Assembly: GCA_001772335.1 (NCBI GenBank)
Contig: METM01000029.1
Span: 8,401 to 72,400 of the forward strand
Length of the DNA stretch: 64,000 nt
Direction: 5' to 3'
Origin: a candidate division WOR-1 bacterium RIFCSPHIGHO2_01_FULL_53_15
GTDB taxonomy: Bacteria; Margulisbacteria; WOR-1; O2-12-FULL-45-9; XYB2-FULL-48-7
Shown here: one piece after another, positions 1 to 64,000 of the stretch
How positions within the stretch are numbered: the stretch's first letter is position 1
Layout: each line of letters opens with the position of its first letter
Notes under the pieces: model-generated
Databases searched by the model: none
What the model saw: the letters and a program-made list of their open reading frames with translations, nothing else
What the model was told of the DNA's origin: nothing
Position numbers and translations under genes: made by a program

Positions 1-1
1 G

Positions 2-223
2 ATAGAGAAGATCAAATTACCTGGAAATGTCGAAAAAATGTGCCTTTCTGCCGCAAAAGTATGCGGAATGAAGTTCTCGGGAATAGATATTAAGAAGAAA
101 AACAAGGATGATTTTGTATTGATAGAATGCAATCCTTCGCCGATGTTTAAGGGATTTAGCGAACGGACCGGTGATAATATTGGCGAGGCCCTTTCAGAAT
201 ATCTTATCAAACTGACAAGATAA
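2..223 (+). CDS. ATP-grasp family enzyme, C-terminal fragment (5' end outside window)
   Basis: Frame is open from the window edge to the stop at 221-223. FVLIECNPSPMFKGFSERTGDNIGEAL resembles the C-terminal lobe of RimK/glutathione-synthetase-type ATP-grasp proteins. Confidence 0.45.
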   Translation: MEKIKLPGNVEKMCLSAAKVCGMKFSGIDIKKKNKDDFVLIECNPSPMFKGFSERTGDNIGEALSEYLIKLTR

Positions 224-414
224 GTGCTTTCTGTTATGAACCCCTGTGGACAACCGCCTGGTGACGATATTTTTAGCACTCTCAAGCCATAAATCAGCTA
301 TTCGTCACCTCCGCTCAACTTGACATAAGATATATTATGCGACATTGAAATAGAGGGCAATAGATGGCACATTAGAGGGCTAAAATGGCAATAAAAGGCG
401 TAAGAATTAAGGCA

Positions 415-1533
415 TCAGTAAAGCTTTTCCCCCGGCGGTTTGATACGCAGGCCAAAAAGGAAGTTTCGCGTGCCGGCATTGAGCAAGTCGTCTCCCTGCG
501 CCAGGAAGTCCATGTAATCGCGCACTTCAAACTCATAGCCCAGCCGGAGCTTGGGGTTGTTCGGCTTCGGGTTGTTGATGTCATAAATATCGCCGATCAG
601 GTTTGCATCCGCCATGGGGTTAAAAACGATGCCGCCGCCGAGCTGGTTGTTGATAACGCCCAGCCGGTAGGCGAACTTGTCGTTGATCCGGTTGGCCAGG
701 ATAAAATCTATGACGGAGAGCTGGCGCGTTGTCTGCCCCTCGCCGATGCCAAAGCGGTAATAAGTATTCTCGCTCTGGATAATGTCGACGTCGCCGCGCA
801 CAGCGTTGGCGAGCCGCCCGATATCAACGCCGCCGGAGGCGCGCAGGTTGACCTTGCCGAATCCCTCAAAGAAGCGGTTGGCGGCAGACAGGGTCTTTTC
901 GGTCTCGCTGATCGTCCCCTTGACATTGGCCTGGAACTTCGGATCGGCCACAACCTCGTTGATCCCCCTGTTCGTCTCACGCAGTTCTTCGGTCAGTTGC
1001 TCAATATCGCCCGCCGCCTTGTCGGCCGTGTAGACCATGTTCATGAAGGCCGCCTGGAGCTTCGGGTTCTCGATGATCTTCCTGACGTTCTCAAGTATCG
1101 CCTTGGTTTCGACCAGGTTCTTTGAGCCGATATCGATAAAGTCGACGATGGCGGCCGTCCGGGCGCCCTCCAGGACCATCCCTTGCCCATAGAGTATCTC
1201 CGACGTGCCGGGCCGGATCTCGAGGAACTTGAGCCCCACGATGCCGTCGTAGGCGACGCGCAGAGTCGAATCCGACGGGATTTTGATGGACGGGTCAACG
1301 ACAGAAAAGACCTTGATGTCGTAAGGGCCGGGATCGATCTTGAGCACTTTGCCGACCTTGGCGCCGCGAAAGCGCACTTCCGAGCCGATCGTCAGCCCCT
1401 CAACATTCTCAAAGGAAGCTATGACCTCATAACCCTTGCCAACCAAGAATATCTCTGTTTTCCAAACGATAACAACTGCGATCAGCGCCAGACCGATTAA
1501 AGTGACAATGCCGACTTTCACCGCGGTAGACAT
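415..1533 (-). CDS. mlaD: MlaD/MCE-family lipid-transport substrate-binding protein with long C-terminal extension
   Basis: 372-aa ORF. N-terminal TM anchor (VGIVTLIGLALIAVVIV) followed by an MCE-like core (GLTIGSEVRFRGAKVGKV). It is the last gene of an mlaE-mlaF-mlaD arrangement. Confidence 0.8.
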   Translation of the reverse strand: MSTAVKVGIVTLIGLALIAVVIVWKTEIFLVGKGYEVIASFENVEGLTIGSEVRFRGAKVGKVLKIDPGPYDIKVFSVVDPSIKIPSDSTLRVAYDGIVGLKFLEIRPGTSEILYGQGMVLEGARTAAIVDFIDIGSKNLVETKAILENVRKIIENPKLQAAFMNMVYTADKAAGDIEQLTEELRETNRGINEVVADPKFQANVKGTISETEKTLSAANRFFEGFGKVNLRASGGVDIGRLANAVRGDVDIIQSENTYYRFGIGEGQTTRQLSVIDFILANRINDKFAYRLGVINNQLGGGIVFNPMADANLIGDIYDINNPKPNNPKLRLGYEFEVRDYMDFLAQGDDLLNAGTRNFLFGLRIKPPGEKLY

Positions 1534-1534
1534 T

Positions 1535-2263
1535 TTATTCCTTCCCTCCAGTGATGAATTTTCTCACGACCGGGTCGCGCGCTTTCTGCGCTTCTTCGGG
1601 CGAGCCAACCTCGATAAATCGCCCCTCATGGAGCATGACGATCCTTTTGGCCGTTTTATAGACCGTCTGCATGACGTGCGTCACCACGATCGACGTCGCC
1701 TTCAGTTCGCGCGACAATTTTACCATCAAATTCTCGATATTGACAGAGGTGATGGGATCAAGCCCTGTCGTCGGTTCGTCATAGAGGATAATGGCGGGAT
1801 CGAAAGCCAGCGCGCGGGCGATCCCCACCCTTTTCTGCATGCCGCCGGAGAGCTCGTCCGGCATCAGGTTCTCCGTCCCCTCAAGCTCGACCAGTTTTAA
1901 TTTTTCCCTGACGACGCGGGCGACCTCCCGCTCGGAGAGCTTCGCGTGCTCCCGCAGGGCGAAAGCGACGTTCTCAAAGACGGTCAGCGAATCAAAGAGC
2001 GCGCCCGACTGGAAGACCATGCCGATCTTTTCCCTCACGGCGATCAATTGGTCCTCGTTGAGGCGGCTGATATCCCGACCGTTGATCGAGATCGAGCCGG
2101 CGGTCGGTTCTTCGATGCGCAGGATGAGACGCAGGAGCGTCGACTTGCCGCAGCCCGAAGGACCGATGATCGCCAGCGATTCCCCGTCCAGTATGTCAAA
2201 ATTGATCCCTTGCAGGACCTTTTTCTCGCCGAAATATTTGGTCAGGTTGTTGAATTTTATCAT
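1535..2263 (-). CDS. mlaF: ABC transporter ATP-binding protein, MlaF-like
   Basis: Walker A GPSGCGKST, signature LSGGMQKRVGIARAL, Walker B ILYDEPTTGLD. Start placed at MIKFNNL (ATG 2261-2263), which overlaps the mlaE stop as ATGA. The longer 305-aa ORF N-terminus is Arg-rich and non-protein-like. Confidence 0.85.
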   Translation of the reverse strand: MIKFNNLTKYFGEKKVLQGINFDILDGESLAIIGPSGCGKSTLLRLILRIEEPTAGSISINGRDISRLNEDQLIAVREKIGMVFQSGALFDSLTVFENVAFALREHAKLSEREVARVVREKLKLVELEGTENLMPDELSGGMQKRVGIARALAFDPAIILYDEPTTGLDPITSVNIENLMVKLSRELKATSIVVTHVMQTVYKTAKRIVMLHEGRFIEVGSPEEAQKARDPVVRKFITGGKE

Positions 2264-3057
2264 TTGAAGAACGCTATAGATAAGAAGTAATTGACGACAA
2301 AAATTGTGATGAGAGCCGTGACGACGGAGGCGGTCGTCGCCTCCCCGACCCCTTTCGCACCGCCTTTGGTCGAAAGGCCGCGGTAACAGGCGATGATCGC
2401 GATTAGCATGCCGAAGACGACCGTCTTGATCAGGCCGCCCCAGACATCCCACATCTTGAGGAGCGAGCGCGCCGTCTCCATATATTCGACGGGGTTGATG
2501 TGCACGACAAAGATGCCGACAAAATAGCCGCCCAGAAAGCCGACCACGTCGGAGGCGATCGTGAGCACCGGCAGCATGAGGGCGCAGGCGATGAAGCGGG
2601 GAATGACCAGATAGCGGACCGGATTGGTCCCCAGCGCCTGGAGTGCCTCGATCTGCTCGGTCACCTTCATCGTCCCGATCTCGGCGGTGATGGCGGCGGC
2701 CACGCGGGCCGCGATGACGATGCCGGCCAGCGCCGGACCCAACTCTCTCGCCATGGCGATCGACATGATGCCGCCGACATATTTGCCGGCGCCGAACCTG
2801 ACAAACTCGGTCGCCACCTGGAGGGCGAAGACCATGCCGATAAAGGCCGAGGCCGCTAACGCCAGCGGAATCGATTCATAGCCGATCTTAACGATTTGCT
2901 CCAGCGTCAGTTTGACCTTTGTCTTGCCGGTCAATATTCCGGAGACTGTCGCCCACCCGAGCTGGGAGATCTGCCCGAGCTCTTCCAGGTAGCCAAGCGT
3001 TCTCTCTCCGATATTTTCAGTAAATCTTTTGTATGGCATAAGGTATTTTTTCCACAA
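2260..3057 (-). CDS. mlaE: ABC transporter permease, MlaE-like
   Basis: 265-aa polytopic membrane ORF with MlaE/YrbE-type sequence (EIGTMKVTEQIEALQALG). It lies directly upstream of mlaF. Confidence 0.8.
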   Translation of the reverse strand: MWKKYLMPYKRFTENIGERTLGYLEELGQISQLGWATVSGILTGKTKVKLTLEQIVKIGYESIPLALAASAFIGMVFALQVATEFVRFGAGKYVGGIMSIAMARELGPALAGIVIAARVAAAITAEIGTMKVTEQIEALQALGTNPVRYLVIPRFIACALMLPVLTIASDVVGFLGGYFVGIFVVHINPVEYMETARSLLKMWDVWGGLIKTVVFGMLIAIIACYRGLSTKGGAKGVGEATTASVVTALITIFVVNYFLSIAFFK

Positions 3058-3820
3058 GATCTGACGCGATCAGGCCGTACTCGCCTTTCTCCCTGGCGGC
3101 AAGATCGCCCGCCAGCCCATGCAAGTATACACCGGCCGAAGCGGCCTCGAAAGAGGAAAGCCCCTGCCCCGCCAACCCGGCGATCATTCCAGTCAGGACG
3201 TCGCCCACTCCACCCGACGCCATGCCGGGATTGCCGGTCGAGTTGATAAAAACTTTTCCGGCCGGATCGGCGACAACGGTTTTGTGGCCTTTAAGAACGA
3301 CCACGCAGCCGAAACGTTTTGCGGTTTCCCGCGCGACAGCGGCGCGGTTCTTCTGGATATGATCAACGCTTTTCTTTATCAAGCGGGACATCTCGCCTGG
3401 ATGCGGAGTTATGATCAGGTTTTTAATTTTTCGCATGATCTCCGGCTCATCAGCAATATTATTCAACCCGTCTGCATCAATTATGAACGTAGAACATAGG
3501 GCGTTGATCGTAGAGCGCAGGAGGGTTCGCGAAGCTTTACTGACAGTCAAACCCGGGCCGATCGCGGCCACATCCGGCTTAACATTATTAATCTTTTCAA
3601 AAGGCAAAGTTATAACTTCTGGAGTCATCGAATCGACGAAATTGACCAGGCCTTTCGGCACGGCAAGATACGTCAGTCCGGCCCCCACCCGCAAACAACC
3701 TCTTGACGCAAGCACCGCCGCGCCGGTCATTCCCGGGGAGCCGGCAATTATCAGGACCCGTCCGTAATCGCCTTTGTTCGTCTCCGGTTTTCGTTTTGGC
3801 AATTTATTAATTTTCGACAT
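3017..3820 (-). CDS. nnrD: ADP-dependent NAD(P)H-hydrate dehydratase (YjeF C-terminal domain family)
   Basis: KGDYGRVLIIAGSPGMTGAAVLA near the N-terminus and GNPGMASGGVGDVLTG near the C-terminus. Start at MSKINK (3820) is preferred; 3838 is possible. Confidence 0.8.
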   Translation of the reverse strand: MSKINKLPKRKPETNKGDYGRVLIIAGSPGMTGAAVLASRGCLRVGAGLTYLAVPKGLVNFVDSMTPEVITLPFEKINNVKPDVAAIGPGLTVSKASRTLLRSTINALCSTFIIDADGLNNIADEPEIMRKIKNLIITPHPGEMSRLIKKSVDHIQKNRAAVARETAKRFGCVVVLKGHKTVVADPAGKVFINSTGNPGMASGGVGDVLTGMIAGLAGQGLSSFEAASAGVYLHGLAGDLAAREKGEYGLIASDLVEKIPYAIQKIY

Positions 3821-4187
3821 AAACCGACGCCACGGCATAATCGCGGGAATGAGATAAGCTGACGTGCGCCTTTTTGCTCAATTTGCCTCTGACTGTCAGC
3901 CGTGGCTTACCGCTTTTTTCGTTGACGACTTCGATTTCCTGCCAGCTGATGCCGTTCTGTTTGCGCCCGAAGCCGGTGATGCCCGTCCCGATCGCTTTTG
4001 AGTAGGCCTCTTTGGCGGCGAACCTGACGGCAAGCTCGGGGAACTTGAGCGCCCGGCGGCTGCGGCAGTATTTTAGTTCTCGGGGGGTAAAAACCTTATT
4101 GAGGAAATTATCGCCGTATTTTTTGACCGCGTCCTTCATCCTCTTGATCTCAATGATATCGATCCCAATCCCCTTGATCATGTTCAA
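3807..4187 (-). CDS. acpS: holo-[acyl-carrier-protein] synthase
   Basis: 126 aa. GIGIDIIEIKRM start, FAAKEAYSKA motif and typical AcpS size. Confidence 0.85.
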   Translation of the reverse strand: MNMIKGIGIDIIEIKRMKDAVKKYGDNFLNKVFTPRELKYCRSRRALKFPELAVRFAAKEAYSKAIGTGITGFGRKQNGISWQEIEVVNEKSGKPRLTVRGKLSKKAHVSLSHSRDYAVASVYVEN

Positions 4188-5098
4188 TAGACGGGCGTTA
4201 TCCAGTCGGCATATTTGGGGTCGTCGCCGCGCGCGGCTTTAAAATAGATCGTTTGCAACTTCTTCGTGATCAGACCGACTTTTCCATCTTTTATCAATTT
4301 GTCGTCAACCGAGGCAATCGGCGAGATCTGCGCGCCGGTGCCGCAGAAAAAGAGCTCGTCGGCGCCGTAAAGCTCGTTCTGCTTGATCTGCCGTTCGATC
4401 GTTTTGAGACCCAGCTCATTGGCGGCCAGTTCCATGACGCAGACGCGGGTGATCCCCGGCAGGATCGTCTCCGAAAGCGGCGGTGTGATCAGCTTACCGT
4501 CCTTGACCATGAAGAGATTTTCGCCCGAGCCCTCGGCGACGGTTTTCTCGTGTGAGAGGAGGATCGCTTCGTCGAAACCCTTTTCCAGCGCTTCGGCCTT
4601 GGCCAGCGATGAATTAATGTAAGTACCGGTGATCTTGGCCCCCTGCGGCACCGACTGGGCGGAGATCCGCCACCAGTTCGAGACGCAGACGCGGATCCCT
4701 TTCGTGATGTCAAGATAAGCGCCGAACGGCGATATGAACATGCAGAAGTCATCTTCGATCCCGATGAGGCCCAGCCCGATCTTTTCCTGCGATTTGTAAT
4801 AGATCGGCCGAATATAAATATCTTCTTTGTAGCCGTTCTTTTTGGCCAGCTCAACTGTGGCAGCGCAGAGCTCATCAACGGAATATTTCATTTCGGACTT
4901 GAGGCCGAGGTTGGTCGACCGGGCCAGCCGCTCATAATGCTCCTTGAGCTTGAGGATAAAGAGCTGGTTCTTTTCGGCGTTCCAGTAGCCGCGGATCCCC
5001 TCAAACACGCCGGTGCCATAGTTAAAAGCGTGCGTCATGATCCCGATCTTGGCTTCGCTAAACGGGACTATTTTGCCTTTAAAAAACGTGTATTTCAT
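4184..5098 (-). CDS. ilvE: branched-chain amino acid aminotransferase (fold type IV PLP enzyme)
   Basis: 304 aa. VFEGIRGY, YIRP and GTGAQISP-type class IV aminotransferase motifs. Confidence 0.85.
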   Translation of the reverse strand: MKYTFFKGKIVPFSEAKIGIMTHAFNYGTGVFEGIRGYWNAEKNQLFILKLKEHYERLARSTNLGLKSEMKYSVDELCAATVELAKKNGYKEDIYIRPIYYKSQEKIGLGLIGIEDDFCMFISPFGAYLDITKGIRVCVSNWWRISAQSVPQGAKITGTYINSSLAKAEALEKGFDEAILLSHEKTVAEGSGENLFMVKDGKLITPPLSETILPGITRVCVMELAANELGLKTIERQIKQNELYGADELFFCGTGAQISPIASVDDKLIKDGKVGLITKKLQTIYFKAARGDDPKYADWITPVY

Positions 5099-5283
5099 AT
5101 TTGTGTAATATCTAAATCTTTACAAATCTTTTTTGCTAAAAGATCGGGAATCTCATTATGTCGAGGAATAGTTGATGTCTTGCGGCTTTGCGGATTAAAG
5201 TAAACCGTATGCCGAGCTCCTTCACGAAGAAAACGGCAATTATTATAAATTAAGTGCTTGATCAATTCTTTCCTTTTCATCAA
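5095..5283 (-). CDS. hicA: HicA-family mRNA interferase toxin
   Basis: 62 aa. KELIKHL...REGARHTVYFNP...STIPRHNEIPDLLAKKICKDLDI matches the HicA/YcfA pattern. The stop overlaps the ilvE ATG as ATGA. AT-rich relative to its flanks. Confidence 0.8.
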   Translation of the reverse strand: MMKRKELIKHLIYNNCRFLREGARHTVYFNPQSRKTSTIPRHNEIPDLLAKKICKDLDITQI

Positions 5284-5501
5284 GCATTGACTCCGATTTC
5301 TTCCTTTACCACCTGACGCCCAACGAGGTCCCTTTCCGCGAGCTCACGATTTGATTGCAAAACAAGCTCAATTGCTTCTTTTAAATTATCTCTGGCTTCG
5401 TCTAACGTTTTCCCCTGGGTATTAGCGCCGGGAAGTTCTTCTACATAACCAATGAACCAATCTTCAGTTTTTTCAAAAACCGCCGTAAAAGTATTTACCA
5501 C
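5280..5501 (-). CDS. hicB: HicB-family antitoxin (UPF0150-type, no appended DNA-binding domain)
   Basis: 73 aa. FTAVFEKTEDWFIGYVEELPGANTQGKTLDEARDNLKEAIELVL is a typical HicB N-domain. There is a 4-nt overlap with hicA. Confidence 0.8.
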   Translation of the reverse strand: MVNTFTAVFEKTEDWFIGYVEELPGANTQGKTLDEARDNLKEAIELVLQSNRELAERDLVGRQVVKEEIGVNA

Positions 5502-5612
5502 CTTTGCACCTCCTTTGACGCTATTCTACCACAAAAATGTTTTCGAGAATAGCTGAAATTATTGCCGGAAACTGCCGATTACCGATTAATGTATGGAGGA
5601 CATAAGGCGCGA

Positions 5613-5642
5613 GGAAACCGCGACGCTCAGTCGCAGGTTTCC
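5613..5642. repeat. GGAAACCGCGAC / GTCGC(A)GGTTTCC hairpin element, copy 1
   Basis: ggaaaccgcgac-gctca-gtcgcaggtttcc: 12-bp stem with one bulge and a 5-nt loop. The same arms recur at 8685-8738. Confidence 0.6.
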
Positions 5643-5789
5643 GAGCTTATGTTCAAATATAACGGAATTTGAATCAAAGGAGGAAAAGATATCAAAGATA
5701 TCTCTTTTAACCAATTTTTAAGCACACGCGGTTGCGCACACCCCAGATTCCGAGCGATCGGACCTGATCGAAGGGTTGGCCGTATCTCA

Positions 5790-7046
5790 TTGATTGATAA
5801 TAAACCCGTTGTTGTTTTTAATAACAACCCTTCGCCCGCGGAAACCGCATTAGCTGCTGTAACAGCAAAAGAATTGGATTTTCTTTCCAAAGTCATTTTT
5901 GCGACCGATCGTAATTCTCAAGTCATTGCCTCGAGAGCCACTAAACACACATATTCTTTTCCGCACTCTTATTTGGAATTTGTTCCTCTTGTTCAGAAAA
6001 TATTGGCAGGGGAAGTGCCTCCGGCAATGTATATTGATGCGCATCCGGGGAATAGATGTGATTTTTGCTGTATCGAATGTTTTGACGATCCAATATTAAA
6101 GGGAAACAAAAGTTTTTTTCCATTTCCGCTTTTCTTGTCCCTCATTGAAGAAATAGCTACGGATTCAAGATCTCATGGCGTTGAGCATGTTCATCTTGAT
6201 CTTTCCGGCAGAGGAAATCCGATAATATATAAAGGAATAAAACCCTCAATTGTCAAGGCCGCGGAACTCGGGATGCACACCACATTCACGTCTACGGGAA
6301 GCGGGCTGGATAATGTTACGATAGATTTGCTAGGCAAACATGCTTTTCAGGTAAAATTAAGCATAAATGGCCTTAATGACAATAGTTATCTGCAAATCCA
6401 CAAGCCAAAAAACTCGTTTTCACTTGATAAAGCAAAAAGGAACCTTGTTGCTTTATTGGAGGCAAGGGTCCAACACGGAAGAGAAAGAGAACTACTTATC
6501 GGCATCCAGTCTTTTATCCACCCTGGCAACGCCGGATCAATTTTTCCATTTGCCGAAATGGTCAGGGAAATGGAAGTTGACTATATATCTTTTCGACAGA
6601 TTATTCAGAGGTCAGGTTTGCCAATAGACATACCTCCCGGAGTATATGACGAAGTAGATTCAGCGAGAACACTAGAAACAAGTCGATTTAAAGTCTTATC
6701 CTCATCCTCCAGGATGAAAATGTTTCCTGTTGTTGATCCGGAACCTGCGACCGGATTTTGCTTTATGAGTCAGGCGCGACCAAATATTGAGCCGGACGGA
6801 GGAGTATATCCTTGCGCAACAAAATCAGATTCAAGCAACATAGATTGGTTGTTTGGCCGTTACAACAAACCAGGAGATTATAAGAAAATTTGGTACGAAG
6901 AGGCCGCTAATATTAGAAGAAAAGCTCCTGCTTCGTGCCCAACTTGCTATTTCTGGGAAATAAATGCTCTGGCAGGATGGATTGGCCGGGTGCTTACCAG
7001 TGACCCCGCCGCCCGCTTCTTCCAATTGATTGAAACGGCATCATAA
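5790..7046 (+). CDS. radical SAM protein with C-terminal SPASM/twitch-like Cys motifs; substrate unknown
   Basis: CDFCCIEC gives CxxxCxxC (HPGNRCDFCCIECF). SGRGNP is a GGE-like motif. The C-terminus has CFMSQARPNIEPDGGVYPC (C-x13-G-x4-C) and CPTC. It is an AT-rich plus-strand singleton. The start is uncertain: TTG 5790 has a weak SD, and ATG 6027 would leave only 8 residues before the cluster. Confidence 0.7.
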   Translation: MIDNKPVVVFNNNPSPAETALAAVTAKELDFLSKVIFATDRNSQVIASRATKHTYSFPHSYLEFVPLVQKILAGEVPPAMYIDAHPGNRCDFCCIECFDDPILKGNKSFFPFPLFLSLIEEIATDSRSHGVEHVHLDLSGRGNPIIYKGIKPSIVKAAELGMHTTFTSTGSGLDNVTIDLLGKHAFQVKLSINGLNDNSYLQIHKPKNSFSLDKAKRNLVALLEARVQHGRERELLIGIQSFIHPGNAGSIFPFAEMVREMEVDYISFRQIIQRSGLPIDIPPGVYDEVDSARTLETSRFKVLSSSSRMKMFPVVDPEPATGFCFMSQARPNIEPDGGVYPCATKSDSSNIDWLFGRYNKPGDYKKIWYEEAANIRRKAPASCPTCYFWEINALAGWIGRVLTSDPAARFFQLIETAS

Positions 7047-7114
7047 GACAAATGGAGCATATGAGAATAAATATAACATAATTTGGATCGAAAAAGTTTC
7101 AGTGAAAATCTTTT

Positions 7115-8680
7115 TTACATCGATTCCGGAGCCGTAATTCCCAACAATTCTAACACATTGCGCAGAGTGATTCGAGAGGCGTCGACGAGCGTGAGGCGGG
7201 CGGGATTGCCTAGCACGCGGCACTTTTCGTAGAAGTGATGAAAAACGATCGCGAGTTCCTTGCCGTATTCTGTGATTCGGTGGGGATGTCGCAAAACCGC
7301 CGCCTCTTCCACTGACCGCGGCCACGCAAGGAGTCTCATCATCAGCTCTCTCTCCGCCGGTTCAGTTAGAGAGGATAAATCTTCTTGACCCTTGGTACTT
7401 GACCCTTGCCCCTCGCTCTCGGCCTTACGCAAGATGCTGCAGATCCTCGCATGCCCGTACTGGAGGTAATAGACCGGGTTGTCCATCGACTTCTTCTTGG
7501 CCAGCTCAAGGTCGAAATCCAGGTGTGAGTTGACGTCGGTGGCCGAGAAAAAGAAGCGCGTCGCGTCGGAGCCGATCTCGTCGATCACTTCCGCGAGCGA
7601 GACCATTTCACCCGTTCGCTTGCTCATGCGGATAGGCTCGTTGCCGCGGTAAAGGGTGACGAGCTGGCCGATGATTATTTCCAACCTATCGGCCGGCAGC
7701 CCCATCGCCTCGACTGCCGCTTTCAATCTCTTCACATAACCGTGATGGTCGGTCCCCCAAATATTAATGAGCCGCTCATAGCCGCGCGAGAATTTATCGA
7801 GATGATAAGCGAGATCGGCGGCGAAATATGTTGAATTGCCGTCGGCGCGGACGAGGACGCGGTTCTTGTCATCACCCATCTCCTGCGATTTAAACCAGAT
7901 CGCGCCTGCCTCGATGATCGTCTTGTGATTCTTTTCAAGGCGGGAGACCGCTTCCTTTACCTCGCCCTTGGCGTGGAGTTCGCTCTCATTAAAGAAACGA
8001 TCGAAAAGGACGCCGAGTTTGGCGAGAGTCGCTTTCTGCTCGGAAAGGATGTATTCAATGATATCCTCTTTGCTGTCGCCTTTAACTTCCTTGATATACG
8101 CGCCGCCGTAACCGTTTGCCGGGGTCGGTTTCCTCGCCCTGGCCGCCTGGACCGATTCCCAGAGCTTCTCGACCTGGTTGCCGATATTATTGACGTAGAA
8201 CTCGGTTTCGACTTTAAAACCGGCGGCCTTTAACAAGCGGGCAATCACGTCGCCGATCACCGCCCAACGGCCGTGCCCGACATGCAGCGGCCCAGTCGGA
8301 TTAGCCGAAACGTATTCGAGCAGAATTCTTTGACCCTTGCCACTTGACCCATGCCCCCAGCGCTGATCTTGCCTGATTATTTCCGGAATTGACTTTTGGG
8401 TCAGCTCATCTTTGATGAAGAAATTGATGAAGCCGGGCTTGACGATCTCGATTTTGCTGATAACTTCTTCGGCCCCGCCCATTTTGAGCTTCTCGGCGAT
8501 CTCTGCCGCCAGTTCCATGGGGTTGCGGGAAAGTTTCTTAGCGCCGGCAATGGCCAGATTGGTCGCAAAATCGCCGAATTCCTTGCGGGGAGATGGAGTT
8601 ATTTTGTAATCAAGCTGTATCTGGATACCGGCGGCTGACAGCGCTTTCTCGAGAAGCGATTCAATTGTTGACTGAAGCAT
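7115..8680 (-). CDS. argS: arginine--tRNA ligase
   Basis: 521 aa. SANPTGPLHVGHGR (HIGH region), MSKRTG (KMSK-like), C-terminal anticodon-binding domain ending YYLQYGHARICSILRKA. Confidence 0.95.
   Translation of the reverse strand: MLQSTIESLLEKALSAAGIQIQLDYKITPSPRKEFGDFATNLAIAGAKKLSRNPMELAAEIAEKLKMGGAEEVISKIEIVKPGFINFFIKDELTQKSIPEIIRQDQRWGHGSSGKGQRILLEYVSANPTGPLHVGHGRWAVIGDVIARLLKAAGFKVETEFYVNNIGNQVEKLWESVQAARARKPTPANGYGGAYIKEVKGDSKEDIIEYILSEQKATLAKLGVLFDRFFNESELHAKGEVKEAVSRLEKNHKTIIEAGAIWFKSQEMGDDKNRVLVRADGNSTYFAADLAYHLDKFSRGYERLINIWGTDHHGYVKRLKAAVEAMGLPADRLEIIIGQLVTLYRGNEPIRMSKRTGEMVSLAEVIDEIGSDATRFFFSATDVNSHLDFDLELAKKKSMDNPVYYLQYGHARICSILRKAESEGQGSSTKGQEDLSSLTEPAERELMMRLLAWPRSVEEAAVLRHPHRITEYGKELAIVFHHFYEKCRVLGNPARLTLVDASRITLRNVLELLGITAPESM
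7385..7412. repeat. heptamer cassette, TTGACCC family (copy in argS, 3' part)
   Basis: TTGACCC TTGGTAC TTGACCC TTGCCCC on the plus strand. It encodes GQGSSTKGQ in argS. Confidence 0.8.
8330..8357. repeat. heptamer cassette, TTGACCC family (copy in argS, 5' part)
   Basis: TTGACCC TTGCCAC TTGACCC ATGCCCC. It encodes GHGSSGKGQ just before the HIGH region. Confidence 0.8.
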
Positions 8681-8684
8681 ATCA

Positions 8685-8738
8685 AGAAACCGCGACGACT
8701 CGACTGAGCTCGTCGAAGTCGTTCAGTCGCAGGTTTCC
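8685..8738. repeat. GAAACCGCGAC / GTCGCAGGTTTC hairpin element, copy 2 (extended inner stem)
   Basis: Same outer arms as 5613-5642 with an extra inner stem GACTCGAC/GTCGAAGTC. It fills the ytxH-like/argS intercistronic gap: it abuts the upstream stop and ends 5 nt from the argS start. Confidence 0.6.
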
Positions 8739-8920
8739 TACCCTTCTTTTTTGCCGAATTCTTGCTTTAACTCGTCGAATTTGGCTTTGCCTTTATCCAG
8801 AGCGTCTTTAAGTTTTTCTCTCGTTTCTCCGCCTTTTGATGGCGCAAAAAGCAAACCGCCGATGAAACCGAGCAGACCGCCGAACGTCAGAACCTTCAAG
8901 AAACTCTTGATCTTACCCAC
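8738..8920 (-). CDS. YtxH-domain small membrane-anchored protein
   Basis: 60 aa. GGLLGFIGGLLFAPSKGGETREKLKD is the YtxH signature. GTG start with AGGGGGAAG SD. Confidence 0.7.
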   Translation of the reverse strand: MGKIKSFLKVLTFGGLLGFIGGLLFAPSKGGETREKLKDALDKGKAKFDELKQEFGKKEG

Positions 8921-8940
8921 TAAACTTCCCCCTTTTTAAA

Positions 8941-9008
8941 CTCACCCCCTGTTAAGTAAAGTTAACCCTCCCCCTCTCTTTTCAAGAGAGGGGGAAAGAG
9001 GGGGTGAG
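8941..9008. repeat. nested palindromic element, short form (copy A)
   Basis: Outer arms CTCACCCCCT / AGGGGGTGAG enclose the hairpin CCCCTCTCTT-ttc-AAGAGAGGGG. Arm and stem composition match the elements at 24381 and 48356. Confidence 0.7.
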
Positions 9009-9010
9009 TT

Positions 9011-9304
9011 TTATTTTTTAAACAGAACTCCAAGTCCTTTTTTCAAACCGGCCGCGAACGCTGCCAGTGTATTCTTGCCCGGTATCTTGCTGCTCATTTT
9101 CTCTTTGGCCAGTCCCGCAACGCCGGCCAGTATCGTCACGATATCAAAGAGCGAAGAAATGGCGTTGACCTTTTCCGTCACCTCTCTGACCGAACGCCTG
9201 ACGTCGATCAGGATAATGATCAATTGGACAGTCCCAACGACAAAAGCAATCAAGAGGAGGATGGCGCAAAAGATCAGGCTATTAATTAAATATGTTTGCA
9301 GCAT
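9011..9304 (-). CDS. DUF948-like membrane protein (N-terminal TM helix + coiled segment)
   Basis: 97 aa. A hydrophobic N-terminus followed by DVRRSVREVTEKVNAISSLFD is typical of DUF948/YtxG-like proteins. It sits between two YtxH genes. Confidence 0.55.
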   Translation of the reverse strand: MLQTYLINSLIFCAILLLIAFVVGTVQLIIILIDVRRSVREVTEKVNAISSLFDIVTILAGVAGLAKEKMSSKIPGKNTLAAFAAGLKKGLGVLFKK

Positions 9305-9541
9305 TTATTCACCCCTCGCCAGGTCGTCCTGGACCTTACCGGCTTCTTTCTTGGCTTCTTCGAACGCTTCGGAGAAGCGGCCGACAATATCATCAAGGTC
9401 GAACTCCTTGAGCTTCTCTTTGATCAGCGCCCTCGACTTGTCGCCGCTGAACGGGGCAAAGAGGACGCCGACCGCCGCGCCGATCAGCCCGCCGATCAGG
9501 AGCCCTTCCATTAAACTCGAGCCTTCTTCTTCATGATGCAT
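9305..9541 (-). CDS. YtxH-domain protein
   Basis: GLLIGGLIGAAVGVLFAPFSGDKSRALIKEKL. Start placed at MHHEEE (9541), which avoids overlap with pheA. Confidence 0.65.
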   Translation of the reverse strand: MHHEEEGSSLMEGLLIGGLIGAAVGVLFAPFSGDKSRALIKEKLKEFDLDDIVGRFSEAFEEAKKEAGKVQDDLARGE

Positions 9542-9545
9542 ATAT

Positions 9546-10373
9546 TTAGACTCTCGGGTAGGAGCCAAGCAGTTTCAGGAACGATGCCTTGCGCTTGATC
9601 TCGAACAAAGCGTCGGCGATCACTTCGTCCTGCCGGTGTCCCTGCATGTCGGCAAAGAAATAATAATCGCCCAGGGCCTTCTTAGACGGGCGCGATTCGA
9701 TCTTCGTCAGGTTGATGTTGCGGATGGCGATTTCGGCCAGTATATCGTGAAGCGCCCCGGGCCGGTCTTTGGCTGTCGAGAAAACGATCGAGGTCTTGTC
9801 TTTGCCCGTCCTCGGATGGTCGGTTTTGGCCAGGACGACAAATCGGGTCTTATTCTCCCTGACATTGATTTTTGCGGCGACTATCTTTAAATCGTAGAGT
9901 TTGGCCGACGCGGCGGTGCCGATGGCGGCAAGAAATGGATCAAGGGAAGTGGCTGCCTGCTTGGCCGCCTCGGCTGAGCTGTAAGCCAGATGCAATTTCG
10001 CTTTCGGCAATTTTTTGCGCAGAAAATCTTTGCACTGGTCAAGGATCTGCGGATTGGAAACGACATCCCTGATACCGCGCAAAGAAACTCCTTTGCGAGC
10101 CATTAAATAATGATAGATCGGCACGACCAGCTCTTGCCGGATCTTGAGGTCGACATCCTTAACGAGCATATCGGTCACGATGCCGATCGTTCCCTCGATC
10201 GAATTCTCGATCGGCACGATCGCCTCATTGATCCGGCCGCGATTGACGGCCGAGAGAACATCGTGGAAAGTTGAGAAAGGCATCAGGTCAACTTTGCCTT
10301 CAAGTTTTTTGCGGTAAAGGCGGCTGGCTTCTTCGCTGTTCGTCCCTTCAGGGCCGAGATATCCGACCTTCAT
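9546..10373 (-). CDS. pheA: prephenate dehydratase (PDT + ACT domains)
   Basis: [16 protein letters not shown] start, TRFVVL, ESRPSKK (ACT). The longer ORF N-terminus was discarded. Confidence 0.85.
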
Positions 10374-10848
10374 ACTTGACGACCTCCAATTCCGATTCTT
10401 TGAGCATCTCCTGGGCCAGCTCGTCGGGATAGCCGCCGGCGTAAACGACTTTGACAATGCCGGCATTGATCATCATTTTAACACAGATGACACATGGTTG
10501 GTACGTGCAATAGAGGGTCCCGCCGGCGATCGAAACGCCATGTACTGCCGCCTGGATAATGGCGTTCTGCTCGGCGTGGAGTCCCCGGCAGAGCTCGTGC
10601 CGCTGGCCGGAAGGAATGTTCAACTTGAGGCGGATGCAGGTTTCTTCCGTGCAGTGGGTGAAGCCCTTGGGCGAGCCGTTGTAGCCGGTGGATAAAATGC
10701 GGTGGTCTTTGACGACGATGGCGCCGACCTGGCGCTTGACGCAGGTCGCCCGCTCGGCCACATCAGCCGTGATCTTCATGAAGTAATCGTCCCAGGCCGG
10801 GCGATCGGCGATATTATTTTTTTCTTTTGATAACTGCTCTGACAGCAT
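10348..10848 (-). CDS. comEB: dCMP deaminase (ComEB family)
   Basis: HAEQNAI and PCVICVKMM zinc-binding motifs; 166 aa. Confidence 0.85.
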
Positions 10849-11764
10849 GAACGATCTCCTCCGGGGTCAAACCGTATTTGGCAAGCAGCTCATCGGGTGT
10901 CCCCGATTCGCCAAAAGTATCCTTGATGCCGACGCGCGCCAGCGGCACCGGGGCGTTCTCGACCAGCACTTCAGCTACCGCGCCGCCCAGTCCGCCCAGG
11001 ATCGAGTGCTCTTCGGCGGTCACCACGGCCCCAGTCTCCTTGGCGCAGTTAACGATCAGCTCAGTGTCCAAGGGTTTAATGGTATGCAGGTTGACGACCC
11101 GCGCCTTGACCCCTTCTTTGGCCAGCAGCTCCGCTGCGTCAAGCGCCAGCGAGACCATGAGGCCGCAGGCAAATATCGTCGCGTCGCTTCCGGCGCGCAT
11201 GACCTCGCCCTTGCCGATCTTAAATTCATAATTCGGGTTATCGTGAATGACCGGCGTCTTGGGGCGGCTCAAGCGGATATACATCGGGCCGTAGAATTTG
11301 ACCGCCTCGCGGATGACTTTATCCGTCTCCACGCTGTCAGATGGAACAATGACCGTCATGTTAGGCAGGGCGCGCATGATGGCGATATCCTCATTGGCCT
11401 GGTGCGAGGCGCCGTCTTCGCCGGTCGTAATGCCGGCATGCGTCACCGCGATCTTGACATTCAAGCGCGTGTAGGCGACCGAGACCCTGACCTGGTCCCA
11501 GGCCCGGCCGGAGCCGAAAACCGCGAAGGTCGATGCGAAGACGATCTTGCCGGCGGCGGCCAGGCCAGCCGCCGTGCTGATCATGTCCTGCTCGGCCACG
11601 CCCATGTCAAAAAACCGCTCGGGGAACGCCTGGGCAAAACCCGAGGTCTTGGTCGACACCTTCAGGTCGGCGTCGAGCACGACGACATTGGGATTTTCCT
11701 TGCCGATCTCCGCCAGAGCGAGTCCGTAGGCGTCGCGCGTCGCGACCATTTTCCGTTCGGCCAT
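10814..11764 (-). CDS. transketolase, C-terminal subunit (Pyr-binding + C-terminal domains)
   Basis: 316 aa. [23 protein letters not shown] and [11 protein letters not shown] motifs. It follows the N-terminal subunit gene. Confidence 0.9.
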
Positions 11765-11767
11765 GAG

Positions 11768-12607
11768 TTATTTTTTCTCCCGTCGGCAAAGCTCTTCGAG
11801 CGCTTTGTCTTTTTCTTCTTCGGTCGGGGCCTTGCCGTGGAAGTCAAGCGGGCTGGCTTCCATAAAACTGACGCCTTTGCCTTTGACCGTATCGGCAATG
11901 ATCATGGTCGGCCGGCCTTTTGTCTTTTCGGCCTTCTCCAGAGCATCGGCAATCGCCTCGATCTTATGGCCGTCGCAAAGAAGAACGTGCCAGCCGAACG
12001 CCCGCCATTTATCGGCAAAAGGAGTTAGGCTTTTGATCTTTTCGACCGGGCCGTCGATCTGGAATTTATTGTGGTCGACGATCGCCGTCAAATTATCAAG
12101 CTTATAATGCGCCGCGGTCATGGCCGCTTCCCAGACCTGCCCCTCCTGGCACTCGCCGTCGCCTAACAGGCAATAGATCCGGCCGGCTTTTTTGTCCAGA
12201 TGGTAGGCCAGCGCCATGCCGTTGGCGGCCGAGAGTCCCTGCCCGAGCGAGCCGGTCGACATCTCAACCCCCGGCAGGGAAAGCATGTCGACATGTCCCT
12301 GGAGTGAACTGCCGATCCGGCGCAAAGTTTTGAGATAATCAACAGGGAAATAGCCGGCCTCGGCCAGCGCCGCGTAAAGGATCGGCGCCGCGTGCCCCTT
12401 GCTCATGACGAATCGGTCGCGCTCGGCCCAGTGCGGATCTTTCGGGTCCTTGCGCAGTTGATGAAAGTAAAGGACTGTTATGATATCGGCGGCCGAGAGC
12501 GAGCCGCCGGGATGGCCCGAGGCAGCGGCGCACGTCATCTCGACGACGTGCTTGCGCAGTTTGATCGCGATCGCTTCGAGTTCCGCTGTTTTTTCTTTGG
12601 AGATCAC
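11768..12607 (-). CDS. transketolase, N-terminal (TPP-binding) subunit
   Basis: 279 aa. SGHPGGSLS, GSLGQGLS and GDGECQEGQVWEA motifs. Confidence 0.9.
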   Translation of the reverse strand: MISKEKTAELEAIAIKLRKHVVEMTCAAASGHPGGSLSAADIITVLYFHQLRKDPKDPHWAERDRFVMSKGHAAPILYAALAEAGYFPVDYLKTLRRIGSSLQGHVDMLSLPGVEMSTGSLGQGLSAANGMALAYHLDKKAGRIYCLLGDGECQEGQVWEAAMTAAHYKLDNLTAIVDHNKFQIDGPVEKIKSLTPFADKWRAFGWHVLLCDGHKIEAIADALEKAEKTKGRPTMIIADTVKGKGVSFMEASPLDFHGKAPTEEEKDKALEELCRREKK

Positions 12608-13476
12608 GAGATCGATTGTACCATGATCTTTAACTCGGGCTCAAGCGTGACTTTAAACTTCCTTTTTACGGCGCCGCGCATCCGCGTCATCAGTTTAATG
12701 ACGTCGCGCGCCTTCGCCTCGCCGAGATTTAAGATAAAATTGGCGTGCTTGACCGAGACCTGCGCGTCGCCAACGCGCGCTCCCTTAAAGCCCGCCTCTT
12801 CAAGCAGTTTGCCGGCAAATTTCCCCTTGGGATTCTTGAAGATACTGCCGGCATTGGGGCTGCCGAGCGGCTGGTTGAGTTTACGTTTCTCAAGAAAACC
12901 GAGGATCTTCTTTCTGATGCGCCCGGGCGAGCCCTTGCGCAGTTTCAAGACGACCTCCGCCGCGATCAACTTCCCTTTTTGCAGGACGCTCCGGCGGTAG
13001 CCGAAACGCAAACCGGGCTTTTTTATTTCCTTCAGATCGCCGTTCTTATCAAGCGCCCTGACGCGGTCGACGTACCGGCCGATCTCACCGTCCCACGCCC
13101 CGGCGTTCATGGCAGCGGCGCCCCCCACCGTCCCGGGAATACCCGCCAAGAACTCGAGGCCGGCCAGGCCGCGGCGGGCCGCGATATTTAGAAGAACAGG
13201 CAAGAGTGTCCCCGCGCCAGCGTGGATAACCCGGCCGCGGACCGTCACCTTATTGAGGCCGCCGCCCAGTTTAATAACTAGCCCGCGAAAGCCGTTATCC
13301 AGCGCAAGGAGATTTGTCCCCATTCCTAAAATAGCGACCGGCAGGCGATTCTCGCGCGCGAATTTCAGCGCTTCCCTCAACTCATCGATATTCGTCGGCG
13401 CGCAGAAATACTCGGCTGGGCCGCCGATGCGGAAGGAAGTGTGTTTCTTTAATGGTTCGTTGCGGACCATTTTCAT
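12604..13476 (-). CDS. murB: UDP-N-acetylenolpyruvoylglucosamine reductase
   Basis: 290 aa. HTSFRIGGPA, GMGTNLL and GSIFKNP motifs. Confidence 0.9.
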   Translation of the reverse strand: MKMVRNEPLKKHTSFRIGGPAEYFCAPTNIDELREALKFARENRLPVAILGMGTNLLALDNGFRGLVIKLGGGLNKVTVRGRVIHAGAGTLLPVLLNIAARRGLAGLEFLAGIPGTVGGAAAMNAGAWDGEIGRYVDRVRALDKNGDLKEIKKPGLRFGYRRSVLQKGKLIAAEVVLKLRKGSPGRIRKKILGFLEKRKLNQPLGSPNAGSIFKNPKGKFAGKLLEEAGFKGARVGDAQVSVKHANFILNLGEAKARDVIKLMTRMRGAVKRKFKVTLEPELKIMVQSIS

Positions 13477-14870
13477 GGGGATTTATCAGCCCCCTTCATC
13501 TTCAACCTGGCTAAGATCTCTTTGCCCACAGTATAGATATCCCCCGCGCCTAAGGTCAAAACAATATCGCCGGCTTTTAAATCCTTAACGAGTTGTTCGG
13601 CGATCTGCTCCTTTTTCGGCACAAACAAAGTTTTCTCCGGCGCCAGGAGATCGGCGATCGTTTTGCCAGTGACGCCCGGGATTGGATTCTCGGAGGCGGC
13701 GTAAATATCGGTGATGATCACTTTATCGGCGTTATCGAACGCGCCGGCGAACTGGTCTTTGAGGATCATCGTCCGGGTAAAGCGGTGCGGCTGAAAGACG
13801 CAGATAACGCGGCTCTTGGGCCAGCCGGAGCGGGCAGCCGCCAGCGTCGCTTTGATCTCGGTCGGATGGTGCGCGTAATCGTCGATAATGAGAATGCCGT
13901 CCTGCTCGCCGACGGTCGAGAAGCGCCGCCTGACTCCGACGAACGAGCGCAGGGCGCCGGCGATCGCGTTGAAATCAAGACCTAACTCGCAGCCGACGGC
14001 AAAGACCGCCAGGCTGTTCAGGATATTCTGCCAGCCGGGGACGGAGAGCGCAACCGCGCCGAGCTCGTCCCGGCCGCGCCGCAGAACATAGCGCGAAGAG
14101 TAATTTTCAAAGCTCAGGTCGGCGGCGTTCCATTCCATGGCCGGATCAAGGCCGTAGGTGACGGATCGCTGTTTTCTTTTGGCCATCAGCAGTTTATTGT
14201 TCGGGTCGGTCCCGTCGATCACTATCAGGCCTTCGCCGGCCAGGCGGTCCATGAACCGCTCGAACGTCGCCGTCAGCTCGTCCAGACTGCCGAAATGCTC
14301 CATGTGGTCGGCCTCGATATTGGTGATGACCTCGATCGTCGGCTGATAACAGAGGAATGAGCTGTCGGACTCGTCCGCTTCGGCCACGACATAGGCGCCA
14401 GCCCCCAGCCGGGCATTGCCGTCGGCGTAATCCATGTCACAGCCGATCAGATAGGTCGGGTTCAGCTGCGCGGCCTCAAGGACGCGGGCGGTCATTGCCG
14501 TCGTTGTCGTCTTGCCGTGCGTGCCGGCCACTGCCACGCGATTTTTTGAGCGGGCCATGATCCAGGCCAGCACCTCCGCCCTTCTGAAGGCGCGGATCCC
14601 TTTGGCCGCGGCCTCGGTCAGTTCGGGGTTATCCGGCTTGACCGCCGAAGAATAAACCAGGCTATCGGCGTCGCGCACCTGCGAACCCTCGTGGCCGATG
14701 AAGATCTTGACGCCGAGGTCTTTGAGCCGGATGGTGTTGACCCCTTCCTTGATATCGGAGCCGCTGACCTTGAAGCCCATCTCATGGAGGACGCGGGCGA
14801 TGCCCGACATGCCGCAGCCGCCGACGCCGACCAGATGGATATTTTTGCTTCGTTCGAGATCGAGTTCCAT
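13473..14870 (-). CDS. murC: UDP-N-acetylmuramate--L-alanine ligase
   Basis: 465 aa. IHLVGVGGCGMSGIA and GTHGKTTTTAM motifs; Mur ligase domains. Confidence 0.9.
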   Translation of the reverse strand: MELDLERSKNIHLVGVGGCGMSGIARVLHEMGFKVSGSDIKEGVNTIRLKDLGVKIFIGHEGSQVRDADSLVYSSAVKPDNPELTEAAAKGIRAFRRAEVLAWIMARSKNRVAVAGTHGKTTTTAMTARVLEAAQLNPTYLIGCDMDYADGNARLGAGAYVVAEADESDSSFLCYQPTIEVITNIEADHMEHFGSLDELTATFERFMDRLAGEGLIVIDGTDPNNKLLMAKRKQRSVTYGLDPAMEWNAADLSFENYSSRYVLRRGRDELGAVALSVPGWQNILNSLAVFAVGCELGLDFNAIAGALRSFVGVRRRFSTVGEQDGILIIDDYAHHPTEIKATLAAARSGWPKSRVICVFQPHRFTRTMILKDQFAGAFDNADKVIITDIYAASENPIPGVTGKTIADLLAPEKTLFVPKKEQIAEQLVKDLKAGDIVLTLGAGDIYTVGKEILARLKMKGADKSP

Positions 14871-14872
14871 TA

Positions 14873-15937
14873 TTATTTCTTGAGCGACACCAGGATATGG
14901 TCGATGATCTTTTTGGCCGCCCGCGGTTCACCCATTTTTTTTGACGCGGCGCCCAGGGCGGCCAGATCAAGGGCCGAACCGCTGACCAGTGAAACAAATT
15001 TTTCCGGCGTAAATTCGTTGTCTTTAATGAATATTCCCGCGCCGGCTGCTTCGATCAGCCGCGCGTTCATCTCCTGGTGACCCTCGGCCGAATACGGGAA
15101 AGGGACAAGGACCATCGGCAAGCCGCGGGCGGTGAACTCGGCGATCGCCGTCGCTCCGGCCCGGCTGACGACCAGGTCAGCCGCCGCCAGAGTCTCTGCC
15201 ACATTATATAAGTAATCGATCCGGCGGTAAAATGAGAAGTTTGCCGCCGAAAACATCTGCGCATCGCGCTTGCCTGTCAAATGGATGATCCCGAGTTTTG
15301 ACGCGGGCCCGATCAGCGGCAAAGCCGAGACGACCGAGCGGTTCATGCGCCTGGCCCCCTGACTGCCGCCTATGATCAAAACCACCTTTGTCTCCGGAGA
15401 AAAGCCGAGTTTGGCGCGCGCTTTTCCCCGGTCAGCGCCAATGATCGCCGCCCGGACCGGGTTGCCCGTCACGGTCCCCGGCAAATATCGCTGCGACGCT
15501 TCGAACGAAAGAAAGACCAGGCCGGCCGACCGGCCGAAAAGCCGATTGGTGAAACCGGGCAGGACATTCTGTTCCTGGAGATAAAACGGGAGGCCGAGAC
15601 ACCTGGCCGCCAGGACGACCGGCAGACTGGCGTAGCCGCCGGTCGAGATCAAGAATCGCGGCGAGAATTTCTTTAATATATATAACGCCTGAAAAAATCC
15701 GATCAAGGAAACGAACGGCGCCGAGACCGCCTTATAAGATATCTTGCGCATCAGCGCGCGGGCTTTGATCAGCTCAAGCCGGTAGCCGGCTTTCGGCACC
15801 ACGTCCTTTTCGAGCCCCTCTTCGCTCCCTAAAAAGAGTATCTCAGCGCCGGGAACCGATCTCTTGAGTTCATCGGCCAGAGCGATGCCCGGATAAACAT
15901 GACCGCCCGTGCCGCCGGAGACAATGGCAACTCGCAT
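14873..15937 (-). CDS. murG: undecaprenyldiphospho-muramoylpentapeptide beta-N-acetylglucosaminyltransferase
   Basis: 354 aa. SGGTGGHVYPGIALA and RAGATAIAE motifs. Confidence 0.9.
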   Translation of the reverse strand: MRVAIVSGGTGGHVYPGIALADELKRSVPGAEILFLGSEEGLEKDVVPKAGYRLELIKARALMRKISYKAVSAPFVSLIGFFQALYILKKFSPRFLISTGGYASLPVVLAARCLGLPFYLQEQNVLPGFTNRLFGRSAGLVFLSFEASQRYLPGTVTGNPVRAAIIGADRGKARAKLGFSPETKVVLIIGGSQGARRMNRSVVSALPLIGPASKLGIIHLTGKRDAQMFSAANFSFYRRIDYLYNVAETLAAADLVVSRAGATAIAEFTARGLPMVLVPFPYSAEGHQEMNARLIEAAGAGIFIKDNEFTPEKFVSLVSGSALDLAALGAASKKMGEPRAAKKIIDHILVSLKK

Positions 15938-15940
15938 ATT

Positions 15941-17029
15941 TTATGGTTTCCTCGAGATATTAAGGATGACGCCGACGGCAAAAAGATTGATGATCGTCGC
16001 CGTGCCGCCGTAGCTGATGAAAGGCAGCGGTATCCCTGTGGTGGGGACGAGGCCGATCACCACCATGATATTCAGGAGCGCTTGGCTGGCGACCCAGGCG
16101 ACCAGACCGGCCGCTAACAGTTTCTTGAACGGATCGGCAGCCGAGAGGGCAATCAACAGGCCCCTGGCCGCGAAGAGGCAGAAGAGCCCCGCGACGGCGG
16201 CGCCGCCGATAAAACCGAGCTCTTCGCAGAGTATGGCAAAGATAAAATCGGTGAACTGCTGGGGGAGATAAAAATATTTCTGGCGCGAAGCGCCCAGCCC
16301 CAGTCCCAGCAAGCCCCCCGAGCCGACCGCCAATAGTGATTGGATGATCTGGAAACCCGCCCCCTGCGGGTCCTGCCACGGATCGAGGTAAGACAGGAGG
16401 CGGCGCAGGCGGTAAGGGCTGGCGATCGAGAGCGCCAGCACCCCAAGCAAACCGAGGCCGCCGAAGGCGCCCAGATGCCGCAGGTCCGCCCCGGCCGCGA
16501 AGAGCATGACAAAGCCGGTCACGGCGATGGTCAGCGCCGTGCCGAGATCCGGCTGTTTAACGATGAGCGCGAAGACAAACCCGACCAGAATGATCGGCGG
16601 CAAAAATCCCTGGAAAAGATCGCCGATCTTTTCCTTGCGCCCGGACAGGAAGCCGGCCAGGACCAGCACCGTGGCGAACTTCATCAGTTCCGACGGCTGG
16701 AAAACAAGAACGCCGAGATCGATCCAGCGCGAAGCCCCCAGGACTTTGCGGCCGATCCCAGGGATATAAACCAGAAGCAGCAGCAGGACCGCGACAATGA
16801 AGATTGTGTTCGCCCGCTTTTTTAAGAGCTCAAGATCAAGGCGAAAGCCAAATAAAAGCGCGAGAAAGCCGAGGAGCAGGTAAAAGATATGCCGTTTGAT
16901 GAAATAAAAACTGTCGCCTAATTTGATGCCTAACGTCGGGCTAGCGGAAAAGATCATGACCAGCCCGACCGCCGAGAGGGCCAGCACGGCGAACAAAAAG
17001 ATATAATCCAGACTTTTGGCTCTCGGCAT
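15941..17029 (-). CDS. ftsW: SEDS-family peptidoglycan polymerase FtsW
   Basis: 362-aa polytopic ORF. QPSELMK, the PEQHTDFIF-like motif PQQFTDFIFA, and SYGGT. Located in the dcw cluster. Confidence 0.85.
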   Translation of the reverse strand: MPRAKSLDYIFLFAVLALSAVGLVMIFSASPTLGIKLGDSFYFIKRHIFYLLLGFLALLFGFRLDLELLKKRANTIFIVAVLLLLLVYIPGIGRKVLGASRWIDLGVLVFQPSELMKFATVLVLAGFLSGRKEKIGDLFQGFLPPIILVGFVFALIVKQPDLGTALTIAVTGFVMLFAAGADLRHLGAFGGLGLLGVLALSIASPYRLRRLLSYLDPWQDPQGAGFQIIQSLLAVGSGGLLGLGLGASRQKYFYLPQQFTDFIFAILCEELGFIGGAAVAGLFCLFAARGLLIALSAADPFKKLLAAGLVAWVASQALLNIMVVIGLVPTTGIPLPFISYGGTATIINLFAVGVILNISRKP

Positions 17030-18318
17030 TATAGCTTGATCCTCTTCACGATCTCCTTGAAAGTCCGGCCCCTCGCCTCGTAATCATGGAACATGTCAAA
17101 ACTGGCGCAGGCCGGAGAAAGGAGCACCACGTCGCGCGGCTCGGCCAGCACGAACGCCTGCCTGACCGCCGCGTCCAGCGAAAAACCGGCCTGGTAGATC
17201 TCGTTGAAGCCGGCCGATTTCAAGGCCGACTCAAAACGAGCGGCGGCCTCGCCGATCAGGACAACCGCCTTAACATTTTCTTTTACCTTTTGAGCAAGCG
17301 CCTCGAGCCCTACTCCCTTATCCCTGCCCCCTAAGATCAGGACGATTCCTCTCCCCTTAAATGTTTCGATCGCGACCATGGTCGAATCGGGATTGGTCCC
17401 CTTCGAATCGTTGTAGGCCTCGATGCCGGAGATCGAGGTGACATATTCGATGCGGTGCTCCACGCCGGGGAAGGTCCGCAGGACCTCGGCGACGACATCT
17501 TTTTTGACGCCGCAAAGATACGCTGTTTGAGCGGCGGCCAATGCGTTCTCCAAATTATGCCGGCCCGGGATCTTGATCATCTCGGGCGGCAGGGTGATGA
17601 TTTCCGGATGTGCCTTTGAAAAAGGGACGAGTTTGGACCTGGCCGCTTTCACCATTTCAACCACGGCCGGATCGTCCTGATTATAGACCAGGTAATCGTC
17701 ACCCGTCTGGTTCATGAAGAGCCTGGCTTTCTGCTTGATGTAGCCCTCTAGCGTGTGATGGCGCTCGAGATGGTCGGGTTGGATGTTGAGGGCCACGCTG
17801 AGCCATGGCTTAAAATCGGCGATCGACTCCAGCTGATAACTGCTGATCTCGGCGACGACAAAATCGAGAGAGGAATCGTCGACATCGACCAGCGGCAGGC
17901 CGATATTGCCGGCCACGGCGATCCTTTTGCCCCCCGCCCTGAGCATCTCGCCGATCAGCGTCGTTGTCGTCGTCTTGCCGTTCGTGCCGGTTACGGCAAT
18001 GATCGGCTTTGTGATGAACCTTGACGCGAGCTCGATCTCGGAGATGATCGGGATGTTTTTCCCCCGGGCTTCCACAAGCGCCGGATGATCGAGATGAATG
18101 CCGGGACTGACCACGATCAGATCATCACCCTGGATGAACCCCGCGGAGTGGCCGCCGAGTTCGACCTCAATCCCCAGCCCTTCAATGGTGCCGATATCGA
18201 GCGTTGGGTTGGCATCGGTCGCCTTGACCGCCGCCCCCAGAGCGACAAGCTTCCTGGCGGAAGCGACCCCGCTCTTCCCCAGGCCAAAAATAGTTACTTT
18301 TTTATTTTTCAGATCCAT
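17029..18318 (-). CDS. murD: UDP-N-acetylmuramoylalanine--D-glutamate ligase
   Basis: KKVTIFGLGKSGV and VTGTNGKTTTTTL motifs. Start placed at MDLKNKK (18318), overlapping the mraY stop (18309-18311) by 10 nt. Confidence 0.9.
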   Translation of the reverse strand: MDLKNKKVTIFGLGKSGVASARKLVALGAAVKATDANPTLDIGTIEGLGIEVELGGHSAGFIQGDDLIVVSPGIHLDHPALVEARGKNIPIISEIELASRFITKPIIAVTGTNGKTTTTTLIGEMLRAGGKRIAVAGNIGLPLVDVDDSSLDFVVAEISSYQLESIADFKPWLSVALNIQPDHLERHHTLEGYIKQKARLFMNQTGDDYLVYNQDDPAVVEMVKAARSKLVPFSKAHPEIITLPPEMIKIPGRHNLENALAAAQTAYLCGVKKDVVAEVLRTFPGVEHRIEYVTSISGIEAYNDSKGTNPDSTMVAIETFKGRGIVLILGGRDKGVGLEALAQKVKENVKAVVLIGEAAARFESALKSAGFNEIYQAGFSLDAAVRQAFVLAEPRDVVLLSPACASFDMFHDYEARGRTFKEIVKRIKL

Positions 18319-19259
18319 ATGGCTAATCCGCCAAAGATCAATCCAACGATCCAAAACCCGACCACCACCCACGTTTCCCTGATCCCCATCAATTCAAATG
18401 TGTGATGCAGCGGGGTCATCTTGAATATCCGGCGCTTGAAGAATTTGTACGATGTCACCTGCAAGATGACCGAAAGCGCTTCGATCACGAAAACGCCGCC
18501 GACCACGACCAGCCGCAGTTCCTGGTGAATTATAAAAGCCAACCCGGCCAGCCCAGCCCCGATCGCCAGCGAACCGACATCGCCCATAAAGACCTGGGCG
18601 CGGGGAAAATTAAAGTAAAGGAAAGCGAGTATCGCCCCCGCTGCAGCCAGGGCAAAGAGCGCGCCGTTCGGCATTAACGCGCCACTGGCCAAGACGGCTA
18701 ACGCGATGAACGCGATGCTCCCCGTTCCGGCCAATAAACCGTTCAGGCCGTCGGTCAGGTTCGTCGCGTTGCCGAAACCGACAACAAAGACGACGACAAG
18801 GAGTTGATAGAGGAAAGGGTTCGTGAAACCGAGCTTAGCGAGGATACCGTACAGAGAAAGATTATAGCCCAGGAAAGTCAAATAAACGGCAAAAGCTCCG
18901 GCCGCCAGGACCTGCAAGACGATCTTCTCCCAAAAGGTGAGGCCCAGGTTCTGCCGGCGGGCGATCTTCAAGAGGTCATCAGCCAGGCCGATCCCGGCAT
19001 AAGCCGCGATGAGAAGGATCAGGGCCAGATAAGCCGGGTGGAGTTCGACGTCAATAAGGATCAGTGAAAAGGCAATGATCGTGATCAGAAAACCGAGGCC
19101 GCCCATGGTCGACGTGCCGGCCTTTTCCCCGTGCGCGGCCGGGGCCGCCGCCAAAACCGTCTGGCCCAGCTTAAAGAACTTTAAAAGCCAGACGACCGGG
19201 AAAGTCAGGGCCAACGAAATTATCGCCGCGGAAAAGAATGTGAAAATTTGGCTGATCAC
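18309..19259 (-). CDS. mraY: phospho-N-acetylmuramoyl-pentapeptide transferase
   Basis: 316 aa. DDLLKI, NATNLTDGLNGL, MGDVGSLAIGA and PLHHTFE motifs. GTG start with no obvious SD. Confidence 0.9.
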   Translation of the reverse strand: MISQIFTFFSAAIISLALTFPVVWLLKFFKLGQTVLAAAPAAHGEKAGTSTMGGLGFLITIIAFSLILIDVELHPAYLALILLIAAYAGIGLADDLLKIARRQNLGLTFWEKIVLQVLAAGAFAVYLTFLGYNLSLYGILAKLGFTNPFLYQLLVVVFVVGFGNATNLTDGLNGLLAGTGSIAFIALAVLASGALMPNGALFALAAAGAILAFLYFNFPRAQVFMGDVGSLAIGAGLAGLAFIIHQELRLVVVGGVFVIEALSVILQVTSYKFFKRRIFKMTPLHHTFELMGIRETWVVVGFWIVGLIFGGLAIWI

Positions 19260-19280
19260 TTATTAATTTTACTATAATTC

Positions 19281-19417
19281 AGCCCATAAAAAAAGCCCTC
19301 TGGCCAGCTTGTCGGATATCTGAGACCCCATACTAAAGTATGGGGAATGACCGGATGATATATACCCCACACTTCAGTGTGGGGTTTCAATTCATGAACC
19401 CATAAAAAAAGCCCTCG
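19281..19417. repeat. 18-nt direct repeat (CCCATAAAAAAAGCCCTC) flanking two covarying tetraloop hairpins
   Basis: Direct repeat at 19283-19300 and 19400-19417. Hairpins CCCCATAC-taaa-GTATGGGG (19326-19345) and CCCCACAC-ttca-GTGTGGGG (19365-19384). Confidence 0.7.
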
Positions 19418-19432
19418 AAGGGACTCGAGGGC
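19404..19432 (-). terminator. Rho-independent terminator of the upstream minus-strand unit
   Basis: The minus strand reads GCCCTCGAGtcccTTCGAGGGC followed by TTTTTTT. It lies 24 nt downstream of the stop at 19456. Confidence 0.75.
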
Positions 19433-19455
19433 TTAAGAGACAAAACGTTTTGTGC

Positions 19456-19887
19456 TTATAAAGTATAAGCAGCTGCTAAAGCAATGCCCGGCAATAATCC
19501 GGTTGTGTTGGCACCGGCGAGCGTCGATTGGTTGACTAATATTATGTCAGCGCCAAGCGACAAATTCGACTCAACCATGGCCGTTACGCCCCAGGTGATG
19601 CCCAGGATCGTGGTGGCGGCCGCCGCTCCGTTGGTTGTGTAGTACAGACCAATGTTGGGTTGCACGTTGCCTGCCTTGGCCAGATTGTAATCAACCTTGA
19701 CCAGAATGCCCGTGCCTGTAGCCGCACCGCTAAAATTGTTCAAACCCAGCGATCCGGTCACATCGGGGGAGAATTGATATTTCAAGGAAGCGAACCCTAA
19801 TGTGGTGCCAACCGCCAAGTTGCCGGCCGCGAATGCTCCCGATGAAACGAGAACAACAGCAATCAGCATTAATGCGATTTTCTTCAT
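19456..19887 (-). CDS. small secreted / outer-membrane beta-rich protein with signal peptide
   Basis: Start moved to MKKIALMLIAVVLVSSGAFAAGN (strong GGAGGTG SD). Mature part is Gly/Ala/Thr/Asn-rich with alternating hydrophobic residues and an aromatic-containing C-terminus (AAAYTL). No family recognised. Confidence 0.5.
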   Translation of the reverse strand: MKKIALMLIAVVLVSSGAFAAGNLAVGTTLGFASLKYQFSPDVTGSLGLNNFSGAATGTGILVKVDYNLAKAGNVQPNIGLYYTTNGAAAATTILGITWGVTAMVESNLSLGADIILVNQSTLAGANTTGLLPGIALAAAYTL

Positions 19888-19957
19888 TATATATTCACCT
19901 CCTTTTTCTTGAACTGGGAGAATTATACAAGAACAGATGTGAAAATCAAGTGGTTTT

Positions 19958-20611
19958 CTATTTTCCCTTAAAAATGCCGTATAAGAAATCGGCCGCCATG
20001 TCCTTGCAGCCGAGACCAAAGGCGATCGCGGCGGCCAGCGCCGGGGCGCCGAGTATGATATCAAGTTTGCCCACGATCGAGCTGGGCCGGAGGCCTAACT
20101 GGGCGAGCGCGGCCAGGAAAGCAAAGATAACGACCAGATAATATATGAAACGGGAGAGCGACTTCCCCCCCTCGACGCCGAAATTCAGCAGAACGACCTT
20201 AACAACATTGGAGAGGAAGGAGGCGAAGAAAAGGCCCAGGCCAAGGATCAGGGTAACCAGCAGGGCCAGCCCGAGATAGGTGAACAGTTTCACGACGGAA
20301 ACATCGACCGGCAGGCCGGCCTGACGCGCGGCGCTGATGGCGGCTATAAATAAAATTACCCAGTACAGGAGGTCGCCCACAAGCTCCGACGCGGTTTTTT
20401 TGACCTCGCCCTTCCCTAACAGGCCGGCAAAGCCGATCCACTTCGCCCCTTTGTCGAATTGGGCCAACTTCAGGACCCACGCGACGGCAATGCCGACTAA
20501 CCTCGCCAAAATATAACCGACCAATAGGATGACTAAAGCGGAGATCAAGCTGACAAGCGGTTGGGAAATTTGGCTCCAGGTCAAAGCAACAGGCGTTAAC
20601 AAGTTTTCCAT
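19958..20611 (-). CDS. membrane protein with conserved TM-helix repeats (MscS-N-terminal-like 'TM_helix' family)
   Basis: 217 aa with repeated units of a TM helix plus a short amphipathic segment (LVGYILARLVGIAVAWVLK..., LVGDLLYWVILFIAAISA...). Family assignment is from memory only. Confidence 0.45.
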   Translation of the reverse strand: MENLLTPVALTWSQISQPLVSLISALVILLVGYILARLVGIAVAWVLKLAQFDKGAKWIGFAGLLGKGEVKKTASELVGDLLYWVILFIAAISAARQAGLPVDVSVVKLFTYLGLALLVTLILGLGLFFASFLSNVVKVVLLNFGVEGGKSLSRFIYYLVVIFAFLAALAQLGLRPSSIVGKLDIILGAPALAAAIAFGLGCKDMAADFLYGIFKGK

Positions 20612-20634
20612 ATCGCGCTCACTCCCTTTTTATA

Positions 20635-20856
20635 TCAGGCCTTAAGTACGGCAAGTATAACAGATATTACCATAAAAGTGATCGCCAGTCCCCAGGTAAT
20701 TCGATCCAAACCTTCTTCAAGTCCCTTGGGCGTGCCAAAAAGCTTGGCCGAGCCGCCGATCCCTCCTAATCCTTCCCCCTTTGCCGTATGCAGCAGGACC
20801 GCAATGATCAGAAACAGCGCCGACAAAAACTGGATGATTAACAGTAATCCTCTCAT
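20635..20856 (-). CDS. secG: preprotein translocase subunit SecG
   Basis: MRGLLLIIQFLSALFLIIAVLLHTAKGEGLGGIGGS is a typical SecG. ATG at 20856 with AGGAG SD is preferred over the TTG at 20862. Confidence 0.85.
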   Translation of the reverse strand: MRGLLLIIQFLSALFLIIAVLLHTAKGEGLGGIGGSAKLFGTPKGLEEGLDRITWGLAITFMVISVILAVLKA

Positions 20857-20873
20857 ATTCAACTCCTAAGTTC

Positions 20874-20908
20874 AACGTTCTACTTTCTACTGTCTACTTT
20901 CTAATATA
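20874..20908. repeat. intergenic tandem heptamers (TACTTTC type)
   Basis: AACGTTC TACTTTC TACTGTC TACTTTC TAATATA, between tRNA-Ala and secG. Confidence 0.75.
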
Positions 20909-20912
20909 AGAT

Positions 20913-20985
20913 TGGAGCCGAGCGGGATCGAACCGCTGACCTCCTCGTTGCGAACGAGGCGTTCTCCCAGCTGAACTACGGCCCC
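20913..20985 (-). tRNA. tRNA-Ala (anticodon CGC)
   Basis: Minus strand reads GGGGCCGTAGTTCAGCTGGGAGAACGCCTCGTTCGCAACGAGGAGGTCAGCGGTTCGATCCCGCTCGGCTCCA. 73-nt cloverleaf with G3:U70 alanine identity pair, anticodon loop TTCGCAA and GGTTCGATCC T-arm. CCA is not encoded. Confidence 0.95.
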
Positions 20986-20990
20986 TAATG

Positions 20991-22187
20991 TCATTTATCC
21001 TGTAAACAGGCGATACCGGGCAGGACCTTGCCCTCGACAAATTCCAGCGAGGCGCCGCCGCCGGTTGAAATGTGCGTCATTTTGCCGGCCAGGCCGGCTT
21101 TCTCAACGGCCGCCACCGAATCGCCGCCGCCGATGACCGAGACCGCGCCGCCCTCTGTCGCCTCAGCGACCAGTTTGGCGATCGCGATCGTACCCTTGGA
21201 AAACTTATCGAACTCAAAGACCCCCATCGGCCCGTTCCAGAAGATCGTCTTGGCTTTCTTGATGGCGTGGCCGAACTTTGTGATCGTCTCCGGCCCGATG
21301 TCCATCCCCTGCCAGCCGTCGGGTATCCCCGCCCGGGTGACGATCTGTGAATTGGCATTGGCATCGAACTTATCGGCCACAACATGGTCGATCGGCAGCA
21401 TGATCGTTTTGTCGAGGTCGATCGCCTGCTTGAGCGTTTCTTTGGCCAGCGGGATTCTGTCTTCCTCGACCAGCGAGTTGCCGACGCTGACCTTGCGCGC
21501 CCGGAAAAAAGTGTAAGACATGCCGCCGCCGATAATCAGCGTGTCAACGCGCGGCAGGAGATTTTTGATGACGTCGATCTTACCGGAAACCTTGGCGCCG
21601 CCGAGGATAGCAACAAAGGGCCGGGCCGGGTTCTCCAGCAGCTGCCCCAGGAATTTGATCTCCTTTTCCATGAGGAAACCGGCATAGCCCTTGAGATATC
21701 TGGTCACCCCTTCGGTCGAGGCGTGAGCCCGGTGAGCCGTACCGAAAGCGTCGTTAACATAAACGTCGGCTAAAGAGGCGAGTTTTTTGGCGAAAGCGGG
21801 ATCGTTCTTTTCCTCTTCTTTGTAAAAGCGAACGTTTTCGAGGAGCAGAACTTCCCCGGCCTTTAATTTTGCGACCGTGGCCTCAATCTCCGGCCCGATG
21901 CTGTCTTTAACGTACGCGACTGGTTTCCCTAAAAGTTCCGACAGGCGGCCGGCAACTGGCAACAAACGCAGTTTATCATCCGGTCCTGACTTTGGCCGGC
22001 CCAGGTGGGAAACAAGGATGACCTTTGAGCCCTTATCGAGGAGGTATTTTATGGTCGGCAAAGCCGCGCGAATGCGGGTATCGTCAGTAATTTGCTGTTT
22101 GTCGTCGAGCGGCACATTGAAGTCAACGCGGACCAGAACTTTCCTGCCGCTTAGATCCTTGATATCCTCGATCGTCTGTTTAGCCAT
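20991..22187 (-). CDS. pgk: phosphoglycerate kinase
   Basis: 398 aa. [24 protein letters not shown] and STGGGASLE motifs. Confidence 0.95.
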
Positions 22188-22194
22188 CCAAACT

Positions 22195-24380
<2,186 letters not shown>

Positions 24381-24503
24381 CCTCACCCGCCGGCACAAAC
24401 CGCCCCCCCTCTCTCCATTGGGAATGGAGAGGGGAAAAACAATTGTATTTCCCTTCTCCATCGCAGATGGAGAAGGGGGCAGGTTAAAAGCCGGCGGATG
24501 AGG
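24381..24503. repeat. nested palindromic element, long form (copy B)
   Basis: Outer arms CCTCACCCGCCGGC / GCCGGCGGATGAGG enclose two hairpins: CCCCTCTCTCCATT-ggg-AATGGAGAGGGG and CCCTTCTCCAT-cgcag-ATGGAGAAGGG. It fills the gap between convergent genes. Confidence 0.8.
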
Positions 24504-24504
24504 A

Positions 24505-25743
24505 TTAAAAGATTATCTTGTGGCGCCGCATCGAGATGCTCTGCAGGATGCCGACGCTCGCGAGGCCGACAAAGAGCGACGTGCCGCCGAAACTCATGAA
24601 AGGCAGAGGTATCCCCACGACCGGCAGGATGCCGATCACCATCCCCATATTGGCAAAGACGTGAAAACCCAGCATGACGGCGATACCCGAGGCCAGGAGT
24701 TTGCCGATCGTGTCCCTTGACTCTGAAGCGATGACCAGCGCCCGCCAGATCAGGAGGGCAAAGAGCGCCAGGACGGCCGCGGCGCCGAGAAAACCGAATT
24801 CTTCGGCCATGACCGAAAAAATAAAATCGGAGTGCTGTTCGGGGATGAACTGAAGCTGGGTCTGTGTCCCGTGCATAAAACCCTTCCCAAAAAAACCGCC
24901 GCCGCCCACGGCGATTATGCTCTGCAAGCTGTGATAACCGGCGCCGTACGGATCGGCCGCCGGATTAAGGAACGCCAGGATGCGCTGTCGCTGATACGCC
25001 TTCAGCATCCCCCACAGGTACGGCAGGGCGATACCCACGCCGACATTGATCCCCAGAATAAGGAGCCAATCGCGCGCTCTCGCCCGAGTGAGAAAGAGTA
25101 CCAGCGCTACGGCCAGCAAATAGACCAGCCAGAGATGGACGACCGGCCGCAGGAGGATCGAGATGATCGGCGTCACCAGAAAGATGAGAAGCCGCGGCGA
25201 GGCCTCGGCAGCCGTCAGCAGGCCGAGGAGGATCGCGAAAAAGACGAGCGCGGTGCCAAGGTCCGGCTGTTTAAAGATCAAAAGGAATGGGATGCCGACC
25301 AGCGCTAAGAGATAACCGGCCTGCCAGAAGCTCTGGATCTTTTTCCGTTCGCTGAAAAAAGCGGCCAGGGCGACGATCAGCGTCAGCTTGGAGAGCTCGG
25401 ACGGCTGGAAAGAAACAGGGCCGAGCTGCAGCCAGCGCTGGGCGCCGGCGGCGCTTGAACCGGTAAAGAGGATCGCGACCAAAAGAACGATCGTGAAGCC
25501 GTAGAGAAAGAGCGCGGCTTTCTTTAAATGTTTATAATCAAAATAGGTGAAGAGGCAGAGCCCGGTCAGGGCGAGAAGAAGAGACATGAACTGCCGTTTG
25601 ACGAAGATAAGCGGATCAAGATCGGCCTTGATCTGCAGCTGGTAGGTCGCGCTGAAGATCGCGGTAAAACCGATAACGATCAGGGCGCCGGCCGAGAACC
25701 ACAGCCACGGGTCGGAGAGCTTGAGCATCCGGAAATTGATCAT
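24505..25743 (-). CDS. rodA: SEDS-family peptidoglycan polymerase RodA
   Basis: 412-aa polytopic ORF. QPSELSK, PEQHSDFIFS and SFGGTS motifs. It is the second SEDS paralog and lies outside the dcw cluster. Confidence 0.8.
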   Translation of the reverse strand: MINFRMLKLSDPWLWFSAGALIVIGFTAIFSATYQLQIKADLDPLIFVKRQFMSLLLALTGLCLFTYFDYKHLKKAALFLYGFTIVLLVAILFTGSSAAGAQRWLQLGPVSFQPSELSKLTLIVALAAFFSERKKIQSFWQAGYLLALVGIPFLLIFKQPDLGTALVFFAILLGLLTAAEASPRLLIFLVTPIISILLRPVVHLWLVYLLAVALVLFLTRARARDWLLILGINVGVGIALPYLWGMLKAYQRQRILAFLNPAADPYGAGYHSLQSIIAVGGGGFFGKGFMHGTQTQLQFIPEQHSDFIFSVMAEEFGFLGAAAVLALFALLIWRALVIASESRDTIGKLLASGIAVMLGFHVFANMGMVIGILPVVGIPLPFMSFGGTSLFVGLASVGILQSISMRRHKIIF

Positions 25744-27155
25744 TTAGCTAATTCGACCGCGGCGATGAGCGCCCGCGCTTTGTTGACCGATTCCTGATAC
25801 TCCTTCTCCGGGCTGGAATCGGCCACCACGCCGCCCCCCGCCTGGACAAAAGCCCGGTTCCCCTTGACGAGAATGGTTCTGATGGCGATGCCCGAATCAA
25901 GATCGCCGGAAAAACCAAAATAGCCGACACTGCCGGCGTAGAGGCCGCGCTTGACGTTCTCTAACTCATCGATGATCTCCATGGCTCTGACTTTCGGCGC
26001 GCCGGAAACCGTGCCGGCCGGAAAAGTCGCCTTGAGGAGCTCGACCGCGTCCAGGCCGCGGCGCAGCTTACCCGTCACGTTGCTGACGATGTGCATGACG
26101 TGGGAATATTTTTCGATCACCATCTCTTCGGTCACTTTGACACTGCCGTAGTCGCAGACGCGGCCGAGGTCGTTGCGGCCGAGGTCGACGAGCATCACAT
26201 GCTCCGCCCGCTCCTTCTTGGAAGCGAGAAGATTTGCCATCAGCCGGCGGTCCTCTTCCTCATCCTTACCCCTTTTCCTTGTCCCCGCGATCGGCCGCAG
26301 TGTCGCCCGCCCCTTTTCCAGGCGGACCATCACTTCGGGCGAGGAGCCGATGATCTTGACATCGCCTAACCGCAGGAAATACATGTAAGGCGAAGGGTTG
26401 ATGATGCGCAAGATCCGGTAGACGCCGAGCGGATCGGCCTTGAGCTTCATTTCGAACCTTTGCGACGGGACGACCTGGATGATGTCGCCGGCATTGATGT
26501 AGGCCTTGGCTTTTCTCACCATCGCTTCGAATTCAGCTTTTGTCAGGTTTGACCTGGCGTGGAAAGCGCCTCTGGCGGGCGCTGGGACCTCAAGTTCTTC
26601 TCTCTTCAAGTTGATGTTCTTGTCGAGTTTCTTTTCCAGCGCCGCGATCCTGGCGCTGGCCTGTTCGTACGCCCTTTTCGGACTGCCGGAGACATGCGCG
26701 TTGGCAATGATGAGGATCTTGTGTTTGATGTGATCGAAGGCAAGGACCGTGTCGGCCAGCATAAATTGCATCATGGGGAGCTTGAGATCGTCGGGATTCG
26801 TATCGGGTATTTTTTCGATCAGCCGGACGGCGTCGTAGCCGACGTAGCCGACCAGGCCGCCGGAAAATCTCGGCAGACCGGCCACTTCGACCGGCCGGTA
26901 TTTTTTCAGGATATTTCTGATCTCTTCAAAGGTTTTGGGCCTTGCCACCTGACCCTTGCCGCATGACCCTAAAAATGAATAGCGCGCGATCTTTTCGCCC
27001 CCCTCGACCGACTCGAGGAGGAACGAATATTCCGACTCGATTTTCTTGAAAGCCGAGACCGGCGTCTCCATATCGGCCACGATCTCTTTGTAGACCGGGA
27101 TCAGATTCCCTTTTTTCGATAGTTTAGTGAATTCTTTTTCACTTGGATAAAACAT
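25740..27155 (-). CDS. trpE: anthranilate synthase component I family (TrpE/PabB-type chorismate-utilising enzyme)
   Basis: LIPVYKEIVADMETPVSAF, FLLESVEGGEKIARYSF, GAPKVRAMEII and GGGVVADS motifs. Start placed at MFYPSE. No trpG/D/C/B/A nearby. Confidence 0.8.
   Translation of the reverse strand: MFYPSEKEFTKLSKKGNLIPVYKEIVADMETPVSAFKKIESEYSFLLESVEGGEKIARYSFLGSCGKGQVARPKTFEEIRNILKKYRPVEVAGLPRFSGGLVGYVGYDAVRLIEKIPDTNPDDLKLPMMQFMLADTVLAFDHIKHKILIIANAHVSGSPKRAYEQASARIAALEKKLDKNINLKREELEVPAPARGAFHARSNLTKAEFEAMVRKAKAYINAGDIIQVVPSQRFEMKLKADPLGVYRILRIINPSPYMYFLRLGDVKIIGSSPEVMVRLEKGRATLRPIAGTRKRGKDEEEDRRLMANLLASKKERAEHVMLVDLGRNDLGRVCDYGSVKVTEEMVIEKYSHVMHIVSNVTGKLRRGLDAVELLKATFPAGTVSGAPKVRAMEIIDELENVKRGLYAGSVGYFGFSGDLDSGIAIRTILVKGNRAFVQAGGGVVADSSPEKEYQESVNKARALIAAVELAK
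26942..26969. repeat. heptamer cassette, TTGACCC family (copy in trpE)
   Basis: TTGCCAC CTGACCC TTGCCGC ATGACCC. It encodes GSCGKGQVA. Confidence 0.75.
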
Positions 27156-27966
27156 AAAACTCCGCGATCTTTCGCAATGCATCGGCTTTCCCGCCGAAAC
27201 TTTTCAACGCTGAAATCGCTTTTATCTTTTCTTGCTCGGCTAAAGTTCTTGACTTTTCCAAGCCGATCAAACGAGGAAAACCCTTGCCGATATCGGCCTT
27301 GACCGGCTTGCCGATCTTTTCGGCTGTCGCCGTCACGTCAAGTATATCATCGGCGATCTGAAAGGCAAGACCGAGATGCTCCGCATATTTAGTCAGGGCT
27401 TTGATCTGCGCGGCTGACGCGCCGCAGATCAACGCGGAACCGCGCACGCAGGCCTTAAACAAAGCCGCCGTCTTCCAGCTGTGTATCTTTTTCAGATCGG
27501 CAAGAGAAACCTTCCTCTTTTTCGATTCAATATCGACCGCCTGCCCCTCGACCACCGTAAGCAGCGCCCGAGCCAATTCGCGCGCTGCCGCCGGCTGATC
27601 AGCGATGATCTCGAAAGCCAGCGTATTGAGCGCGTCGCCGGCCAGGATAGCGGCCGCTTCGCCGAAAACCTTGTGACACGCTGGCTTGCCGCGGCGGAAA
27701 TCTGAGTTGTCCATCGCCGGCAGATCGTCATGAATAAGGGTAAAAGTGTGGATCAGCTCGACAGCGCAGGCAAAGGGGAGAACTTTTTTCTCCGGACGGC
27801 CAAGGACTTTAGCCGTCGCCAGGCAAAGTACGGGGCGAAAGCGCTTACCCCCGGCAAAGACAGAATACCTCATCGCCTTTGCCAATTTACCTTTTCTTGG
27901 CAGATAGCGATCGAGTTCGCGGTCTATTCTTTTTTTACCGCCTGACAGTAATGCCTCGATCCCCAA
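27139..27966 (-). CDS. ispA: polyprenyl diphosphate synthase (FPP/GGPP synthase type)
   Basis: First DDxxD region [19 protein letters not shown] and second FQIADDILD. Confidence 0.85.
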
Positions 27967-28708
27967 GATAATCCTTTATCTCCTTTATAGTCATCTCTTT
28001 ATAATGTAGGATCGAAGCGAGCAAAGCCGCGTCCGCCTTGCCTTTAACGAACGCCTCATAGACATGCTCGTTCTTCCCCGCCCCGCCGGAGGCAATGACC
28101 GGGACTTCGACCGCGTCTGCAATCGCCCGCGTCAACTCCAATTCATAGCCGGCCTTTGTCCCGTCCCGGTCCATGCTCGTCAGGAGTATCTCTCCCGCCC
28201 CGAGCTTAACCGCTTTCTTCGCCCACTCGACCGCATCAAGTCCCGTCGGCGTCCGCCCGCCGTGCGTGTAAACTTCCCAAGTCGTCCCTCGTCCTTCGTC
28301 TTTCGTCCTTCGTTTCGCGTCTATCGCTAAAACCACACACTGGCTCCCAAACTTTTCGGCCCCCTTCTCGATCAGTGATGGGTCGCGCACCGCCGCCGTA
28401 TTGACGGAGATCTTGTCGGCTCCGGCGGAGAGCAATTCTCTCATCGTTTCGACATCATAGATCCCGCCGCCGACGGTGAAAGGGATAAAGATCGTCTCAG
28501 CGACTTTCTTGACGACCTCGAGCATGATATATCTTTTATCGGAAGAAGCGGTAATATCGAGGAACACAAGTTCATCGGCTCCCTCTTTATCATAGACGGC
28601 CGCTAACTCGACCGGGTCGCCCGCGTCCTTGAGATCGACAAATTTCGTCCCCTTGACGACGCGCCCTTCGGTCACGTCAAGGCAGGGAATTATTCTTTTG
28701 GCTAACAT
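27935..28708 (-). CDS. hisF: imidazole glycerol phosphate synthase cyclase subunit HisF-family protein
   Basis: [12 protein letters not shown]...[13 protein letters not shown]...SVNTAAV...ASGGAG. Start at MLAKRI (28708). No other his genes are adjacent. Confidence 0.8.
28281..28322. repeat. tandem heptamers (TTCGTCC type) inside hisF
   Basis: GTCGTCC CTCGTCC TTCGTCT TTCGTCC TTCGTTT CGCGTCT. It encodes [12 protein letters not shown]. Confidence 0.75.
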
Positions 28709-29436
28709 CTCAAAGACCTTGTCTTGAAAAGCAGATATTTTTCTATCTTTTGCCATGAAGTGTTAACCACTTCATCCTCGGTCAGGCCGGCTTCTTTGAC
28801 CAGCTTAAGCGCGCTGTCAAAGACGCCCAGCATGCTCGAGATGTGCGAATCGGTGCCAAGCACCACTTTCCAGCCCTGCTTTTTCACTTCGCGCGCGACC
28901 TCGAGACAGCGCTCACAGCTGCCGGGGCGCGATAGGTCGGAACTATTATTGATCTCGATCAGCACGCCAGCCGCCTTGGCCGCCGCGACGGTCTCTTTGA
29001 TCTTGACCGGATATCGGGGGTTGCCGGGATGGGCGACGACGTTGACGATCGGATTTTGCATGGCCCTGATGAGCACTTCGGTGTTCTTTTCCTCGCCCTG
29101 GCCTTCTTCGTAGCCGACGCGCGGATGCATCGCCGCCATGACGATATCGAGCTCGCCCCATTTGAGGTCTTCGGGCTTCATGTCGATCTCGCCGGCCTCA
29201 TTAATAATATTGGCCTCGATGCCGCGCAGAATTTTTATGCCGTCGATCTCGCGCGGGATCATCCGCATGTTGGAAAAATGGTAATAATGCGGGCCGCCCG
29301 GCATGGCCGGGCCGTGGTCGGCGACGGCGAACCCCTCAAGCCCAATCTTTTTGGCCTGGCGGACATATTCTTCCAGCGTGGAATAAGCGTGGCCGGAGGA
29401 AACCGTGTGGACGTGGAGATCGGCGACGAGCTTCAT
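28702..29436 (-). CDS. PHP-domain phosphoesterase, YcdX-like
   Basis: [50 protein letters not shown] closely follows the YcdX pattern (DLHMHTVASTHAYSTL...). Confidence 0.8.
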
Positions 29437-30176
29437 GAAAGCTTTTCGATCTCAGCGTCGGAGATGTCAAAATTAGCATGGACCGCCTGGACGTCGTCGT
29501 GGTCTTCCAGATTGCCGACCAATTTCAGCGCCTTTTGCGCCGTCTCACCGACTAACTTGACCGTCGTCGTTGGGTGCATGGTGATCTCCGCCGAGGCGGG
29601 AGTAAAGCCGGCCTTTTGCAGGGCGTCCCTGACCTTCTCAAAATCATCAGGTTTGGTCATAACTTCGATCGTCGTTTCCTCGGGCAGAACGTCTTCCGCT
29701 CCGGCATCAATCGCGGCCATGGTCAGCTTTTCTTCATCGACCGAAGCTTTGTTGAAAACGAGACTGCCGACCCTCTTAAATATGTAAGAGACACTCCCCG
29801 CCGCACCGAGGTTGCCGCCCCCTTTTTCGAGAATATTCCTGATCTCGCCGGCCGCCCGGTTACGATTGTCCGTCATCACCTCGATCATGATGGCGACGCC
29901 GCCCGGCCCGTACCCTTCGTAGGTGAGCTCTTCCATGATCGTGCCGCCGCCGCCGGTGCCCTTTTCGACCGCCCGTTTGATGTTATCGCCCGGCATATTG
30001 GCCGCTTTGGCTTTGTCAATCGCCAGGCGCAGGCGCGGGTTGCCGCTCGGGTCGCCGCCGCCGATCTTGGCGGCGGTCGTTATCTCTTTGATGATCTTGG
30101 TGAAAACCTTACCACGCTGGGCGTCGGTTTTTGCCTTGGCATGTTTGATCGTGGCCCATTTGGAGTGTCCTGACAC
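29433..30176 (-). CDS. yebC: YebC/PmpR-family transcriptional regulator
   Basis: [27 protein letters not shown] is the family signature; 247 aa. Confidence 0.9.
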
Positions 30177-30219
30177 AGTACGTTATTTTATCACAAAATT
30201 ATCAGAGCAGGAAGTGGAA

Positions 30220-31614
30220 CTAGAGGGCGGCGATCCCGATCTTCCCCAGCGCTTTCATATATAAGGAGACATACTTCTTGGCCGAGGCGTCCCAGGAATA
30301 GTCGAGCTGCATGATCTTTTCCTGGAGCGGTTTCCAGAGCGTCTTTTTGTGGAAGGTCTCGATCGCCCTTTTCACGGCGGCCAACAGAGCTCTCGAGCTG
30401 TATTCCTCAAAAACGAAACCCTCGCCTTCGCCGGTCCTGGAATTGAAATCGTGGACGGTGTCGGCCAGGCCGCCGGTCTTCCTGACGACGGGGATCGTGC
30501 CGTACTTAAAGCTGATGAGCTGGCCCAGGCCGCACGGCTCGTAGCGGCTGGGCATCATGAACATGTCGGCTCCGGCGTAGATGAGCTCGGCCAGGCTGGC
30601 GTCAAAAGAGAGATTGACCCCGATATGATCGGGATAATTCCGCTTCATCTTCAAAAGCAGGTCATGATATTTCTTGTCGCCGACGCCCAGGACTACGATC
30701 TGGCAATGCTCATCCATAATCCCCTGAAGAGCGCCGGAGAGGATGTCAAAGCCCTTCTGGTCGGCCAGGCGCGTGATCAGGCCGATGACCGGCGTCTCTT
30801 TTTTCTGCGGCAGGCCGTTGTGCTTTTGCAGTTCGATCTTGTTCCCGATCTTGAGAGAAAGCGTCGCCGGGCTGAAGCGCTTGGGAATATTCTTGTCGGT
30901 CGCCGGGTTCCAGATGTCGTAGTCGATGCCGTTGACAATGCCGAAAACGTCGGCCGAGCGGGCGCGCAGCAGCCCGTCCAAACCGTGGCCAAATTCCTTT
31001 GTCTGGATCTCCTGCGCGTAAGTTTCTGACACCGTGTTGATGACATCGGCGTAAACAAAGCCGGCCTTGGTCAGCGCGATATTGCCCCAGAATTCCAGCG
31101 CCTCCGGTTTGAACTGGTCCCAGCTGAGACCTGTCAGCGGCAGTTTTTCTTTAGGAAACATGCCGAGATAACCCATGTTGTGGATCGAATAAACCGCGGC
31201 CGTCCTTTTAAAAAGAAGATCGTCCTTGTAAATGACTTTCAGATAGGCAATGACCAGCGCCGATTGCCAATCATTACAGTGAATTACGTCAGGTATCCAA
31301 CCGAGTTTTTTCAAAAAAGGGAAGACGGACTGGCAAAAAGCGGAGAATCTTTCTAAATTGTCCGGATAATCGACACCCTTGACCTGATAGAGTTCTTCCC
31401 GGCTGCCAAAGTATTTCTCGTGCTCAAAGAAATAGATGGGGACTTTACTGCCGGGCAGGAATTTTTCCGGCTTAATTTTCTTGTAGCGCGGCAGATAGAC
31501 GCGGACATCGTGCCCGATCCCCTTGAGCGCCTTGGGGAGCGACCCGGCCACGTCGGCCAGGCCGCCCGTCTTGGCGAACGGCACGACCTCGGATGAGATG
31601 AAAATGATCTTCAT
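30220..31614 (-). CDS. glgA: glycogen synthase (GT5, NDP-glucose dependent)
   Basis: MKIIFISSEVVPFAKTGGLADVAGSLPKAL start and C-terminal PSRYEPCGL / TGGLADTV. The start ATG at 31614 overlaps the upstream stop as ATGA. The 620-aa ORF extension was rejected. Confidence 0.9.
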   Translation of the reverse strand: MKIIFISSEVVPFAKTGGLADVAGSLPKALKGIGHDVRVYLPRYKKIKPEKFLPGSKVPIYFFEHEKYFGSREELYQVKGVDYPDNLERFSAFCQSVFPFLKKLGWIPDVIHCNDWQSALVIAYLKVIYKDDLLFKRTAAVYSIHNMGYLGMFPKEKLPLTGLSWDQFKPEALEFWGNIALTKAGFVYADVINTVSETYAQEIQTKEFGHGLDGLLRARSADVFGIVNGIDYDIWNPATDKNIPKRFSPATLSLKIGNKIELQKHNGLPQKKETPVIGLITRLADQKGFDILSGALQGIMDEHCQIVVLGVGDKKYHDLLLKMKRNYPDHIGVNLSFDASLAELIYAGADMFMMPSRYEPCGLGQLISFKYGTIPVVRKTGGLADTVHDFNSRTGEGEGFVFEEYSSRALLAAVKRAIETFHKKTLWKPLQEKIMQLDYSWDASAKKYVSLYMKALGKIGIAAL

Positions 31615-33953
31615 AAGATCGAGTCGATCTTTTCGACGTATTTGTCGATCAGCTTTTGCGCCTGTTTTTCGCTGTCCGCTTCGGCGTAGAGATGGATGAT
31701 GGGACGCTGCGGGTCTGGCAGGATGAGCGCCCAGTCGTTGCCATGAAAGACCTTGACCCCGTCGGTCAGATCGACCTCCTCGTCGGCGACCGAATCGACG
31801 ATCGAGCGCAGGACTTTCCCTTTCTGCTCTGAAGCGCAGGAGACCTCTTTGCTGGCCATATAGATGCGGGGGACCTGCGCCGCCACCTCCGAGAGTTTGA
31901 CGTTCTCTTTCGCCAGCATCTCGAGCAGTTTGAGCGAGGCAAACATCGCGTCGAAGGCGCACTGGAACTGCGGGAAGATAAAGCCGCCGGTCGACTCGCC
32001 CAGGAACTGCATGCGCCCCTTGTAGCAATTCTCCATCATGTCGCGCACGCTTGTCTTCGTCCTGATGACCTTTGCCCCGCACTGTTTGGCCGCCTCATCG
32101 ATCACGCGGCTGGCCTTGACCGGCACGCCGATCTCTTTGGCCTTCTGCGAGCGGCAGAAGAGGATCGTCATGATGGCCAGCTCAAGGTCGCCCTGGATCA
32201 GGCGCCCCTTTTCGTCGCAGAGGAATATTTTCTCCGCGCCGGTATCGAGCATGATGCCAAGGTCAGCGTCAAGCGACTTGACGATCGAGGAAAGCTGGCA
32301 GTGGGCTTTTTCGAACATGACGCGCGTCTTGGTGATCTTGGTCTCGTCGATATGGGCGTTGAGCGCGATGACCTCGATGCCGAGCTCGCCCAGGATGGCG
32401 GGAAATATTTGCGAAGCCGAGCTGTAGGCGTAATCGACGACTACTTTAAAGTTGCGGGCGGTGATCACTTCTTTGTCGAGTCCGCCGAGAACCCCTTCCT
32501 TGTACGACTCGGCCACGCGGTGGTAAGGGAAATTGAGCTCGCCGACCTCATCGACGCCGCCGCGCTTAAAATCCTCGCCGAAGAAAAGACGCTCGATCTT
32601 TTTCTCGTGGCCCGACGGCAGGTCCATGCCGTTCTCGTCGAAGAACTTGATGTCGATGACTTGCTGGTCGTAGGGTGATTTGCGCACGTGGAAGCCGCCG
32701 CGGCTCTTGAGCGCTTTCAGCTCGTAGCGATTGACCGGGATAGGCACCATCTCGAGGTCGGAAACATCGACGCCGGCCGAAAGGACGCCGGAGAGGAGCG
32801 CCCGGTAGATCATGCGCGACGACTTGTGCGAGTCGCGCGAAGTCGAGATGCGGCTCCCTTTGCCGAGGAACGCGCCGTAGGCGGCGCCCAGCGTCGCGGC
32901 AAATTCGGGCGTCATCTCGACATTGCAAAGGCCGGTCACGCCGTAGGGGCCGAAAATATTCCTGGCCCAGCGCTCGCGCCAGACCATCGAGCGCGAGACG
33001 ACCGCCCCCGCTTCGATCACGCGGTGCGGCCAGATCTTGACGTATGGCTTGATCTTGGCGTCGGCGCCGATATTGCACTCTTCGCCGATGACGACCCCCT
33101 CTTCGCAGAGCACGCGGTCGCCGATCGCGGTGTCGCGGGCCACGATCGTCTTCTCCAGCCGGGCTTCTACCCCGATCGAAACATTGTCCCAGACGACGCA
33201 CTGGTCAAGCTTGGCGCTTTTCGCGATCGCGCACTTTTTACCGATCGAATTGCCGCCGGCGATCTCCACATTGACATTGATATATTCATTTAAACTGCCG
33301 ATATCTTTCCAGCGCCCCTGCGCGACAAAGCCATAGAGCGGCTTGCCTTCCTGCAGTAAACGGGGGAAGAGGTCCTGGCTGAAGTCGACGGAACGGCCGG
33401 TCGGGATATATTCGAAAACGGCCGGGTCAAGGATATAGATGCCGCAGTTGATCGTGTCGGAAAAGACCTCGCTCCAGGATGGCTTCTCAAGGAAATGTTT
33501 GATCCGCCCGTCCTTGCCGGTGATGACGATGCCGTATTGCAGGGGATTGGCGACGCGTGTCAGCACCAGTGTCGCCATCGCTTGCTTGTCGTTGTGGAAC
33601 TTGATGATCTCCGCGAGATCAAAATCGGTGATCAGGTCGGCGCTGATGACGAGGAACGGCTCAGCGAAATTCTGGGCCGCGAAGCGGACGGCGCCGGCCG
33701 TGCCGTAGTCCTCCTTGGCCTCGACGTATGAAATATTGACGCCGAATTTTTTCCCGTCGCCGAAATAGTCCTTGATCGTCTCCGGCTGGTGGTAAAGCAG
33801 GGCGGTGATATCCTTGATCTTGTGCTTGCGCAATAGATAGACGACATATTCCATCAGGGGCTGGTTGGCCACTGGGATCATCGGCTTCGGGATATTGACT
33901 GTGAGCGGATGGAGGCGGGTGCCGAGGCCGCCGGCCAGGACTATGGCTTTCAT
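31611..33953 (-). CDS. fusion protein: sugar-1-phosphate nucleotidyltransferase + left-handed beta-helix + divergent phosphohexomutase-like module
   Basis: 780 aa. N-terminus MKAIVLAGGLGTRLHPLT...PKPMIPV, hexapeptide region at about aa 250-330, then a PGM/PMM-like region with sugar loop GESTGG but altered Ser, metal and phosphate loops. Confidence 0.75.
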   Translation of the reverse strand: MKAIVLAGGLGTRLHPLTVNIPKPMIPVANQPLMEYVVYLLRKHKIKDITALLYHQPETIKDYFGDGKKFGVNISYVEAKEDYGTAGAVRFAAQNFAEPFLVISADLITDFDLAEIIKFHNDKQAMATLVLTRVANPLQYGIVITGKDGRIKHFLEKPSWSEVFSDTINCGIYILDPAVFEYIPTGRSVDFSQDLFPRLLQEGKPLYGFVAQGRWKDIGSLNEYINVNVEIAGGNSIGKKCAIAKSAKLDQCVVWDNVSIGVEARLEKTIVARDTAIGDRVLCEEGVVIGEECNIGADAKIKPYVKIWPHRVIEAGAVVSRSMVWRERWARNIFGPYGVTGLCNVEMTPEFAATLGAAYGAFLGKGSRISTSRDSHKSSRMIYRALLSGVLSAGVDVSDLEMVPIPVNRYELKALKSRGGFHVRKSPYDQQVIDIKFFDENGMDLPSGHEKKIERLFFGEDFKRGGVDEVGELNFPYHRVAESYKEGVLGGLDKEVITARNFKVVVDYAYSSASQIFPAILGELGIEVIALNAHIDETKITKTRVMFEKAHCQLSSIVKSLDADLGIMLDTGAEKIFLCDEKGRLIQGDLELAIMTILFCRSQKAKEIGVPVKASRVIDEAAKQCGAKVIRTKTSVRDMMENCYKGRMQFLGESTGGFIFPQFQCAFDAMFASLKLLEMLAKENVKLSEVAAQVPRIYMASKEVSCASEQKGKVLRSIVDSVADEEVDLTDGVKVFHGNDWALILPDPQRPIIHLYAEADSEKQAQKLIDKYVEKIDSIL

Positions 33954-34046
33954 TTACTCAACCCCTCCGGAACCTGCGAATAAATCTCGCGCCAGGTTAA
34001 ATCCTCTTATAAATACCGTTTTCATTCCTTAACCACATTAAGAAAA

Positions 34047-34991
34047 CTATTTAATAGTTTTCAAGAGCCTAATAAATCCGGCAGTATTAACAAAATAGTT
34101 GTTCTTATTTTGACGAAGATACCTGTAAATATCCCTCTTCGCTTTTGACATCTTATTGTCGCACGAAGCATTTATAAGCTCGTTAAACATTATCCCATCT
34201 AAAAATGCCACGTAAGAGATATTCTTGTCGGTATATTTCAAGAAGTCAACAAGCTCAACAATTTGACTATATTGTCCTCCGCCGCTACCCTTTTTATGCT
34301 TATGCTCAATAATCCAGGCGTTGGATGCTTTTTGTATATAAAAATCTGGCATTTTGCCTTGTTTGGATTTACTCCATCTAAATTTAACATTATGTTTACT
34401 GCAAATATCCCTAAAATATTTATTATCACCTCGATCAGGCAATAAATAGAATGTGTCTTTATCGAAATCATTATCGTTATTAATTCTCTTGAAACCCGCG
34501 CTTTCAACTAGCGCAGCAATCTTGCTTACGCCGGTTTTGCCAGCCCTTTTATGCGAATAGTTATCGGCTAATACTTGCAATACAATATTGGAATATCCAT
34601 GCGATAGATACATTTGATGTCTGTCATTTATATATTTATTGATTAATTCGCGCAATAAGGGCATTCTATCTTCTTCTCTCTCGCAACTCAAAGATGAATA
34701 CGGCATATCCCAAACCATTAAATACTGGGCGAAAGCTGTATAATTCATATGGCTATTGTTAAAAAGGATGGAATCAATTTCGCCCACAAGGTCGTCTTCT
34801 TGTTTTTTTGACAGTTTTCCCCGCATTGTTTGATATGAGGTAATCAAACCGATAAGACGCTCATTATTCTTAATTGGCTTATTTGTCTTGTGTGCGTCTT
34901 TTGTGATAATAATTTTCTCTTTTTTGTTAGCGTCATCAAATATGTGCTCGGTATTTTTCAGTGAATATTCGAACAATTCGATATTGTCCAT
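34047..34991 (-). CDS. putative type II restriction endonuclease (PD-(D/E)xK)
   Basis: 314 aa, AT-rich. MPDFYIQKASNAWIIEHK gives PD...x12...ExK. AGGAGGG SD lies 7 nt before the ATG. It overlaps the 3' end of the methyltransferase gene by 34 nt. Confidence 0.55.
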   Translation of the reverse strand: MDNIELFEYSLKNTEHIFDDANKKEKIIITKDAHKTNKPIKNNERLIGLITSYQTMRGKLSKKQEDDLVGEIDSILFNNSHMNYTAFAQYLMVWDMPYSSLSCEREEDRMPLLRELINKYINDRHQMYLSHGYSNIVLQVLADNYSHKRAGKTGVSKIAALVESAGFKRINNDNDFDKDTFYLLPDRGDNKYFRDICSKHNVKFRWSKSKQGKMPDFYIQKASNAWIIEHKHKKGSGGGQYSQIVELVDFLKYTDKNISYVAFLDGIMFNELINASCDNKMSKAKRDIYRYLRQNKNNYFVNTAGFIRLLKTIK

Positions 34992-35983
34992 AAAGTATCC
35001 CTCCTGTACACCTTCTCGTAAGCAATTTCAAGCATTGCTCGCGCTGTCTCATAATCTAAGCGCCTTCTTCTCCTGCCATTTTTCATGTTTCCCTTAAACG
35101 GAGACAACAATACATCTTTCGTTCTATCCCTAAAACCAAACAGCACTTTGTTGCACTCCTCGAGGAACAAATCTAATTCATTGCGATTTAATTTATTAAT
35201 ATTGATTAAAGTAATGAGCCGGGAACTTTGTTTAATGTTATTCAAATCATAATCTAATTCATCTTTTCTCATAAATTTAATCATGGAGTTGGGGTCCGTA
35301 GTATCAACTGCCCTTAAAGCGATATTCCCGGCCGAGTCATTAAACGCCATTTCAATATTTTTCGAAGGCTTGATCCTCATTTCCTCAAAGTACCTCAAAG
35401 TATTCAAGTATTCGTCGTTTTTATAAACTTTAATAGCTTTAGGATCCTTAACTCGGCCGTCGAAACAAAGCACACAAACCGGAGTTTCAGTGTCATCAAA
35501 GCAATTATCTTCAATAATCGTAATTGAGTTTAATTTATGTTTCTGCTTAAAATTACTATTAATAAACGTCTCCGGGACAATGGCAACCACGTATTTTTGC
35601 GTCTGAATCATTCTTTCCAGCGCGATCAAATAAATATCATCATATTCGGAATTAGAAAAATATCTTTCGACGCTCTGATAAACCCCCTTCCTCTTGGCGC
35701 TGTAATTAGTCAAGTATGGGGGATTGGTGATTATTATTGCATTATCAATGGTTGGGATATGCAGTAAGCTGTCGTTCTTTGCCCAATCGAGTTTTTCATC
35801 AATATCCAGCCCAATCGTTTCCTGAAAGCCAATACTGCGGGCGGCTTCCAATAAATGACCGTCACCGGCAAAAGGATCATATGCGACCGCCGCTTTCGTG
35901 CTAATAATAAATCTTTTGATATGCTCCTTCAGCCAAATATCTCTCTTGGTATTGAATTGACCGAAAATTATCTTTTTTGCCAT
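34958..35983 (-). CDS. N6-adenine DNA methyltransferase (motif I before motif IV)
   Basis: YDPFAGDGHLL (FxGxG-like SAM motif) and IIITNPPYL (NPPY catalytic motif); 341 aa; AT-rich. Confidence 0.8.
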   Translation of the reverse strand: MAKKIIFGQFNTKRDIWLKEHIKRFIISTKAAVAYDPFAGDGHLLEAARSIGFQETIGLDIDEKLDWAKNDSLLHIPTIDNAIIITNPPYLTNYSAKRKGVYQSVERYFSNSEYDDIYLIALERMIQTQKYVVAIVPETFINSNFKQKHKLNSITIIEDNCFDDTETPVCVLCFDGRVKDPKAIKVYKNDEYLNTLRYFEEMRIKPSKNIEMAFNDSAGNIALRAVDTTDPNSMIKFMRKDELDYDLNNIKQSSRLITLININKLNRNELDLFLEECNKVLFGFRDRTKDVLLSPFKGNMKNGRRRRRLDYETARAMLEIAYEKVYRRDTLWTISNCSNIH

Positions 35984-36008
35984 ACTATTTCATCTCTGTA
36001 TATTTGAT

Positions 36009-36395
36009 TCAATCAGTATTTTCGCCAACATTAACATAGCTTAAAGCCATAATCTTCCTAATATTCGCGCCAATATCTCCATGAGATTCGATTCTGATGT
36101 ACTTTGTTATCCCAGGATACTTCATAAAGCCAGCATCCTTAACGCCTTTATATTTTTGTTTCTTATTTAACGCGAAACCAACCTCAAGAAAATCTTTATT
36201 AAGATAGATAATAACAAATACCCTATCGGTCTTAATGTTGTAATATGTTACATAGATTGGGTAAATGTCAAAATCGATATTATTCTTTGCCAATCTTATT
36301 ATTGATTTATGCAAAGATAAATATAGCTTTTGCGTCCTATCGGAACATTTTCTCTTTAATTTTTCCGTCAGAAGAGTGCTATCAGAATTAATCAT
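36009..36395 (-). CDS. small DUF5655-like protein (function unknown) associated with the R-M module
   Basis: 128 aa, AT-rich. The YVTYYNIKTDRVFVIIYLNKDFLEVGFAL...YIRIESHGDIGANIRKIMALSY pattern resembles DUF5655 (recalled, not searched). The start overlaps the GH57 stop as ATGA. Confidence 0.4.
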   Translation of the reverse strand: MINSDSTLLTEKLKRKCSDRTQKLYLSLHKSIIRLAKNNIDFDIYPIYVTYYNIKTDRVFVIIYLNKDFLEVGFALNKKQKYKGVKDAGFMKYPGITKYIRIESHGDIGANIRKIMALSYVNVGENTD

Positions 36396-37978
36396 TGATA
36401 CACCCTGTAATCAATGTCCGGAAAGATATTGTCTTTGTACTCAATATCCGACAGCCAGGGTGAGTCGATCGAATTGGACTTGATGGCGTCGTAAATTTTG
36501 GTGAACCGCTCGATGTGGTCCTTTGTTCTCTTGTAGGCGTAAGGAACGACCGTCCCCGTCTTGAAGATGAAGGCCCAGTCGGAGGATTGGGCCAACAGTA
36601 ACTCCCGCGCCGCCTGGTTGAGCGCTCGCTGAAGCAAACCGTCCGCCGCCGGGTAGCTCTGCGCCAGCTCGACCATCCGGTCGGCCGCCTTGTGGAGATA
36701 GCGGTAGATCCAGTCGTTTGACCCTTCGAGCCAGACCTCGTTGTAGCCCTGCCAGCCCCAGGACGACATCGAGGGGGTAACGATCTGGTTGCGCGGATGC
36801 CAGTCGAGATATTCTGACGGCGTGACGAGCTTGATCGTCTTCTGGTCGCAGCTGATCTTGCGGATCAGGAAATTTAGCCAGTCAGGGCCTTCGAACCACC
36901 AGTGGCCGTAAAGCTCCGCGTCATAAGGCGAGACGATGATCGGCTTCTTGCCGAGAAAGTCATGGAGGTGCTCAATCTGCTTTTCGCGGTTGAACATAAA
37001 ATTGCCGGCGTGCGCAGCGGCGGTATCCATCGCCCACTGTTTAATATACGGCTCTTTGAAAGCCAGATCGACGCGGCCGGTGATTCGGTGGTATTTGATG
37101 CCGGTGTTGATCCGCGTCCCATCGCTGTGGATATAGGGGCGGATGTAATCGTAATCAAGATCGAAACCGATATCGCGGTAGAATTCCCGGTAATTATAGT
37201 CGCCGGGGTAGCCCTCCTCCGCGCTCCAGACCGCTTTTGAGGATTCCATGTCGCGGCCGAAAGCGGCCACCCCCGACTTGCAATAGACGGGGGCAAAGAC
37301 GCCGTATTTGGGGCGCGGCGTGCCGTGCAGGATGCCGTGCGTGTCAGTGAGAAAATAGCGGATCCCCGCTTCTTTCAGGAATTCGTCGTGGCCCGGATGA
37401 TAGCCGCACTCCGGCAGCCAGATCCCCCTGGCGCGCCGTCCGAAAAGCTTTTCGTACTGCGCCGCCGCGACCATGATCTGTGCCCGCACCGCTTTTGGAT
37501 TAATATCCATGAGCGGCAGGAAGCCGTGAGTCGCCCCGCAGGTGATGATCTCGAGTTTCCCCAGGTCCTGGAATTGCTTGAAGGCGTTGACGAGGTTGCG
37601 GCCCCACTTGCCGGTAAAGAGCGAGCGCGCCTCGATGAAGGTCTGGTTGTACATCTTGGCCAGCTCGTGGAACTGCGCCTGCCAGCGTGTCCGCTCCATT
37701 TCCTTATAGGTAAGTTCGATCAGCTTATCGAGATGCTTGAGATAGCGTTCCTGCAAAAGCGGGTCGATGAACATCGAGGCGAGCGTCGGCGTGATCGACA
37801 TGGTAAGGCGGAAGTCAACCCCGTCGCTGACCAGGCCTTCGAAAACATTCAAGAGAGGGATATAGGTTTCGGTGATCGCCTCGTAGAACCAGTCCTCTTC
37901 GAGAAAATCCTCGTATTCGGGGTGCCGCACGTACGGCAGATGCGCGTGCAGGACCAGCGCGAGATAACCTTTTTCCAT
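36392..37978 (-). CDS. GH57 family 1,4-alpha-glucan branching enzyme-like protein
   Basis: MEKGYLALVLHAHLPYVRHPEYEDFLEEDWFYEAITETYIPLL is typical of GH57 branching enzymes. About 528 aa after start correction. Confidence 0.8.
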   Translation of the reverse strand: MEKGYLALVLHAHLPYVRHPEYEDFLEEDWFYEAITETYIPLLNVFEGLVSDGVDFRLTMSITPTLASMFIDPLLQERYLKHLDKLIELTYKEMERTRWQAQFHELAKMYNQTFIEARSLFTGKWGRNLVNAFKQFQDLGKLEIITCGATHGFLPLMDINPKAVRAQIMVAAAQYEKLFGRRARGIWLPECGYHPGHDEFLKEAGIRYFLTDTHGILHGTPRPKYGVFAPVYCKSGVAAFGRDMESSKAVWSAEEGYPGDYNYREFYRDIGFDLDYDYIRPYIHSDGTRINTGIKYHRITGRVDLAFKEPYIKQWAMDTAAAHAGNFMFNREKQIEHLHDFLGKKPIIVSPYDAELYGHWWFEGPDWLNFLIRKISCDQKTIKLVTPSEYLDWHPRNQIVTPSMSSWGWQGYNEVWLEGSNDWIYRYLHKAADRMVELAQSYPAADGLLQRALNQAARELLLAQSSDWAFIFKTGTVVPYAYKRTKDHIERFTKIYDAIKSNSIDSPWLSDIEYKDNIFPDIDYRVYQ

Positions 37979-37979
37979 T

Positions 37980-38915
37980 CTATTCCGTTTTTCTTTCGAC
38001 TCTGGGGGTGATCCTGCGGCGCTCGGCGCCGTCGTCGCGGGTGGCCTCGATGGGAATGATCTGGTGCCCGTCGGGCAGAGCGAAGCGCTGGCTAAAAGTC
38101 CCATCCTCGCGCAGGTCGATCTTCCTCCCCTGGACGGTGACGGTGGCCGATGGCTCGGTCGCGCCGTAGACGATCAGTTCGCAGTTGGCGACCAGCCAGA
38201 AGGGCCGCTGGCCCATTTTCCTGACCGGCGATGAGGGTGAAAAAAGCCAGCCCGAAGCCGATTCCTGTTGGAAACGTTTCTTCATCAGCTCTTTGATCTC
38301 TCCGGAACTGCGTCCGACGCCGAAGCCGCCGGAGAGCGCGTACAGCTTGTCCCAGTCGGGTATCATCCATTGTTCGTCGATAACATCCGACATCGTATCG
38401 AGCGGAGTCGTGACGGCGTTGGAGCGGGCGGCGGCGAGAAAGCGGCCGTCGGCGGTCAGAAAACCGATCTCGACAAAATAAGTGCGGTTGGGCGCCGGCA
38501 CCCGGATATACCAGTTGCGCGCTCCGCCGACCTCTATATCATGGTGTTTGCCGCTGTGCGTATCGTAAACTCGCAGGAACAGGCGCGCGCGCGAATATGC
38601 TTCGTCGCCGATCTCCTGCCTGATCTCCCGGCAGCGGTTCTCGTTGACTTCCCAATAGGCGTGGATCCAGTGGGGATCGCGAACCATGAGGACGGCCCTG
38701 TTGTCGCCGTAGCCGGCGGGGAACTCGAACGGCCGCTCCTCGACGAATTTCTGCATGACCGGCCCGGCGTAATATTTGCTTGCTTCGACCCGTTCCTGGG
38801 TCGGCGGCGCGCCCACCGGCCGGGTAGACTCTCGGGCGACTTTCTTTTTGACGGGCGTTTTTCTTTTGGCCGGTTTCTTCTTAACGGTCTTAGCCGTTTT
38901 CTTTTTCAGGGCCAT
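37980..38915 (-). CDS. DUF4912-domain protein with Lys-rich N-terminus
   Basis: VLMVRDPHWIHAYWEV...FLRVYD pattern. This protein is commonly encoded beside GH57 genes (recalled association). Confidence 0.6.
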   Translation of the reverse strand: MALKKKTAKTVKKKPAKRKTPVKKKVARESTRPVGAPPTQERVEASKYYAGPVMQKFVEERPFEFPAGYGDNRAVLMVRDPHWIHAYWEVNENRCREIRQEIGDEAYSRARLFLRVYDTHSGKHHDIEVGGARNWYIRVPAPNRTYFVEIGFLTADGRFLAAARSNAVTTPLDTMSDVIDEQWMIPDWDKLYALSGGFGVGRSSGEIKELMKKRFQQESASGWLFSPSSPVRKMGQRPFWLVANCELIVYGATEPSATVTVQGRKIDLREDGTFSQRFALPDGHQIIPIEATRDDGAERRRITPRVERKTE

Positions 38916-38917
38916 TT

Positions 38918-39181
38918 TTACCTCACTATTTTGACTGAATTATCACTCCCCATCGAGTTATGGGCCAGGCGGTCGGCCTTCGGGTCATTGATCCAGTTGC
39001 CGTCGGCCAAAAACTTATACTCGTATTCGCCCGGCTCCAGGTTCGTCTGGGCTTTCCATTCCCCGAATCTCCCCTTCGTCATGACGATCGCGCCCTGATC
39101 CCAATTCGTGAAATTGCCGGCCAGCTTGACATCGTGAAACTCCTGATTCGCCTTGAGACTGAACGTAACTTTCTTCGCCAT
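38918..39181 (-). CDS. stand-alone glycogen-binding module (CBM48 / AMPK beta-like)
   Basis: 87 aa. VKLAGNFTNWDQGAIVMTKG..GEWKAQTNLEPGEYEYKFLADGNWINDP is the CBM48 signature. Confidence 0.8.
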   Translation of the reverse strand: MAKKVTFSLKANQEFHDVKLAGNFTNWDQGAIVMTKGRFGEWKAQTNLEPGEYEYKFLADGNWINDPKADRLAHNSMGSDNSVKIVR

Positions 39182-40219
39182 CTAGATCTTCACCTCCCTC
39201 AAATATTTCGCGGCTTCTTCCGGAGCCGTCGGATTGATATAGAGGCCGGAGCCCCATTCAAAGCCCGCTTGCTTGGTCAGCCGCGGGATAACCTCGATGT
39301 GCCAGTGATAATCGTACTGGATCGTCCCCCAGTAGTCGGGCTTGCCGGGGCGCGAAACGGCGTTGGGCGCCGTGTGGAGGACATAATTGTACGGCGGGTC
39401 GTTGAGCGTCTTGCGCAGGCGGGCCATTACGTCCTTAAGACAGCGGGCCAGCTGGATCCTCTCCTCGTCCGGCAGCTGCTGGAAGCCGTATTCGTGGCGG
39501 CGCGGCATCAGCCAGAGCTCGAATGGGAAACGCGAAGCAAAAGGGGTAAAGACGACAAAATACTCGTTCTCATAGACCAGCCGCTCGCCGGCGCCCAGCT
39601 CCTGCCTGATCATGTCGCAGAAGATACAGCGCTCCTTCTCCTGGAAATAGAGGCGCGAATTGGTCAGCTCCATCTTGACGTAGCGCGGCGTGATCGGCGT
39701 CGCGATGAGCTGGGAGTGCGGGTGCGAGAGCGAGGCGCCGGCCGCCGTGCCGTAATTCTTAAAGACCAGGATATAGCGGAACCTTTTGTCCTTTTCCAGG
39801 TCGACGATCCTCTGCTTGTAGGCCCAGAGGACCTTTTCGACGTGCTCGTCGGGGAGGTCGGGGATGTTTTCGTTGTGCCGGGGCGTTTCGACGATGACCT
39901 CGTGGGCGCCGATGCCGCTCATCATGTCGTAGATCCCCATGCCGGTGCGGTTGACCTCGCCCTCGATGATCAGCGCGGGGAATTTATTGGGGATGACGCG
40001 GACATCCCAGCCGGGCGTGTTGGGCGTCGTCGAGGCCTTGCGCCAGGCGGTTATTTCGGGCGGCGTCTTGCTTTCGTTGCCCTCATCGAAAGGACAAAAT
40101 TTGGCCTCCGCGTTCTCGACCGCCACCGAGACCGTGCCGAAATCGGACGGCCGCCTGCCTCTCTCCGTCGAAATGACGACCCAGCGGTCGGAAATAGGAT
40201 CTTTGCGCAGTTCCGGCAT
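39182..40219 (-). CDS. galT: GalT-type (HIT superfamily) hexose-1-phosphate nucleotidyltransferase / NDP-glucose phosphorylase
   Basis: 345 aa. SHPHSQLIA (HxHxQ) plus N-terminal Cys/His zinc site (CPFDEGNE...). Specificity cannot be read from the sequence. Confidence 0.8.
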   Translation of the reverse strand: MPELRKDPISDRWVVISTERGRRPSDFGTVSVAVENAEAKFCPFDEGNESKTPPEITAWRKASTTPNTPGWDVRVIPNKFPALIIEGEVNRTGMGIYDMMSGIGAHEVIVETPRHNENIPDLPDEHVEKVLWAYKQRIVDLEKDKRFRYILVFKNYGTAAGASLSHPHSQLIATPITPRYVKMELTNSRLYFQEKERCIFCDMIRQELGAGERLVYENEYFVVFTPFASRFPFELWLMPRRHEYGFQQLPDEERIQLARCLKDVMARLRKTLNDPPYNYVLHTAPNAVSRPGKPDYWGTIQYDYHWHIEVIPRLTKQAGFEWGSGLYINPTAPEEAAKYLREVKI

Positions 40220-40233
40220 TTAAATCCCCCTTG

Positions 40234-42381
40234 TTAATCCTCAATCCGCAGAATAATTTTGGTCTTCCACTTTGCGCCCGGCTTGAGCGAAAACTGCCAG
40301 TTAAAGACCAGCGCGGAGCTCTGATACATCTTTTCAAAACCCGATTCGGACTGGGAGACGGTTTCGATCGGAAATCGCCAGAGGTCGGTCGGCCGATCAA
40401 ACGCTAATAATACACTAAATCCTTTCCATTCGTCAACGATTTTTACCTGCTTGATATTTACGGTAACGCCGGCGCTGGCCAGCGTGCGGTCCTCAAGGTC
40501 GGCGCCTTCAATTTCATAATAGCGGTCAGGCGCCCGGCCGGCTAAAAGCGAAAAATTGAATTCCGGCGCGAACCAGAGATCGATCGCCTCATGGCCGGGG
40601 TTCGTCAATTCGTAATTTATCTCCGCGATCGACTGGCGGGCGTAAAGCGAGATCGTTTTTTCGACCTTAAGCGGCTTGCCATTAACTTTCCCCGCCCGCG
40701 AGAGCGTGAGCGAGACCTCGCTGCCGCGCCGCTGGGGCATGAAATCGTAGGGCTGGTCGACAAAATCACCCGCCTCTTCGTATTTAACGCGGCTGAACTT
40801 ATCGAGATCGGTCCCCTCGCCGAGAAAATGGTCGAGGAGCGAAATTCGCCGGTGCCAGTCGTAGACCAGCGCTTTCTCAAGCCCGCTCTCTTTGACCTTG
40901 ACGATCTCGTGGATCGAGGCGGCGCCGCCCTGGCCGTGCGCCTGGGTGGCCGCGTGCATGATCCGGCCGTGGTAGACCTCCTCGCGCCGGGCCAGCGTGT
41001 TAAGCAGGTTAAAATATTTCGGCTTGTAGTCGAGCTCAAAGAGCGCGCCGCCGGCGGCGGGCGAAAAATAGAGGTTGAGCAGGCTGTTCGAGAGGATGAC
41101 CTCGTCGCGCCCGTCTTTGTCGAAATCGGTCACGACAATGTCGGCAAAATCGTCTTTGCCGCGTGAATATTTCTCCATCAGCTGTTCGGCTTTGATCAGG
41201 TGTTCATAGACCGCGTGGCGCAGGTAATTAAGATAAAGGCCGCCGAAGACCCCGTGCCAGTAAGCGCAGTTGCACTGCCCCTGGAACAATTCGTTCTGCG
41301 CATCATTCAGGCGGGCGTCGCGTTCTTTCTCGCCGATCAACGATTTGCCTTTTTTCAATGTCTGCAGTCGCTGGCTGACCTGGAGCATTTTCTTGTGCAT
41401 GTTGTTGGCTTCGGGGTATTTGACGAAGAAGTTGCGGAAAAACCCCCCTTTGAAAAACTGGCCGTATTCTTCGCTTTTGCCCTGGCGCTTGATCTCTTCA
41501 TTCACCCGCTGGAGCTGTTTCCCCGATTCCGTCGGCAGGGACCACTCCATCATCTCGGCGTACGAGGCCGTCGGCAGATACACACGCCCCAGCGCGGGGA
41601 ATTCGTCGAGATATTCCGAGAAGGTCATTGACTCGATCCAGGCGGCGTTGTCCTCGAGCATCGTTAGGAGGCGTTCAAGATAACCTTCTTCAAAGACCCA
41701 CTTGCGCGTCCCCGGCCAGACGCCGAATTTCTCGCCGTCATCGGCCAGGATGCCGGCGGCCGTGCCGTCAACGCTTGCGATCTCGCCGAGATAGCGGATC
41801 GTCTCTTCCGGCAATTTGAAGGGGATGAGATAGCGCAGGTTCTTGTTGATCGGGAAAATTTTGAGCGTTGAGCCCTCTTCCTCGGTCACATAATAGCCCA
41901 TCATCTTATCTTTTTGCGCGCCGGCTGAGATAAAGTGGTAGTCATCGACCGTCACATATTCGATGCCGGTCTTCGCCAGAACTTTCGGCAGATGCGGCTC
42001 CCAGATCCGCTCGGTCAGCCAGAGGCCGCGGGGCGCCTGGCCGAATTTTTCCTTGATGAAATCGTTCGCTTTGCCGATCTGGCCCAGCTTGTCGTCGTCG
42101 GGGATGACCGGGATGATCGGCTCGTAGTAGCCGGCGGTCATGATCTCCGCCTGGCCGCGCTTGACCAGCTTCTTGAGATAGTCGATGAACTCGGGATGTT
42201 TGTCCATGAACCAGTCATAGAGAATGCCGGAATAATGGACGGCGAACTTGATGCGCGGATGGGCATCCATCGCCTGGATGAACGGCAGGTAAGAATTCTC
42301 GTACGCCTCGTCAAAGACATTCTCAAAATTCCCGACCGGCTGGTGGCAATGGACGCCGAATAAAAATTTAACTTTTTTCAT
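40234..42381 (-). CDS. GH57 family alpha-amylase / 4-alpha-glucanotransferase with DUF1925/DUF1926-like C-terminal region
   Basis: MKKVKFLFGVHCHQPVGNFENVFDEAYENSYLPFI is the GH57 N-terminus; 715 aa. Confidence 0.8.
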   Translation of the reverse strand: MKKVKFLFGVHCHQPVGNFENVFDEAYENSYLPFIQAMDAHPRIKFAVHYSGILYDWFMDKHPEFIDYLKKLVKRGQAEIMTAGYYEPIIPVIPDDDKLGQIGKANDFIKEKFGQAPRGLWLTERIWEPHLPKVLAKTGIEYVTVDDYHFISAGAQKDKMMGYYVTEEEGSTLKIFPINKNLRYLIPFKLPEETIRYLGEIASVDGTAAGILADDGEKFGVWPGTRKWVFEEGYLERLLTMLEDNAAWIESMTFSEYLDEFPALGRVYLPTASYAEMMEWSLPTESGKQLQRVNEEIKRQGKSEEYGQFFKGGFFRNFFVKYPEANNMHKKMLQVSQRLQTLKKGKSLIGEKERDARLNDAQNELFQGQCNCAYWHGVFGGLYLNYLRHAVYEHLIKAEQLMEKYSRGKDDFADIVVTDFDKDGRDEVILSNSLLNLYFSPAAGGALFELDYKPKYFNLLNTLARREEVYHGRIMHAATQAHGQGGAASIHEIVKVKESGLEKALVYDWHRRISLLDHFLGEGTDLDKFSRVKYEEAGDFVDQPYDFMPQRRGSEVSLTLSRAGKVNGKPLKVEKTISLYARQSIAEINYELTNPGHEAIDLWFAPEFNFSLLAGRAPDRYYEIEGADLEDRTLASAGVTVNIKQVKIVDEWKGFSVLLAFDRPTDLWRFPIETVSQSESGFEKMYQSSALVFNWQFSLKPGAKWKTKIILRIED

Positions 42382-42383
42382 GA

Positions 42384-43193
42384 TTATATTTCTTCCGGCA
42401 ACGATTTTTTTGCCATTTTTTTGATTCGTTTTTTCGATTCTTTAATGCTTTCCGGGGCCAGCAGATGCTCCAGCATTGTACCGCCTAACTCATTAATGGT
42501 CTGGCGGACTTTTTTGCCGACATCATGATGCGCCCTATTCGCCTTATCCTGCCCAAGGATATTTTCTCTTCTTAACTTTGCCTCCGCCTGTGTGGCGCGG
42601 AAAAGATTGGCGGCCAGCTCTTCGCTCCCCATGTGGTCGAGTATCGCCTGTTTTTTCTTGAGCCGTTTTCTCGCATGGATATCCTTCTGTCGCAAGCCGC
42701 CGTAAAGACCCATGTAGCCGAAATCCTGAAAATTGGCGTAATTAATGACGCCGGCCTCTTTGGCCGCTTTTGCCAGATTTTTATTATGTTCTTTCATCTC
42801 GCCGCGCAAATGCAAGCGTTTATGATCTTCGATCTGCAATTCATGCACTTCCCGCTTTCTGGTCTGGATGGCAAAATAGGTCTGAGCCAGGGCAATTTCT
42901 TCTTTTTTGGGATCACCATTCTGGGCGATGAGATAACAGGCATAGCGGGAAAGGTCGAAATCGTCAATCGCTCGTTCTGCGTCTGAGCCGATCCGGACCA
43001 TTTTCGTGGCGCCACGAAAATGGTCTCCAACATTTTGGCCGCTATTTATGCATGATTCTTTAGCCCGTGAAATAGCGACTTCAAAGTTTTCCCAGCGCGT
43101 ATAACCGAGCGGCAACATTAAATCGCGAGCGCTCCAGTGCTCCTTACCATATTTATTGATTTTTTTAATTTGTTCAAAAACGATATCAGTCAT
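42384..43193 (-). CDS. dinD: DNA damage-inducible protein D (DinD) family
   Basis: 269 aa. HWSARDLMLPLGYTRWENFEVAISRAKESC...YACYLIAQNGDPKKEEIALAQTYFA matches DinD as recalled. Lower GC than its flanks. Confidence 0.65.
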   Translation of the reverse strand: MTDIVFEQIKKINKYGKEHWSARDLMLPLGYTRWENFEVAISRAKESCINSGQNVGDHFRGATKMVRIGSDAERAIDDFDLSRYACYLIAQNGDPKKEEIALAQTYFAIQTRKREVHELQIEDHKRLHLRGEMKEHNKNLAKAAKEAGVINYANFQDFGYMGLYGGLRQKDIHARKRLKKKQAILDHMGSEELAANLFRATQAEAKLRRENILGQDKANRAHHDVGKKVRQTINELGGTMLEHLLAPESIKESKKRIKKMAKKSLPEEI

Positions 43194-43205
43194 CGCTGCT
43201 GCCTC

Positions 43206-45392
43206 CTAAATAAACCACTGTTCCTCTTCATAAGATTCCGTGGGGACCGCGACCGTGATACCCCCGCCCCGCGGCCACCGCTCCAGCTCCTGGCCGTCTT
43301 TGTAGATAACGATGATGAACTCGATCTTCTGGCCGGCTTTCGCGTCTAAAAAAGAGAACGGGATGCCGAGTTCAATTATACGCCCGACGCCGAAGGATTC
43401 AATCTCCTTGATCAGCTCCCATTCATGTTTTTCGTTCAGCCTGTGAAGTTTGAAGATGTAGCGGCCCTCTTCGGCGCCGAACGACAGCTCGGCCTTAGCT
43501 TCGGCCGGCGCGGAAAAAACGACCGCGAACGAATAAGCCCGCGCCTCGTCATTTTTCAGATTGAGATTGACCCCCAGACGGACAAAAAGATCGGTCAGGC
43601 TGAAACCGTAATACAATTCGGCGAGCATCGTTTCGATCTGGTGCATCGCGCCGCGCGCGCGCGCGAGGTCGTAACAGCCGGCTGACAACCATTCGTAATA
43701 ATTGGTGATCTCGCCGTCAAGCGCCGGTTGGATCAGATAGACCGGCTCCTTGACCGGGCGGATAACGCGCGGTTTCTTGATCGGCAGATCGAGCTCCTTC
43801 GGCGGGCGGCGGCCAATGAGGTTGTAAACGTTTTTCAGGTGTTGCCTGAACAGCCCGTCAAAAGCGGCGTCGTTCTCCGACGAGTGGTCGTCGCCGTACC
43901 ACCAGCACCAGTCGGAGCCCTCGGCAATATAGATCTCCTGCCACGCCGTCTTCGTATCGCCGTCCGCGGCGTTCTCTAACGCGAGGCGCGCCTTGTTCAG
44001 GTGGTCCCAGGCGAGATTGTCCTCTTCATGGCCGATCCAGATTTTGAAGTTGTTGTTGATCCACGAACCGGCGAACAGCCGGGAAATCCTTTTCTGCGGC
44101 GGGTTCTCAGCGAGATAGTCGGAGACGCGCGCCGTCCTGATCAGCGGATCGCGCCGGAGGCGGCCGTAGAAGGCATCGAAAAACTCCTTGCCGCCGTCAT
44201 GGTAATATTCCCAGGCGTTCTCGCCGTCGAGGATGACGGAGACGAGATAGCGCCGCCCGTCCTCGGGCAAGCTAACGCGGATATTGTTCAAATGGGAAGT
44301 AAAATCAGTCACCGCGTCCTCGACCCGCCAGCGGTAATAGACAAAACCGATCTGGTCCGAAATAAAATGGTTGCGGAAGATCATGGCAACCGCCTCCCCG
44401 TCATGCTCGATCAGATAGGGCTGGCAGAGCTCGGCCGACGAAAGGGTGCGCGCCTTCATCTCGATTTTATGCAGTGTCCGCTCAAGGACGCCCTCATCGG
44501 TCGCCGCCCACCTGATGCCGGCTTTCCCCATGAGCGTGACGACCTGCTCAGAGACGGAGCCTTCGGCCGGCCACATGCCGCACGGTTTGCGGCCGAAGCG
44601 CTGTTCGTGGAATTCCACCGCGGCCTTTATCTGGGCTTCGGCATCCTTTGGATGGCGGAAGAGCGAACCGGGCAGCTTGACGTAGGGCATCGCTTCTTTG
44701 GCCGCGGCCGAATCGCAGAGCAGAGGCAGGATCGGATGATAGAAAGGCGTCGTCGTTATCTCTATCTGCCCGCGGTCTTCCAGCTCCCTATATTTGGGAA
44801 TGACTTTGCCCATGATCTCCATCTGCTTGTTGATGACGGTCTGCTTGTCATCGCGGGTGAAGTATTTGCCTTTAGCGATCAGCTCCTTGACGGCGGGATC
44901 TTCGTGTTTGGAAATAAAACCGAACCAGGTCAGGTTGAACCAGACCTGGAGGTCAAGGAGCTCCTGCGTTGAAAAGCGCAGGACCACTTTCGCGAGCTCG
45001 GCGTGGGAGACGAAACGGCCGCGCTTGAGCAGGAGGTCCTGATAGCGCGGATAGGGCTTGACCATATTGTCCCAGTTGGCCATAAAGAAATTCTGGAGGA
45101 TAAAGATCCGGTCATCGAACGAGAGGTCGCCCGGCTCTTTGAGCGTCAGGTCAAGAAAGGTATCGGTGACATTGTTATTGACGTAATCTTCGATCTGGAG
45201 GAGCAGCGAGGGAACAAGGTTGAAATTAATTTTGACTTCGGGGAAGCGGTCGAGCACCGCCGCCATGTCATAGTAATCTTTGACCGCGTGCAGGCGCACC
45301 CAGGGCAGGATATATTCGCCCGTCACCAGGTCCTTGTAGAACGGCTGGTGCATGTGCCAGAGAATTGCCAGGGAAACCGGTTGGCTGGTCAT
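43206..45392 (-). CDS. GH57 family protein, long form (amylopullulanase/DUF3536-like)
   Basis: LAILWHMHQPFYKDLVTGEYILPWVRLHAVKDYYDM is the GH57 N-terminus. Start at MTSQP (45392) is preferred; 45440 is possible. Confidence 0.75.
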   Translation of the reverse strand: MTSQPVSLAILWHMHQPFYKDLVTGEYILPWVRLHAVKDYYDMAAVLDRFPEVKINFNLVPSLLLQIEDYVNNNVTDTFLDLTLKEPGDLSFDDRIFILQNFFMANWDNMVKPYPRYQDLLLKRGRFVSHAELAKVVLRFSTQELLDLQVWFNLTWFGFISKHEDPAVKELIAKGKYFTRDDKQTVINKQMEIMGKVIPKYRELEDRGQIEITTTPFYHPILPLLCDSAAAKEAMPYVKLPGSLFRHPKDAEAQIKAAVEFHEQRFGRKPCGMWPAEGSVSEQVVTLMGKAGIRWAATDEGVLERTLHKIEMKARTLSSAELCQPYLIEHDGEAVAMIFRNHFISDQIGFVYYRWRVEDAVTDFTSHLNNIRVSLPEDGRRYLVSVILDGENAWEYYHDGGKEFFDAFYGRLRRDPLIRTARVSDYLAENPPQKRISRLFAGSWINNNFKIWIGHEEDNLAWDHLNKARLALENAADGDTKTAWQEIYIAEGSDWCWWYGDDHSSENDAAFDGLFRQHLKNVYNLIGRRPPKELDLPIKKPRVIRPVKEPVYLIQPALDGEITNYYEWLSAGCYDLARARGAMHQIETMLAELYYGFSLTDLFVRLGVNLNLKNDEARAYSFAVVFSAPAEAKAELSFGAEEGRYIFKLHRLNEKHEWELIKEIESFGVGRIIELGIPFSFLDAKAGQKIEFIIVIYKDGQELERWPRGGGITVAVPTESYEEEQWFI

Positions 45393-45457
45393 TATTTTTT
45401 GTCTTTCCCCATTCGTGAAATGAGCTTCAGCGAAGTGCATTCGTGAAGCGTTACATA

Positions 45458-45580
45458 TTACTTCCTTTCCGACATCGCGATGCCCTTATTGATGACCCAC
45501 ATGGCGAACAAGAGGCCAACGACCGTGATAAAAACTATCGTGCCGCAAATAATCAGCGTGATCAATATCCCTGTATCCAA
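45458..45580 (-). CDS. possible 40-aa single-TM peptide
   Basis: TTG start preceded by GGGGGTG SD (5 nt spacing). (M)DTGILITLIICGTIVFITVVGLLFAMWVINKGIAMSERK. It fits the thyX/GH57 gap. The longer ORF would overlap thyX. Confidence 0.3.
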   Translation of the reverse strand: MDTGILITLIICGTIVFITVVGLLFAMWVINKGIAMSERK

Positions 45581-45600
45581 TTGACACCCCCTTGCCCGAG

Positions 45601-47004
45601 CTATTTCGGCGGCGCTATCTTCGGCAATTCCCCGTAAACCTTCTTGTAGATCTCGAGATACCGATCCTTGCCGCCGATCAGCATCATCGTCAGCGGCATG
45701 ACATCTTTGGCGACTTTCGTCATCTCGGCCGCGAGCTCCTGGATCTCCCACTGGGCGTGCGGGTCTTCGCGTAGTCTTGAGATATGGTAGAGCTCGCGCG
45801 CGTTCGTCGTCATCAGCACGCGCTTCCTGTGCGCTCCGGTCAGGACATATTCGGCCGCCCGCTGGTCGATCTTAGCTATTTCGCGGTAAACAGATTCCGT
45901 CTCTTTGCATATTCCCTTAAATCTTCCCTCATACCCCTTACCCCTTACCTTTTCCGGTATTACTATCCCCAACTCCGGTTCGTATAATTGTGAAGTTATC
46001 GTCGCGACCCGGTGGCGCTTCAACTGCCCGAAACAGCCGGACGACATGACGAGGTCGTAGGTCAGGTGGCTATGCTCGAATTCGCGCAGGGTCGAATCAT
46101 AGAACTCCATGTGCCGGCAGGCCGTCATGACCGCCCTCTCCCGTTCGTGTTTCTTCATATCCTTGGCGACGCGCAGGGAATTCTGGAACGAGATCTGCGA
46201 TGAAGTGTGGAGGAGCGAAGCGACGAGCTTGATATCCGCGTTCCTGGTGTAGTCGAGGAGCGTCGTTCTCCGGCTGACGCGCCGTTTGCGCTCCCATTTC
46301 CCCCGGAAGTAGGCCCGCAGTTCGGGATAGGTTTTCTGGTCAAAGTCATTGGCGGCGGTAAAAAGGATGATCGACGGCGCGATATTGGCCGCAAGCTCAT
46401 ACATCGTCTTGCCGATCTCTCTCACCTCGGCCAGCCCCGACGAAGCGAACCGCCGCACGAGCAGTTCCAGGTTGCGGGCGTTGATCGTCAGTCCGACCTG
46501 GCCTAATGTGCAAAGTGGAGTAATATATCTCGCATCTTCCGGCTCGATCCCCTTTCCGATCATCTCCGCGTAGAACTTGTTCTGCTTTTCAATTATCTCT
46601 CTGAATCTTACCTCATACCCCTTACCCCTTACCTCATCCGGTAAGATGTAACTCCCCTCAAGCTTCTGATACCTCTGCGACTTCTCCGTATAAGAACAGA
46701 GCCGGAACTTTTCTATCTCCTCTAACGCCAAACGCGAAACGTCGATCAGGTCGAAATTAAAAACGGCGTGTTCGGCCACCGAATGGTGGCCCATTTTGAA
46801 GATGATATTGGAATTCGACTTGCGGGCTTTCTCGACCTCGGCGCGGGCCGCCTGGCGCAGTTCGTCGATCGGTCGGGGATCGCGGGAGATGCGAGCATAG
46901 GAGGCAGAGAGGGTCTCGGGGGTCACGTCCTGGCGGTTTTGTCCGGCGGTCAATTCCGCGATGACATCCGCGTCGACGTTATAACCCGCGAGAAGAACCT
47001 TCAT
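45601..47004 (-). CDS. thyX: FAD-dependent thymidylate synthase, tandem two-domain form
   Basis: 467 aa, about twice the usual ThyX size. Domain 1 carries KFRLCSYTEKSQRY (near-complete RHRxxSxxxxSxRY). Domain 2 carries RHRVATITSQLY (a shortened, degenerate version). Confidence 0.85.
   Translation of the reverse strand: MKVLLAGYNVDADVIAELTAGQNRQDVTPETLSASYARISRDPRPIDELRQAARAEVEKARKSNSNIIFKMGHHSVAEHAVFNFDLIDVSRLALEEIEKFRLCSYTEKSQRYQKLEGSYILPDEVRGKGYEVRFREIIEKQNKFYAEMIGKGIEPEDARYITPLCTLGQVGLTINARNLELLVRRFASSGLAEVREIGKTMYELAANIAPSIILFTAANDFDQKTYPELRAYFRGKWERKRRVSRRTTLLDYTRNADIKLVASLLHTSSQISFQNSLRVAKDMKKHERERAVMTACRHMEFYDSTLREFEHSHLTYDLVMSSGCFGQLKRHRVATITSQLYEPELGIVIPEKVRGKGYEGRFKGICKETESVYREIAKIDQRAAEYVLTGAHRKRVLMTTNARELYHISRLREDPHAQWEIQELAAEMTKVAKDVMPLTMMLIGGKDRYLEIYKKVYGELPKIAPPK
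45927..45954. repeat. heptamer cassette, CCCCTTA family (thyX domain 2)
   Basis: CCTCATA CCCCTTA CCCCTTA CCTTTTC. It encodes KVRGKGYEG. Confidence 0.8.
46611..46638. repeat. heptamer cassette, CCCCTTA family (thyX domain 1)
   Basis: CCTCATA CCCCTTA CCCCTTA CCTCATC. It encodes EVRGKGYEV. 26 of 28 nt are identical to the copy at 45927. Confidence 0.8.
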
Positions 47005-47006
47005 CG

Positions 47007-47324
47007 CTACTTCGCGTATTTCGCGACGGATCTCTCGAATTCTGCCTCGGGCTTGAAACCGACCAGCCGCTCCGCTTCTTTGCCGCCCTTGAAGACGATG
47101 ATGCAGGGGATGCCGGTGACTGAGTACTGGGAGGCCTTTTCCATGTTTTCTTCGGTGTTGACCTTGCAGAACTTGACCTGCGGATATTTTTCGGACATCT
47201 TCTCAAAAACCGGCGCCATCATCCGGCAGGGGCCGCACCAGGTGGCCCAGAAGTCGACAAATACAACTTTTTTTTCGTCCTCAATCTCTTTCTTAAAATC
47301 CGCGTCGGTTATTTCATTTACCAT
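47007..47324 (-). CDS. trxA: thioredoxin
   Basis: 105 aa; WATWCGPC active site. Confidence 0.95.
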   Translation of the reverse strand: MVNEITDADFKKEIEDEKKVVFVDFWATWCGPCRMMAPVFEKMSEKYPQVKFCKVNTEENMEKASQYSVTGIPCIIVFKGGKEAERLVGFKPEAEFERSVAKYAK

Positions 47325-47356
47325 GACAGACCTCCTCGCTGATCCAACTAATGTTG

Positions 47357-47385
47357 ATATTATCTCAAAATGGGGGCATTTTCAA
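47357..47385 (-). promoter_or_regulatory. sigma70-like promoter for trxA-thyX
   Basis: The minus strand reads TTGAAA-17 nt-TAATAT, followed by GAGGAGG SD and the trxA ATG at 47324. Confidence 0.45.
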
Positions 47386-48350
47386 CCGGCACTTTCAATC
47401 TCCTCATAAACAATTAACTGCAGGTCTTTTATCAGGGTATTCCAATACTTGGGCGTCCCGGATTGCGGGAAGTTATTCTCAAAATCTGGTTCGGCGGACT
47501 GGACGGCCAGCCAGGCGGCATAGTGGATGAGGCGCATGCCGCGCAGAGCGGGAATTAATTTCAATCCCTGTCGGTCAAAGGGGCGAAAGGTTTCGTAACC
47601 ATCAATGAACCAGTCGAGCTCCCGCTCCGACTTCTCCACCGTATCCGGCAGTAACAGCCAGAGGTCCTGCGCCGGCGGGCTAAAACACATGTCGTCAAAA
47701 TCGACGACAAAATAACCCTCATTCGGACGAAAAATAATATTCCCCTTGTGGAAATCGCCGTGCAGGAGGATAAATTTATCTTCCTTAAACAGCGGATCGG
47801 CTTTCTGGATAAAGAGTTCGGTCGCTTTGGTTAATGATGCTTTAAAATCGGGCAGGATAAAATTTGAGCGCAGGATCAGCTCCAGATGCTGGCCGGTGGC
47901 GACCGCCGGGCGCCAGTACATCCGGGTCGAAGCGCCGTGCCTCCCGCCCACCAGATGGAGACGGCCGATCGTGCGGCCGAGGGTCTTCCAGCCCTCTTTG
48001 TCGAATTCGTCAACCGCTCTCCCCCCTTTTTTTGGGAAAAGCGCGTAACTGATGTTCTCAAAATCAAAAAGCGTCGCGCCCTCAATGGCAGTCGGCACGA
48101 TGACGGGAACCTCGCTTTCGTGAAGTTCGCTCAAAAAGCGATGCTCTTCGAGGATGATCGGCCTGGCCCAGCGGCCGGGGCGGTAAAACTTGACGATAAC
48201 CCGCTCACCCGAATCGTGTTTCTCCAATTCGTAAACCCGGTTGATGTAGCTGTTGCGCTTGAGGCAGATGTTGCTCAACTTGACCTCAACAGTTTTTTCG
48301 ACTGTCGTAAAAATATTTTCCGGCGTCAGTGATTTCCAGATGGTTTCCAT
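47382..48350 (-). CDS. srkA: SrkA/RdoA (YihE)-type stress-response Ser/Thr kinase (APH fold)
   Basis: NSYINRVYEL...VKFYRPGRWARPIILEEHRFL..., LHGDFHKGNII and VVDFDD motifs. Start at METIWK (48350) with GAGGA SD. The start at 48371 lies inside the palindromic element. Confidence 0.8.
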   Translation of the reverse strand: METIWKSLTPENIFTTVEKTVEVKLSNICLKRNSYINRVYELEKHDSGERVIVKFYRPGRWARPIILEEHRFLSELHESEVPVIVPTAIEGATLFDFENISYALFPKKGGRAVDEFDKEGWKTLGRTIGRLHLVGGRHGASTRMYWRPAVATGQHLELILRSNFILPDFKASLTKATELFIQKADPLFKEDKFILLHGDFHKGNIIFRPNEGYFVVDFDDMCFSPPAQDLWLLLPDTVEKSERELDWFIDGYETFRPFDRQGLKLIPALRGMRLIHYAAWLAVQSAEPDFENNFPQSGTPKYWNTLIKDLQLIVYEEIESAG

Positions 48351-48355
48351 TATAT

Positions 48356-48469
48356 CCTCATCCGCCGACACAAACCGGCCCCCTTCTCCCGAAGGGAGAA
48401 GGGAAATGCATTTTTGTTTTCCCCTCTCCCGGAGGGAGAGGGGGGAAGGTTTAACGCCAGCGGGTGAGG
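48356..48469. repeat. nested palindromic element, long form (copy C)
   Basis: Arms CCTCATCCGCCG / CAGCGGGTGAGG. Hairpins CCCTTCTCCC-gaa-GGGAGAAGGG and CCCCTCTCCC-gga-GGGAGAGGGG. Spacer motifs ACAAACCG and AGGTTTAA are shared with copy B. Confidence 0.8.
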
Positions 48470-48511
48470 GCTCATAGCGGATATTATATTCCTTTTCCCG
48501 GTAAACAGTAA

Positions 48512-48517
48512 TATAAT
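48512..48517 (+). promoter_or_regulatory. -10 box TATAAT 6 nt upstream of the ATG; candidate leaderless mRNA
   Basis: tataat-agaccc-ATG with no SD. Same geometry as at 23292-23306. Confidence 0.35.
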
Positions 48518-48523
48518 AGACCC

Positions 48524-48808
48524 ATGATCGAGAAAAAACACGTCGACGGCAAGAACAAGGGCGAAATATTAATATACGCCCTCTCCACCTGCGGCTGGTG
48601 CAGGAAGGCCAAAAATATCCTTAAACAGTTAGGGATCGCTTACGACTATATCGATGTCGACCTCTTGAGTGACGAGAAATCGACAAAGATCGAGAATGAA
48701 GAGGTTAAAAAATGGAACCCGGCCTGCACTTATCCAACGATTGTCATCAACAATCAACGGTCGATCAATAAATTCAACGAAGACAAGATCAGGGAACTTG
48801 GCCAATGA
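48524..48808 (+). CDS. glutaredoxin-like small thiol-disulfide protein
   Basis: 94 aa. [18 protein letters not shown] (CxxC in a glutaredoxin-fold context). 4-nt overlap with the downstream FTRc gene. Confidence 0.75.
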
Positions 48809-49311
48809 GCTTTGAGCCGACCCGGGCGCAGGTCAATGAACTCTATACCCGGTTAAAGAACGAAGCCGAGGGCTCGGGCTACCATCTCCACCCCGATGTG
48901 GAATTCACAAAATGGCTCGTGCGAGGCATTCTGATCAACGAAGCCCGCTACGGCTACTGGAACTGCCCCTGCCGTCGAGCCACCAATAATAAGCAGGCCG
49001 ACCTCGATATCATCTGCCCCTGCGACTACCGCGATCCTGATTTGAACGATTACGATGCTTGCTACTGCGCCCTGTATGTCTCGACAAAGATCTTAAAAGG
49101 AGAAAAAGAAGCTATGCCAATACCGGAAAGAAGGCCTGCGCCGGAACTAAGAGCGCAGAACGCGGAACACAGAGCACAGGAGGGAATTGGTAATTTAAAC
49201 TATCCTGTCTACCGCTGCCGCGTCTGCGGCTATCTCTGCGCCCGGAACGAACCGCCCGAGGTCTGCCCCATCTGCAAGGCCAAAAAAGAGCGGTTCAAAA
49301 GATTTATCTAA
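48805..49311 (+). CDS. ferredoxin:thioredoxin reductase catalytic-subunit domain fused to a C-terminal rubredoxin-like domain
   Basis: CPC-x16-CPC-x8-CYC arrangement (WNCPCRR...IICPCDY...DACYCALY) typical of FTRc. C-terminal YRCRVCGY...VCPICKAKK (Cx2C...Cx2C). Confidence 0.8.
49147..49181. repeat. tandem heptamers (CGCAGAA type) forming the FTRc-rubredoxin linker
   Basis: CTAAGAG CGCAGAA CGCGGAA CACAGAG CACAGGA. It encodes [13 protein letters not shown]. Confidence 0.65.
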
Positions 49312-50750
49312 CCCTTCACAACCACCATCGGCCTTAACCGGACTACCTTTTTGGCCAGGCCAGAATTGTGAACGACGTCGACGACTTCGCGCACATCTTT
49401 GTAGGCCTCCGGCGCTTCTTCGACCAGGCCTTTGCGGCTGGCCGACCTGACCACGATCCCCTGTTTATCAAGATCAGCCATCAGCTCTTTGTAGTTGTAT
49501 TTCCGCAGGGCGGCCGAGCGGCTCAAGCGCCTCCCCGCCCCGTGGCAAACAGAACCCCATGTCTCATTCATCGCCAGTTCGGTCCCTACCATAATATAGG
49601 AATATCTCCCCATATCGCCAGGCACGAGGACCGGATCGCCCGGAAAAGCCCGCGTCGCCCCTTTGCGGTGTACGCATAGCAATTTTTCTATCTCGCTACC
49701 CCCTACCCCCTTAACCTTGTGTTTCTCCATCTTCGCTATGTTATGACAAACATCATAGATCAAGCTGATGCCAAGCTGCTGCGGCGTAGCGCCCATGGCT
49801 TTGGCAAATGATTCCCTCGTCCAGTGCATGATGAGCTGGCGATTGCACCAGGCGAAGTTGGCGGCGGCGCACATGGCCGAGAAATACTGCTTGCCTTCGG
49901 GCGAATTGACCGGCGCGCAGACGAGCTGGCGGTCTGGCAAGTAGATATTGTATTTGGCGACGGCCTTGTGCAGTATATTGATGTAATCGGAGCAGACCTG
50001 GTGGCCAAAGCCGCGCGAACCGGTGTGGACCATGATCGTCACCTGGTCTTTTTGCAGGCCGAAGGCATTAGCGGCCGCTTCATCATATATCTCTTCGACG
50101 AACTGGACTTCGAGAAAGTGATTGCCGGAGCCCAGTGTCCCGACCTGGTCTTTGCCCCGCTCCCTGGCGTGATGCGAAACCGCCGAGGGGTCGGCCCCCG
50201 CGAGCGCCCCGTTCGCTTCAGTGTGCTCTATGTCGTCATTGACCCCATAGCCGTTCTTGACCGCCCACTTCGCCCCTTCGGTCAGCACCTTGTCCATTTC
50301 TTTTTCGGAGAGCGAAATAACGCCGGTCGAGCCAACGCCGGAGGGGACCTCGCGTGCCAGCTCGTTGGCTATGTCATTAATTTTCTTCCGGACTTCATCT
50401 TTATGAAGGTTGGTGCGCAAAACGCGAACGCCGCAATTAATGTCGTAGCCGACACCGCCGGGCGAAATGACCCCACCCTGCTCCGGATCAAACGCCGCCA
50501 CACCGCCAATGGCAAAGCCGTAGCCGAGATGGATATCGGGCATGGCCAGGGAATAACCGACGATCCCCGGCAAGCAAGCGACATTGGCAACCTGGACATG
50601 GGCATTCTCTTTGTAGAGGAGCGGCAGCATCGCTTCGTCGGCGTAGAGGAGACCGTCGGTCCTCATTTCCGGCTTAAAACTGCGGGGGATCAGCCAGCGA
50701 TAATCGTCAACTTTTTGAAAAACCGTCTCCCAGCCGGGCATCAATGGCAC
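49308..50750 (-). CDS. rtcB: RNA-splicing ligase RtcB
   Basis: 480 aa. [43 protein letters not shown] and HRKGAT motifs. Confidence 0.9.
49692..49712. repeat. heptamer cassette related to the CCCCTTA family (in rtcB)
   Basis: CTCGCTA CCCCCTA CCCCCTT. It encodes KGVGGSE. Confidence 0.6.
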
Positions 50751-50761
50751 CTCCGAGGATA

Positions 50762-51490
50762 TTATATACCGAAATCAATGCCAAAACATTCGCTGAACCC
50801 CTTGGCCAGCGCTGTGCTGATCTCGCAAAAGCCAACTTCTCGGCCAAGAACTTCTTCAACGCTCACGGCGTTATGATCAGAATAGGGCTCTTTAAGGACA
50901 GGAAATATTTCTTCCGGCGGCCGGCGGACAAAAATCGATCCCTGCTGGAGCAGAGCCCGCCTGCCCCTCTTCTGCGCGCTGCCGACGATCTTCTTCCCGC
51001 TAACAACGATCTCATATTCTGCAGGGAAAGAGAAGCACAACGAGGTTCTTGATTTTTGATTTGGGCTTTTAGATTTGTTTTGAAGTTTGATGTTTGAGGT
51101 TTGAAGTTCTGCCGCAACCCCGATTCCCGCCAGTCCGGCGACAACTGCCTCCGATATCTTCTTATATGAAGGGACCAGCCCTTTGGGCAGTAACGGATTC
51201 CCAATCTCGGTCACGATCGAGTAAGTCACTTCCGCTTCGTTGTGAAAAACGATGCCGCCGCCGGTCGGCCTTTTCACGATATCCCAGCCTAAGGCCCTAG
51301 CCATTTTCCCATCTATCAATCTATCTTCATTCTGCGAATAACCGAGCGAGATGCAGTTGGGTTGCCAGGAATAAATGCGCAAAGTGGAAGGGATGGCGCC
51401 ACGTTCAAGGTCGTTGAAAAGCCCGAGATCGATTCCCATATTGGCCTGGCCGCGGAGGCAAGGGATTGTGATCAGCCGCCAGTTTTCCAC
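50762..51490 (-). CDS. lipoate-protein ligase / octanoyltransferase family protein (BPL_LplA_LipB domain)
   Basis: [28 protein letters not shown] and [11 protein letters not shown] motifs. GTG start at 51490 (VENWRLI) is suggested; ATG 51439 is possible. The longer ORF overlaps gcvPB. Confidence 0.7.
51046..51108. repeat. 63-nt heptamer array, TGAAGTT family (in lipoate ligase-like gene)
   Basis: TTCTTGA TTTTTGA TTTGGGC TTTTAGA TTTGTTT TGAAGTT TGATGTT TGAGGTT TGAAGTT. It encodes [21 protein letters not shown]. Confidence 0.8.
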
Positions 51491-52884
51491 GATAGGACCG
51501 GTTCGCGCGCAGCTTTGGTTTCGTCCAATCTTCTGACAGGAGTATCGTGCGGAGCCGACTTCACCAGCTCCGGATCGGTCTCGCACTCTTTAGCGATCTT
51601 GATCATCGCCTCACAAAACGCGTCGAGCGTTTCCTGTGATTCACTCTCCGTCGGCTCGATCATCAGCGATTCCTCAACGATGAGGGGGAAGTAGATCGTC
51701 GGCGGGTGAAAACCATAGTCGATCAGGCGTTTGGCGATATCGAGCGCCTTGATACCGTATTTCTCCTTCTGCCATTTGGCCGAGATGACGAACTCATGCT
51801 GGCATTGCCTGTCATAAGGCAAATAATAATGTTCTTTGAGCTTGTTCATCATGTAATTGGCGTTCTCGACCGCTTTTTCCGATACTTTCTTCAGCCCCTC
51901 CGCCCCCAGCGAAAGAATATAGGCATAGGCCTTGATGATGACTCCAATGTTGCCGTGGAAGGAGTGGACTCTGCCTATGGACTTATCGTAATGCGTAACG
52001 CGTAACGCGTAATGCGAATTTTCTTTGACCACCCGGGGAATCGGCAAAAACGGCTCAAGTTTCTTGTTGACGCCGACCGGACCCGAGCCCGGGCCGCCGC
52101 CGCCGTGCGGTGTTGAAAAAGTTTTGTGGAGGTTAAAATGAGCGACATCAAAGCCGAGATCGGCCGGCCGACAGATGCCAAGGTTGGCATTGGCATTGGC
52201 GCCGTCATAATAGAGGAGGCCGCCAGATTTGTGGACGATCTCCGCGACCTCGAGAATATGCTCATCGAACAGCCCAAGCGTGTTCGGATTGGTCAGCATT
52301 AAACCGGCCGTGTCTTCTCCCACCGCTTTTTTCAGTTCATCAACATTGATATTGCCCCGGCCGTTCGACTTGATGACGACCGGCGTAAAGCCAACCATCG
52401 CAACCGACGCCGGATTTGTTCCATGCGATGAATCGGGGATCACTACCTTGACCCTTGCTGCTTGACCCATGTCCCTGTGATAAGCTTTCATCATCATCAG
52501 CGCCGTCAGCTCGCCGTGAGCTCCGGCCGCCGGCTGGAGCGTGAACGCGTCGAAACCGAAGATCGCGCACATGTATTTTTCAAAGTTATAAAGCAGTTCC
52601 AGTATCCCCTGGCTCTGCGCCGCAGCCTGCAAGGGGTGCGCGCCGGCAAAGCCGGGCAGGCGCGCGATATCCTCGTTGACCTTCGGGTTATATTTCATCG
52701 TGCAGGAGCCGAGCGGATAAAAATGTGTGTCGACCGAAAAATTCTTCTGCGAAAGCCGCGTAAAATGGCGGATAACATCAAGCTCGGTGCGCTCCGGCAA
52801 GCTCAACTCTTTTCTTAAGAGGTCCGGCGGTATCAATTCTTCAAGTTTTTCGACCGGTACGTCAAACTCTGGCAGAGAGACCAT
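51472..52884 (-). CDS. gcvPB: glycine dehydrogenase (decarboxylating) subunit 2
   Basis: 470 aa. [14 protein letters not shown] and [16 protein letters not shown] (PLP-Lys region). Confidence 0.9.
51987..52014. repeat. tandem heptamers (CGTAACG type) inside gcvPB
   Basis: CGTAATG CGTAACG CGTAACG CGTAATG. It encodes HYALRVTHY. Confidence 0.75.
52448..52475. repeat. heptamer cassette, TTGACCC family (copy in gcvPB, different reading frame)
   Basis: TTGACCC TTGCTGC TTGACCC ATGTCCC. It is read as DMGQAARVK, shifted by one nt relative to the argS/trpE copies. Confidence 0.8.
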
Positions 52885-53987
52885 CAGATGATCGCTTTCT
52901 GCGTCTCGGGATCAAAGAAGTGGATCTTCCGCAGGTTAAAGACCAGCCCGAACTTACTGCCCGGTTGGGGATCGGCCATCGCACCTACCCGTCCGGTAAA
53001 TGCCGTCGACCCGGTCTTGACATAGACATAGGTTTCCGAGCCCATCAACTCGCGGAAATCGACTTTCGTCTCGATCAGGAATTTCTGGTCGATCCAGCCA
53101 GATGACGGCACATCCCAGATATCCTCAGGCCGGATGCCGAAAGTCACTTCTTTGCCGACATAGTTCTCGAGCAAATAGTCGACATCGGCCGGGACATCAA
53201 ATTTAAAACCTTCGCACTCGAAAGCATAGGCGCCGGCTTTTTTCCGCACGGTCCCTTTAAAAAAATTCATCGGCGGCGAGCCGATAAAGCCGGCGACGAA
53301 TCGGTTGGCGGGCTTGCCGTAAACGGCCATCGGCGCATCGACCTGCTGGAGCTCGCCGTTCAGTATGACCGCCACCCGCCCGCCCAGCGTCATCGCCTCG
53401 ATCTGGTCGTGCGTGACGTAGACGATCGTCGCCGCGAGCTGCGAGTGGATCCTCTGCAGCTGGGCCCGCATCTGGACGCGCAGTTTGGCGTCGAGGTTTG
53501 AGAGCGGCTCGTCCATCAAAAAGACCTGAGGGTTCCGGACGATCGCCCGGCCGAGCGCGACGCGCTGGCGCTGGCCGCCCGAAAGCTGTTTGGGCAGGCG
53601 ATCGAGCAGGTTCGAAAGGCCCAGGATCTCGCCCGCCTCATGGACGCGCGCGTCGATCTCTTTTTTCTTCATGCCGCGCAGTTTAAGGCCGAAGGCCATG
53701 TTGTCATAGACCTTCATGTGGGGATAAAGGGCGTAGGACTGGAAAACCATGGCGATGTTCCGGTCTTTGGGCGGCACGTCGTTGATGACGCGGTCACCGA
53801 TGAATATCTGGCCCTCGGAAACTTCCTCCAGCCCGGCGATCATGCGCAGGGTCGTGGTCTTGCCGCAGCCGGAGGGACCGACCAGGACGACGAATTCCTT
53901 GTCCTCGATCGTGAGATTAACGTTCTTGACCGCGACCACGTCATTGTAAAGTTTCGAAACGTTTTTTAAAAGAACCCTTGCCATCAA
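52884..53987 (-). CDS. sugar ABC transporter ATP-binding protein (MalK/UgpC/MsmX type)
   Basis: [32 protein letters not shown] and [11 protein letters not shown] motifs plus a C-terminal regulatory (TOBE-like) domain. Confidence 0.9.
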
Positions 53988-54014
53988 ACTTCTCCGATCT
54001 GCGCTAAGGCGTGA

Positions 54015-54473
54015 TTATATTTCTTTGGCCAGGTTGGCCAGCTCGATCGCCGACATCGCCGCGGCAAAACCTTTGTTGCCCGGTTTCGCGCCGGCGCGCT
54101 CCAGCGCTTGCTCAAGGTTGTCGGTGGTCAGAATGCCGAAGATAACGGGAATGCCCGTTTCGAGCGAAACCTTCGCTATCCCCTTGGCCGCCTCGCCCGC
54201 CACATACTCAAAGTGCCGCGTCGCCCCCCTGATCACAGCGCCCAGGCAGATGACGGCGTCATAATCCTTGGCGACCTTTTTGGCGACCAGCGGTATTTCG
54301 AACGAGCCCGGCGCCCAGACGACGTCGATATTCGTCTCCTTGGCGCCGTGGCGCTTCAGGCAGTCCTGCGCCCCGCCCAAAAGACCCTTGGAGACCAGCT
54401 CATTGAACCTCGAAACAATGATCGCGACCTTTAATTTGCTTGCGTCAAGACTTCCTTCGATTATTTTTCCCAT
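54015..54473 (-). CDS. ribH: 6,7-dimethyl-8-ribityllumazine synthase
   Basis: 152 aa. [30 protein letters not shown] and [14 protein letters not shown] motifs. Confidence 0.9.
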
Positions 54474-55692
54474 GTTTTATAACCTCCTTGAGCAAATGGC
54501 CCATTTTGACCGACTTGGCCTTTAGATAACGCGTGTTGTGATCGTTCGGCTTGATCTCGAGCGGCACGCGCTGATCGATCTTGAGCCCGTAACCCTCGAG
54601 ACCGACGATCTTCTTGGGATTATTGGTGATCAGCCGAATCGTGGAAAGGCCAAGGTCGGCCAGGATTTGCGCCCCGATCCCGTAATCGCGCAAATCGGCC
54701 GGGTAGCCGAGCAGCTTGTTGGCCTCGACGGTATCGTAGCCCTTTTCCTGCAGCTCATATGCGCGCAGTTTGTCCTTGAGGCCGATGCCTCTCCCTTCCT
54801 GGCGCATATAGAGCAGAACGCCCTGGCCGCAGAACTCGATCTTTGCGAGCGCTTTCTCCAGCTGTTCGCCGCAGTCACAGCGCAGAGAATGGAAGACGTC
54901 GCCGGTCAGGCATTCCGAGTGGACGCGGACAAGAACATTTTTCTTGCCGCTGACCGCTCCCTTGACAAGCGCGACATGATGCTCGCCGCATAAAAGGTCT
55001 TCGTAGCCGTAAGCCATGAATTCGCCTGATTTGGTTGGCAGTTTCGTGACCGAAGTCCGTTTGACCATCTTTTCGTGTTTCAGGCGATACGAGATCAGGT
55101 CGGCGATCGTCACGATCTTTAACTGATGTTTTTTGGCGAATTCGGAGAGTTGCGGCACCCGCGCCATCGATCCGTCGGCGCTGATGATCTCGCAGATCAC
55201 CGCCGCCGGATAAAGCCCGGCTAATTTGGCCAGGTCGACCGCCGCCTCGGTGTGCCCCGCCCGCTTTAAGACGCCGCCAGCTTTAACCCGCAGGGGGAAA
55301 ACATGCCCCGGCGTGACGAGATCGTCTTTTTTCGAGCGGGGGTTGATGAGGAGCTCAATGGTTTTGGCCCGGTCGGCCGGCGAGATCCCGGTCGTGACGC
55401 CGAAGCGCGGATTGCCGTCGACCGAAACGGTGAAAGCGGTCTTCATCGGTTCGCGGTTGTCCTCGACCATCTGGCGCAGGCCGAGCTCGTCGACACGCTC
55501 GCCCGAGAGCGGCACGCAGACCAGCCCTTTGCCTTCGGTGATCATAAAATTGACCATTGCGGGGGTGATCTTTTCGGCCGCGATGACGAGGTCGCCTTCA
55601 TTTTCCCGGTCATGGTCATCAACAACAATGACCAGCTTCCCGTTCTGGACGTCTTCTATCGCCTCGCCAATCGAATTGAATGAATTTTTCAT
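54445..55692 (-). CDS. ribBA: bifunctional 3,4-dihydroxy-2-butanone-4-phosphate synthase / GTP cyclohydrolase II
   Basis: 415 aa. [12 protein letters not shown] and [12 protein letters not shown] (DHBPS); [17 protein letters not shown] (GCH II). Confidence 0.9.
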
Positions 55693-55728
55693 TTCCCTGA
55701 TATCCGGATTCCCGGATATTCTGATCTC

Positions 55729-56385
55729 CTAATTATCGATCCAGCCCATCGGCAGAAAACCGACACGCATCATCGTTTCGTCGGTGATGCCTTTCGGCTC
55801 ACCCCTTAAATGTTTTTCGATATATTTTGAGAGGAGGTCAACTTCGAGATTGACCCGGTCGCCGACGCTCCGCTCGCCGAGATTCGTAGCTTTGACAGTT
55901 TGCGGGATGACGGCAATGGTGACCAGGCCGTCGCGGATGTCCGCCACGGTCAAGCTGAGCCCTTCAACGGCAATGGGACCTTTGATAACAATGTAACGGA
56001 GGAGTTCGCTGGGGACGGATAACTGCAGATCGACGCCCTCGACCCTGGCGATCTTGGCCCTGATCTCGCCGACGCCGTCAATGTGGCCGGTAACTAGATG
56101 GCCGCCCAGCCGGCCGGCGACCGGCAGCGCGCGTTCGAGATTGACTTTATCGCTGATGCGCAGGTCGCCGAGAGTGGTTTTTTTGAGGGTTTCAGCAGAG
56201 AGGTCGAATTCGGCAAAACCGCGGCGCTCGTGCGTCACTGTCAGGCAAGCGCCGTTGACGGCGATGCTGTCGCCGAACTTGAGGTCATCAAAGATTTTCG
56301 GCGCGGCGACCATCAGTTTGGCCGCCTGCTGGCCGCGGATGAGAGAGGCGACAACGCCGACCTGCTCAATTAATCCGGTGAACAT
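55729..56385 (-). CDS. ribE: riboflavin synthase (alpha chain)
   Basis: MFTGLIEQVG start, SIAVNGACLTV and a duplicated lumazine-binding repeat. Start corrected to 56385. Confidence 0.9.
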   Translation of the reverse strand: MFTGLIEQVGVVASLIRGQQAAKLMVAAPKIFDDLKFGDSIAVNGACLTVTHERRGFAEFDLSAETLKKTTLGDLRISDKVNLERALPVAGRLGGHLVTGHIDGVGEIRAKIARVEGVDLQLSVPSELLRYIVIKGPIAVEGLSLTVADIRDGLVTIAVIPQTVKATNLGERSVGDRVNLEVDLLSKYIEKHLRGEPKGITDETMMRVGFLPMGWIDN

Positions 56386-56417
56386 GATGAATATTTTATC
56401 ATAAGCGGGCGTTTTTC

Positions 56418-56822
56418 TCAAGGACTCTTGCGCAGGTAAGAGCCGAGGATGCCGTTGATGAATTTCGCCGCCTCGGGGCTGGAATATTTTTTCGCCAGCT
56501 CGACCGCTTCGTCGGCCACGACCGAGGCCGGCGTCTCTTTTGACCTAATCTCGTGGACGGCCAATCTCAGGATGCCGCGGTCGACTTTGCCGATCCGCTC
56601 AAGCGGCCAATCGATGGCGAATTCTTCAATGACCTTATCGCTGTCAGCCCGGTCCGCCCAGGCCTCGCGGGCCAGCTTTTCAGCAAAGCTTTTGGTCTCG
56701 CCAAACAGTTTCTCTTCGGCAGAGAAAATATTTTCGAGGGCTTCATCGATGCCGATATTCGCCGATTCGGCCTGGTAGAGCGCCTGCATGGCCAGGCGGC
56801 GGGCGGTGGTGCGTTTAGCCAT
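56418..56822 (-). CDS. nusB: transcription antitermination factor NusB
   Basis: 134 aa. RRLAMQALYQ, LRLAVHEI and a NusB-like C-terminus. Confidence 0.85.
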   Translation of the reverse strand: MAKRTTARRLAMQALYQAESANIGIDEALENIFSAEEKLFGETKSFAEKLAREAWADRADSDKVIEEFAIDWPLERIGKVDRGILRLAVHEIRSKETPASVVADEAVELAKKYSSPEAAKFINGILGSYLRKSP

Positions 56823-58172
56823 TTAGCCGGGGAAGCCGAAATACTCTTCGATGAACCTGGTGTTGACGCTGCCGCGGCGGAAGGCCTCGTTGCGCAGGAC
56901 TTTGAGATGAAAAGGGATCGTCGTGTGGATGCCGTCGATCACATATTCGTCGAGAGCCCGCTCCAGCCGCTGGATCGCTTCGGGCCGGTCCTTGCCCCAG
57001 GCAATCAGCTTGGCGATGAGCGAATCATAATGCGGCTGGATCATGTAGCCGGAAAAGGCGTGGCTGTCGACGCGGATGCCGGGGCCGCCGGGCGCGTGGT
57101 AGCCCTTGATCAAGCCCGGCGAAGGCATGAAGTTGCGTTCGTGGTCCTCGGCGTTGATCCGGCACTCGATGGCGTGGCCCTGGTACTTGACGTCGCCCTG
57201 GCGGATGTGGAGCTTTTCACCGGCCGCGATCAGTATTTGTTCTTTGATGATGTCGATATTGGTGATCATTTCGGTGACCGGGTGTTCGACCTGCACGCGG
57301 GTGTTCATTTCCATGAAATAGAAATGTCCGTGTTTGTCAAAGAGGAATTCGATGGTGCCAGCGCTGAAATAATTGACTGCTTTGGCCGCGCGGACCGCCG
57401 ATTCGCCTAACTTTCTCCTGGTCTTCTCATCAACCGCCGGCGAGAGCGATTCTTCGACTAATTTCTGATGTCTTCTTTGGATCGAACAGTCCCGCTCGCC
57501 TAAATAAATGGTATTGCCGTGTTTGTCGCCCAGGAGCTGGACTTCGATGTGGCGCGGATCTTCAATGAACTTTTCGACATAGATCTCCGGATTGCCGAAA
57601 GCGGCGCCGGCCTCGGCCCTGGCTGTGCGCATCAGGTGTACGAACTCTTCCGGCTGCGCGGCGACCCGCATGCCCCTGCCCCCACCGCCAGCCGTCGCCT
57701 TGATGATGACCGGATAGCCAATCTTATCGGCTATCTTTTTGGCTTCATTCTCATCCGAGATTGTCCCTGCCGAGCCCGGCACCGTCGGCACGCCGGCTTT
57801 GGCCGCCGTCTTGCGCGCCGTCGCCTTGTCGCCCATCCGGTTCATCGCGTCGACCGGCGGACCGATGAACGTGATTTTGTTGGCTTCGCAGATCTCGGCG
57901 AATTTTGAATTTTCAGCCAGGAAACCGTAGCCGGGATGTATTGCGTCGGCGCCGGAGACCTCGGCCACGCTGATGATGCCGGGGATGTTGAGATAACTTT
58001 TGTTGGGAGCGGCGGGACCGATGCAGAAAGATTCGTCGGCGATCTTGACATGGAGCGCGTCCTGGTCGGCCTCGGAATAGACCGCGACCGTGCGGATGCC
58101 CAGTTCTTTGGCGGCGCGGATGACCCGCACCGCGATTTCGCCGCGATTGGCTATTAAGATCTTTTTAAACAC
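56823..58172 (-). CDS. accC: acetyl-CoA carboxylase biotin carboxylase subunit
   Basis: 449 aa. MFKKILIANRGEIAVRVIRA, GGGGRGMR and EMNTRVQVEHPVTE motifs. Confidence 0.95.
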   Translation of the reverse strand: MFKKILIANRGEIAVRVIRAAKELGIRTVAVYSEADQDALHVKIADESFCIGPAAPNKSYLNIPGIISVAEVSGADAIHPGYGFLAENSKFAEICEANKITFIGPPVDAMNRMGDKATARKTAAKAGVPTVPGSAGTISDENEAKKIADKIGYPVIIKATAGGGGRGMRVAAQPEEFVHLMRTARAEAGAAFGNPEIYVEKFIEDPRHIEVQLLGDKHGNTIYLGERDCSIQRRHQKLVEESLSPAVDEKTRRKLGESAVRAAKAVNYFSAGTIEFLFDKHGHFYFMEMNTRVQVEHPVTEMITNIDIIKEQILIAAGEKLHIRQGDVKYQGHAIECRINAEDHERNFMPSPGLIKGYHAPGGPGIRVDSHAFSGYMIQPHYDSLIAKLIAWGKDRPEAIQRLERALDEYVIDGIHTTIPFHLKVLRNEAFRRGSVNTRFIEEYFGFPG

Positions 58173-58220
58173 GGAGTTTTGATTTTAGCATGAGGTCCGG
58201 CCCGATTGCAAATCAGGGCC

Positions 58221-59480
58221 CTAAAAGAAGATCAGGTAAAGCATTAAAAAGGAAATAAGGGTGAAACTGCCGATCGTCAGCCAGGCGACCACATTTTCCC
58301 AAGGGCTGTTGACGTTCGTCCCCATCGTTTTCTTATCGTTGATCAGCTTGAGCATGACGAAAAATATGAACGGCAGGACCATGGTGTTGAGCGCCTGCGA
58401 GGCGGTCAGGATAAAGATCATGGGGAGGTTCGGAATCAGGACCAGCAGCGTGCAGGAAAAAACGCAAAAGCCGATGATCGAATAGAACAGCGGCGCCTGT
58501 TTGAAAGAGGCGTTAACCTTGCGCTCGGTCCCCAGCACTTCCGAGATCGCGTAAGCGGTGCCCAGCGAGATGACGCAGACTCCCAGCAAAGAAGCGTTCA
58601 AAAGTCCCCAGGCGAATAAGTGCTTGGCAAATTCGCCGAGCAAGGGGCCCAGCGCCTGGGCCGCGTCGATCGCGTTCTCGATCCTGATCCCTTTGACAAA
58701 GAGTGTCGCCGCGCAGGAAATGATGATGAAGTACGCGACAAAATCGGTCCAGAACGCGCCGAACGCGACATCAAGGCGCGCGCTCCTGATGTTTTTCTTG
58801 CCCACCCCTTTGTCGACGAAATACGACTGGACGAAGAACTGCCCCCAGACCGTCAGGGTCGTGCCGATCAGGGCAGTGGCGGTAAAGATAAATTCCCGGT
58901 TCATGGGGAGCGTGGGGACAAAGCTGCCGTGCAGCATGGCGGGAATATCCGGCCGGGCGATGAACCCGTTTATAATGTAGCCGAAGAATAAAATGCAGGA
59001 CGTGAGAAAAATATTCTGGACAAAATTGAAACTGCCGCGCAGGATGACGGTCCAGACAATGACGGCAAAGACCGGCACAAAGATCAGGCGCGGGATGCGA
59101 TAGATGTCAGCGACCAAAGCGATACCGGCGACATCGGCCAGGATATTCGAATAGTTGGCGATAAAGACCAGCCCGATCAGCAGGATGGAAAACCGCAGGC
59201 CGAACTTTTCCCTGATCAGGTCGCCCAATCCTTTGCCGGTCACCACCCCCAGGCGCATCCCCATCTCCTGCGTCACGTAGAGCATAAAGGTGATGAGGAT
59301 CAGGATCCAGAGCATCTGGTAGCCGAAATGCGCGCCAGCCACCGAATAAGTCGCCACGCCGCCCGCGTCATTGTCGGCGGTGCCGGTGATGATGCCGGGC
59401 CCCACGACCGAGAAAAAGATGACGGCGCGCAGCATCCAGTAATTGAAGTCGCGGCCGGCGAACCATTTTTTTAACGCCAT
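58221..59480 (-). CDS. NRAMP-related (SLC11-like) transporter with non-canonical metal-site residues
   Basis: 419-aa polytopic ORF. The TM1 region GPGIITGTADNDAGGVATYSVAG replaces the canonical DPGN with DAGG. The TM6 region IGTTLTVWGQ lacks the canonical MPHN Met/His. Confidence 0.75.
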   Translation of the reverse strand: MALKKWFAGRDFNYWMLRAVIFFSVVGPGIITGTADNDAGGVATYSVAGAHFGYQMLWILILITFMLYVTQEMGMRLGVVTGKGLGDLIREKFGLRFSILLIGLVFIANYSNILADVAGIALVADIYRIPRLIFVPVFAVIVWTVILRGSFNFVQNIFLTSCILFFGYIINGFIARPDIPAMLHGSFVPTLPMNREFIFTATALIGTTLTVWGQFFVQSYFVDKGVGKKNIRSARLDVAFGAFWTDFVAYFIIISCAATLFVKGIRIENAIDAAQALGPLLGEFAKHLFAWGLLNASLLGVCVISLGTAYAISEVLGTERKVNASFKQAPLFYSIIGFCVFSCTLLVLIPNLPMIFILTASQALNTMVLPFIFFVMLKLINDKKTMGTNVNSPWENVVAWLTIGSFTLISFLMLYLIFF

Positions 59481-59482
59481 AT

Positions 59483-60745
59483 TTATCCTAACATCTGCCT
59501 TTTTCGTTTGGAGGTCGGCGGCAGGATCAGGTCCATCACGTCGTCAACGGTAATGATGCCCAGTATCTTTTGCTCATGGTCGACCACCGGCACGGCCAAT
59601 AAATTATATTTTGAGATGACGTCGGCCACTTCCTTCTGGTTCATTTCGGGGCTGACGGTGATAAAATCCCTGAGCATGATCTCGGAGATCGGTTTGTCCG
59701 GCGGCATAATGATCATTTTTCTCATGGAGAGGATGCCGACCAGGCGCCCGGATTCGTCAACCACGTATAAATAATAGATCGTCTCCGCTTCCGGCGCCGT
59801 CTCCCGCAGATAATTGATCACCTGCTCGACGGTCATGTTCTGCTGGAGCGCGATAAATTCCGTGGTCATCAAGCCGCCCGCCGTTTCGTCGCGGTGCTTA
59901 AGAAGCTTCCTAACCTCAACCGATCTGCGCGGCCGCATCAGGCGCAGCAGCTCCTCGGCCTTTTCGACCGGCACGTCGCCGATGATGTCCGCCGCTTCGT
60001 CGATCGGCATCTTCTCTAAGACGCCCAGCGCCTTCTTGGTATCGAGCGTCGAAATAAGCACGGCTCCGATCATCGGCTCAAGTTCGTGGAGCGCCTCGGC
60101 CGCCGTCTTTTCGGACAAGGCGGAGAAGATGGCGGTCTTTTGTTCGGCCTGCACCTGAGAGATGATCTGCGCGACGTCGGCCGGGTGAAGGTTGGTGATC
60201 GATTTGGTCGGGATCGCGATCTTGCCGCCGGAGAGGTCCTGCACGTGATCCCAGCCGATCAATTGTTCGGGGATTGTTCTCCTGAATAATCTAAAAAAAC
60301 CTGCGACAAAACTCTCTAACCCCAAACGCCTGAGCATGCCGCTTAAACCGACATCAGCCGCGATCAGGCGCACAGCCTGATCGACTTTGGCCAATTTTAG
60401 ATCGTTGACGCGGATGACGCGCGCCCCGTCGAGATCGACGACCTGCTGGTCCATGACGTCGCGGGAAAGCAGTACCTCACCCTCGCGCAGCGAGGTCAGC
60501 GGCACGCGGTCTTTGGTTGTGCGGGTCGAGACGAACTGCCGGCCGATCAGGTCGATCTCGCCGATCAGGAGGACCTTGTGCTCCTTTTTCTCGTCGCCGG
60601 TCGTGATCAGAAGACCGGTCACCCTGGGGAAGGTCTCGCCTAAAGTAATGATGATATCTTTAACGCGGCCGATATTTTCCTGCACCCGGTCGACAACCGG
60701 ATCGCCGATCAGCTCGGAGGCGAACATTTCAGAAAAGAGGACCAT
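59483..60745 (-). CDS. soluble PRC-barrel + MgtE N-domain + tandem CBS protein (no transmembrane domain)
   Basis: 420 aa. MgtE_N-like HPADVAQIISQV...LEKMPIDEAADIIGDVPVEKAEELLRLM, then two CBS modules. It ends without the MgtE TM module and lies 2 nt upstream of the NRAMP-related gene. Confidence 0.75.
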   Translation of the reverse strand: MVLFSEMFASELIGDPVVDRVQENIGRVKDIIITLGETFPRVTGLLITTGDEKKEHKVLLIGEIDLIGRQFVSTRTTKDRVPLTSLREGEVLLSRDVMDQQVVDLDGARVIRVNDLKLAKVDQAVRLIAADVGLSGMLRRLGLESFVAGFFRLFRRTIPEQLIGWDHVQDLSGGKIAIPTKSITNLHPADVAQIISQVQAEQKTAIFSALSEKTAAEALHELEPMIGAVLISTLDTKKALGVLEKMPIDEAADIIGDVPVEKAEELLRLMRPRRSVEVRKLLKHRDETAGGLMTTEFIALQQNMTVEQVINYLRETAPEAETIYYLYVVDESGRLVGILSMRKMIIMPPDKPISEIMLRDFITVSPEMNQKEVADVISKYNLLAVPVVDHEQKILGIITVDDVMDLILPPTSKRKRQMLG

Positions 60746-60769
60746 GATAAAGTTATTCTAACCCGATAA

Positions 60770-60790
60770 TTTGCGGCTGGCAACCGCAAA
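60770..60790 (-). terminator. weak hairpin between dprA and the MgtE_N/CBS gene
   Basis: TTTGCGG-ctggcaa-CCGCAAA: 7-bp stem with only a short U-rich tail on the minus strand. Confidence 0.25.
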
Positions 60791-60791
60791 A

Positions 60792-61901
60792 TCAGGCAGT
60801 CGTGTAATATTTGCCTGGCAGCTGGCGGACCGCTTTCTTGATCTCCAGCATCATTAAGAGCGAAGATGCCTGGTGGACCGGCAGGCCGGCCTCAGCGGCA
60901 ACACTGTCCAAATGTTTCGATTCGTCGGTCAATGCATCATAGATCTTCGCTTCTTCCGGCGTCAGGTTCGCCGGTCTGGTTTTTGGCGTTTGTGACTTGT
61001 TAGTTGTTTTGAAGTTTGATGTTTGAAGTTGGATGTTTAATTCCTCGAGAACGTCTTCAACCGTTTCGACAAGCTTCGCTCCTTGCTTGATCAGCCAGTG
61101 CGGCCCTTTTGATTGCTCGAGGCCCACGTTGCCCGGCACGGCAAAAACTTCCCGCCCCTGCTCCAGCGCTGCCTTGGCTGTGATCATCGCCCCGCTGTCG
61201 TAATGGCCTTCAACGACGATGACACCGAGAGAAAGCCCTGATATTATCCTGTTCCGCCGGGGGAAATTCCCTTTTTCTCCCCGCGCACCCATGGGAAATT
61301 CAGAGACCAGCGCGCCGCGGCTCTCGATCTCGCGGGACATCTCTTTATTATGCGGCGGATAAATGACATCCACCCCGCAGCCAAAGACCGCGATCGTTCG
61401 TCCATTCGCTTCGAGTGCGCCTTGATGGGCCGCCGTATCAATACCCGAGGCCAGACCCGAGACGATCGTCATGCCCAAAGCCGCCAGTTCTCCCGCGAAC
61501 TTCTTGGCCGTTTCCAGGCCGTAACGGGAAGCTCGCCTTGTGCCAACAATGGCTAACGACCTGCCGTCCGAAGGCAGAAGATCGCCTTTAACATAAAGCA
61601 CGGGCGGCGGATCATAAATATTTTTTAGGTTTTTGGGATAATTTTTGTCGGCCAGCGTGAGAATTGAGACCCTTTGCTTTTCGACCTCAGCCAGTTCGGC
61701 GGCAGGATCGAGCTGACCACGGCTTTGGATAAAGGCGGCAGCCGCCGTTCTGTTTATGCCTTCGACCGCGAAAATATCTTTTTCATCCGCTCGCCAAACC
61801 GCTTCAATTGATTCGAACCTGCCCCAGAGTTTATTAATTGTGACGGCGCCAAGGCCGGGGATCTTGTTTATCGCCAGCCAGTATTTCAGATCTTCATTCA
61901 T
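60792..61901 (-). CDS. dprA: DNA-processing protein DprA (Smf)
   Basis: NKIPGLGAVTINKL (SAM/HhH-like), the Rossmann core IVSGLASGIDTAAH...GVIVVEG, and a C-terminal winged helix. Start at MNEDLKY (61901). Confidence 0.9.
   Translation of the reverse strand: MNEDLKYWLAINKIPGLGAVTINKLWGRFESIEAVWRADEKDIFAVEGINRTAAAAFIQSRGQLDPAAELAEVEKQRVSILTLADKNYPKNLKNIYDPPPVLYVKGDLLPSDGRSLAIVGTRRASRYGLETAKKFAGELAALGMTIVSGLASGIDTAAHQGALEANGRTIAVFGCGVDVIYPPHNKEMSREIESRGALVSEFPMGARGEKGNFPRRNRIISGLSLGVIVVEGHYDSGAMITAKAALEQGREVFAVPGNVGLEQSKGPHWLIKQGAKLVETVEDVLEELNIQLQTSNFKTTNKSQTPKTRPANLTPEEAKIYDALTDESKHLDSVAAEAGLPVHQASSLLMMLEIKKAVRQLPGKYYTTA
60975..61037. repeat. heptamer array, TGAAGTT family (in the dprA linker)
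   Basis: ...GTTGTTT TGAAGTT TGATGTT TGAAGTT GGATGTT. A 23-nt block (ttgttttgaagtttgatgtttga) is identical to 51076-51098. It encodes LQTSNFKTTNKSQTPKTRP. Confidence 0.8.
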
Positions 61902-62442
61902 GCAGCGCCGATTTGAAAACCGTCTCCTGCTCCGCCTCGGCGGCCGGCAGAGGCGGCAGTGAGTCAACGTTCTCGATGCCGAAGTGACGGAGGAAGTTTT
62001 CGCTCGTCGCGTAAAGATAAGGCCGGCCGACCGTTTCGCTGCGCCCCGCTTCGCGCGCCAGTTTCTTGGCGACTAAACTCTCGATCACCCAGCCGGAATC
62101 AACGCCGCGCAGGCGCTCGATCTCCAGGCGCGTGACCGGCTGTTTGTAAGCTATTATGGCTAAGGTTTCAAGCGCCTGCGGCGAGAGCCGCGTCTCTTCT
62201 TTCGGATGAAGGATCTTCTCGACATAGTCGACATTGCCGGGGTTCGTCCCCATCAGATAGCCGCCGGCAACCTTGACCACCGTGATCCCCTTGTTTTGAG
62301 ATTCCGCCGCGAGCTCTTCCATCACCGGCAAGAGGACCTCGTTGGATAATCCGGCGACTTCACCCAATTCATCGATTGACAGCGGCTTGCGCGCGACAAA
62401 TAAGATCGACTCCAGAATGCTTTTAACTAGCGCCGTTTCCAT
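61894..62442 (-). CDS. scpB: segregation and condensation protein B
   Basis: 182 aa. ILESILFVARKPLSIDEL, LETLAIIAYKQPVTRLEIERLRGV and RPYLYATS motifs. Confidence 0.9.
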   Translation of the reverse strand: METALVKSILESILFVARKPLSIDELGEVAGLSNEVLLPVMEELAAESQNKGITVVKVAGGYLMGTNPGNVDYVEKILHPKEETRLSPQALETLAIIAYKQPVTRLEIERLRGVDSGWVIESLVAKKLAREAGRSETVGRPYLYATSENFLRHFGIENVDSLPPLPAAEAEQETVFKSALHE

Positions 62443-63166
62443 TAGCCAAAACCCCCGTTCCGAAGATGAGTATCGAGCCGAAGCGCCGCCCCTGGCGGAT
62501 ATTGATGCAGTTCTGCTTGGCCAGCTCGAGAATGGCCAGAAACGTCACGACGACCTCGAGGCGCGTCCGGCGCAGGAAAAGGTCCTCAAAAGGCAGGCCG
62601 TCGCCCCGGCCGGCGATGAGGCGCTCGATCTCGACGATGCGATCCTCAAGAGTGATCTCCTCGGCCTTGATGGGGACGATCTTTTCCCGCTCGGCGGCTT
62701 CGTGATAGACCTTCTGGAAAGCTGTGACAAGATCCCTCAAAGAAACATCTTTTAATTCGATCTCGCCTTCCACCTTTTCGCCTTCATGGCGGCCGTAGAT
62801 GCGGTCGAATATTTCCTTGCGCTGGCGCAGGTCCTGCGCGACTTTTTTATAGACCTGGTATTCCTGGATATGGGCCACCAGCGATTCTTCGATCGCGGAC
62901 TCCTCTGCCTGCCGGACGATCTCTGCCCTGGCCGGCAGCAGCCCCTTTGATTTAAGCTCGATCAAGCAGGCGGCCATAAAGATAAAATCCGAGGCCGACA
63001 GAAGCTCGGGCTTTTCCGCCCGCCAGTAGGCGAAATAAGAAGCGGTGATCTGCGCGAGAGAAACGCGGTGGATATCGATCTGTCCGTCATCGATCGCTTT
63101 GAGCAAAATGTCGAACGGCCCCTCAAAGACATCGGTCTTGACCTGGTAAGCCGTTTGTACGCTCAT
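62423..63166 (-). CDS. scpA: segregation and condensation protein A (kleisin)
   Basis: 247 aa. FEGPFDILLKAID start and a C-terminal winged helix VVVTFLAILELAK. Confidence 0.9.
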   Translation of the reverse strand: MSVQTAYQVKTDVFEGPFDILLKAIDDGQIDIHRVSLAQITASYFAYWRAEKPELLSASDFIFMAACLIELKSKGLLPARAEIVRQAEESAIEESLVAHIQEYQVYKKVAQDLRQRKEIFDRIYGRHEGEKVEGEIELKDVSLRDLVTAFQKVYHEAAEREKIVPIKAEEITLEDRIVEIERLIAGRGDGLPFEDLFLRRTRLEVVVTFLAILELAKQNCINIRQGRRFGSILIFGTGVLANGNGAS

Positions 63167-64000
63167 GCTAAACCTATCGCTTTTTTCGCTTGCGTCAAAG
63201 TCGCCGAGGCGACGGCGCGCGCCCGCTCCGCTCCGTTTTTCAATATATTATCGAGCAGTTTAGGCTCCTGCTCAAGCTCCCTGCCAGCCGCGTGGATCGG
63301 GGCCAGATATTCGATCAGGACCTGGGCCAGTTCTTTTTTGCAATCAACGCAGCCGCGCGACGCCTCACGGCATTCTTTCGCCGCTTTTTCCCTGCGGTCT
63401 CGCGCGAAGATCTTATAGTATTGATAGACCGGGCAGACATCCGGATGTCCGATATCTTCACGCTTAATGCGCTCGGGATCGGTCACCATGATGCCGACTT
63501 TTTTGCGGATCGCATCCGGCGTGTCCGAGATAGCGATCGTATTTCTGTATGATTTGCTCATCTTGCGGCCGTCGGTGCCGGGCAGGGCCGGGAATCGCGT
63601 CAGCGCCGCCTGCGGCTCTGGAAATATCTCTTTGTAAAGATAGTTGAAGCGGCGGGCGATCTCCCTTGTCAATTCAAGGTGGGGCAGTTGGTCCTCCCCC
63701 ACCGGCACCCTGCTCGCCTTGTAGATCAGGATGTCGGCCGCCTGGAGGACGGGATAGCCGAGAAAACCATAGGTGCCGAGATCTCTTTCTTTGAGCTCTT
63801 CGATCTTGCTTTTATAGGTGGGCACCCGCTCCAGCCAGGCCAGCGGCGTCAGCATGGAAAGCAGAAGATGGAGCTCGGCGTGCTCGGGCACGTCCGACTG
63901 CCTGAACAACACCGCTTTTTCCGGAGCGACGCCGGCCGAAAGCAGGTCGATCGCCGCCTGCCTGATGTCGTCCGCTAAATTTTTCGTGTCGGCGTAAGAG
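63163..64000 (-). CDS. trpS: tryptophan--tRNA ligase, C-terminal portion (5' end outside window)
   Basis: GYPVLQAADILIYKA, VPVGEDQLPHLELTREIARRFN and KMSKS motifs. The frame stays open to the window edge (..LADDIRQAAIDLLSAGVAPEKAVLFRQSDVPEH). Confidence 0.9.
   Translation of the reverse strand, partial: SYADTKNLADDIRQAAIDLLSAGVAPEKAVLFRQSDVPEHAELHLLLSMLTPLAWLERVPTYKSKIEELKERDLGTYGFLGYPVLQAADILIYKASRVPVGEDQLPHLELTREIARRFNYLYKEIFPEPQAALTRFPALPGTDGRKMSKSYRNTIAISDTPDAIRKKVGIMVTDPERIKREDIGHPDVCPVYQYYKIFARDRREKAAKECREASRGCVDCKKELAQVLIEYLAPIHAAGRELEQEPKLLDNILKNGAERARAVASATLTQAKKAIGLA

Follow-up and report, generated by a model that had tools for sequence, protein, structure and literature searches.

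The window, that is, the whole 64-kb stretch of DNA that was analysed, contains a gene for a tandem two-domain ThyX protein, which matched Pfam Thy1 in two stretches (E=1e-64). Half 1 covers approximately aa 1-235 and half 2 approximately aa 236-467, and PDB ThyX chains aligned with both halves. The protein was identical to P0001 (candidate division WOR-1 bacterium RIFCSPHIGHO2_01_FULL_53_15), and the two-domain architecture was present in hundreds of species belonging to several phyla. In the literature that could be searched, nothing relevant on tandem or fused ThyX turned up. The gene and the two short cassettes inside it are as follows:

45601..47004, minus strand: tandem two-domain ThyX gene, an ORF of 1404 nt encoding 467 aa.
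46604..46643, minus strand: half-1 cassette, donor type; coding strand TACCGGATGAGGTAAGGGGTAAGGGGTATGAGGTAAGATT, translated as (L)PDEVRGKGYEVRF; heptamer array of approximately 3.9 units.
45920..45959, minus strand: half-2 cassette, the putative converted acceptor; coding strand TACCGGAAAAGGTAAGGGGTAAGGGGTATGAGGGAAGATT, translated as (I)PEKVRGKGYEGRF.

The preliminary description had reported near-identity between 45927-45954 (CCTCATACCCCTTACCCCTTACCTTTTC) and 46611-46638 (CCTCATACCCCTTACCCCTTACCTCATC), and this was confirmed with the same coordinates and sequences (26/28 nt matched). The repeat search widened the pair to 40 nt (45920-45959 and 46604-46643), of which 37 were identical. The two cassettes are direct repeats, in register and in frame, separated by 684 nt (228 codons), and both encode VRGKGYE. 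The exact 14-mer CCCCTTACCCCTTA occurred in the window only in these two cassettes, while with up to two mismatches allowed there were 5 matches in the window vs 0.27 expected. No inverted repeat was found at the thyX cassettes, and terminal inverted repeats and target duplications were likewise absent.

Outside the cassette, the alignment of half 1 with half 2 gave 181/399 identical nt (45%), 48/133 identical third positions (36%) and 37/133 identical amino acids; the halves are old and diverged. Inside the cassette, 35/39 nt and 11/13 third positions were identical. The earlier argument that an old internal duplication does not suffice for about 40 nearly identical nucleotides was upheld, and a recent duplication of the whole domain was rejected on the nt and third-position identities of the half alignment. 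With the amino acids taken as identical, the probability of 7 identical core codons was P = 0.002.

On the coding strand the cassette reads (GTAAGGG)2 GTATGAG GTAAGAT. In half 1, TRF reported an array at 46607-46633 with period 7, 3.9 copies and 85% matches, and in half 2 it reported period 7 with 2.6 perfect copies. Lag-7 matches numbered 17/20 in half 1 and 16/20 in half 2 (P at most about 1e-5 with the amino acids held fixed), so that by TRF and lag-7 matching alike the thyX cassette is a heptanucleotide repeat in the sense of at least three head-to-tail 7-nt units. Several of its codons are rare in the genome (GTA 5%, AGG 14%, GGT 11%, AGA 9%). The cassette of relatives is (CGARGGA)3, encoding RGTKDEGR, and (GGGACGA)3 encodes exactly GTRDEGR, the commonest motif in the clade; thyX genes of the close clade contained 9 heptamer arrays vs 0.2 expected. 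Translation passes through the 7-nt unit in each of the three frames, and therefore three units give one unique 7-aa peptide (e.g. RRTKDEG, VKGQGSR).

The cassettes lie in the turn that connects the 'YI(L/I)P' strand to the next long helix, at the equivalent site in both halves. In the AF2 model they form coil or turn ahead of helices 131-150 (half 1) and 359-377 (half 2). Both loop segments were hypervariable among 120 homologues (e.g. RGTKDEGRF, RSPKFEVRF, KAAGLEKEF), and their residues had no place among the invariant columns of the ThyX alignment. In T. maritima ThyX, the counterpart of the cassette in the alignment was the 'PSPERLEGYK' loop, with 9 aa more in that protein. RGKGYE was thus not conserved in the family, and a conserved functional ThyX motif was rejected on the basis of the 120-homologue alignment and the PDB alignment. 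As to the question raised earlier of whether RGKGYE is an insertion, homologues that carry the array and those that lack it have thyX loops of equal length.

Heptamer arrays were also found elsewhere in the window. Three-unit arrays numbered 7 vs 0.45 expected and four-unit arrays 8 vs 0.07 expected in the 64 kb, while lags 5, 8 and 10 were at expectation; the enrichment is based on this one 64-kb window and approximately 0.7 Mb of thyX-centred loci. The array-bearing genes were thyX, hisF, rtcB and gcvPB-like, dprA-like, lplA-like and argS-like genes. Of the 11 arrays listed, 10 lay inside ORFs, and the longest had 4.6 units. TRF gave copy numbers of 3.7-4.6 in the longer arrays, as against 2.3-2.6 in rtcB and in the perfect core of thyX half 2. 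The arrays outside thyX are as follows:

49692..49712, minus strand: rtcB loop array; coding strand AAGGGGGTAGGGGGTAGCGAG, (AGGGGGT)x2.3, encoding KGVGGSE.
28282..28313, minus strand: hisF loop array, (ACGAAGG)x4.6, encoding 12 aa.
51079..51108, minus strand: array in the lipoate-protein-ligase-like ORF 50762..51586 (identified by the Pfam tags that its orthologue in L171 carries), (CTTCAAA)x4.3, encoding 11 aa.
61008..61038, minus strand: array in the DprA-like ORF 60792..61967 (assigned by eye from the sequence), (CTTCAAA)x4.4, encoding QLQTSNFK.
51986..52018, minus strand: array in the gene for glycine dehydrogenase subunit 2, (CGTTACG)x4.3, encoding 12 aa.
7384..7413, minus strand: weaker array in the arginyl-tRNA-synthetase-like ORF 7115..8680 (assigned by eye), GGGTCAA-type with 69% matches, encoding EGQGSSTKGQE.
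49150..49179, plus strand: array AGAGCGCAGAACGCGGAACACAGAGCACAG in the plus-strand ORF 48805..49311, lag-7 matches 16/21, encoding 10 aa.
20870..20903, no strand assigned: array GTTCAACGTTCTACTTTCTACTGTCTACTTTCTA outside long ORFs, between ORFs 20635..20862 and 20991..22187.

The first arrays recorded were all in minus-strand genes, and this strand bias was not significant because the minus strand holds approximately 80% of the window's coding DNA. The arrays of the lplA-like and dprA-like genes have 23 exact nt in common, and the unit of the window's hisF array is the unit of thyX cassettes in other genomes. The hisF array loop was 6 aa longer than the corresponding loop of HisF-LUCA 4evz, and among 120 homologues this loop was indel-polymorphic, with array-encoded peptides. 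The gcvPB-like array aligned with a variable segment of 1wyt_B, with a length difference of 1 aa. In homologues of HisF and RtcB, VKGQGS(R) is encoded by a unit of the GGGTCAA class, and this class was also present in the argS-like gene.

The unit CTCGCTACCCCCTACCCCCTT at 49692-49712 was found to be a true two-unit heptamer repeat in a loop 5 aa longer than that of P. horikoshii RtcB and most homologues. The preliminary description had taken it for a relative of the thyX cassette. Its presence, its peptide and its kind were all borne out, but it is not the same element: a match at two mismatches is expected approximately 0.27 times per window, and the orthologous sites carry unrelated units, so that a copy of the thyX cassette was rejected. 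In the rtcB orthologues P0122 and P0124, period-7 arrays with other units occupied the same site, giving three different units at one site across the orthologues. The sequence comparison thus points to an independent array of the same class.

The same pattern was seen at the protein level. Windows of 7 aa that a perfect (unit)x3 encodes exactly numbered 35 in ThyX vs 2 in shuffles, 32 in HisF vs 0 and 3 in RtcB vs 0, and all of them fell at a small number of hot spots in loops or linkers. Both in this bacterium and in its relatives, heptamer arrays lie in segments of housekeeping genes that encode surface loops (in one case a linker); both this enrichment in the loop-coding parts of other genes, in this genome and the clade, and the turnover of repeat units at orthologous sites, in which all units changed in concert, were directly evident. 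Unit classes shared between families were rejected as proof of copying in trans, since the sharing was only marginally above chance among T-poor, stop-free units, and they serve as a lead only. In the literature that could be searched, nothing relevant turned up on heptamer repeats in Saganbacteria/Margulisbacteria.

The origin of the second thyX cassette was resolved by comparison with P0003, the closest species-level orthologue, which has 85% nt identity to the thyX of the window. In P0003, half 1 reads ...GTA AGG GGT AAG GGG TAT GAG GGA AGA TTT and half 2 reads ...ATA CGG GGG ACG GGG GAC GAG GGA CGA TTT. Half 2 of the window differed from half 2 of P0003 at 10/33 nt, and all 10 differences were the half-1 state. 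Relative to half 1 of P0003 it differed at only 1/33 nt, with a 30-nt core identical at 30/30. The window and P0003 share one type of half 1, that is, the donor was unchanged. The half 2 of P0003, P0014, P0015, P0023 and P0029 starts with CGR GGG ACN, and because the more distant relatives P0014, P0015, P0023 and P0029 share this start, the half-2 state of P0003 is ancestral. The thyX changes in the half-2 loop were substitutions only.

An unbiased scan of 161 homologous genes gave a concordant result. The top inter-half segments were all at the cassette site; the best ungapped inter-half segment scored 31 in the window, 28 in L005 (30/31 nt), 25 in L002 and 19 in L001 and L003, vs a background of 11-16. 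In P0023, the 30-nt core showed 3 differences between codons 125-134 and 353-362. In two lineages other than that of the window, the same two loops were homogenised with a different sequence. Across genomes, the half-1/half-2 distance was 7.3 within genomes vs 10.1 between genomes (permutation p=0.003). Tract identity therefore greatly exceeded that of the flanks, the acceptor was nearer to its paralogue than to its orthologue, the donor was unchanged and the outgroups gave the direction, which is the pattern of gene conversion. Donor, acceptor, direction and approximate tract, together with recurrent homogenisation of both loops in other lineages, were thereby established, and the comparison indicates that a short tract of half 1 was recently copied, in one direction, into half 2. 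The preliminary description had offered two possibilities, either two insertions that occurred independently or gene conversion by a repeat. The former was not supported, as loop length is the same whether or not a homologue carries the array and the changes are substitutions only, while the latter was supported by the 10/10 agreement with half 1 and by the cassette being a heptamer array.

The strain variant L002 differed from the window at 3/4859 aligned bases, all of them in or beside the half-2 copy (45937, 45947 and 45973). These changes (G>A, T>C and G>T) were not adenine-specific, so that DGR-like A-specific mutagenesis was rejected; their clustering in the acceptor copy is more than conversion alone would account for. 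The thyX genes of the window, L002 and P0003 were all 1404 nt, with no copy-number difference among these three close sequences.

On this evidence, the thyX cassette is a heptamer array of 3-4 units whose half-1 copy was probably transferred non-reciprocally into the loop-coding DNA of half 2, and the two cassettes are nearly identical because of this transfer. Approximately 33-45 nt of the half-1 array would have been moved by short-tract gene conversion or a template switch, after the split from the nearest sequenced relative. Slipped-strand mispairing and repair may create and homogenise the arrays, with selection holding the total array length frame-neutral and the loop tolerable. The existing arrays and the conserved flanks in both loops (CCG... 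/ GAGGGA.GATTT) may provide microhomology, allowing one thyX loop to template repair or replication of the other. We infer slippage with templated repair as the mechanism, for which RecA-type conversion, template switching and slippage repair are all candidates. Selection that favours matching loops in the pseudo-symmetric enzyme may be an added contributor. The data require no function for the cassette peptide or RNA.

Some features of the locus fit this explanation less easily. Classical recombination would have only a very short stretch of flanking homology to use. There is also slight mosaicism in the converted tract, with AAG at codon 352 where the donor has GAG and the ancestral state is AAA. 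Length-neutral rewriting of the loop in 7-nt units is awkward for simple slippage, because single steps of +/-7 would shift the frame of an apparently essential gene.

A broader reading would place the thyX event within a lineage-typical, templated, loop-diversifying process of Saganbacteria/Margulisbacteria, and perhaps of their STRR-bearing cyanobacterial relatives, that goes beyond plain slippage with occasional conversion. Such a process would write 7-nt patches from a limited set of units (CGAAGGA, GGGTCAA, ACGAACC, CTTCAAA and others) into the loop-coding DNA of enzymes, copying within thyX and between the lplA-like and dprA-like genes. We regard this as unlikely.

It seems improbable that the cassette is a selected nucleic-acid element, such as a G-quadruplex, a Shine-Dalgarno-like pause in each domain that aids folding, or a protein-binding site. 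Conservation extends to synonymous sites and the codons in use are rare, the RGTKDEGRF codons are identical in L085, L164, L170 and L005, whose ThyX proteins are approximately 60-70% identical to that of the window, and UAAGGGG and GAAGGA, read from the sequence, look like Shine-Dalgarno. Four-unit G-rich heptamer arrays of Xanthomonas and Nostoc form G4 in vitro (PMC4692102), and ViennaRNA predicted a G4 in half 2 of both the window and P0003. However, the predicted structure was inconsistent, with fold z-scores from -1.8 to +0.6 and a G4 in 2/7 cassettes, and no Rfam family matched the thyX cassettes; ViennaRNA and Rfam thus gave no consistent sign of structured RNA, of a G4 or of any known RNA family. 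Moreover, the unit differs between lineages (GTAAGGG vs CGAGGGA), other loci have units that are not G-rich (CTTCAAA, CGTTACG, GGCAACT), and in most family members these loops lack an array. An internal out-of-frame start (AAGGGG-8 nt-ATG) was also dropped, as the downstream frames stop after 2 and 18 codons and are not conserved.

An equally small chance was given to two independent insertions or overwrites by a tiny mobile or templated element, with a common external source and loop-coding DNA as the target. Near-identical arrays do occur in unrelated genes, as in the lplA-like/dprA-like pair; the hisF array of the window carries the thyX unit of other genomes, the GGGTCAA-class unit recurs in HisF, RtcB and the argS-like gene, and the hisF and rtcB arrays coincide with insertions of +6 and +5 aa. 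At thyX, however, the loops show no length change relative to array-free homologues, and neither terminal inverted repeats nor target duplications accompany the cassettes. The flanking codons of half 2 in the window (GAA ... GGA AGA TTT) also match half 1, as in half 1 of P0003, and therefore the nearest source is 684 nt away in the same gene. The only further copy of the unit in the window is the 2-mismatch rtcB array, and unit classes are shared between families only marginally more often than chance predicts for T-poor, loop-compatible units.

Parallel evolution in place, driven by a shared bias in slippage or by selection on the protein to keep the loops identical and with no physical copying, is less credible still. 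Units do change in concert within loci (half 1 vs half 2 of P0003, rtcB and an MBL-fold gene), and the loops occupy pseudo-equivalent positions of a fused dimer; but all 10 changes fell on the donor nucleotide, synonymous and rare codons included, which would have a probability of approximately (1/3)^10 if they were independent, and the match to half 1 of another species was complete over 30 nt. An ordinary conserved ThyX motif, a recent whole-domain duplication or an assembly artefact can hardly be entertained, for although T. maritima ThyX has R-LEGY-K at the aligned position and the genome is metagenome-assembled, the motif is missing from nearly all homologues, the halves are only 45% identical in nucleotides outside the cassette, and independent NCBI, ENA and JGI assemblies contain the same sequence with coherent orthologues.

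Copying from half 1 into half 2 of thyX can be compared with known systems. Concerted evolution of tuf genes and the pilE/pilS mini-cassettes are examples of short-tract conversion between paralogous segments. As in these, the thyX copying is non-reciprocal, leaves the donor unchanged and the acceptor nearer to its paralogue than to its orthologue, involves a tract of tens of nucleotides and is recurrent in several lineages. It differs in that almost no flanking homology is present, because elsewhere the nucleotide identity of donor and acceptor is only about 45%, and in that the exchanged piece is itself a micro-repeat; unlike pilE/pilS, there is no evidence that the thyX process serves surface-antigen variation. 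The thyX gene thus offers a concrete and datable case in which a short tract was converted where flanking homology is nearly absent.

Rickettsia palindromic elements are in-frame miniature insertions in bacterial genes, and small dispersed repeats of cyanobacteria were reportedly treated by Elhai in 2008; both kinds are 21-150 nt, palindromic or hairpin-forming, and always add length. The arrays resemble them as small repeats that are tolerated in loops of conserved proteins across unrelated genes, but the thyX cassette adds no length, lacks an inverted repeat and is a tandem array. It does not behave as a miniature in-frame insertion, although the hisF and rtcB arrays do coincide with longer loops.

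Cryptic simplicity, that is, slippage-generated coding sequence, is said to have been described by Tautz, Trick and Dover in 1986. As in that system, the peptide is dictated by a short DNA repeat and not by peptide selection, and the units change in concert. Cryptic simplicity is mainly eukaryotic, with units that are multiples of three, whereas here the unit is 7 nt, all three frames are read and the genomes are compact and bacterial. Peptides such as RGTKDEGR, VKGQGSR and LQTSNFK are set by the DNA repeat through three-frame translation. This calls for caution in annotation and in structural and evolutionary work, where short 'conserved' motifs that domains or unrelated proteins have in common in these phyla may be repeat-driven and not functional; conversely, 7-mers encodable by (unit)x3 provide a simple protein-level signature for metagenome surveys. 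Saganbacteria/Margulisbacteria are regarded as sister to Cyanobacteria.

Phase-variable loci with heptanucleotide repeats include neuO and the hmw1A promoter, at which copy number acts as the switch (PMC13001214, PMC8262952). As at these loci, a 7-nt tandem repeat lies in or beside a gene. The thyX gene differs in its fixed copy number, in being a core enzyme and in strain variants that are substitutions only; among the window, L002 and P0003, no frame-shifting copy-number differences were present.

The closest counterparts are the known heptanucleotide repeats, of which the heptamer arrays in genes, with inter-half copying, are a variant. Heptanucleotide repeats are the most abundant class of long simple repeats in most bacterial genomes (PMC4679880, citing Mrazek 2007; PMC4692102), and polymerase slippage has been proposed as their origin (PMC4679880, citing Mrazek 2007). 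[quoted passage not shown] Like the cyanobacterial STRR, the GGGNATC repeats of Xanthomonas and Nostoc and the TAACTGA repeats of Beggiatoaceae and Cyanobacteria, the arrays reported here consist of head-to-tail 7-nt units, with approximately four units preferred, many dispersed loci per genome and few recurring units, and heptamers were over-represented in the 64-kb window. Unlike STRR and GGGNATC repeats, which are mostly intergenic and reach dozens of units, they are translated in frame with 2-4.6 units, lie inside conserved housekeeping genes and turn over at orthologous sites. Their units (GTAAGGG, ACGAAGG, CGAAGGA, CTTCAAA, CGTTACG and AGGGGGT) also differ from the published CCCCAGT, TTGGTCA, CAACAGT, GGGNATC and TAACTGA, as drawn in part from PMC4692102 and PMC4679880. 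Heptanucleotide repeats, hitherto viewed as intergenic curiosities of unknown origin, are thus found here within essential enzymes, and if these arrays and the cyanobacterial STRR repeats share an origin, the long-standing question of how STRR repeats spread becomes testable.

The tandem thyX gene of the window carries a near-identical DNA segment, the cassette, in both of its halves. The two copies named in the preliminary description were recovered at their positions, and a repeat search of the window extended the pair to 40 nt:

45601..47004, minus strand, tandem thyX ORF (467 aa) with two Pfam Thy1 stretches
46604-46643, minus strand, half-1 cassette, 40-nt repeat pair (37/40 identical), coding strand CCG GAT GAG GTA AGG GGT AAG GGG TAT GAG GTA AGA TTC
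45920-45959, minus strand, half-2 cassette, 40-nt repeat pair (37/40 identical), coding strand CCG GAA AAG GTA AGG GGT AAG GGG TAT GAG GGA AGA TTT

The cassettes are spaced by 684 nt (228 codons) and are therefore in register and in frame. The encoded protein is identical to one of candidate division WOR-1 bacterium RIFCSPHIGHO2_01_FULL_53_15 (Saganbacteria/Margulisbacteria group). When the two halves were aligned, 10/13 residues, 35/39 nucleotides and 11/13 third codon positions were identical within the cassette (aa 122-134 vs 350-362), against 37/133 residues, 45% of nucleotides and 36% of third positions outside it; the halves are thus not near-identical throughout, and the proposed picture of a preserved segment within a diverged gene holds. 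With amino acids held equal, the match of the seven core codons had P = 0.002. Codons rare in genome usage were found in the cassette (GTA, 5% of Val; AGG, 14%, and AGA, 9% of Arg; GGT, 11% of Gly), and these shared rare codons and the third-position identity indicate that the likeness lies at the DNA level and not at the protein level.

In half 1 (aa 99-112, K-F-R-L-C-S ... S-Q-R-Y) the RHR motif has lost its first Arg and its His, and S-x-R-Y is retained; in half 2 (aa 329-341, R-H-R-V-A-T ... S-Q-L-Y) RHR is intact and S-x-R-Y has lost its Arg. Both patterns of this complementary degeneration are invariant in the family alignment, which suggests that the tandem ThyX may be a fused pseudo-dimer with only some active sites intact. 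Between thyX and a GH57 glycoside-hydrolase gene lies a small ORF (45458-45580, minus strand, TTG start) encoding 40 hydrophobic aa (LDTGILITLIICGTIVFITVVGLLFAMWVINKGIAMSERK), conserved in sequence and position in six related loci (L001, L163, L164, L166, L167 and L170); it probably encodes a small membrane protein that could be missed by annotation.

By phmmer, the cassette aligns with 'PSPERLEGYK', a loop in T. maritima ThyX that directly follows the S-x-R-Y motif and precedes a long helix. Since this loop has 9 more residues in the Thermotoga protein, the cassette is no insertion relative to the single-domain ThyX structure, as had been considered. In the AlphaFold2 model (pLDDT 79.5, pTM 0.76), residues 125-131 form a coil preceding helix 131-150, and residues 353-359 a short turn preceding helix 359-377. 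Among the 120 best homologues, both loop segments were among the most variable regions of a protein with 71% mean column identity, with variants such as RGTKDEGRF, RSPKFEVRF, RNSIYVTRY, KAAGLEKEF and KKAGMEKEF. RGKGYE was restricted to the window's own cluster and its nearest relative, there in half 1 only, and such residues are not conserved in ThyX generally. In the homologue P0044, the half-1 loop has an insertion of exactly 7 aa.

The history of the cassette was read from P0003, the nearest species-level orthologue (Saganbacteria MAG DeMMO3_43, loci L001/L003, 85% nucleotide identity), whose half 1 reads GAA GAG GTA AGG GGT AAG GGG TAT GAG GGA AGA TTT and half 2 CCA AAA ATA CGG GGG ACG GGG GAC GAG GGA CGA TTT. 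Over codons 351-361, window half 2 differs from P0003 half 2 at 10/33 positions, and all ten carry the half-1 state; over a 30-nt core, window half 2 and P0003 half 1 are identical. The half-2 segment begins CGR GGG ACN in the more distant P0014, P0015, P0023 and P0029, and therefore the P0003 half-2 state is ancestral and that of the window derived. The simplest reading is that about 33-45 nt were copied one-way from half 1 to half 2 after the window/P0003 split, and that window half 1 then changed twice (GGA>GTA, TTT>TTC). At the level of sequence comparison, donor, acceptor and direction of the transfer are established. Of the two origins proposed earlier, gene conversion is upheld by the 10/10 match to half 1, and independent insertions are not, the loop length being unchanged.

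Across 4859 aligned bases, the strain-level variant L002 (ENA assembly) departs from the window at only three positions, which all lie in a 37-nt stretch in or next to the converted half-2 cassette:

45937, 45947 and 45973 of the window (L002 gene nt 1068, 1058 and 1032), minus-strand gene, V>A, K>N and one synonymous change

None of the three equals half 1 or the ancestral half 2, and their clustering may reflect a local hot spot of mutation, a second event or a mixture of strains in the assembly. L002 also lacks 68 nt at window 44104-44171 inside the GH57 gene, a loss that shifts the frame and splits the gene call into two pieces (433 + 146 aa), vs 744 aa in the window.

The best ungapped nucleotide match between the two halves was computed for 161 homologous genes. 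Only the window (31), L005 (28; 30/31 nt), L002 (25) and L001/L003 (19) stood out from a background of 11-16, all at one in-register site, that of the cassette. The matching segment of L005 (P0024, a Margulisiibacteriota MAG), AGATCCGAGGGACGAGGGACGAAGGACGATT, encodes IRGTRDEGRF in each half, and in P0023 the 30-nt core (codons 125-134 vs 353-362) shows 3 differences. In nine genomes, the half-1/half-2 distance was smaller within (7.3) than between genomes (10.1; permutation p = 0.003). These results together point to repeated and independent homogenisation of the two ThyX loops, in several lineages and with different sequences.

The homogenised segment is itself a tandem array of a heptanucleotide unit. 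On the coding strand, window half 1 reads GTAAGGG GTAAGGG GTATGAG GTAAGAT, P0003 half 2 (A)CGGGGG ACGGGGG ACGAGGG ACGA, and many relatives CGAGGGA CGAAGGA CGAGGGA CGA. With amino acids fixed and codons sampled from window usage, the lag-7 periodicity (match at a 7-nt offset) had P <= 1e-5. Since 7 and 3 have no common factor, a unit repeated three times specifies one unique heptapeptide; (GGGACGA)3 encodes exactly GTRDEGR, the commonest loop motif of the clade, and the loop peptide is dictated by the repeat and not vice versa. Differences between the P0003 arrays are periodic (C>A at 4, 11 and 25, C>T at 18 in shared phase, G>T at 9 and 16), indicating that units change in concert.

The scans covered the 64-kb window and ~0.7 Mb of loci centred on thyX. 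In the window, 7 arrays of at least three units (>= 85% lag-7 identity) were found vs 0.45 expected from dinucleotide shuffles, and 8 four-unit arrays vs 0.07 from triplet shuffles, with lags 5, 8 and 10 at expectation. Besides the two thyX copies, the arrays are as follows, the DprA-like and ArgS-like names being assigned by eye:

hisF, (ACGAAGG)x4.6, 12 residues encoded
glycine dehydrogenase subunit 2 gene, (CGTTACG)x4.3, encoding HYALRVTHY
51079-51108, lipoate-ligase-like gene, (CTTCAAA)x4.3-4.4, encoding LQTSN[IF]K
61008-61038, DprA-like gene, (CTTCAAA)x4.3-4.4, encoding LQTSN[IF]K
49150-49179, plus strand, ORF 48805..49311, 10 residues encoded
further arrays in the ArgS-like gene, rtcB and one intergenic site

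Close-clade thyX genes held 9 arrays vs 0.2 expected, and those of distant phyla 1 vs 0.9. DNA flanking thyX showed a modest 4-5-fold excess in both groups, which agrees with reports that heptamers are over-represented among the simple repeats of bacteria (PMC4679880, PMC4692102). Alignment to solved structures showed loop insertions of +6 aa at the hisF array, +5 aa at the rtcB array and +1 aa at the gcvPB array. Residue windows (7 aa) exactly encodable by a perfect (unit)x3 were counted against shuffled sequences: ThyX homologues gave 35 vs 2, all at the half-1 loop, half-2 loop or inter-domain linker, HisF homologues 32 vs 0 and RtcB homologues 3 vs 0, each in one loop. Arrays are enriched in loop-coding DNA.

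The HisF loop is highly indel-polymorphic in the clade and rich in array peptides (for example VKGQGS(R) and one of 22 residues, and near-perfect relatives such as VTGHESRV). The unit class GGGTCAA is common to HisF, RtcB and the window's ArgS-like gene, ACGAACC to HisF and ThyX, and CGAAGGA occurs in the window's hisF and in thyX elsewhere; against a universe of stop-free, T-poor (hydrophilic) units, such sharing is only marginally above chance. The ThyX inter-half linker is a third array hot spot (L154 2265-2306; L018 and L089 2195-2216; P0057-P0120 aa ~230-239), with, for example, six units of AATTTCC (TRISNFQFPISNVQS) and peptides such as QGTGNRE, LQVASCK and DWGLGTG. The array unit of ORF 48805..49311 is close to that behind QNTEHRTQ in the ThyX linker of P0120. 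Upstream of thyX, three Margulisbacteria genomes have an orthologous MBL-fold hydrolase gene with arrays at the same codons and with differing units, the periodicity preserved and the sequence altered:

L016 1115-1141, GGTCAGT, IGQWSVVI
L098 1057-1088, GTCATTT, IGHLSFVI
L013 1142-1162, TAGTTGT, LVGSCKLL

An intergenic hairpin-like element (48365-48451) with a perfect GAAGGGA GAAGGGA duplication at 48391-48404 gave weak sub-threshold Rfam matches to miRNA and sRNA models, and is almost certainly only a stem-loop.

Window rtcB holds (AGGGGGT)x2.3; the hairpin loop in which this array lies exceeds that of most homologues by 5 aa. At the same site, P0122 (a 91%-identical RtcB orthologue of equal length there) has GTAACTG GCAACCG GCAACTG GCAACTG and P0124 GGGGGCC AGGGACC AGGGGCT GGGGACC. 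Three genomes with three units and one periodicity make the rtcB element an independent member of the array class. The relation of rtcB to thyX proposed earlier survives as membership of this class and not as a copy of the cassette, the 12/14 matching bases being expected by chance.

We infer that arrays arise and are homogenised through slipped-strand mispairing and its repair, the route put forward for heptamer repeats of bacteria, that only frame-neutral, loop-compatible outcomes would survive, and that the arrays and conserved flanks of both loops may supply microhomology by which one loop templates repair or replication of the other; the rewriting of a loop by a 7-nt unit with no frameshifted intermediate and the L002 cluster lie outside the reach of this mechanism. 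The identity between the lplA-like and dprA-like arrays suggests a tiny mobile or templated element: these unrelated genes have 23 exact nucleotides in common (TCAAACATCAAACTTCAAAACAA), including the same variant unit, and each array is followed by a similar Lys/Ser/Pro-rich linker (one of 10 residues, the other TTNKSQTPKT), hinting at copying between loci. However, thyX has its nearest perfect donor within the same gene, in the other half, and has not changed in length. A selected RNA or DNA element (G4 or Shine-Dalgarno-like pause) has a low probability: the CGARGGA array is conserved at synonymous sites across distant genomes, but folding and Rfam give no support at the cassettes and the variety of units is at odds with it. 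Parallel evolution, a conserved motif, recent duplication and assembly artefact are effectively excluded.

In the literature searched, of incomplete coverage, neither in-frame heptamer arrays in Saganbacteria/Margulisbacteria nor conversion between tandem ThyX halves was found described. The STRR, GGGNATC and TAACTGA repeats differ from the window arrays in their intergenic location, array length and unit sequences. The cassette does not behave as a phase-variation locus, since the three closest sequences (window, strain variant and P0003) all have the same copy number. Its behaviour is that of a heptanucleotide simple-sequence repeat together with short-tract gene conversion, and it shows the defining features of both.

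What the first reader, a model, noticed from the sequence alone, without database searches (positions are those of the whole stretch)
51046..51108. About 60-nt A/T-rich heptamer array (TGAAGTT TGATGTT ...) is shared by a lipoate ligase-like gene and dprA
Regions 51046-51108 and 60975-61037 share a 23-nt identical core (ttgttttgaagtttgatgtttga) and recognisably similar flanks. Both are built from 7-nt units. They encode [21 protein letters not shown] and LQTSNFKTTNKSQTPKTRP. These are low-complexity segments placed between the strand preceding the conserved CF..(E) region and the [11 protein letters not shown] motif of the ligase, and in the linker before the C-terminal winged helix of DprA. 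Their composition is very different from the GC-rich host genes. That points to secondary insertion of the same element into two unrelated genes.
Basis: seen in the sequence. Interest (0 to 1): 0.75.

Follow-up and report, generated by a model that had tools for sequence, protein, structure and literature searches.

The report
Heptamer-built repeat inside housekeeping genes
Two unrelated genes of a Saganbacteria (WOR-1) genome each carry, in frame, one copy of a ~60-base repeat made of 7-base units; the repeat family sits in at least 13 kinds of housekeeping genes in this lineage, is translated into floppy surface loops, and its DNA is better conserved than the genes around it.

Summary
51075-51097 and 61004-61026 share an exact 23-mer, with none expected by chance. 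Each lies in a ~65-nt G-poor, heptamer-built segment in a minus-strand gene: a LplA/LipM-like ligase and DprA.

**Supported:** the two segments are copies of one dispersed element. It has four C[ACT]TCAAA units, an AACAAATC junction and decayed CAAATCN units. In Saganbacteria/Margulisbacteria it also occurs in frame in BioA-like, MnmA, QueA, ThyX, PriA, XerC/D-like, PGM/PMM, ThiL-like and SdhA/NadB-like genes, and in FlgH. Between genes it forms long hairpins.

**Not supported:** a recent insertion. Orthologues only 60-70% identical carry it at the same sites and in the same register, and I found no presence/absence variants.

**Unexpected:**
- The shared 23-mer is read in different frames in the two genes.
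- Family copies use all three frames.
- The element is usually the most nucleotide-conserved stretch of its host gene.
- AlphaFold2 models the encoded loops as disordered.

Best reading: old, tolerated repeat DNA of the heptanucleotide-repeat kind, under an unexplained nucleotide-level constraint. How it spreads is unknown. I rate it a new variant of a known kind, of moderate to high interest.

The parts
50762..51490 (-). LplA/LipM-like lipoate/octanoyl ligase-transferase gene that hosts copy 1. Start taken as GTG 51490; the public annotation OGB89176.1 starts at ATG 51439.
   Evidence: Pfam PF21948 3.3e-29 and PF03099 7.3e-13. Invariant Cys152 and the [11 protein letters not shown] motif in alignment A2. 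Cluster look-up.
51046..51112 (-). Element copy 1. It is G-poor on the coding strand (A36 C17 G4 T10) and encodes about [23 protein letters not shown].
   Evidence: nhmmer hit 51045-51114, E 1.1e-13. Composition and codons. AlphaFold2 pLDDT below 50 for residues 134-156.
51079..51108 (-). A array of copy 1: four heptamer units, CTTCAAA CCTCAAA CATCAAA CTTCAAA on the coding strand.
   Evidence: TRF period 7, 4.3 copies, score 46. In register with five orthologues.
51072..51079 (-). Junction AACAAATC (Asn-Lys-Ser). Its ACAAATC core is invariant in all six ligase orthologues and present in BioA, ThyX, QueA and other copies.
51075..51097 (.). Exact 23-mer shared with 61004-61026. Read here as S-N-I-K-L-Q-N (the top base is the first base of a codon).
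60792..61901 (-). dprA gene that hosts copy 2 (369 aa, identical to OGB89185.1).
   Evidence: Pfam PF02481 9.4e-79 and PF17782 2.4e-12. P0121 is 100% identical.
60972..61044 (-). Element copy 2, in the linker between the DprA Rossmann-like domain and the C-terminal winged helix. It encodes ELNIQLQTSNFKTTNKSQTPKTR.
   Evidence: nhmmer hit 60972-61044, E 7e-14. AlphaFold2 pLDDT below 50 for residues 291-306.
61008..61038 (-). A array of copy 2 (period 7, 4.4 copies).
   Evidence: TRF.
61004..61026 (.). Exact 23-mer shared with 51075-51097. Read here as Q-T-S-N-F-K-T (the top base is the third base of a codon).

Best explanation
The two segments are single 'C/A-rich arms' of a dispersed repeat family typical of Saganbacteria (candidate division WOR-1) and Margulisbacteria. 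The family is built from 7-nt units: four C[ACT]TCAAA units, a fixed junction AACAAATC, then decayed CAAATCN units, about 60 nt with almost no G. Between genes the family occurs as an inverted pair (C/A arm, loop, T/G arm) that can fold into a long hairpin. Inside genes only one arm is present and is translated as a Gln/Thr/Ser/Asn/Lys-rich disordered surface loop or linker.

The C/A-rich strand can sit in an ORF because it has almost no G, so it cannot make TGA or TAG, and because three 7-nt units equal seven codons. The complementary strand carries TGA in every frame. That explains why both window copies have the C/A strand as sense (shown).

Both copies are old. They were present at these two sites before the sampled species diverged and have been inherited vertically (shown by shared register and site-specific signatures).

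Within an array the units are kept alike, and loop lengths change in steps of about 7 residues. This fits slippage or unequal exchange in 21-nt steps (inferred).

The nucleotide sequence is held close to one family consensus whatever the reading frame or host gene. Something therefore acts on the DNA or RNA rather than on the peptide. The two candidates are purifying selection on a nucleic-acid function, or repeated gene conversion from the intergenic hairpin copies (inferred, not resolved).

How new copies are made is unknown. I favour ectopic, recombination-type or template-switch copying from existing copies, since no transposase was found.
For: Family and homology:
- Six copies from three genes and four genomes align without gaps.
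- DprA in L134 and BioA in L014 share 44/45 nt.
- A scan of metagenomes with the junction 19-mer found 89 stretches, about 41 of them non-redundant true members, with a roughly 60-nt G-free consensus.
- Host genes were named by Pfam (PriA, MnmA, QueA, a class-III aminotransferase, an AIR-synthase-related protein, a XerC/D-type integrase, PGM/PMM, an FAD flavoprotein, YdjM) or read from sequence context and my own knowledge, not by a family search (ThyX; FlgH).

Hairpin form:
- Predicted folding energies are -48 to -86 kcal/mol for L214, L136, L140, L162, L152 and L184.
- 13 of 27 non-genic copies have an inverted arm within 250 nt downstream. None of 14 in-gene copies has one.

Age:
- Six ligase orthologues, 60-65% identical in protein, share four A units plus the invariant core ACAAATC. 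Three DprA orthologues share a site-specific 5' signature.
- Gene order is conserved.
- Orthologous copies are slightly more alike (about 79-84%) than copies in different genes (about 74%).

Constraint at the nucleotide level:
- The element is the most conserved 36-nt window in 3 of 3 ligase pairs (0.89-0.97 identity, against 0.61-0.62 for the whole gene and 0.40-0.45 at third positions of identical residues).
- It ranks first in 2 of 3 BioA pairs and in the MnmA pair.
- The same sequence is read in all three phases (9, 3 and 2 of 14 in-gene copies) and in two phases within this window.

Array dynamics:
- The A units are homogenised within each lineage: CTTCAAA, ATCCGAA x4, or ATWCKAA.
- Loop residues across homologues repeat at a lag of 7 (0.254 and 0.155, against 0.03-0.09 at other lags). 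Ligase loop lengths cluster at 16, 22-24, 30 and 36 residues.

Disorder: pLDDT is below 50 only in the element-coded segments of otherwise confident models.

Stop codons: no T/G-strand core is open in more than one frame, and 30 of 41 are closed in all three.
Against: - No copying machinery was found. The genes next to intergenic copies are ordinary housekeeping genes, and there were no matches in viral contigs.
- Copies within one genome are not more alike than orthologous copies in different genomes. That argues against frequent genome-wide gene conversion and leaves the conservation unexplained.
- Some orthologues have a different unit at the same site (L131, L132), so the CTTCAAA unit is not indispensable.
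- Part of the high identity could come from the two-letter composition, although 89-97% is far above what composition alone gives.
- Taxonomic assignment of the metagenome copies is indirect.
- I held only about 20-kb pieces of related genomes, so copy number per genome is not known.
Confidence: 0.6

Rival explanations
1. Independent microsatellite growth. Each gene happened to grow its own heptanucleotide array in a permissive loop by replication slippage, and the 23-nt identity is convergence on a commonly favoured unit.
For: Heptanucleotide repeats are reported to be the most abundant long simple repeats in most bacterial genomes, with slippage proposed as the cause (Mrazek 2007, as cited in PMC4692102 and PMC4679880). 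(TTTGADG)3 arrays occur in more than 119 loci across many phyla. The window holds 10 period-7 arrays against 1.0 expected. The GcvPB loop carries arrays with different units in the window and in L128.
Against: The two window copies and the copies in other genes share non-repetitive features in a fixed order and register: exactly four A units, the AACAAATC junction and the B-type tail. Different genes in different genomes share 44/45 nt. The unit number is fixed at four in six orthologues, not variable as free slippage predicts.
Confidence: 0.1
2. A selected peptide linker. The Q/T/S/N/K-rich peptide itself is the useful part, for example as a flexible, soluble linker, and similar DNA follows from similar peptides plus codon preference.
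For: Both segments sit in a loop or linker and are predicted to be disordered. Polar low-complexity linkers are common in proteins (my own knowledge).
Against: The identical 23-mer encodes different residues in the two genes. Family copies are read in all three frames. Synonymous positions inside the element are nearly invariant while those of the host genes are saturated. The element's A/C-rich codons go against the host's roughly 55% G+C. Many copies are intergenic.
Confidence: 0.05
3. A recent mobile-element insertion, the first reader's reading: a small transposable element that recently jumped into both genes and is polymorphic in the population.
For: Composition is very unlike the host's. 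The same element lies in unrelated genes. The hairpin-forming intergenic copies resemble REP- or MITE-type elements.
Against: Orthologues 60-70% identical carry it at the same sites in the same register. There are no length variants in the 90% clusters. Nineteen contigs read by the look-up (sources shown include ENA, JGI, NCBI and Logan) encode the identical DprA. No transposase lies nearby. Only one arm is present in genes.
Confidence: 0.05
4. A functional nucleic-acid element embedded in coding sequence. The G-poor C/A-rich tract is kept because it acts in the mRNA or in single-stranded DNA. Possible roles are a binding platform with a 7-nt register (for example for cold-shock-domain proteins), an intragenic Rho-loading site, or a partner that pairs with the T/G-rich arms of other transcripts.
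For: It is the most nucleotide-conserved window in several host genes. Conservation does not depend on frame. The roughly 60-nt G-free consensus is shared by genic and intergenic copies. In L126 and L133 an inverted copy lies about 315 nt downstream, in the next gene. Cold-shock proteins are reported to bind heptamer repeats, one protein per unit (reviewed in PMC4679880).
Against: There is no direct evidence. Rfam has no matching family. Some orthologues replaced the unit (ATCCGAA in L131). Only two copies occur in 64 kb, which is sparse for a global signal.
Confidence: 0.2

Closest known systems
Heptanucleotide long simple-sequence repeats of bacteria (Mrazek et al. 2007, as cited in PMC4692102 and PMC4679880)
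   Same: Both are head-to-tail 7-nt units, strongly over-represented relative to chance, typically about 4 units long, and found in many phyla.
   Different: Those repeats were described mainly between genes and as under-represented in coding regions. Here the array is part of a composite element with a fixed unit number, a conserved junction and a hairpin form, and it lies in frame inside housekeeping genes.
Geobacter metallireducens family of 49 elements with four tandem heptanucleotide repeats (consensus GGACCGG; PMC2700814)
   Same: Both are multicopy elements made of four heptamer units, found both within genes and between genes in one genome.
   Different: The unit sequence differs (G/C-rich there, A/C-rich here) and so does the phylum. 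The parts of that paper read here mention no hairpin pairing, composite junction, reading-frame usage or cross-species conservation.
Rickettsia palindromic elements (RPE; Ogata et al. 2000, recalled from my own knowledge, not read here)
   Same: Both are short repeat DNA inserted in frame into many unrelated housekeeping genes. The encoded peptides lie on the protein surface and are tolerated.
   Different: RPEs are 100-150 bp, and the whole palindrome lies inside the ORF. Here only one roughly 60-nt arm is in the ORF, the element is built from heptamers, and the lineage is unrelated.
Cyanobacterial STRR heptamer repeats (Mazel et al. 1990, as cited in PMC4692102)
   Same: Both are tandem heptamers dispersed through the genome. 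Saganbacteria are a sibling lineage of Cyanobacteria (PMC6349859).
   Different: The STRR units I recall (CCCCAGT, TTGGTCA, CAACAGT; own knowledge, not read here) are not this unit. STRRs are described as mainly intergenic. No homology was tested.
REP/REPIN and MITE-type hairpin repeats (PMC3116915)
   Same: The intergenic copies are short, dispersed, imperfect palindromes, often lying between convergent genes.
   Different: No RAYT or other transposase was found. The arms are internally repetitive heptamer arrays. Single arms occur in ORFs.

Membership tests
Heptanucleotide long SSR | Three or more head-to-tail copies of a 7-nt unit | tested here: met
   TRF finds period 7 with 4.3 and 4.4 copies.
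Heptanucleotide long SSR | More frequent than chance in the genome | tested here: met
   The window has 10 period-7 arrays (score >=30) against 1.0 expected, and 6 (score >=40) against 0, in 100 codon-chunk shuffles.
Heptanucleotide long SSR | Copy number varies between strains or relatives (slippage) | tested here: inconclusive
   The A array has exactly 4 units in six orthologues, and there are no variants in the 90% clusters. However, ligase loop lengths across 58 sequences (57 homologues plus the window protein) fall in classes about 7 residues apart.
Geobacter-type four-heptamer dispersed element | Four tandem heptamers, multicopy, both within and between genes | tested here: met
Geobacter-type four-heptamer dispersed element | Consensus unit GGACCGG | tested here: not met
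   The unit here is C[ACT]TCAAA.
Rickettsia palindromic element (RPE)-like selfish DNA in ORFs | In-frame presence in many unrelated protein-coding genes | tested here: met
   At least 13 kinds of host gene. Most were named by Pfam. ThyX and FlgH were named from sequence context only.
Rickettsia palindromic element (RPE)-like selfish DNA in ORFs | The complete palindromic element lies inside the ORF | tested here: not met
   None of 14 in-gene copies has an inverted arm within 250 nt. Exception: the FlgH N-terminus in L010.
Rickettsia palindromic element (RPE)-like selfish DNA in ORFs | The encoded segment is surface-exposed and does not disrupt the fold | tested here: met
   Only the element-coded residues have pLDDT below 50 in otherwise confident models (mean 88.1 and 87.3). 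This is a prediction, not an experiment.
REP/REPIN | Short intergenic imperfect palindrome that forms a hairpin | tested here: met
   Fold energies of -48 to -86 kcal/mol. 13 of 27 non-genic copies are paired.
REP/REPIN | Associated RAYT (IS200/IS605-like) transposase | tested here: inconclusive
   None among the 10 flanking ORFs scanned. Whole genomes were not searched.
MITE | Terminal inverted repeats plus target-site duplication | not tested
   Element ends are not sharply defined, and no empty sites were available for comparison.
Cyanobacterial STRR | One of the described STRR units, in heterocystous cyanobacteria | tested here: not met
   The unit differs, and the host is candidate division WOR-1.
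Rfam RNA families | Match at the gathering threshold | tested here: not met
   Only tRNA-Ala was found in the window plus 8 loci holding family copies (six of them hairpin copies).

The most novel reading that the evidence does not exclude
The element is not just tolerated junk. It is a cis-acting nucleic-acid signal written into the loops of housekeeping genes and kept by selection on the DNA or RNA in any reading frame. One candidate role is a 7-nt-register binding platform for a single-strand-binding protein, such as a cold-shock-domain protein. Another is an intragenic Rho-loading or transcript-pairing site that links the expression of many core genes. A second novel possibility is an undescribed copying mechanism that makes in-frame, stop-free insertions.
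Probability: 0.18. Interest if true: 0.85.

Novelty: new variant of a known kind. Interest (0 to 1): 0.6.

Why it matters
**Selfish or repeat DNA in ORFs.** It adds a well-defined example, in a poorly known sibling lineage of Cyanobacteria, of repeat DNA living inside essential protein-coding genes. The classic case is the Rickettsia palindromic elements.

**Origin of heptanucleotide repeats.** It links that phenomenon to bacterial heptanucleotide repeats, whose origin is still unexplained.

**Why this repeat fits in an ORF.** The design is simple: the sense strand is nearly G-free, so it cannot form TGA or TAG, and three 7-nt units make exactly seven codons.

**A testable puzzle.** A disordered loop is the most nucleotide-conserved part of its gene, in three different reading frames.

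**Practical points:**
- These segments can mislead alignments, gene calling and homology-based trimming in candidate-phylum genomes.
- They mark permissive insertion sites in LipM/LplA-like ligases, DprA, BioA, MnmA, QueA, ThyX and PriA.

Tried and rejected
- **Exact look-up with the long TTG start of DprA** found nothing. The ATG start worked.
- **Viral contigs:** the junction 19-mer has no match, so there is no sign of a phage vector.
- **Rfam:** no family matches.
- **Transposase or RAYT next to intergenic copies:** none among 10 flanking ORFs. They are TsaE, aspartokinase, ribosomal proteins L14 and S17, AhpC, DnaJ-HTH proteins and two ORFs with no Pfam match.
- **Inverted partner near the two window copies:** none within about 400 nt.
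- **More copies of the composite element in the window:** none (nhmmer).
- **Presence/absence or length polymorphism:** none in the 90% clusters.
- **Papers not held:** Elhai 2008 on small dispersed repeats in cyanobacteria could not be opened, and a term search did not surface Mrazek 2007. Statements about Mrazek 2007 come from citing papers, and nothing in this report rests on Elhai 2008.
- **Rejected explanations:** an assembly artefact (the same sequence appears in ENA, JGI, NCBI and Logan assemblies), and selection on the peptide (frame analysis).

Full report
**1. The observation.**
- The 23-mer TTGTTTTGAAGTTTGATGTTTGA occurs exactly twice in the window, at 51075-51097 and 61004-61026. 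No further match appears with up to 3 mismatches, and none in 100 shuffles.
- Tandem Repeats Finder reports period-7 arrays at 51079-51108 and 61008-61038.
- Without gaps the two segments are 43/67 identical. They are nearly identical for about 33 nt around the core.
- Both lie in minus-strand genes:
  - A LplA/LipM-like ligase, 50762-51490 (Pfam LplA-B_cat 3.3e-29).
  - DprA, 60792-61901 (DNA_processg_A 9.4e-79 plus DprA_WH).
- On the coding strand each segment has only 4-5 G in about 70 nt and about 30% G+C. The surrounding DNA is about 55% G+C.

**2. Organism and host genes.**
- The DprA protein is identical to that of candidate division WOR-1 (Saganbacteria) bacterium RIFCSPHIGHO2_01_FULL_53_15.
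- It is encoded on 19 contigs read by the look-up; the sources shown include ENA, JGI, NCBI and Logan.
- The ligase is annotated publicly from ATG 51439 (OGB89176.1, 225 aa). GTG 51490 gives a fuller N-terminus.

**3. The segments are extra, disordered, but old.**
- The ligase matches 196 Pfam profile positions with 217 residues. It also has about a dozen more residues than Thermoplasma LplA at this loop.
- AlphaFold2 models built from the orthologue alignments are confident overall (mean pLDDT 88.1 and 87.3). pLDDT falls below 50 in ligase residues 134-156 and DprA residues 291-306, which overlap the element-coded parts, and otherwise only in the last three DprA residues.
- All 57 ligase and 62 DprA homologues examined have a low-complexity segment at the same place. 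All are labelled Saganbacteria or Margulisbacteria where labelled, apart from one ligase labelled Sulfotelmatobacter, and all are 55-70% identical to the window proteins.
- The closest ones share the QTSN[FIL]K motif.
- Over all homologues, loop residues repeat at a lag of 7: 0.254 for the ligase and 0.155 for DprA, against 0.03-0.09 at other lags. This is the signature of 7-nt units, because 21 nt equals 7 codons.
- Ligase loop lengths cluster at 16, 22-24, 30 and 36 residues.

**4. A defined composite element, not just an array.**
- DNA from orthologous loci shows six ligase orthologues in perfect register. Each has four 'A' units, then the invariant heptamer ACAAATC (the core of the AACAAATC junction), then 'B' units of the CAAATCN type.
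- The A unit differs by lineage and is homogenised within each array. It is CTTCAAA in four genomes, ATCCGAA x4 in L131 and ATWCKAA in L132.
- The same architecture is seen in DprA (window, L129, L134) and in BioA (L014). All six copies first compared align without gaps.
- DprA of L134 and BioA of L014 share 44/45 nt.

**5. A dispersed family.**
- A profile search finds only the two copies in the window.
- A metagenome scan with the junction 19-mer TCAAACYTCAAAACAAATC returned 89 stretches, of which about 41 are non-redundant true members. The same pattern has no match in viral contigs.
- In-frame host genes identified by Pfam:
  - PriA
  - MnmA
  - QueA
  - a class-III aminotransferase (BioA-like)
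  - an AIR-synthase-related protein (ThiL-like)
  - a XerC/D-type integrase
  - a phosphogluco/mannomutase
  - an SdhA/NadB-like flavoprotein
  - YdjM, with the T/G strand as sense
- Further hosts are ThyX and FlgH, both named from sequence context and my own knowledge rather than by a family search.
- The family consensus is a roughly 60-nt G-free core.

**6. Intergenic copies are hairpins.**
- Thirteen of 27 non-genic copies have an inverted T/G-rich arm within 250 nt downstream. None has one upstream.
- None of 14 in-gene copies has an inverted arm.
- Predicted stems reach -48 to -86 kcal/mol.
- Several copies lie between convergent genes.
- One hairpin arm (L184) appears to contain about 35 nt identical to window 51076-51110. 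This comes from reading the output, not from a computed alignment.
- Flanking genes are ordinary housekeeping genes, and no transposase was seen. Rfam has no matching family.

**7. Conservation is at the nucleotide level.**
- The shared 23-mer is read as SNIKLQN in the ligase and QTSNFKT in DprA.
- In-gene family copies use all three phases: 9, 3 and 2 of 14.
- In all three ligase pairs the element is the most nucleotide-conserved 36-nt window, at 0.89-0.97 identity. The whole gene is at 0.61-0.62, and third positions of identical residues are at 0.40-0.45.
- The same holds for two of three BioA pairs and for the MnmA pair. In DprA it is 0.92, against 0.68 for the gene.
- Orthologous copies are only slightly more alike (about 79-84%) than copies in different genes (about 74%). 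Copies within one genome are not especially alike.
- The pattern is therefore vertical inheritance at each site plus a force that holds every copy near one consensus. I could not decide between purifying selection on a DNA or RNA function and repeated conversion from the hairpin copies.

**8. Why this orientation.** The T/G strand carries TGA in all frames over three units. No T/G-strand core has more than one open frame, and 30 of 41 have none. Only the C/A strand can be sense, unless the sequence is altered as in YdjM and FlgH.

**9. Wider context.**
- Period-7 arrays are strongly enriched in the window: 10 against 1.0 expected, and 6 against 0 at score >=40. They lie inside ArgS, HisF, ThyX, RtcB and GcvPB.
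- Related loci show about three such arrays per 20 kb, mostly inside genes.
- (TTTGADG)3 arrays occur in more than 119 loci from many phyla, often in frame in conserved genes. The composite element was found in every Saganbacteria locus of that set (L010, L014, L080). The only other full-length match was a weaker one in a Bacteroidales locus (L113), probably chance.
- The literature already records the following:
  - Heptanucleotide repeats are the most abundant long simple repeats in bacteria, with a preference for four units (PMC4692102, PMC4679880).
  - Geobacter metallireducens has 49 four-heptamer elements within and between genes (PMC2700814).
- I found no paper on this family or on such repeats in Saganbacteria.

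**10. Verdict.**
- The finding is real. The 'same element in two genes' reading is right, and the 'recent secondary insertion' reading is not.
- It is best filed as a new variant of known kinds: heptanucleotide dispersed repeats, and repeat DNA tolerated in ORFs.
- Its notable and unexplained feature is frame-independent nucleotide conservation that exceeds that of the host genes.

Noticed in passing
window 7384-7413 (ArgS), 28282-28321 (HisF), 45932-45949 and 46607-46633 (ThyX), 49696-49711 (RtcB), 51987-52016 (GcvPB), 20878-20903 (intergenic, next to tRNA-Ala): These are other period-7 arrays with unrelated units (CTTGACC, TCGTCCT, CTTACCC, CTACCCC, CGTAACG, TTCTACT), mostly inside conserved genes. 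Period 7 is the only period with about 4 copies, and it is about ten times more frequent than in shuffles.
   Followed up: partly
window 51987-52016 compared with L128 8295-8325 and L126 (GcvPB loop after FLPxPR): The same GcvPB loop has the same length in three orthologues. It is written with a different heptamer unit in the window and in L128 (CGCATTA-type, ATTCGTC) and with a roughly 21-nt repeat in L126. The arrays seem to overwrite the loop without changing its length. L124 (Verrucomicrobiae GcvP) has a TTTGATG array in what appears, from sequence context, to be the equivalent loop.
   Followed up: partly
window 45932-45949 and 46607-46633: The two halves of the tandem ThyX carry the same 18-nt array (TACCCCTTACCCCTTACC) at equivalent positions, encoding VRGKGYE in both. 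The L151 orthologue is not repetitive there. Instead L151 has the composite element in the inter-domain linker, where the window gene has none.
   Followed up: partly
window 49696-49711: The GGGGTAG x2.3 array in RtcB corresponds to a 5-residue insertion (GVGGS) relative to the L126 and L133 orthologues.
   Followed up: yes
L126 10414-10443 and 10759-10787; L133 10397-10413 and 10739-10755: The B array of the ligase element has a nearly perfect inverted copy (29 nt, 97% complementary) about 315 nt downstream, inside the N-terminus of the next gene (Tricorn-like). This arrangement is conserved in two genomes and is a possible long-range RNA pairing.
   Followed up: partly
L010 5730-5794 (+) and 5814-5871 (-): Both arms of the element lie inside the 5' end of what looks like flgH, the L-ring protein (named from sequence context only). 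One arm is read as KLQTSNFKHPNNSK. The other is read on its T/G strand as the hydrophobic signal-peptide-like stretch FEVGCLMFGF.
   Followed up: partly
L013, L017, L048, L121 (Desulfobacterales MAG GMC2_bin_2): TTTGATG arrays sit at the very ends of four contigs of one MAG. This suggests long arrays that break the assembly.
   Followed up: no
L098 3323-3454 and L090 (uncultured Prevotella): A very long (about 19-unit, 132-nt) TTTGAGG array lies in frame just upstream of a conserved block that looks like MnmE (named by eye, not by a family search). Arrays in other phyla can be much longer than the four units seen in Saganbacteria.
   Followed up: no
window 34000-36400: This is an AT-rich island (G+C 0.36, against about 0.55) with two ORFs. 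One has a weak Eco57I-type restriction-modification methylase match (2.5e-07). It is probably horizontally acquired.
   Followed up: partly
window 51439-51490: The ligase is annotated publicly from ATG 51439 (225 aa). An in-frame GTG at 51490 overlaps the end of gcvPB by 19 nt. That start adds an N-terminal stretch that orthologues possess and that is modelled with high confidence.
   Followed up: partly

Follow-up and report, generated by a model that had tools for sequence, protein, structure and literature searches.

The window is a 64,000-nucleotide stretch of a Saganbacterium genome. Two adjacent genes lie on its reverse strand. The upstream or partner gene (59483..60745) encodes a soluble protein of 420 aa, in which a PRC-barrel module is followed by an MgtE_N domain and a CBS pair, an architecture of the 'MgtE-like fragment' type. 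The downstream gene (58221..59480) encodes an NRMT-type SLC11 transporter of 419 aa (Pfam Nramp, 3.1e-83). The partner's stop codon TAA (59483-59485) is followed by the two nucleotides AT and then by the ATG of the transporter (59480), and an AGGA motif resembling a Shine-Dalgarno sequence lies 5 nt ahead of this ATG.

The spacer that separates the partner gene from a dprA-like gene is 46 nt long and contains only a short hairpin and a promoter-like site, TTGCCA-17-TAGAAT (60755..60783, reverse strand), which agrees with the consensus at 10 of 12 positions and is a consensus match only. Since only 9 nt, without a Shine-Dalgarno motif, lie between the end of this site and the partner ATG, the operon may start leaderless or near-leaderless. 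The −10-like element, TA(G/A)AAT, is kept at the same distance in relatives that have other upstream genes. No M-box or any other Rfam element was found in or around the operon at E<=1 (56000-64000), and none of six close relatives has an M-box. An M-box riboswitch does precede the partner gene at two other loci, L037 and L029, the former of which has a Thr-type TM6 and a soluble partner, as in the window.

The transporter and its metal site

NRMTs form a fourth class among the Mg2+ importers of bacteria and, unlike CorA and MgtE, have no built-in cytosolic sensor. Judged by its sequence, the window's transporter can be placed firmly among the NRMT-type members of SLC11/PF01566 (Nramp, LeuT-type fold), as the sequence-only reading had proposed. 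Its best solved relative in a PDB sequence search is EleNRMT (7qia, E 3.2e-85), with canonical Nramp chains at 1e-15 to 1e-25, and its aligned identity is 39% to EleNRMT versus 24-26% to canonical Nramps. It falls below the NCBIfam cut-offs for both MntH and Nramp, scoring 113.9 against the 430 bits set for MntH. The same reading had traced the NRMTs to Eggerthella, which holds for the structure (Ramanadane 2022) and not for the first description, made in Clostridium acetobutylicum (Shin 2014).

The metal site was compared in an alignment with EleNRMT, DraNramp and 10ky. The canonical DPGN and MPHN residues, which the window's transporter had been said to lack, are not restored by this alignment, in which DAGG and TTLTVW stand in their places. 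The TM1 motif is D38-A-G-G41 (59358..59369, reverse strand; canonical D-P-G-N), where the Asp is kept and the Asn is replaced by Gly. The TM6 motif is G206-T-T-L-T-V-W-G213 (58842..58865, reverse strand; canonical G-A-x-V-M-P-H-x), where Thr207 replaces the canonical Ala, Thr210 occupies the position of the absent Met, and Trp212 stands in place of the first proton-path His of TM6b, as it does in EleNRMT. The second proton-path His has no counterpart at the aligned position of the alignment block. Compared with the canonical Mn2+/Fe2+-H+ symporters of the NRAMP/MntH type (DraNramp, ScaDMT, EcoDMT), the transporter thus shares the TM1 Asp and the TM10 Gln, while the Asn, the Met and both His residues are replaced and the DPGN and A-x-x-M-P-H motifs are missing.

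The likeness to EleNRMT (PDB 7QIA/7QIC/7QJI/7QJJ; PMC8806188) extends to six site residues: D38, G41, T207, W212, Q362 and N365 correspond to D55, G58, T224, W229, Q379 and N382. The metal-site ligands in the alignment are all hard oxygen donors. EleNRMT carries Mg2+ and Mn2+ without H+ coupling (Ramanadane 2022, PMC8806188). The two transporters differ in that Thr210 replaces Ala227, Val replaces Pro228 and Asp116 replaces Glu133. Because of the first two replacements, any selectivity ascribed to the window's transporter would be an extrapolation from EleNRMT. The Thr at the TM6 Met position is common to all soluble-partner loci but one. The Eggerthellaceae partners have a single membrane helix at their C-terminus; the window's partner is soluble. 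Ion selectivity may differ between the subfamily with a soluble partner and a Thr-type TM6 and the Ala-type subfamily of EleNRMT.

The partner protein

The partner is a pore-less MgtE sensor module, a solid assignment. Open reading frames, Pfam domains and the match to 2yvy bear out the earlier description of the upstream gene as PRC, MgtE_N and two CBS domains, pore-less and 2 nt from the transporter gene. The MgtE_N domain occupies residues 186-286 (59888..60190, reverse strand) and the CBS pair residues 288-408 (59522..59884, reverse strand). The protein ends 12 residues beyond CBS2 with a short basic tail, PPTSKRKRQMLG (59486..59521, reverse strand), located in the alignment where MgtE has its acidic plug helix (E258/D259) and its five pore helices. 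The MgtE channel features absent from the partner are accordingly the five-helix pore (PF01769), the selectivity residue D432 and the plug helix, and the TIGR00400 mgtE model is matched only over positions 24-251 of 450. A Pfam profile search found no PF01769 pore domain in the partner or elsewhere in the genome.

The best solved relative of the partner is the cytosolic domain of Thermus thermophilus MgtE (2yvy, E 2.3e-47). An AF2 model of the partner (pLDDT 87.4) has MgtE cytosolic domains as its top Foldseek matches (2zy9/2yvy, TMt 0.81, rmsd 2.3 Å). Relative to T. thermophilus MgtE (2YVY/2YVX/2ZY9), both the N domain and the CBS pair are present and the model superposes on the Mg2+-bound form, but plug helix and pore are missing and an extra PRC module of 175 residues is found. 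This N-terminal β-rich module (residues 1-175; 60221..60745, reverse strand) consists of a PRC barrel (Pfam PRC, residues 6-57) and a second barrel-like half. A separate AF2 model of residues 1-180 (pLDDT 87.5, pTM 0.82) is closest to the archaeal PRC-barrel proteins CdpB1/CdpB2 (8qzo, E 1e-5), followed by other PRC barrels, including reaction-centre H subunits and RimM; at 13-15% identity and TM values of 0.5-0.65 the likeness to these proteins is one of fold only and implies no common function. The N-terminal module also carries the family's best-conserved motif, made up of Q101, D104, G107, R112-V-N-D115, R139 and W165. The module is a candidate docking module.

The Mg2+ sites of T. thermophilus MgtE have assigned roles, and mutating them blocks Mg2+-dependent closure (PMC5882242). 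In the partner, E217 corresponds to E59 (Mg7), D249 to D91 (Mg4) and D253 to D95 (Mg6) in the N domain, all three confirmed at the codon level, while D402 corresponds to D247 (Mg4) and D405 to D250 (Mg5) in the CBS pair. Across 67 partners from about eight phyla, the ligands of the clamp between N domain and CBS pair (Mg4, Mg6) are near-invariant, being kept in 66-67 of the 67: D91 is found in 66 and D95 in all 67, and the E59 position is acidic in 57. Of the 31 partners that still have membrane helices, none has the pore Asp (D432). The conserved clamp residues fit a sensor role. Since the Mg5 ligand D226 is replaced by Asn (N381) and the Mg2/Mg3 plug ligands are lost, the Mg2+ affinity of the partner may differ from that of MgtE.

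The ATP site of MgtE (residues from PMC5529423) is kept in part. Tyr170 and Arg187 have equivalents in Y325 and R342, while the adenine-stacking Phe227 is replaced by L382 and Asn203 is not kept. The stacking Phe is essential and is Leu in 60 of the 67 partners, and ATP sensing as in T. thermophilus MgtE is not claimed. The partner tree, in which the deep branches are poorly separated, gives no direction for the loss of the pore; that the partner lineage once possessed one is suggested by the homology of the membrane domain of membrane-bearing partners to PF01769.

Conservation of the pair and its phyletic distribution

The gene pair is strongly conserved elsewhere, as the sequence-only reading would lead one to expect. 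Of 78 loci, from many phyla, that could be assessed, 74 have the partner gene upstream of the transporter gene and in the same orientation, in most cases separated from it by −4 to +22 nt; this arrangement, coupling included, extends from Saganbacteria to CPR groups, Chloroflexota, Actinomycetota and Bacillota. Genomes in which the two genes lie apart nevertheless contain the partner. Distances among the partners parallel those among the transporters (Mantel r 0.93, with 0 of 999 permutations as high), a correlation also expected from common species history. The C-terminal class of the partner tracks the TM6 class of the transporter; the association is clear, yet the tree needs only two to three changes, so that correlated evolution is inseparable from common ancestry. 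No natural fusion of partner and transporter was found among the 120 closest proteins. Several long transporter ORFs (L040, L054, L058, L067, L080), which either run into the partner gene or go with a partner match in fragments, are taken for start-codon or assembly artefacts.

Within the phylum, the NRMT and the MgtE pore are distributed in a near mutually exclusive manner. In the class to which the window belongs, 62 of 64 genomes have an NRMT and none has an MgtE pore, whereas of the 81 genomes in the rest of the phylum 6 have an NRMT and 58 an MgtE pore; the two occur together in one genome only. Full-length PRC-bearing partners are confined to the NRMT genomes of the phylum, and the other genomes match the partner only through the MgtE_N and CBS part of canonical MgtE proteins of 455-500 aa.

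CorA was not found in the window's genome, which is 85% complete. Since CorA is present in 22 of the 64 class genomes, including one of the same genus, this absence may be an assembly gap. The same two facts weaken any statement that the window's genome has no other Mg2+ importer. The absence of other importers is argued instead from 24 genomes of the class, each 90% or more complete, in which the pair is accompanied by neither CorA nor an MgtE pore. Neither a canonical MntH nor a ZnuA/TroA-type binding protein was found in the window's genome; for transition metals it has a ZIP transporter.

Published precedents

An 'MgtE-like fragment' adjoins most nrmT genes, and feedback regulation by it has been proposed (Shin et al. 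2014, PLoS Genet, PMC4072509). In the operons of that study (C. acetobutylicum Ca_c0685; Acidobacterium capsulatum ACP2976/ACP2977), nrmT lies directly 3' of a co-oriented homologue of the N-terminal cytoplasmic part of MgtE, as in the window, and the proposed feedback role is the same. The window differs in its Saganbacterium host, in having the partner as one gene, which is split in C. acetobutylicum, and in having no M-box, which is a feature of a subset of the published operons and is not required. The PRC-barrel module and the membrane-bearing, pore-dead forms of the partner are not mentioned in that study (PMC4072509). The pair in the window is a further case of the system published in 2014 and is not novel as a system. 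The sequence-only reading is thus borne out in its two identifications, while its suggestion that the MgtE-like sensor gates or regulates the transporter is a speculation already in print since 2014.

Proposed mechanism and alternative explanations

The reading we favour, at a probability of roughly 0.55, is that the operon encodes an uncoupled Mg2+(/Mn2+) importer of the NRMT type that is shut off by a detached, MgtE-derived cytosolic Mg2+ sensor. Protein identities, residue conservation, synteny and phyletic pattern are results of the analysis, whereas the substrate, a physical contact between the two proteins and the sign of the regulation are inferred. The transporter would take up Mg2+ in hydrated form, and probably Mn2+ as well, with no coupling to protons. 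Indirect pointers to such Mg2+ transport are the M-box ahead of the operon of the same type at L037 and the replacement of MgtE in the window's class. The partner would have descended from an MgtE channel by losing pore and plug helix, keeping the Mg2+ clamp between N domain and CBS pair, and gaining the PRC-barrel module. When cytosolic Mg2+ rises, Mg2+ would bridge the N and CBS domains (D249/D402, D253, E217) and compact the partner, which would then bind the transporter from the cytoplasmic side, with its PRC module as the probable contact, and block uptake. In this way a potential-driven uniporter would gain the negative feedback that is built into CorA and MgtE, whose loss in MgtE mutants showed itself as hypersensitivity to Co2+/Ni2+.

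Evidence against the favoured reading comes from A. capsulatum. Co-expression of ACP2976/ACP2977, the sole published test of the partner, gave no extra Mg2+ rescue (PMC4072509), and the homologue in that organism acted as a Mn2+ transporter. The first of these results is what an inhibitor would be expected to give. The second is central to an alternative in which the transporter is mainly an importer of Mn2+, or of a broader range of divalent ions, with the partner adjusting its activity to Mg2+ status or to a metal ratio rather than serving Mg2+ homeostasis. The NrmT of A. capsulatum, paired with a partner gene and lacking an M-box like the transporter of the window, fully made good a defect in Mn2+ transport, whereas its rescue of Mg2+ was weak (PMC4072509). 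EleNRMT also carries Mn2+, no M-box was found in the window or its six close relatives, and the window's genome appears to have neither MntH nor a ZnuA/TroA-type protein. This alternative is nevertheless unlikely, given the near mutual exclusion of the pair and MgtE in the phylum, the 24 near-complete genomes in which no other Mg2+ importer is recognised, the hard oxygen ligands of the site, the ZIP transporter available for transition metals, and a Desulfitobacterium locus in which a Thr-type transporter and a soluble partner stand behind an M-box.

The partner might also act as an activator, an assembly factor or a metal chaperone that delivers or removes the ion at the cytoplasmic exit. Metal chaperone activity was the alternative offered by Shin et al. 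(PMC4072509), and translational coupling this tight points to production of the two proteins in stoichiometric amounts. NRMTs, however, transport without the partner, both in complementation of Bacillus subtilis (PMC4072509) and in proteoliposomes (PMC8806188), co-expression brought no improvement, and the conserved residues are those that close MgtE rather than a separate transfer site, all of which makes such a role improbable. Least probable is functional independence, with the partner a stand-alone Mg2+- or nucleotide-responsive CBS protein acting on another target and the adjacency a remnant of an old mgtE-nrmT neighbourhood: about 10 of the 62 class genomes hold the two genes at separate loci, but the order and coupling kept across distant phyla, the confinement of PRC-bearing partners to NRMT genomes and the matching of C-terminal and TM6 classes all speak against it.

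The proposed gating of the NRMT by its detached sensor can be taken one step further, to a reading somewhat less likely than not. The PRC-MgtE_N-CBS protein might be a Mg2+ gate that acts in trans and is obligatory, derived from the sensor half of an MgtE that was detached after decay of its pore and re-used on an unrelated transporter fold, and the pair might have replaced MgtE as the main route of Mg2+ entry in Saganbacteria.

Implications

As a discovery the operon is ordinary, since the system is already published. The Saganbacterial pair does offer a compact test case, with a soluble partner, no riboswitch layer and many relatives without another recognised Mg2+ importer. If the partner is indeed the missing feedback gate, a question open since 2014 would be settled, and the family would provide an example of a regulatory domain that has outlived its own channel and been re-used on a different transporter fold.

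The gene pair

The partner gene (window 59483-60745, minus strand, 420 aa) and the transporter gene (58221-59480, minus strand, 419 aa) are separated by a spacer of 2 nt. Their junction in the window sequence reads GGA TAA AT ATG, and an AGGA motif lies 5 nt ahead of the transporter start. The annotated start of the transporter (database protein P0001) is 15 codons inside the longer open reading frame. Since homologues of 419 aa match the first 15 residues at 85-90% identity, the longer frame, and with it the spacer of 2 nt, is taken as correct. The coordinates and the junction confirm the two closely spaced, co-oriented frames described in the sequence-only reading.

The transporter and its metal site

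The transporter matches Pfam Nramp over its full length (3.1e-83) but scores far under the cut-offs of the NCBI MntH and Nramp family models (113.9 against 430 bits). Its closest solved relative is the NRAMP-related Mg2+ transporter of Eggerthella lenta, EleNRMT (7qia, E 3.2e-85), followed by canonical Nramps at 1e-25 to 1e-15; in a four-way alignment, identity is 39% with EleNRMT and 24-26% with DraNramp and 10ky. In this alignment, D38, Q362 and N365 correspond to D55, Q379 and N382 of EleNRMT, while G41, T207 and W212 correspond to G58, T224 and W229, at which canonical Nramps have Asn, Ala and His, respectively. T210 sits at the position of EleNRMT A227, the canonical Met; the published NRMT consensus has Ala here, whereas the window transporter has Thr. 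Neither DPGN nor MPH is restored by the alignment and, because of these correspondences, the earlier reading of TM1 and TM6 as lacking the canonical residues is correct. EleNRMT carries Mg2+ and Mn2+, not Ca2+, without proton coupling, and Mg2+ is apparently bound in a largely hydrated state (Ramanadane et al. 2022, PMC8806188).

The partner protein

The partner has a PRC barrel (residues 6-57), an MgtE_N domain (186-286) and two CBS domains in Pfam, and covers the NCBI mgtE model at positions 24-251 of 450 only, so its description as the MgtE sensing part behind a PRC barrel, without the pore, holds. The closest solved relative is the cytosolic domain of T. thermophilus MgtE (TtMgtE; E 2.3e-47). 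An AlphaFold2 model built from 64 orthologues (pLDDT 87.4) matches the Mg2+-bound MgtE cytosolic domain (2yvy) with a TMt of 0.81 and an rmsd of 2.3 Å over 225 columns. It is very nearly certain that the window transporter is an NRMT-type carrier and its partner a pore-less MgtE sensor module.

The Mg2+ sites of TtMgtE tested by mutation (Maruyama et al. 2018, PMC5882242) were mapped onto 67 partner sequences. At Mg4, TtMgtE D91 and D247 correspond to D249 and D402 of the window partner, each kept in 66/67; at Mg6, D95 corresponds to D253, kept in 67/67; at Mg7, E59 corresponds to E217, acidic in 57/67. At Mg5, D226 is N381 in the window (Asp in 31 and Asn in 22 of the 67) and D250 is D405 (Asp in 45, Glu in 13). 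The plug-helix ligands of Mg2 and Mg3, E258 and D259, are absent from the soluble partners, and the window protein has the basic tail PPTSKRKRQMLG instead. The ligands of the N/CBS clamp are thus under purifying selection in the partners. The ATP site, in which the stacking Phe227 is essential in TtMgtE (Tomita et al. 2017, PMC5529423), is only half kept: Tyr170 and Arg187 remain, whereas Leu takes the place of Phe227 in 60/67 partners.

The N-terminal module (residues 1-175; 60221-60745, minus strand) is predicted with confidence to have a β-rich fold (pTM 0.82). Its closest solved folds are the archaeal cell-division PRC-barrel proteins CdpB1/CdpB2 (8qzo; E 1e-5), a likeness at the fold level only; reaction-centre H subunits and RimM come next. 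Within the whole family, no motif is more conserved than the one in this module (Q101, D104, G107, R112-V-N-D115, R139 and W165).

Conservation of the pair and partner classes

A pattern scan, limited to one genome per species, gave 322 relatives, and 80 loci were retained from these. At 74 of the 78 loci whose flank is long enough, a PRC-bearing homologue of the partner precedes the transporter gene on its own strand, with gaps mostly of -4 to +22 nt; in three genomes with non-adjacent genes, the partner is present elsewhere, once split in two. The coupling of transporter and partner is therefore near-universal, and conservation of the pair elsewhere is borne out. Pairwise distances of the two proteins are correlated (Mantel r 0.93; top of 999 permutations 0.25), with a contribution from shared species history. 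In one relative, a split or frameshifted partner (G001:C4:52129-53395, loci L089/L091) consists of a PRC part of 183 aa and an MgtE_N-CBS part of 256 aa, like that reported for C. acetobutylicum. One of the two transporter copies in this relative, L064, is broken into several frames.

Partners are soluble at 32 loci (Saganbacteria/Margulisiibacteriota, CPR groups and Desulfitobacterium), have one terminal membrane helix at 5 (Eggerthellaceae) and have about five helices at 31. Five-helix partners of Chloroflexota still match the MgtE pore family (74 bits); those of Actinomycetota/Eubacteriales match it weakly (20-22 bits, sub-cut-off) or not at all, and not one of the 31 five-helix partners retains the pore Asp D432. 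The partners can be arranged in a decay series, with the pore Asp gone throughout, from a recognizable pore domain (L022 and L025, Chloroflexota) through degenerate five-helix forms (L027, L029, L048 and others, Actinomycetota/Eubacteriales) and a single terminal helix (L052, L077, L078, L081 and L082, Eggerthellaceae) to fully soluble proteins.

Among the 80 loci, the TM6 motif GTT(I/V)APWM accompanies membrane-bearing partners and GTTxTxWG soluble ones, with L022, L025 and L070 as exceptions. Since two to three class changes suffice on the partner tree, whose deep branches are unresolved, this match is attributed to clade structure, not to demonstrated co-adaptation; the independent transitions are too few to tell the association from ancestry.

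Metal transport genes in the host and its phylum

In the host assembly (1.56 Mb, 85% complete), the window transporter is the sole Nramp-family gene, and searches for an MgtE pore, CorA and a ZnuA-type binding protein found none of these. A P-type ATPase scores under the MgtA cut-off, and a CNNM/CorB-type protein and a ZIP transporter are encoded. The absence of CorA may be an assembly gap, since a same-genus genome has it.

In a survey of 146 genomes of the phylum (G006-G150), NRMT is found in 62/64 genomes of the window's class (families f1-f13) and in 6/81 of the rest, while the MgtE pore domain is found in 0/64 and 58/81, respectively; CorA occurs in 22/64 of the class. A single genome, G063, has NRMT together with the MgtE pore; within the phylum, canonical MgtE and the NRMT pair all but exclude each other. 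Full-length matches to the PRC-bearing partner are confined to NRMT-bearing genomes; elsewhere, matches cover residues ~185-410 only, within frames of 455-500 aa that are canonical MgtE. Coordinates compared by hand show the pair adjacent in 49 of the 62 NRMT genomes of the class, unlinked in 10 and without a detected partner in 3. Because Mg2+ is essential, the strongest indirect argument for the pair as Mg2+ supplier is provided by 24 genomes of the class with a completeness of at least 90%, which have the pair and lack both CorA and the MgtE pore. In G063:C40, G069:C72, G070:C102, G071:C88, G074:C48 and G091:C1 (genome:contig), an NRMT of a more divergent type (32-35% identity) and its PRC-bearing partner (26-30% identity) stand in reverse order, the transporter gene first, and lie a few hundred bases apart.

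Regulation and neighbouring genes

An Rfam search of window 56000-64000 gave no family at E<=1, and no M-box was found in six close relatives. An M-box riboswitch does stand ahead of the partner gene at an actinobacterial locus (L029) and in Desulfitobacterium (L037, 151 bits), where the transporter has the same Thr-type site and the partner is soluble as well. In the window, 46 nt separate the partner gene from the dprA-like gene upstream; this spacer has no Shine-Dalgarno motif ahead of the partner ATG, and contains a promoter-like TTGCCA-17-TAGAAT (60755-60783, minus strand) that ends 9 nt before it. A -10-like TA(G/A)AAT lies 8-10 nt before this ATG in the window and at five related loci (L003, L006, L010, L012 and L014), its position constant despite different upstream genes. 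Since this element is kept without a Shine-Dalgarno motif, the operon transcript may, from the promoter consensus match, be leaderless or near-leaderless. A search for a terminator-like site after the transporter gene found none. A promoter-like site, TTGCAA-18-TAAAAT, whose -10 is extended by TG, lies between the transporter stop and accC (58182-58211, minus strand) and suggests separate transcription of accC.

Proposed mechanism and meaning

An uncoupled uniporter for divalent cations would, if it had no feedback, overload the cell; CorA and MgtE both have such feedback sensors. In the proposed mechanism, the carrier would import Mg2+ (and Mn2+), driven by the membrane potential; a rise in cytosolic Mg2+ would compact the partner via D249/D402, D253 and E217, and the compact partner would dock at the cytoplasmic face of the carrier, probably by its PRC module, and block it. 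The whole statement, an NRMT carrier with an MgtE-derived sensor that includes feedback inhibition, is given a probability of roughly 55%.

NrmT received its name once M-box riboswitches had been found ahead of C. acetobutylicum homologues, and its Mg2+ rescue was shown in B. subtilis (Shin et al. 2014, PMC4072509). In a single test of ACP2976/ACP2977 of A. capsulatum, the transporter rescued a Mn2+ defect and co-expression gave no added Mg2+ rescue (same paper). This lack of added rescue is what such an assay would show if the partner were an inhibitor. The sensor-gated Mg2+ uptake of the sequence-only reading, already published there as a hypothesis, is partly supported. Our literature search found no paper that treats MgtE, PRC-barrel and Nramp together. 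The system itself is already known, and the window pair adds a Saganbacterial member to it. With a soluble partner and no riboswitch, this pair is a clean test case for a question dating from 2014, and the pattern of replacement between MgtE and NRMT within the phylum is the second point of value.
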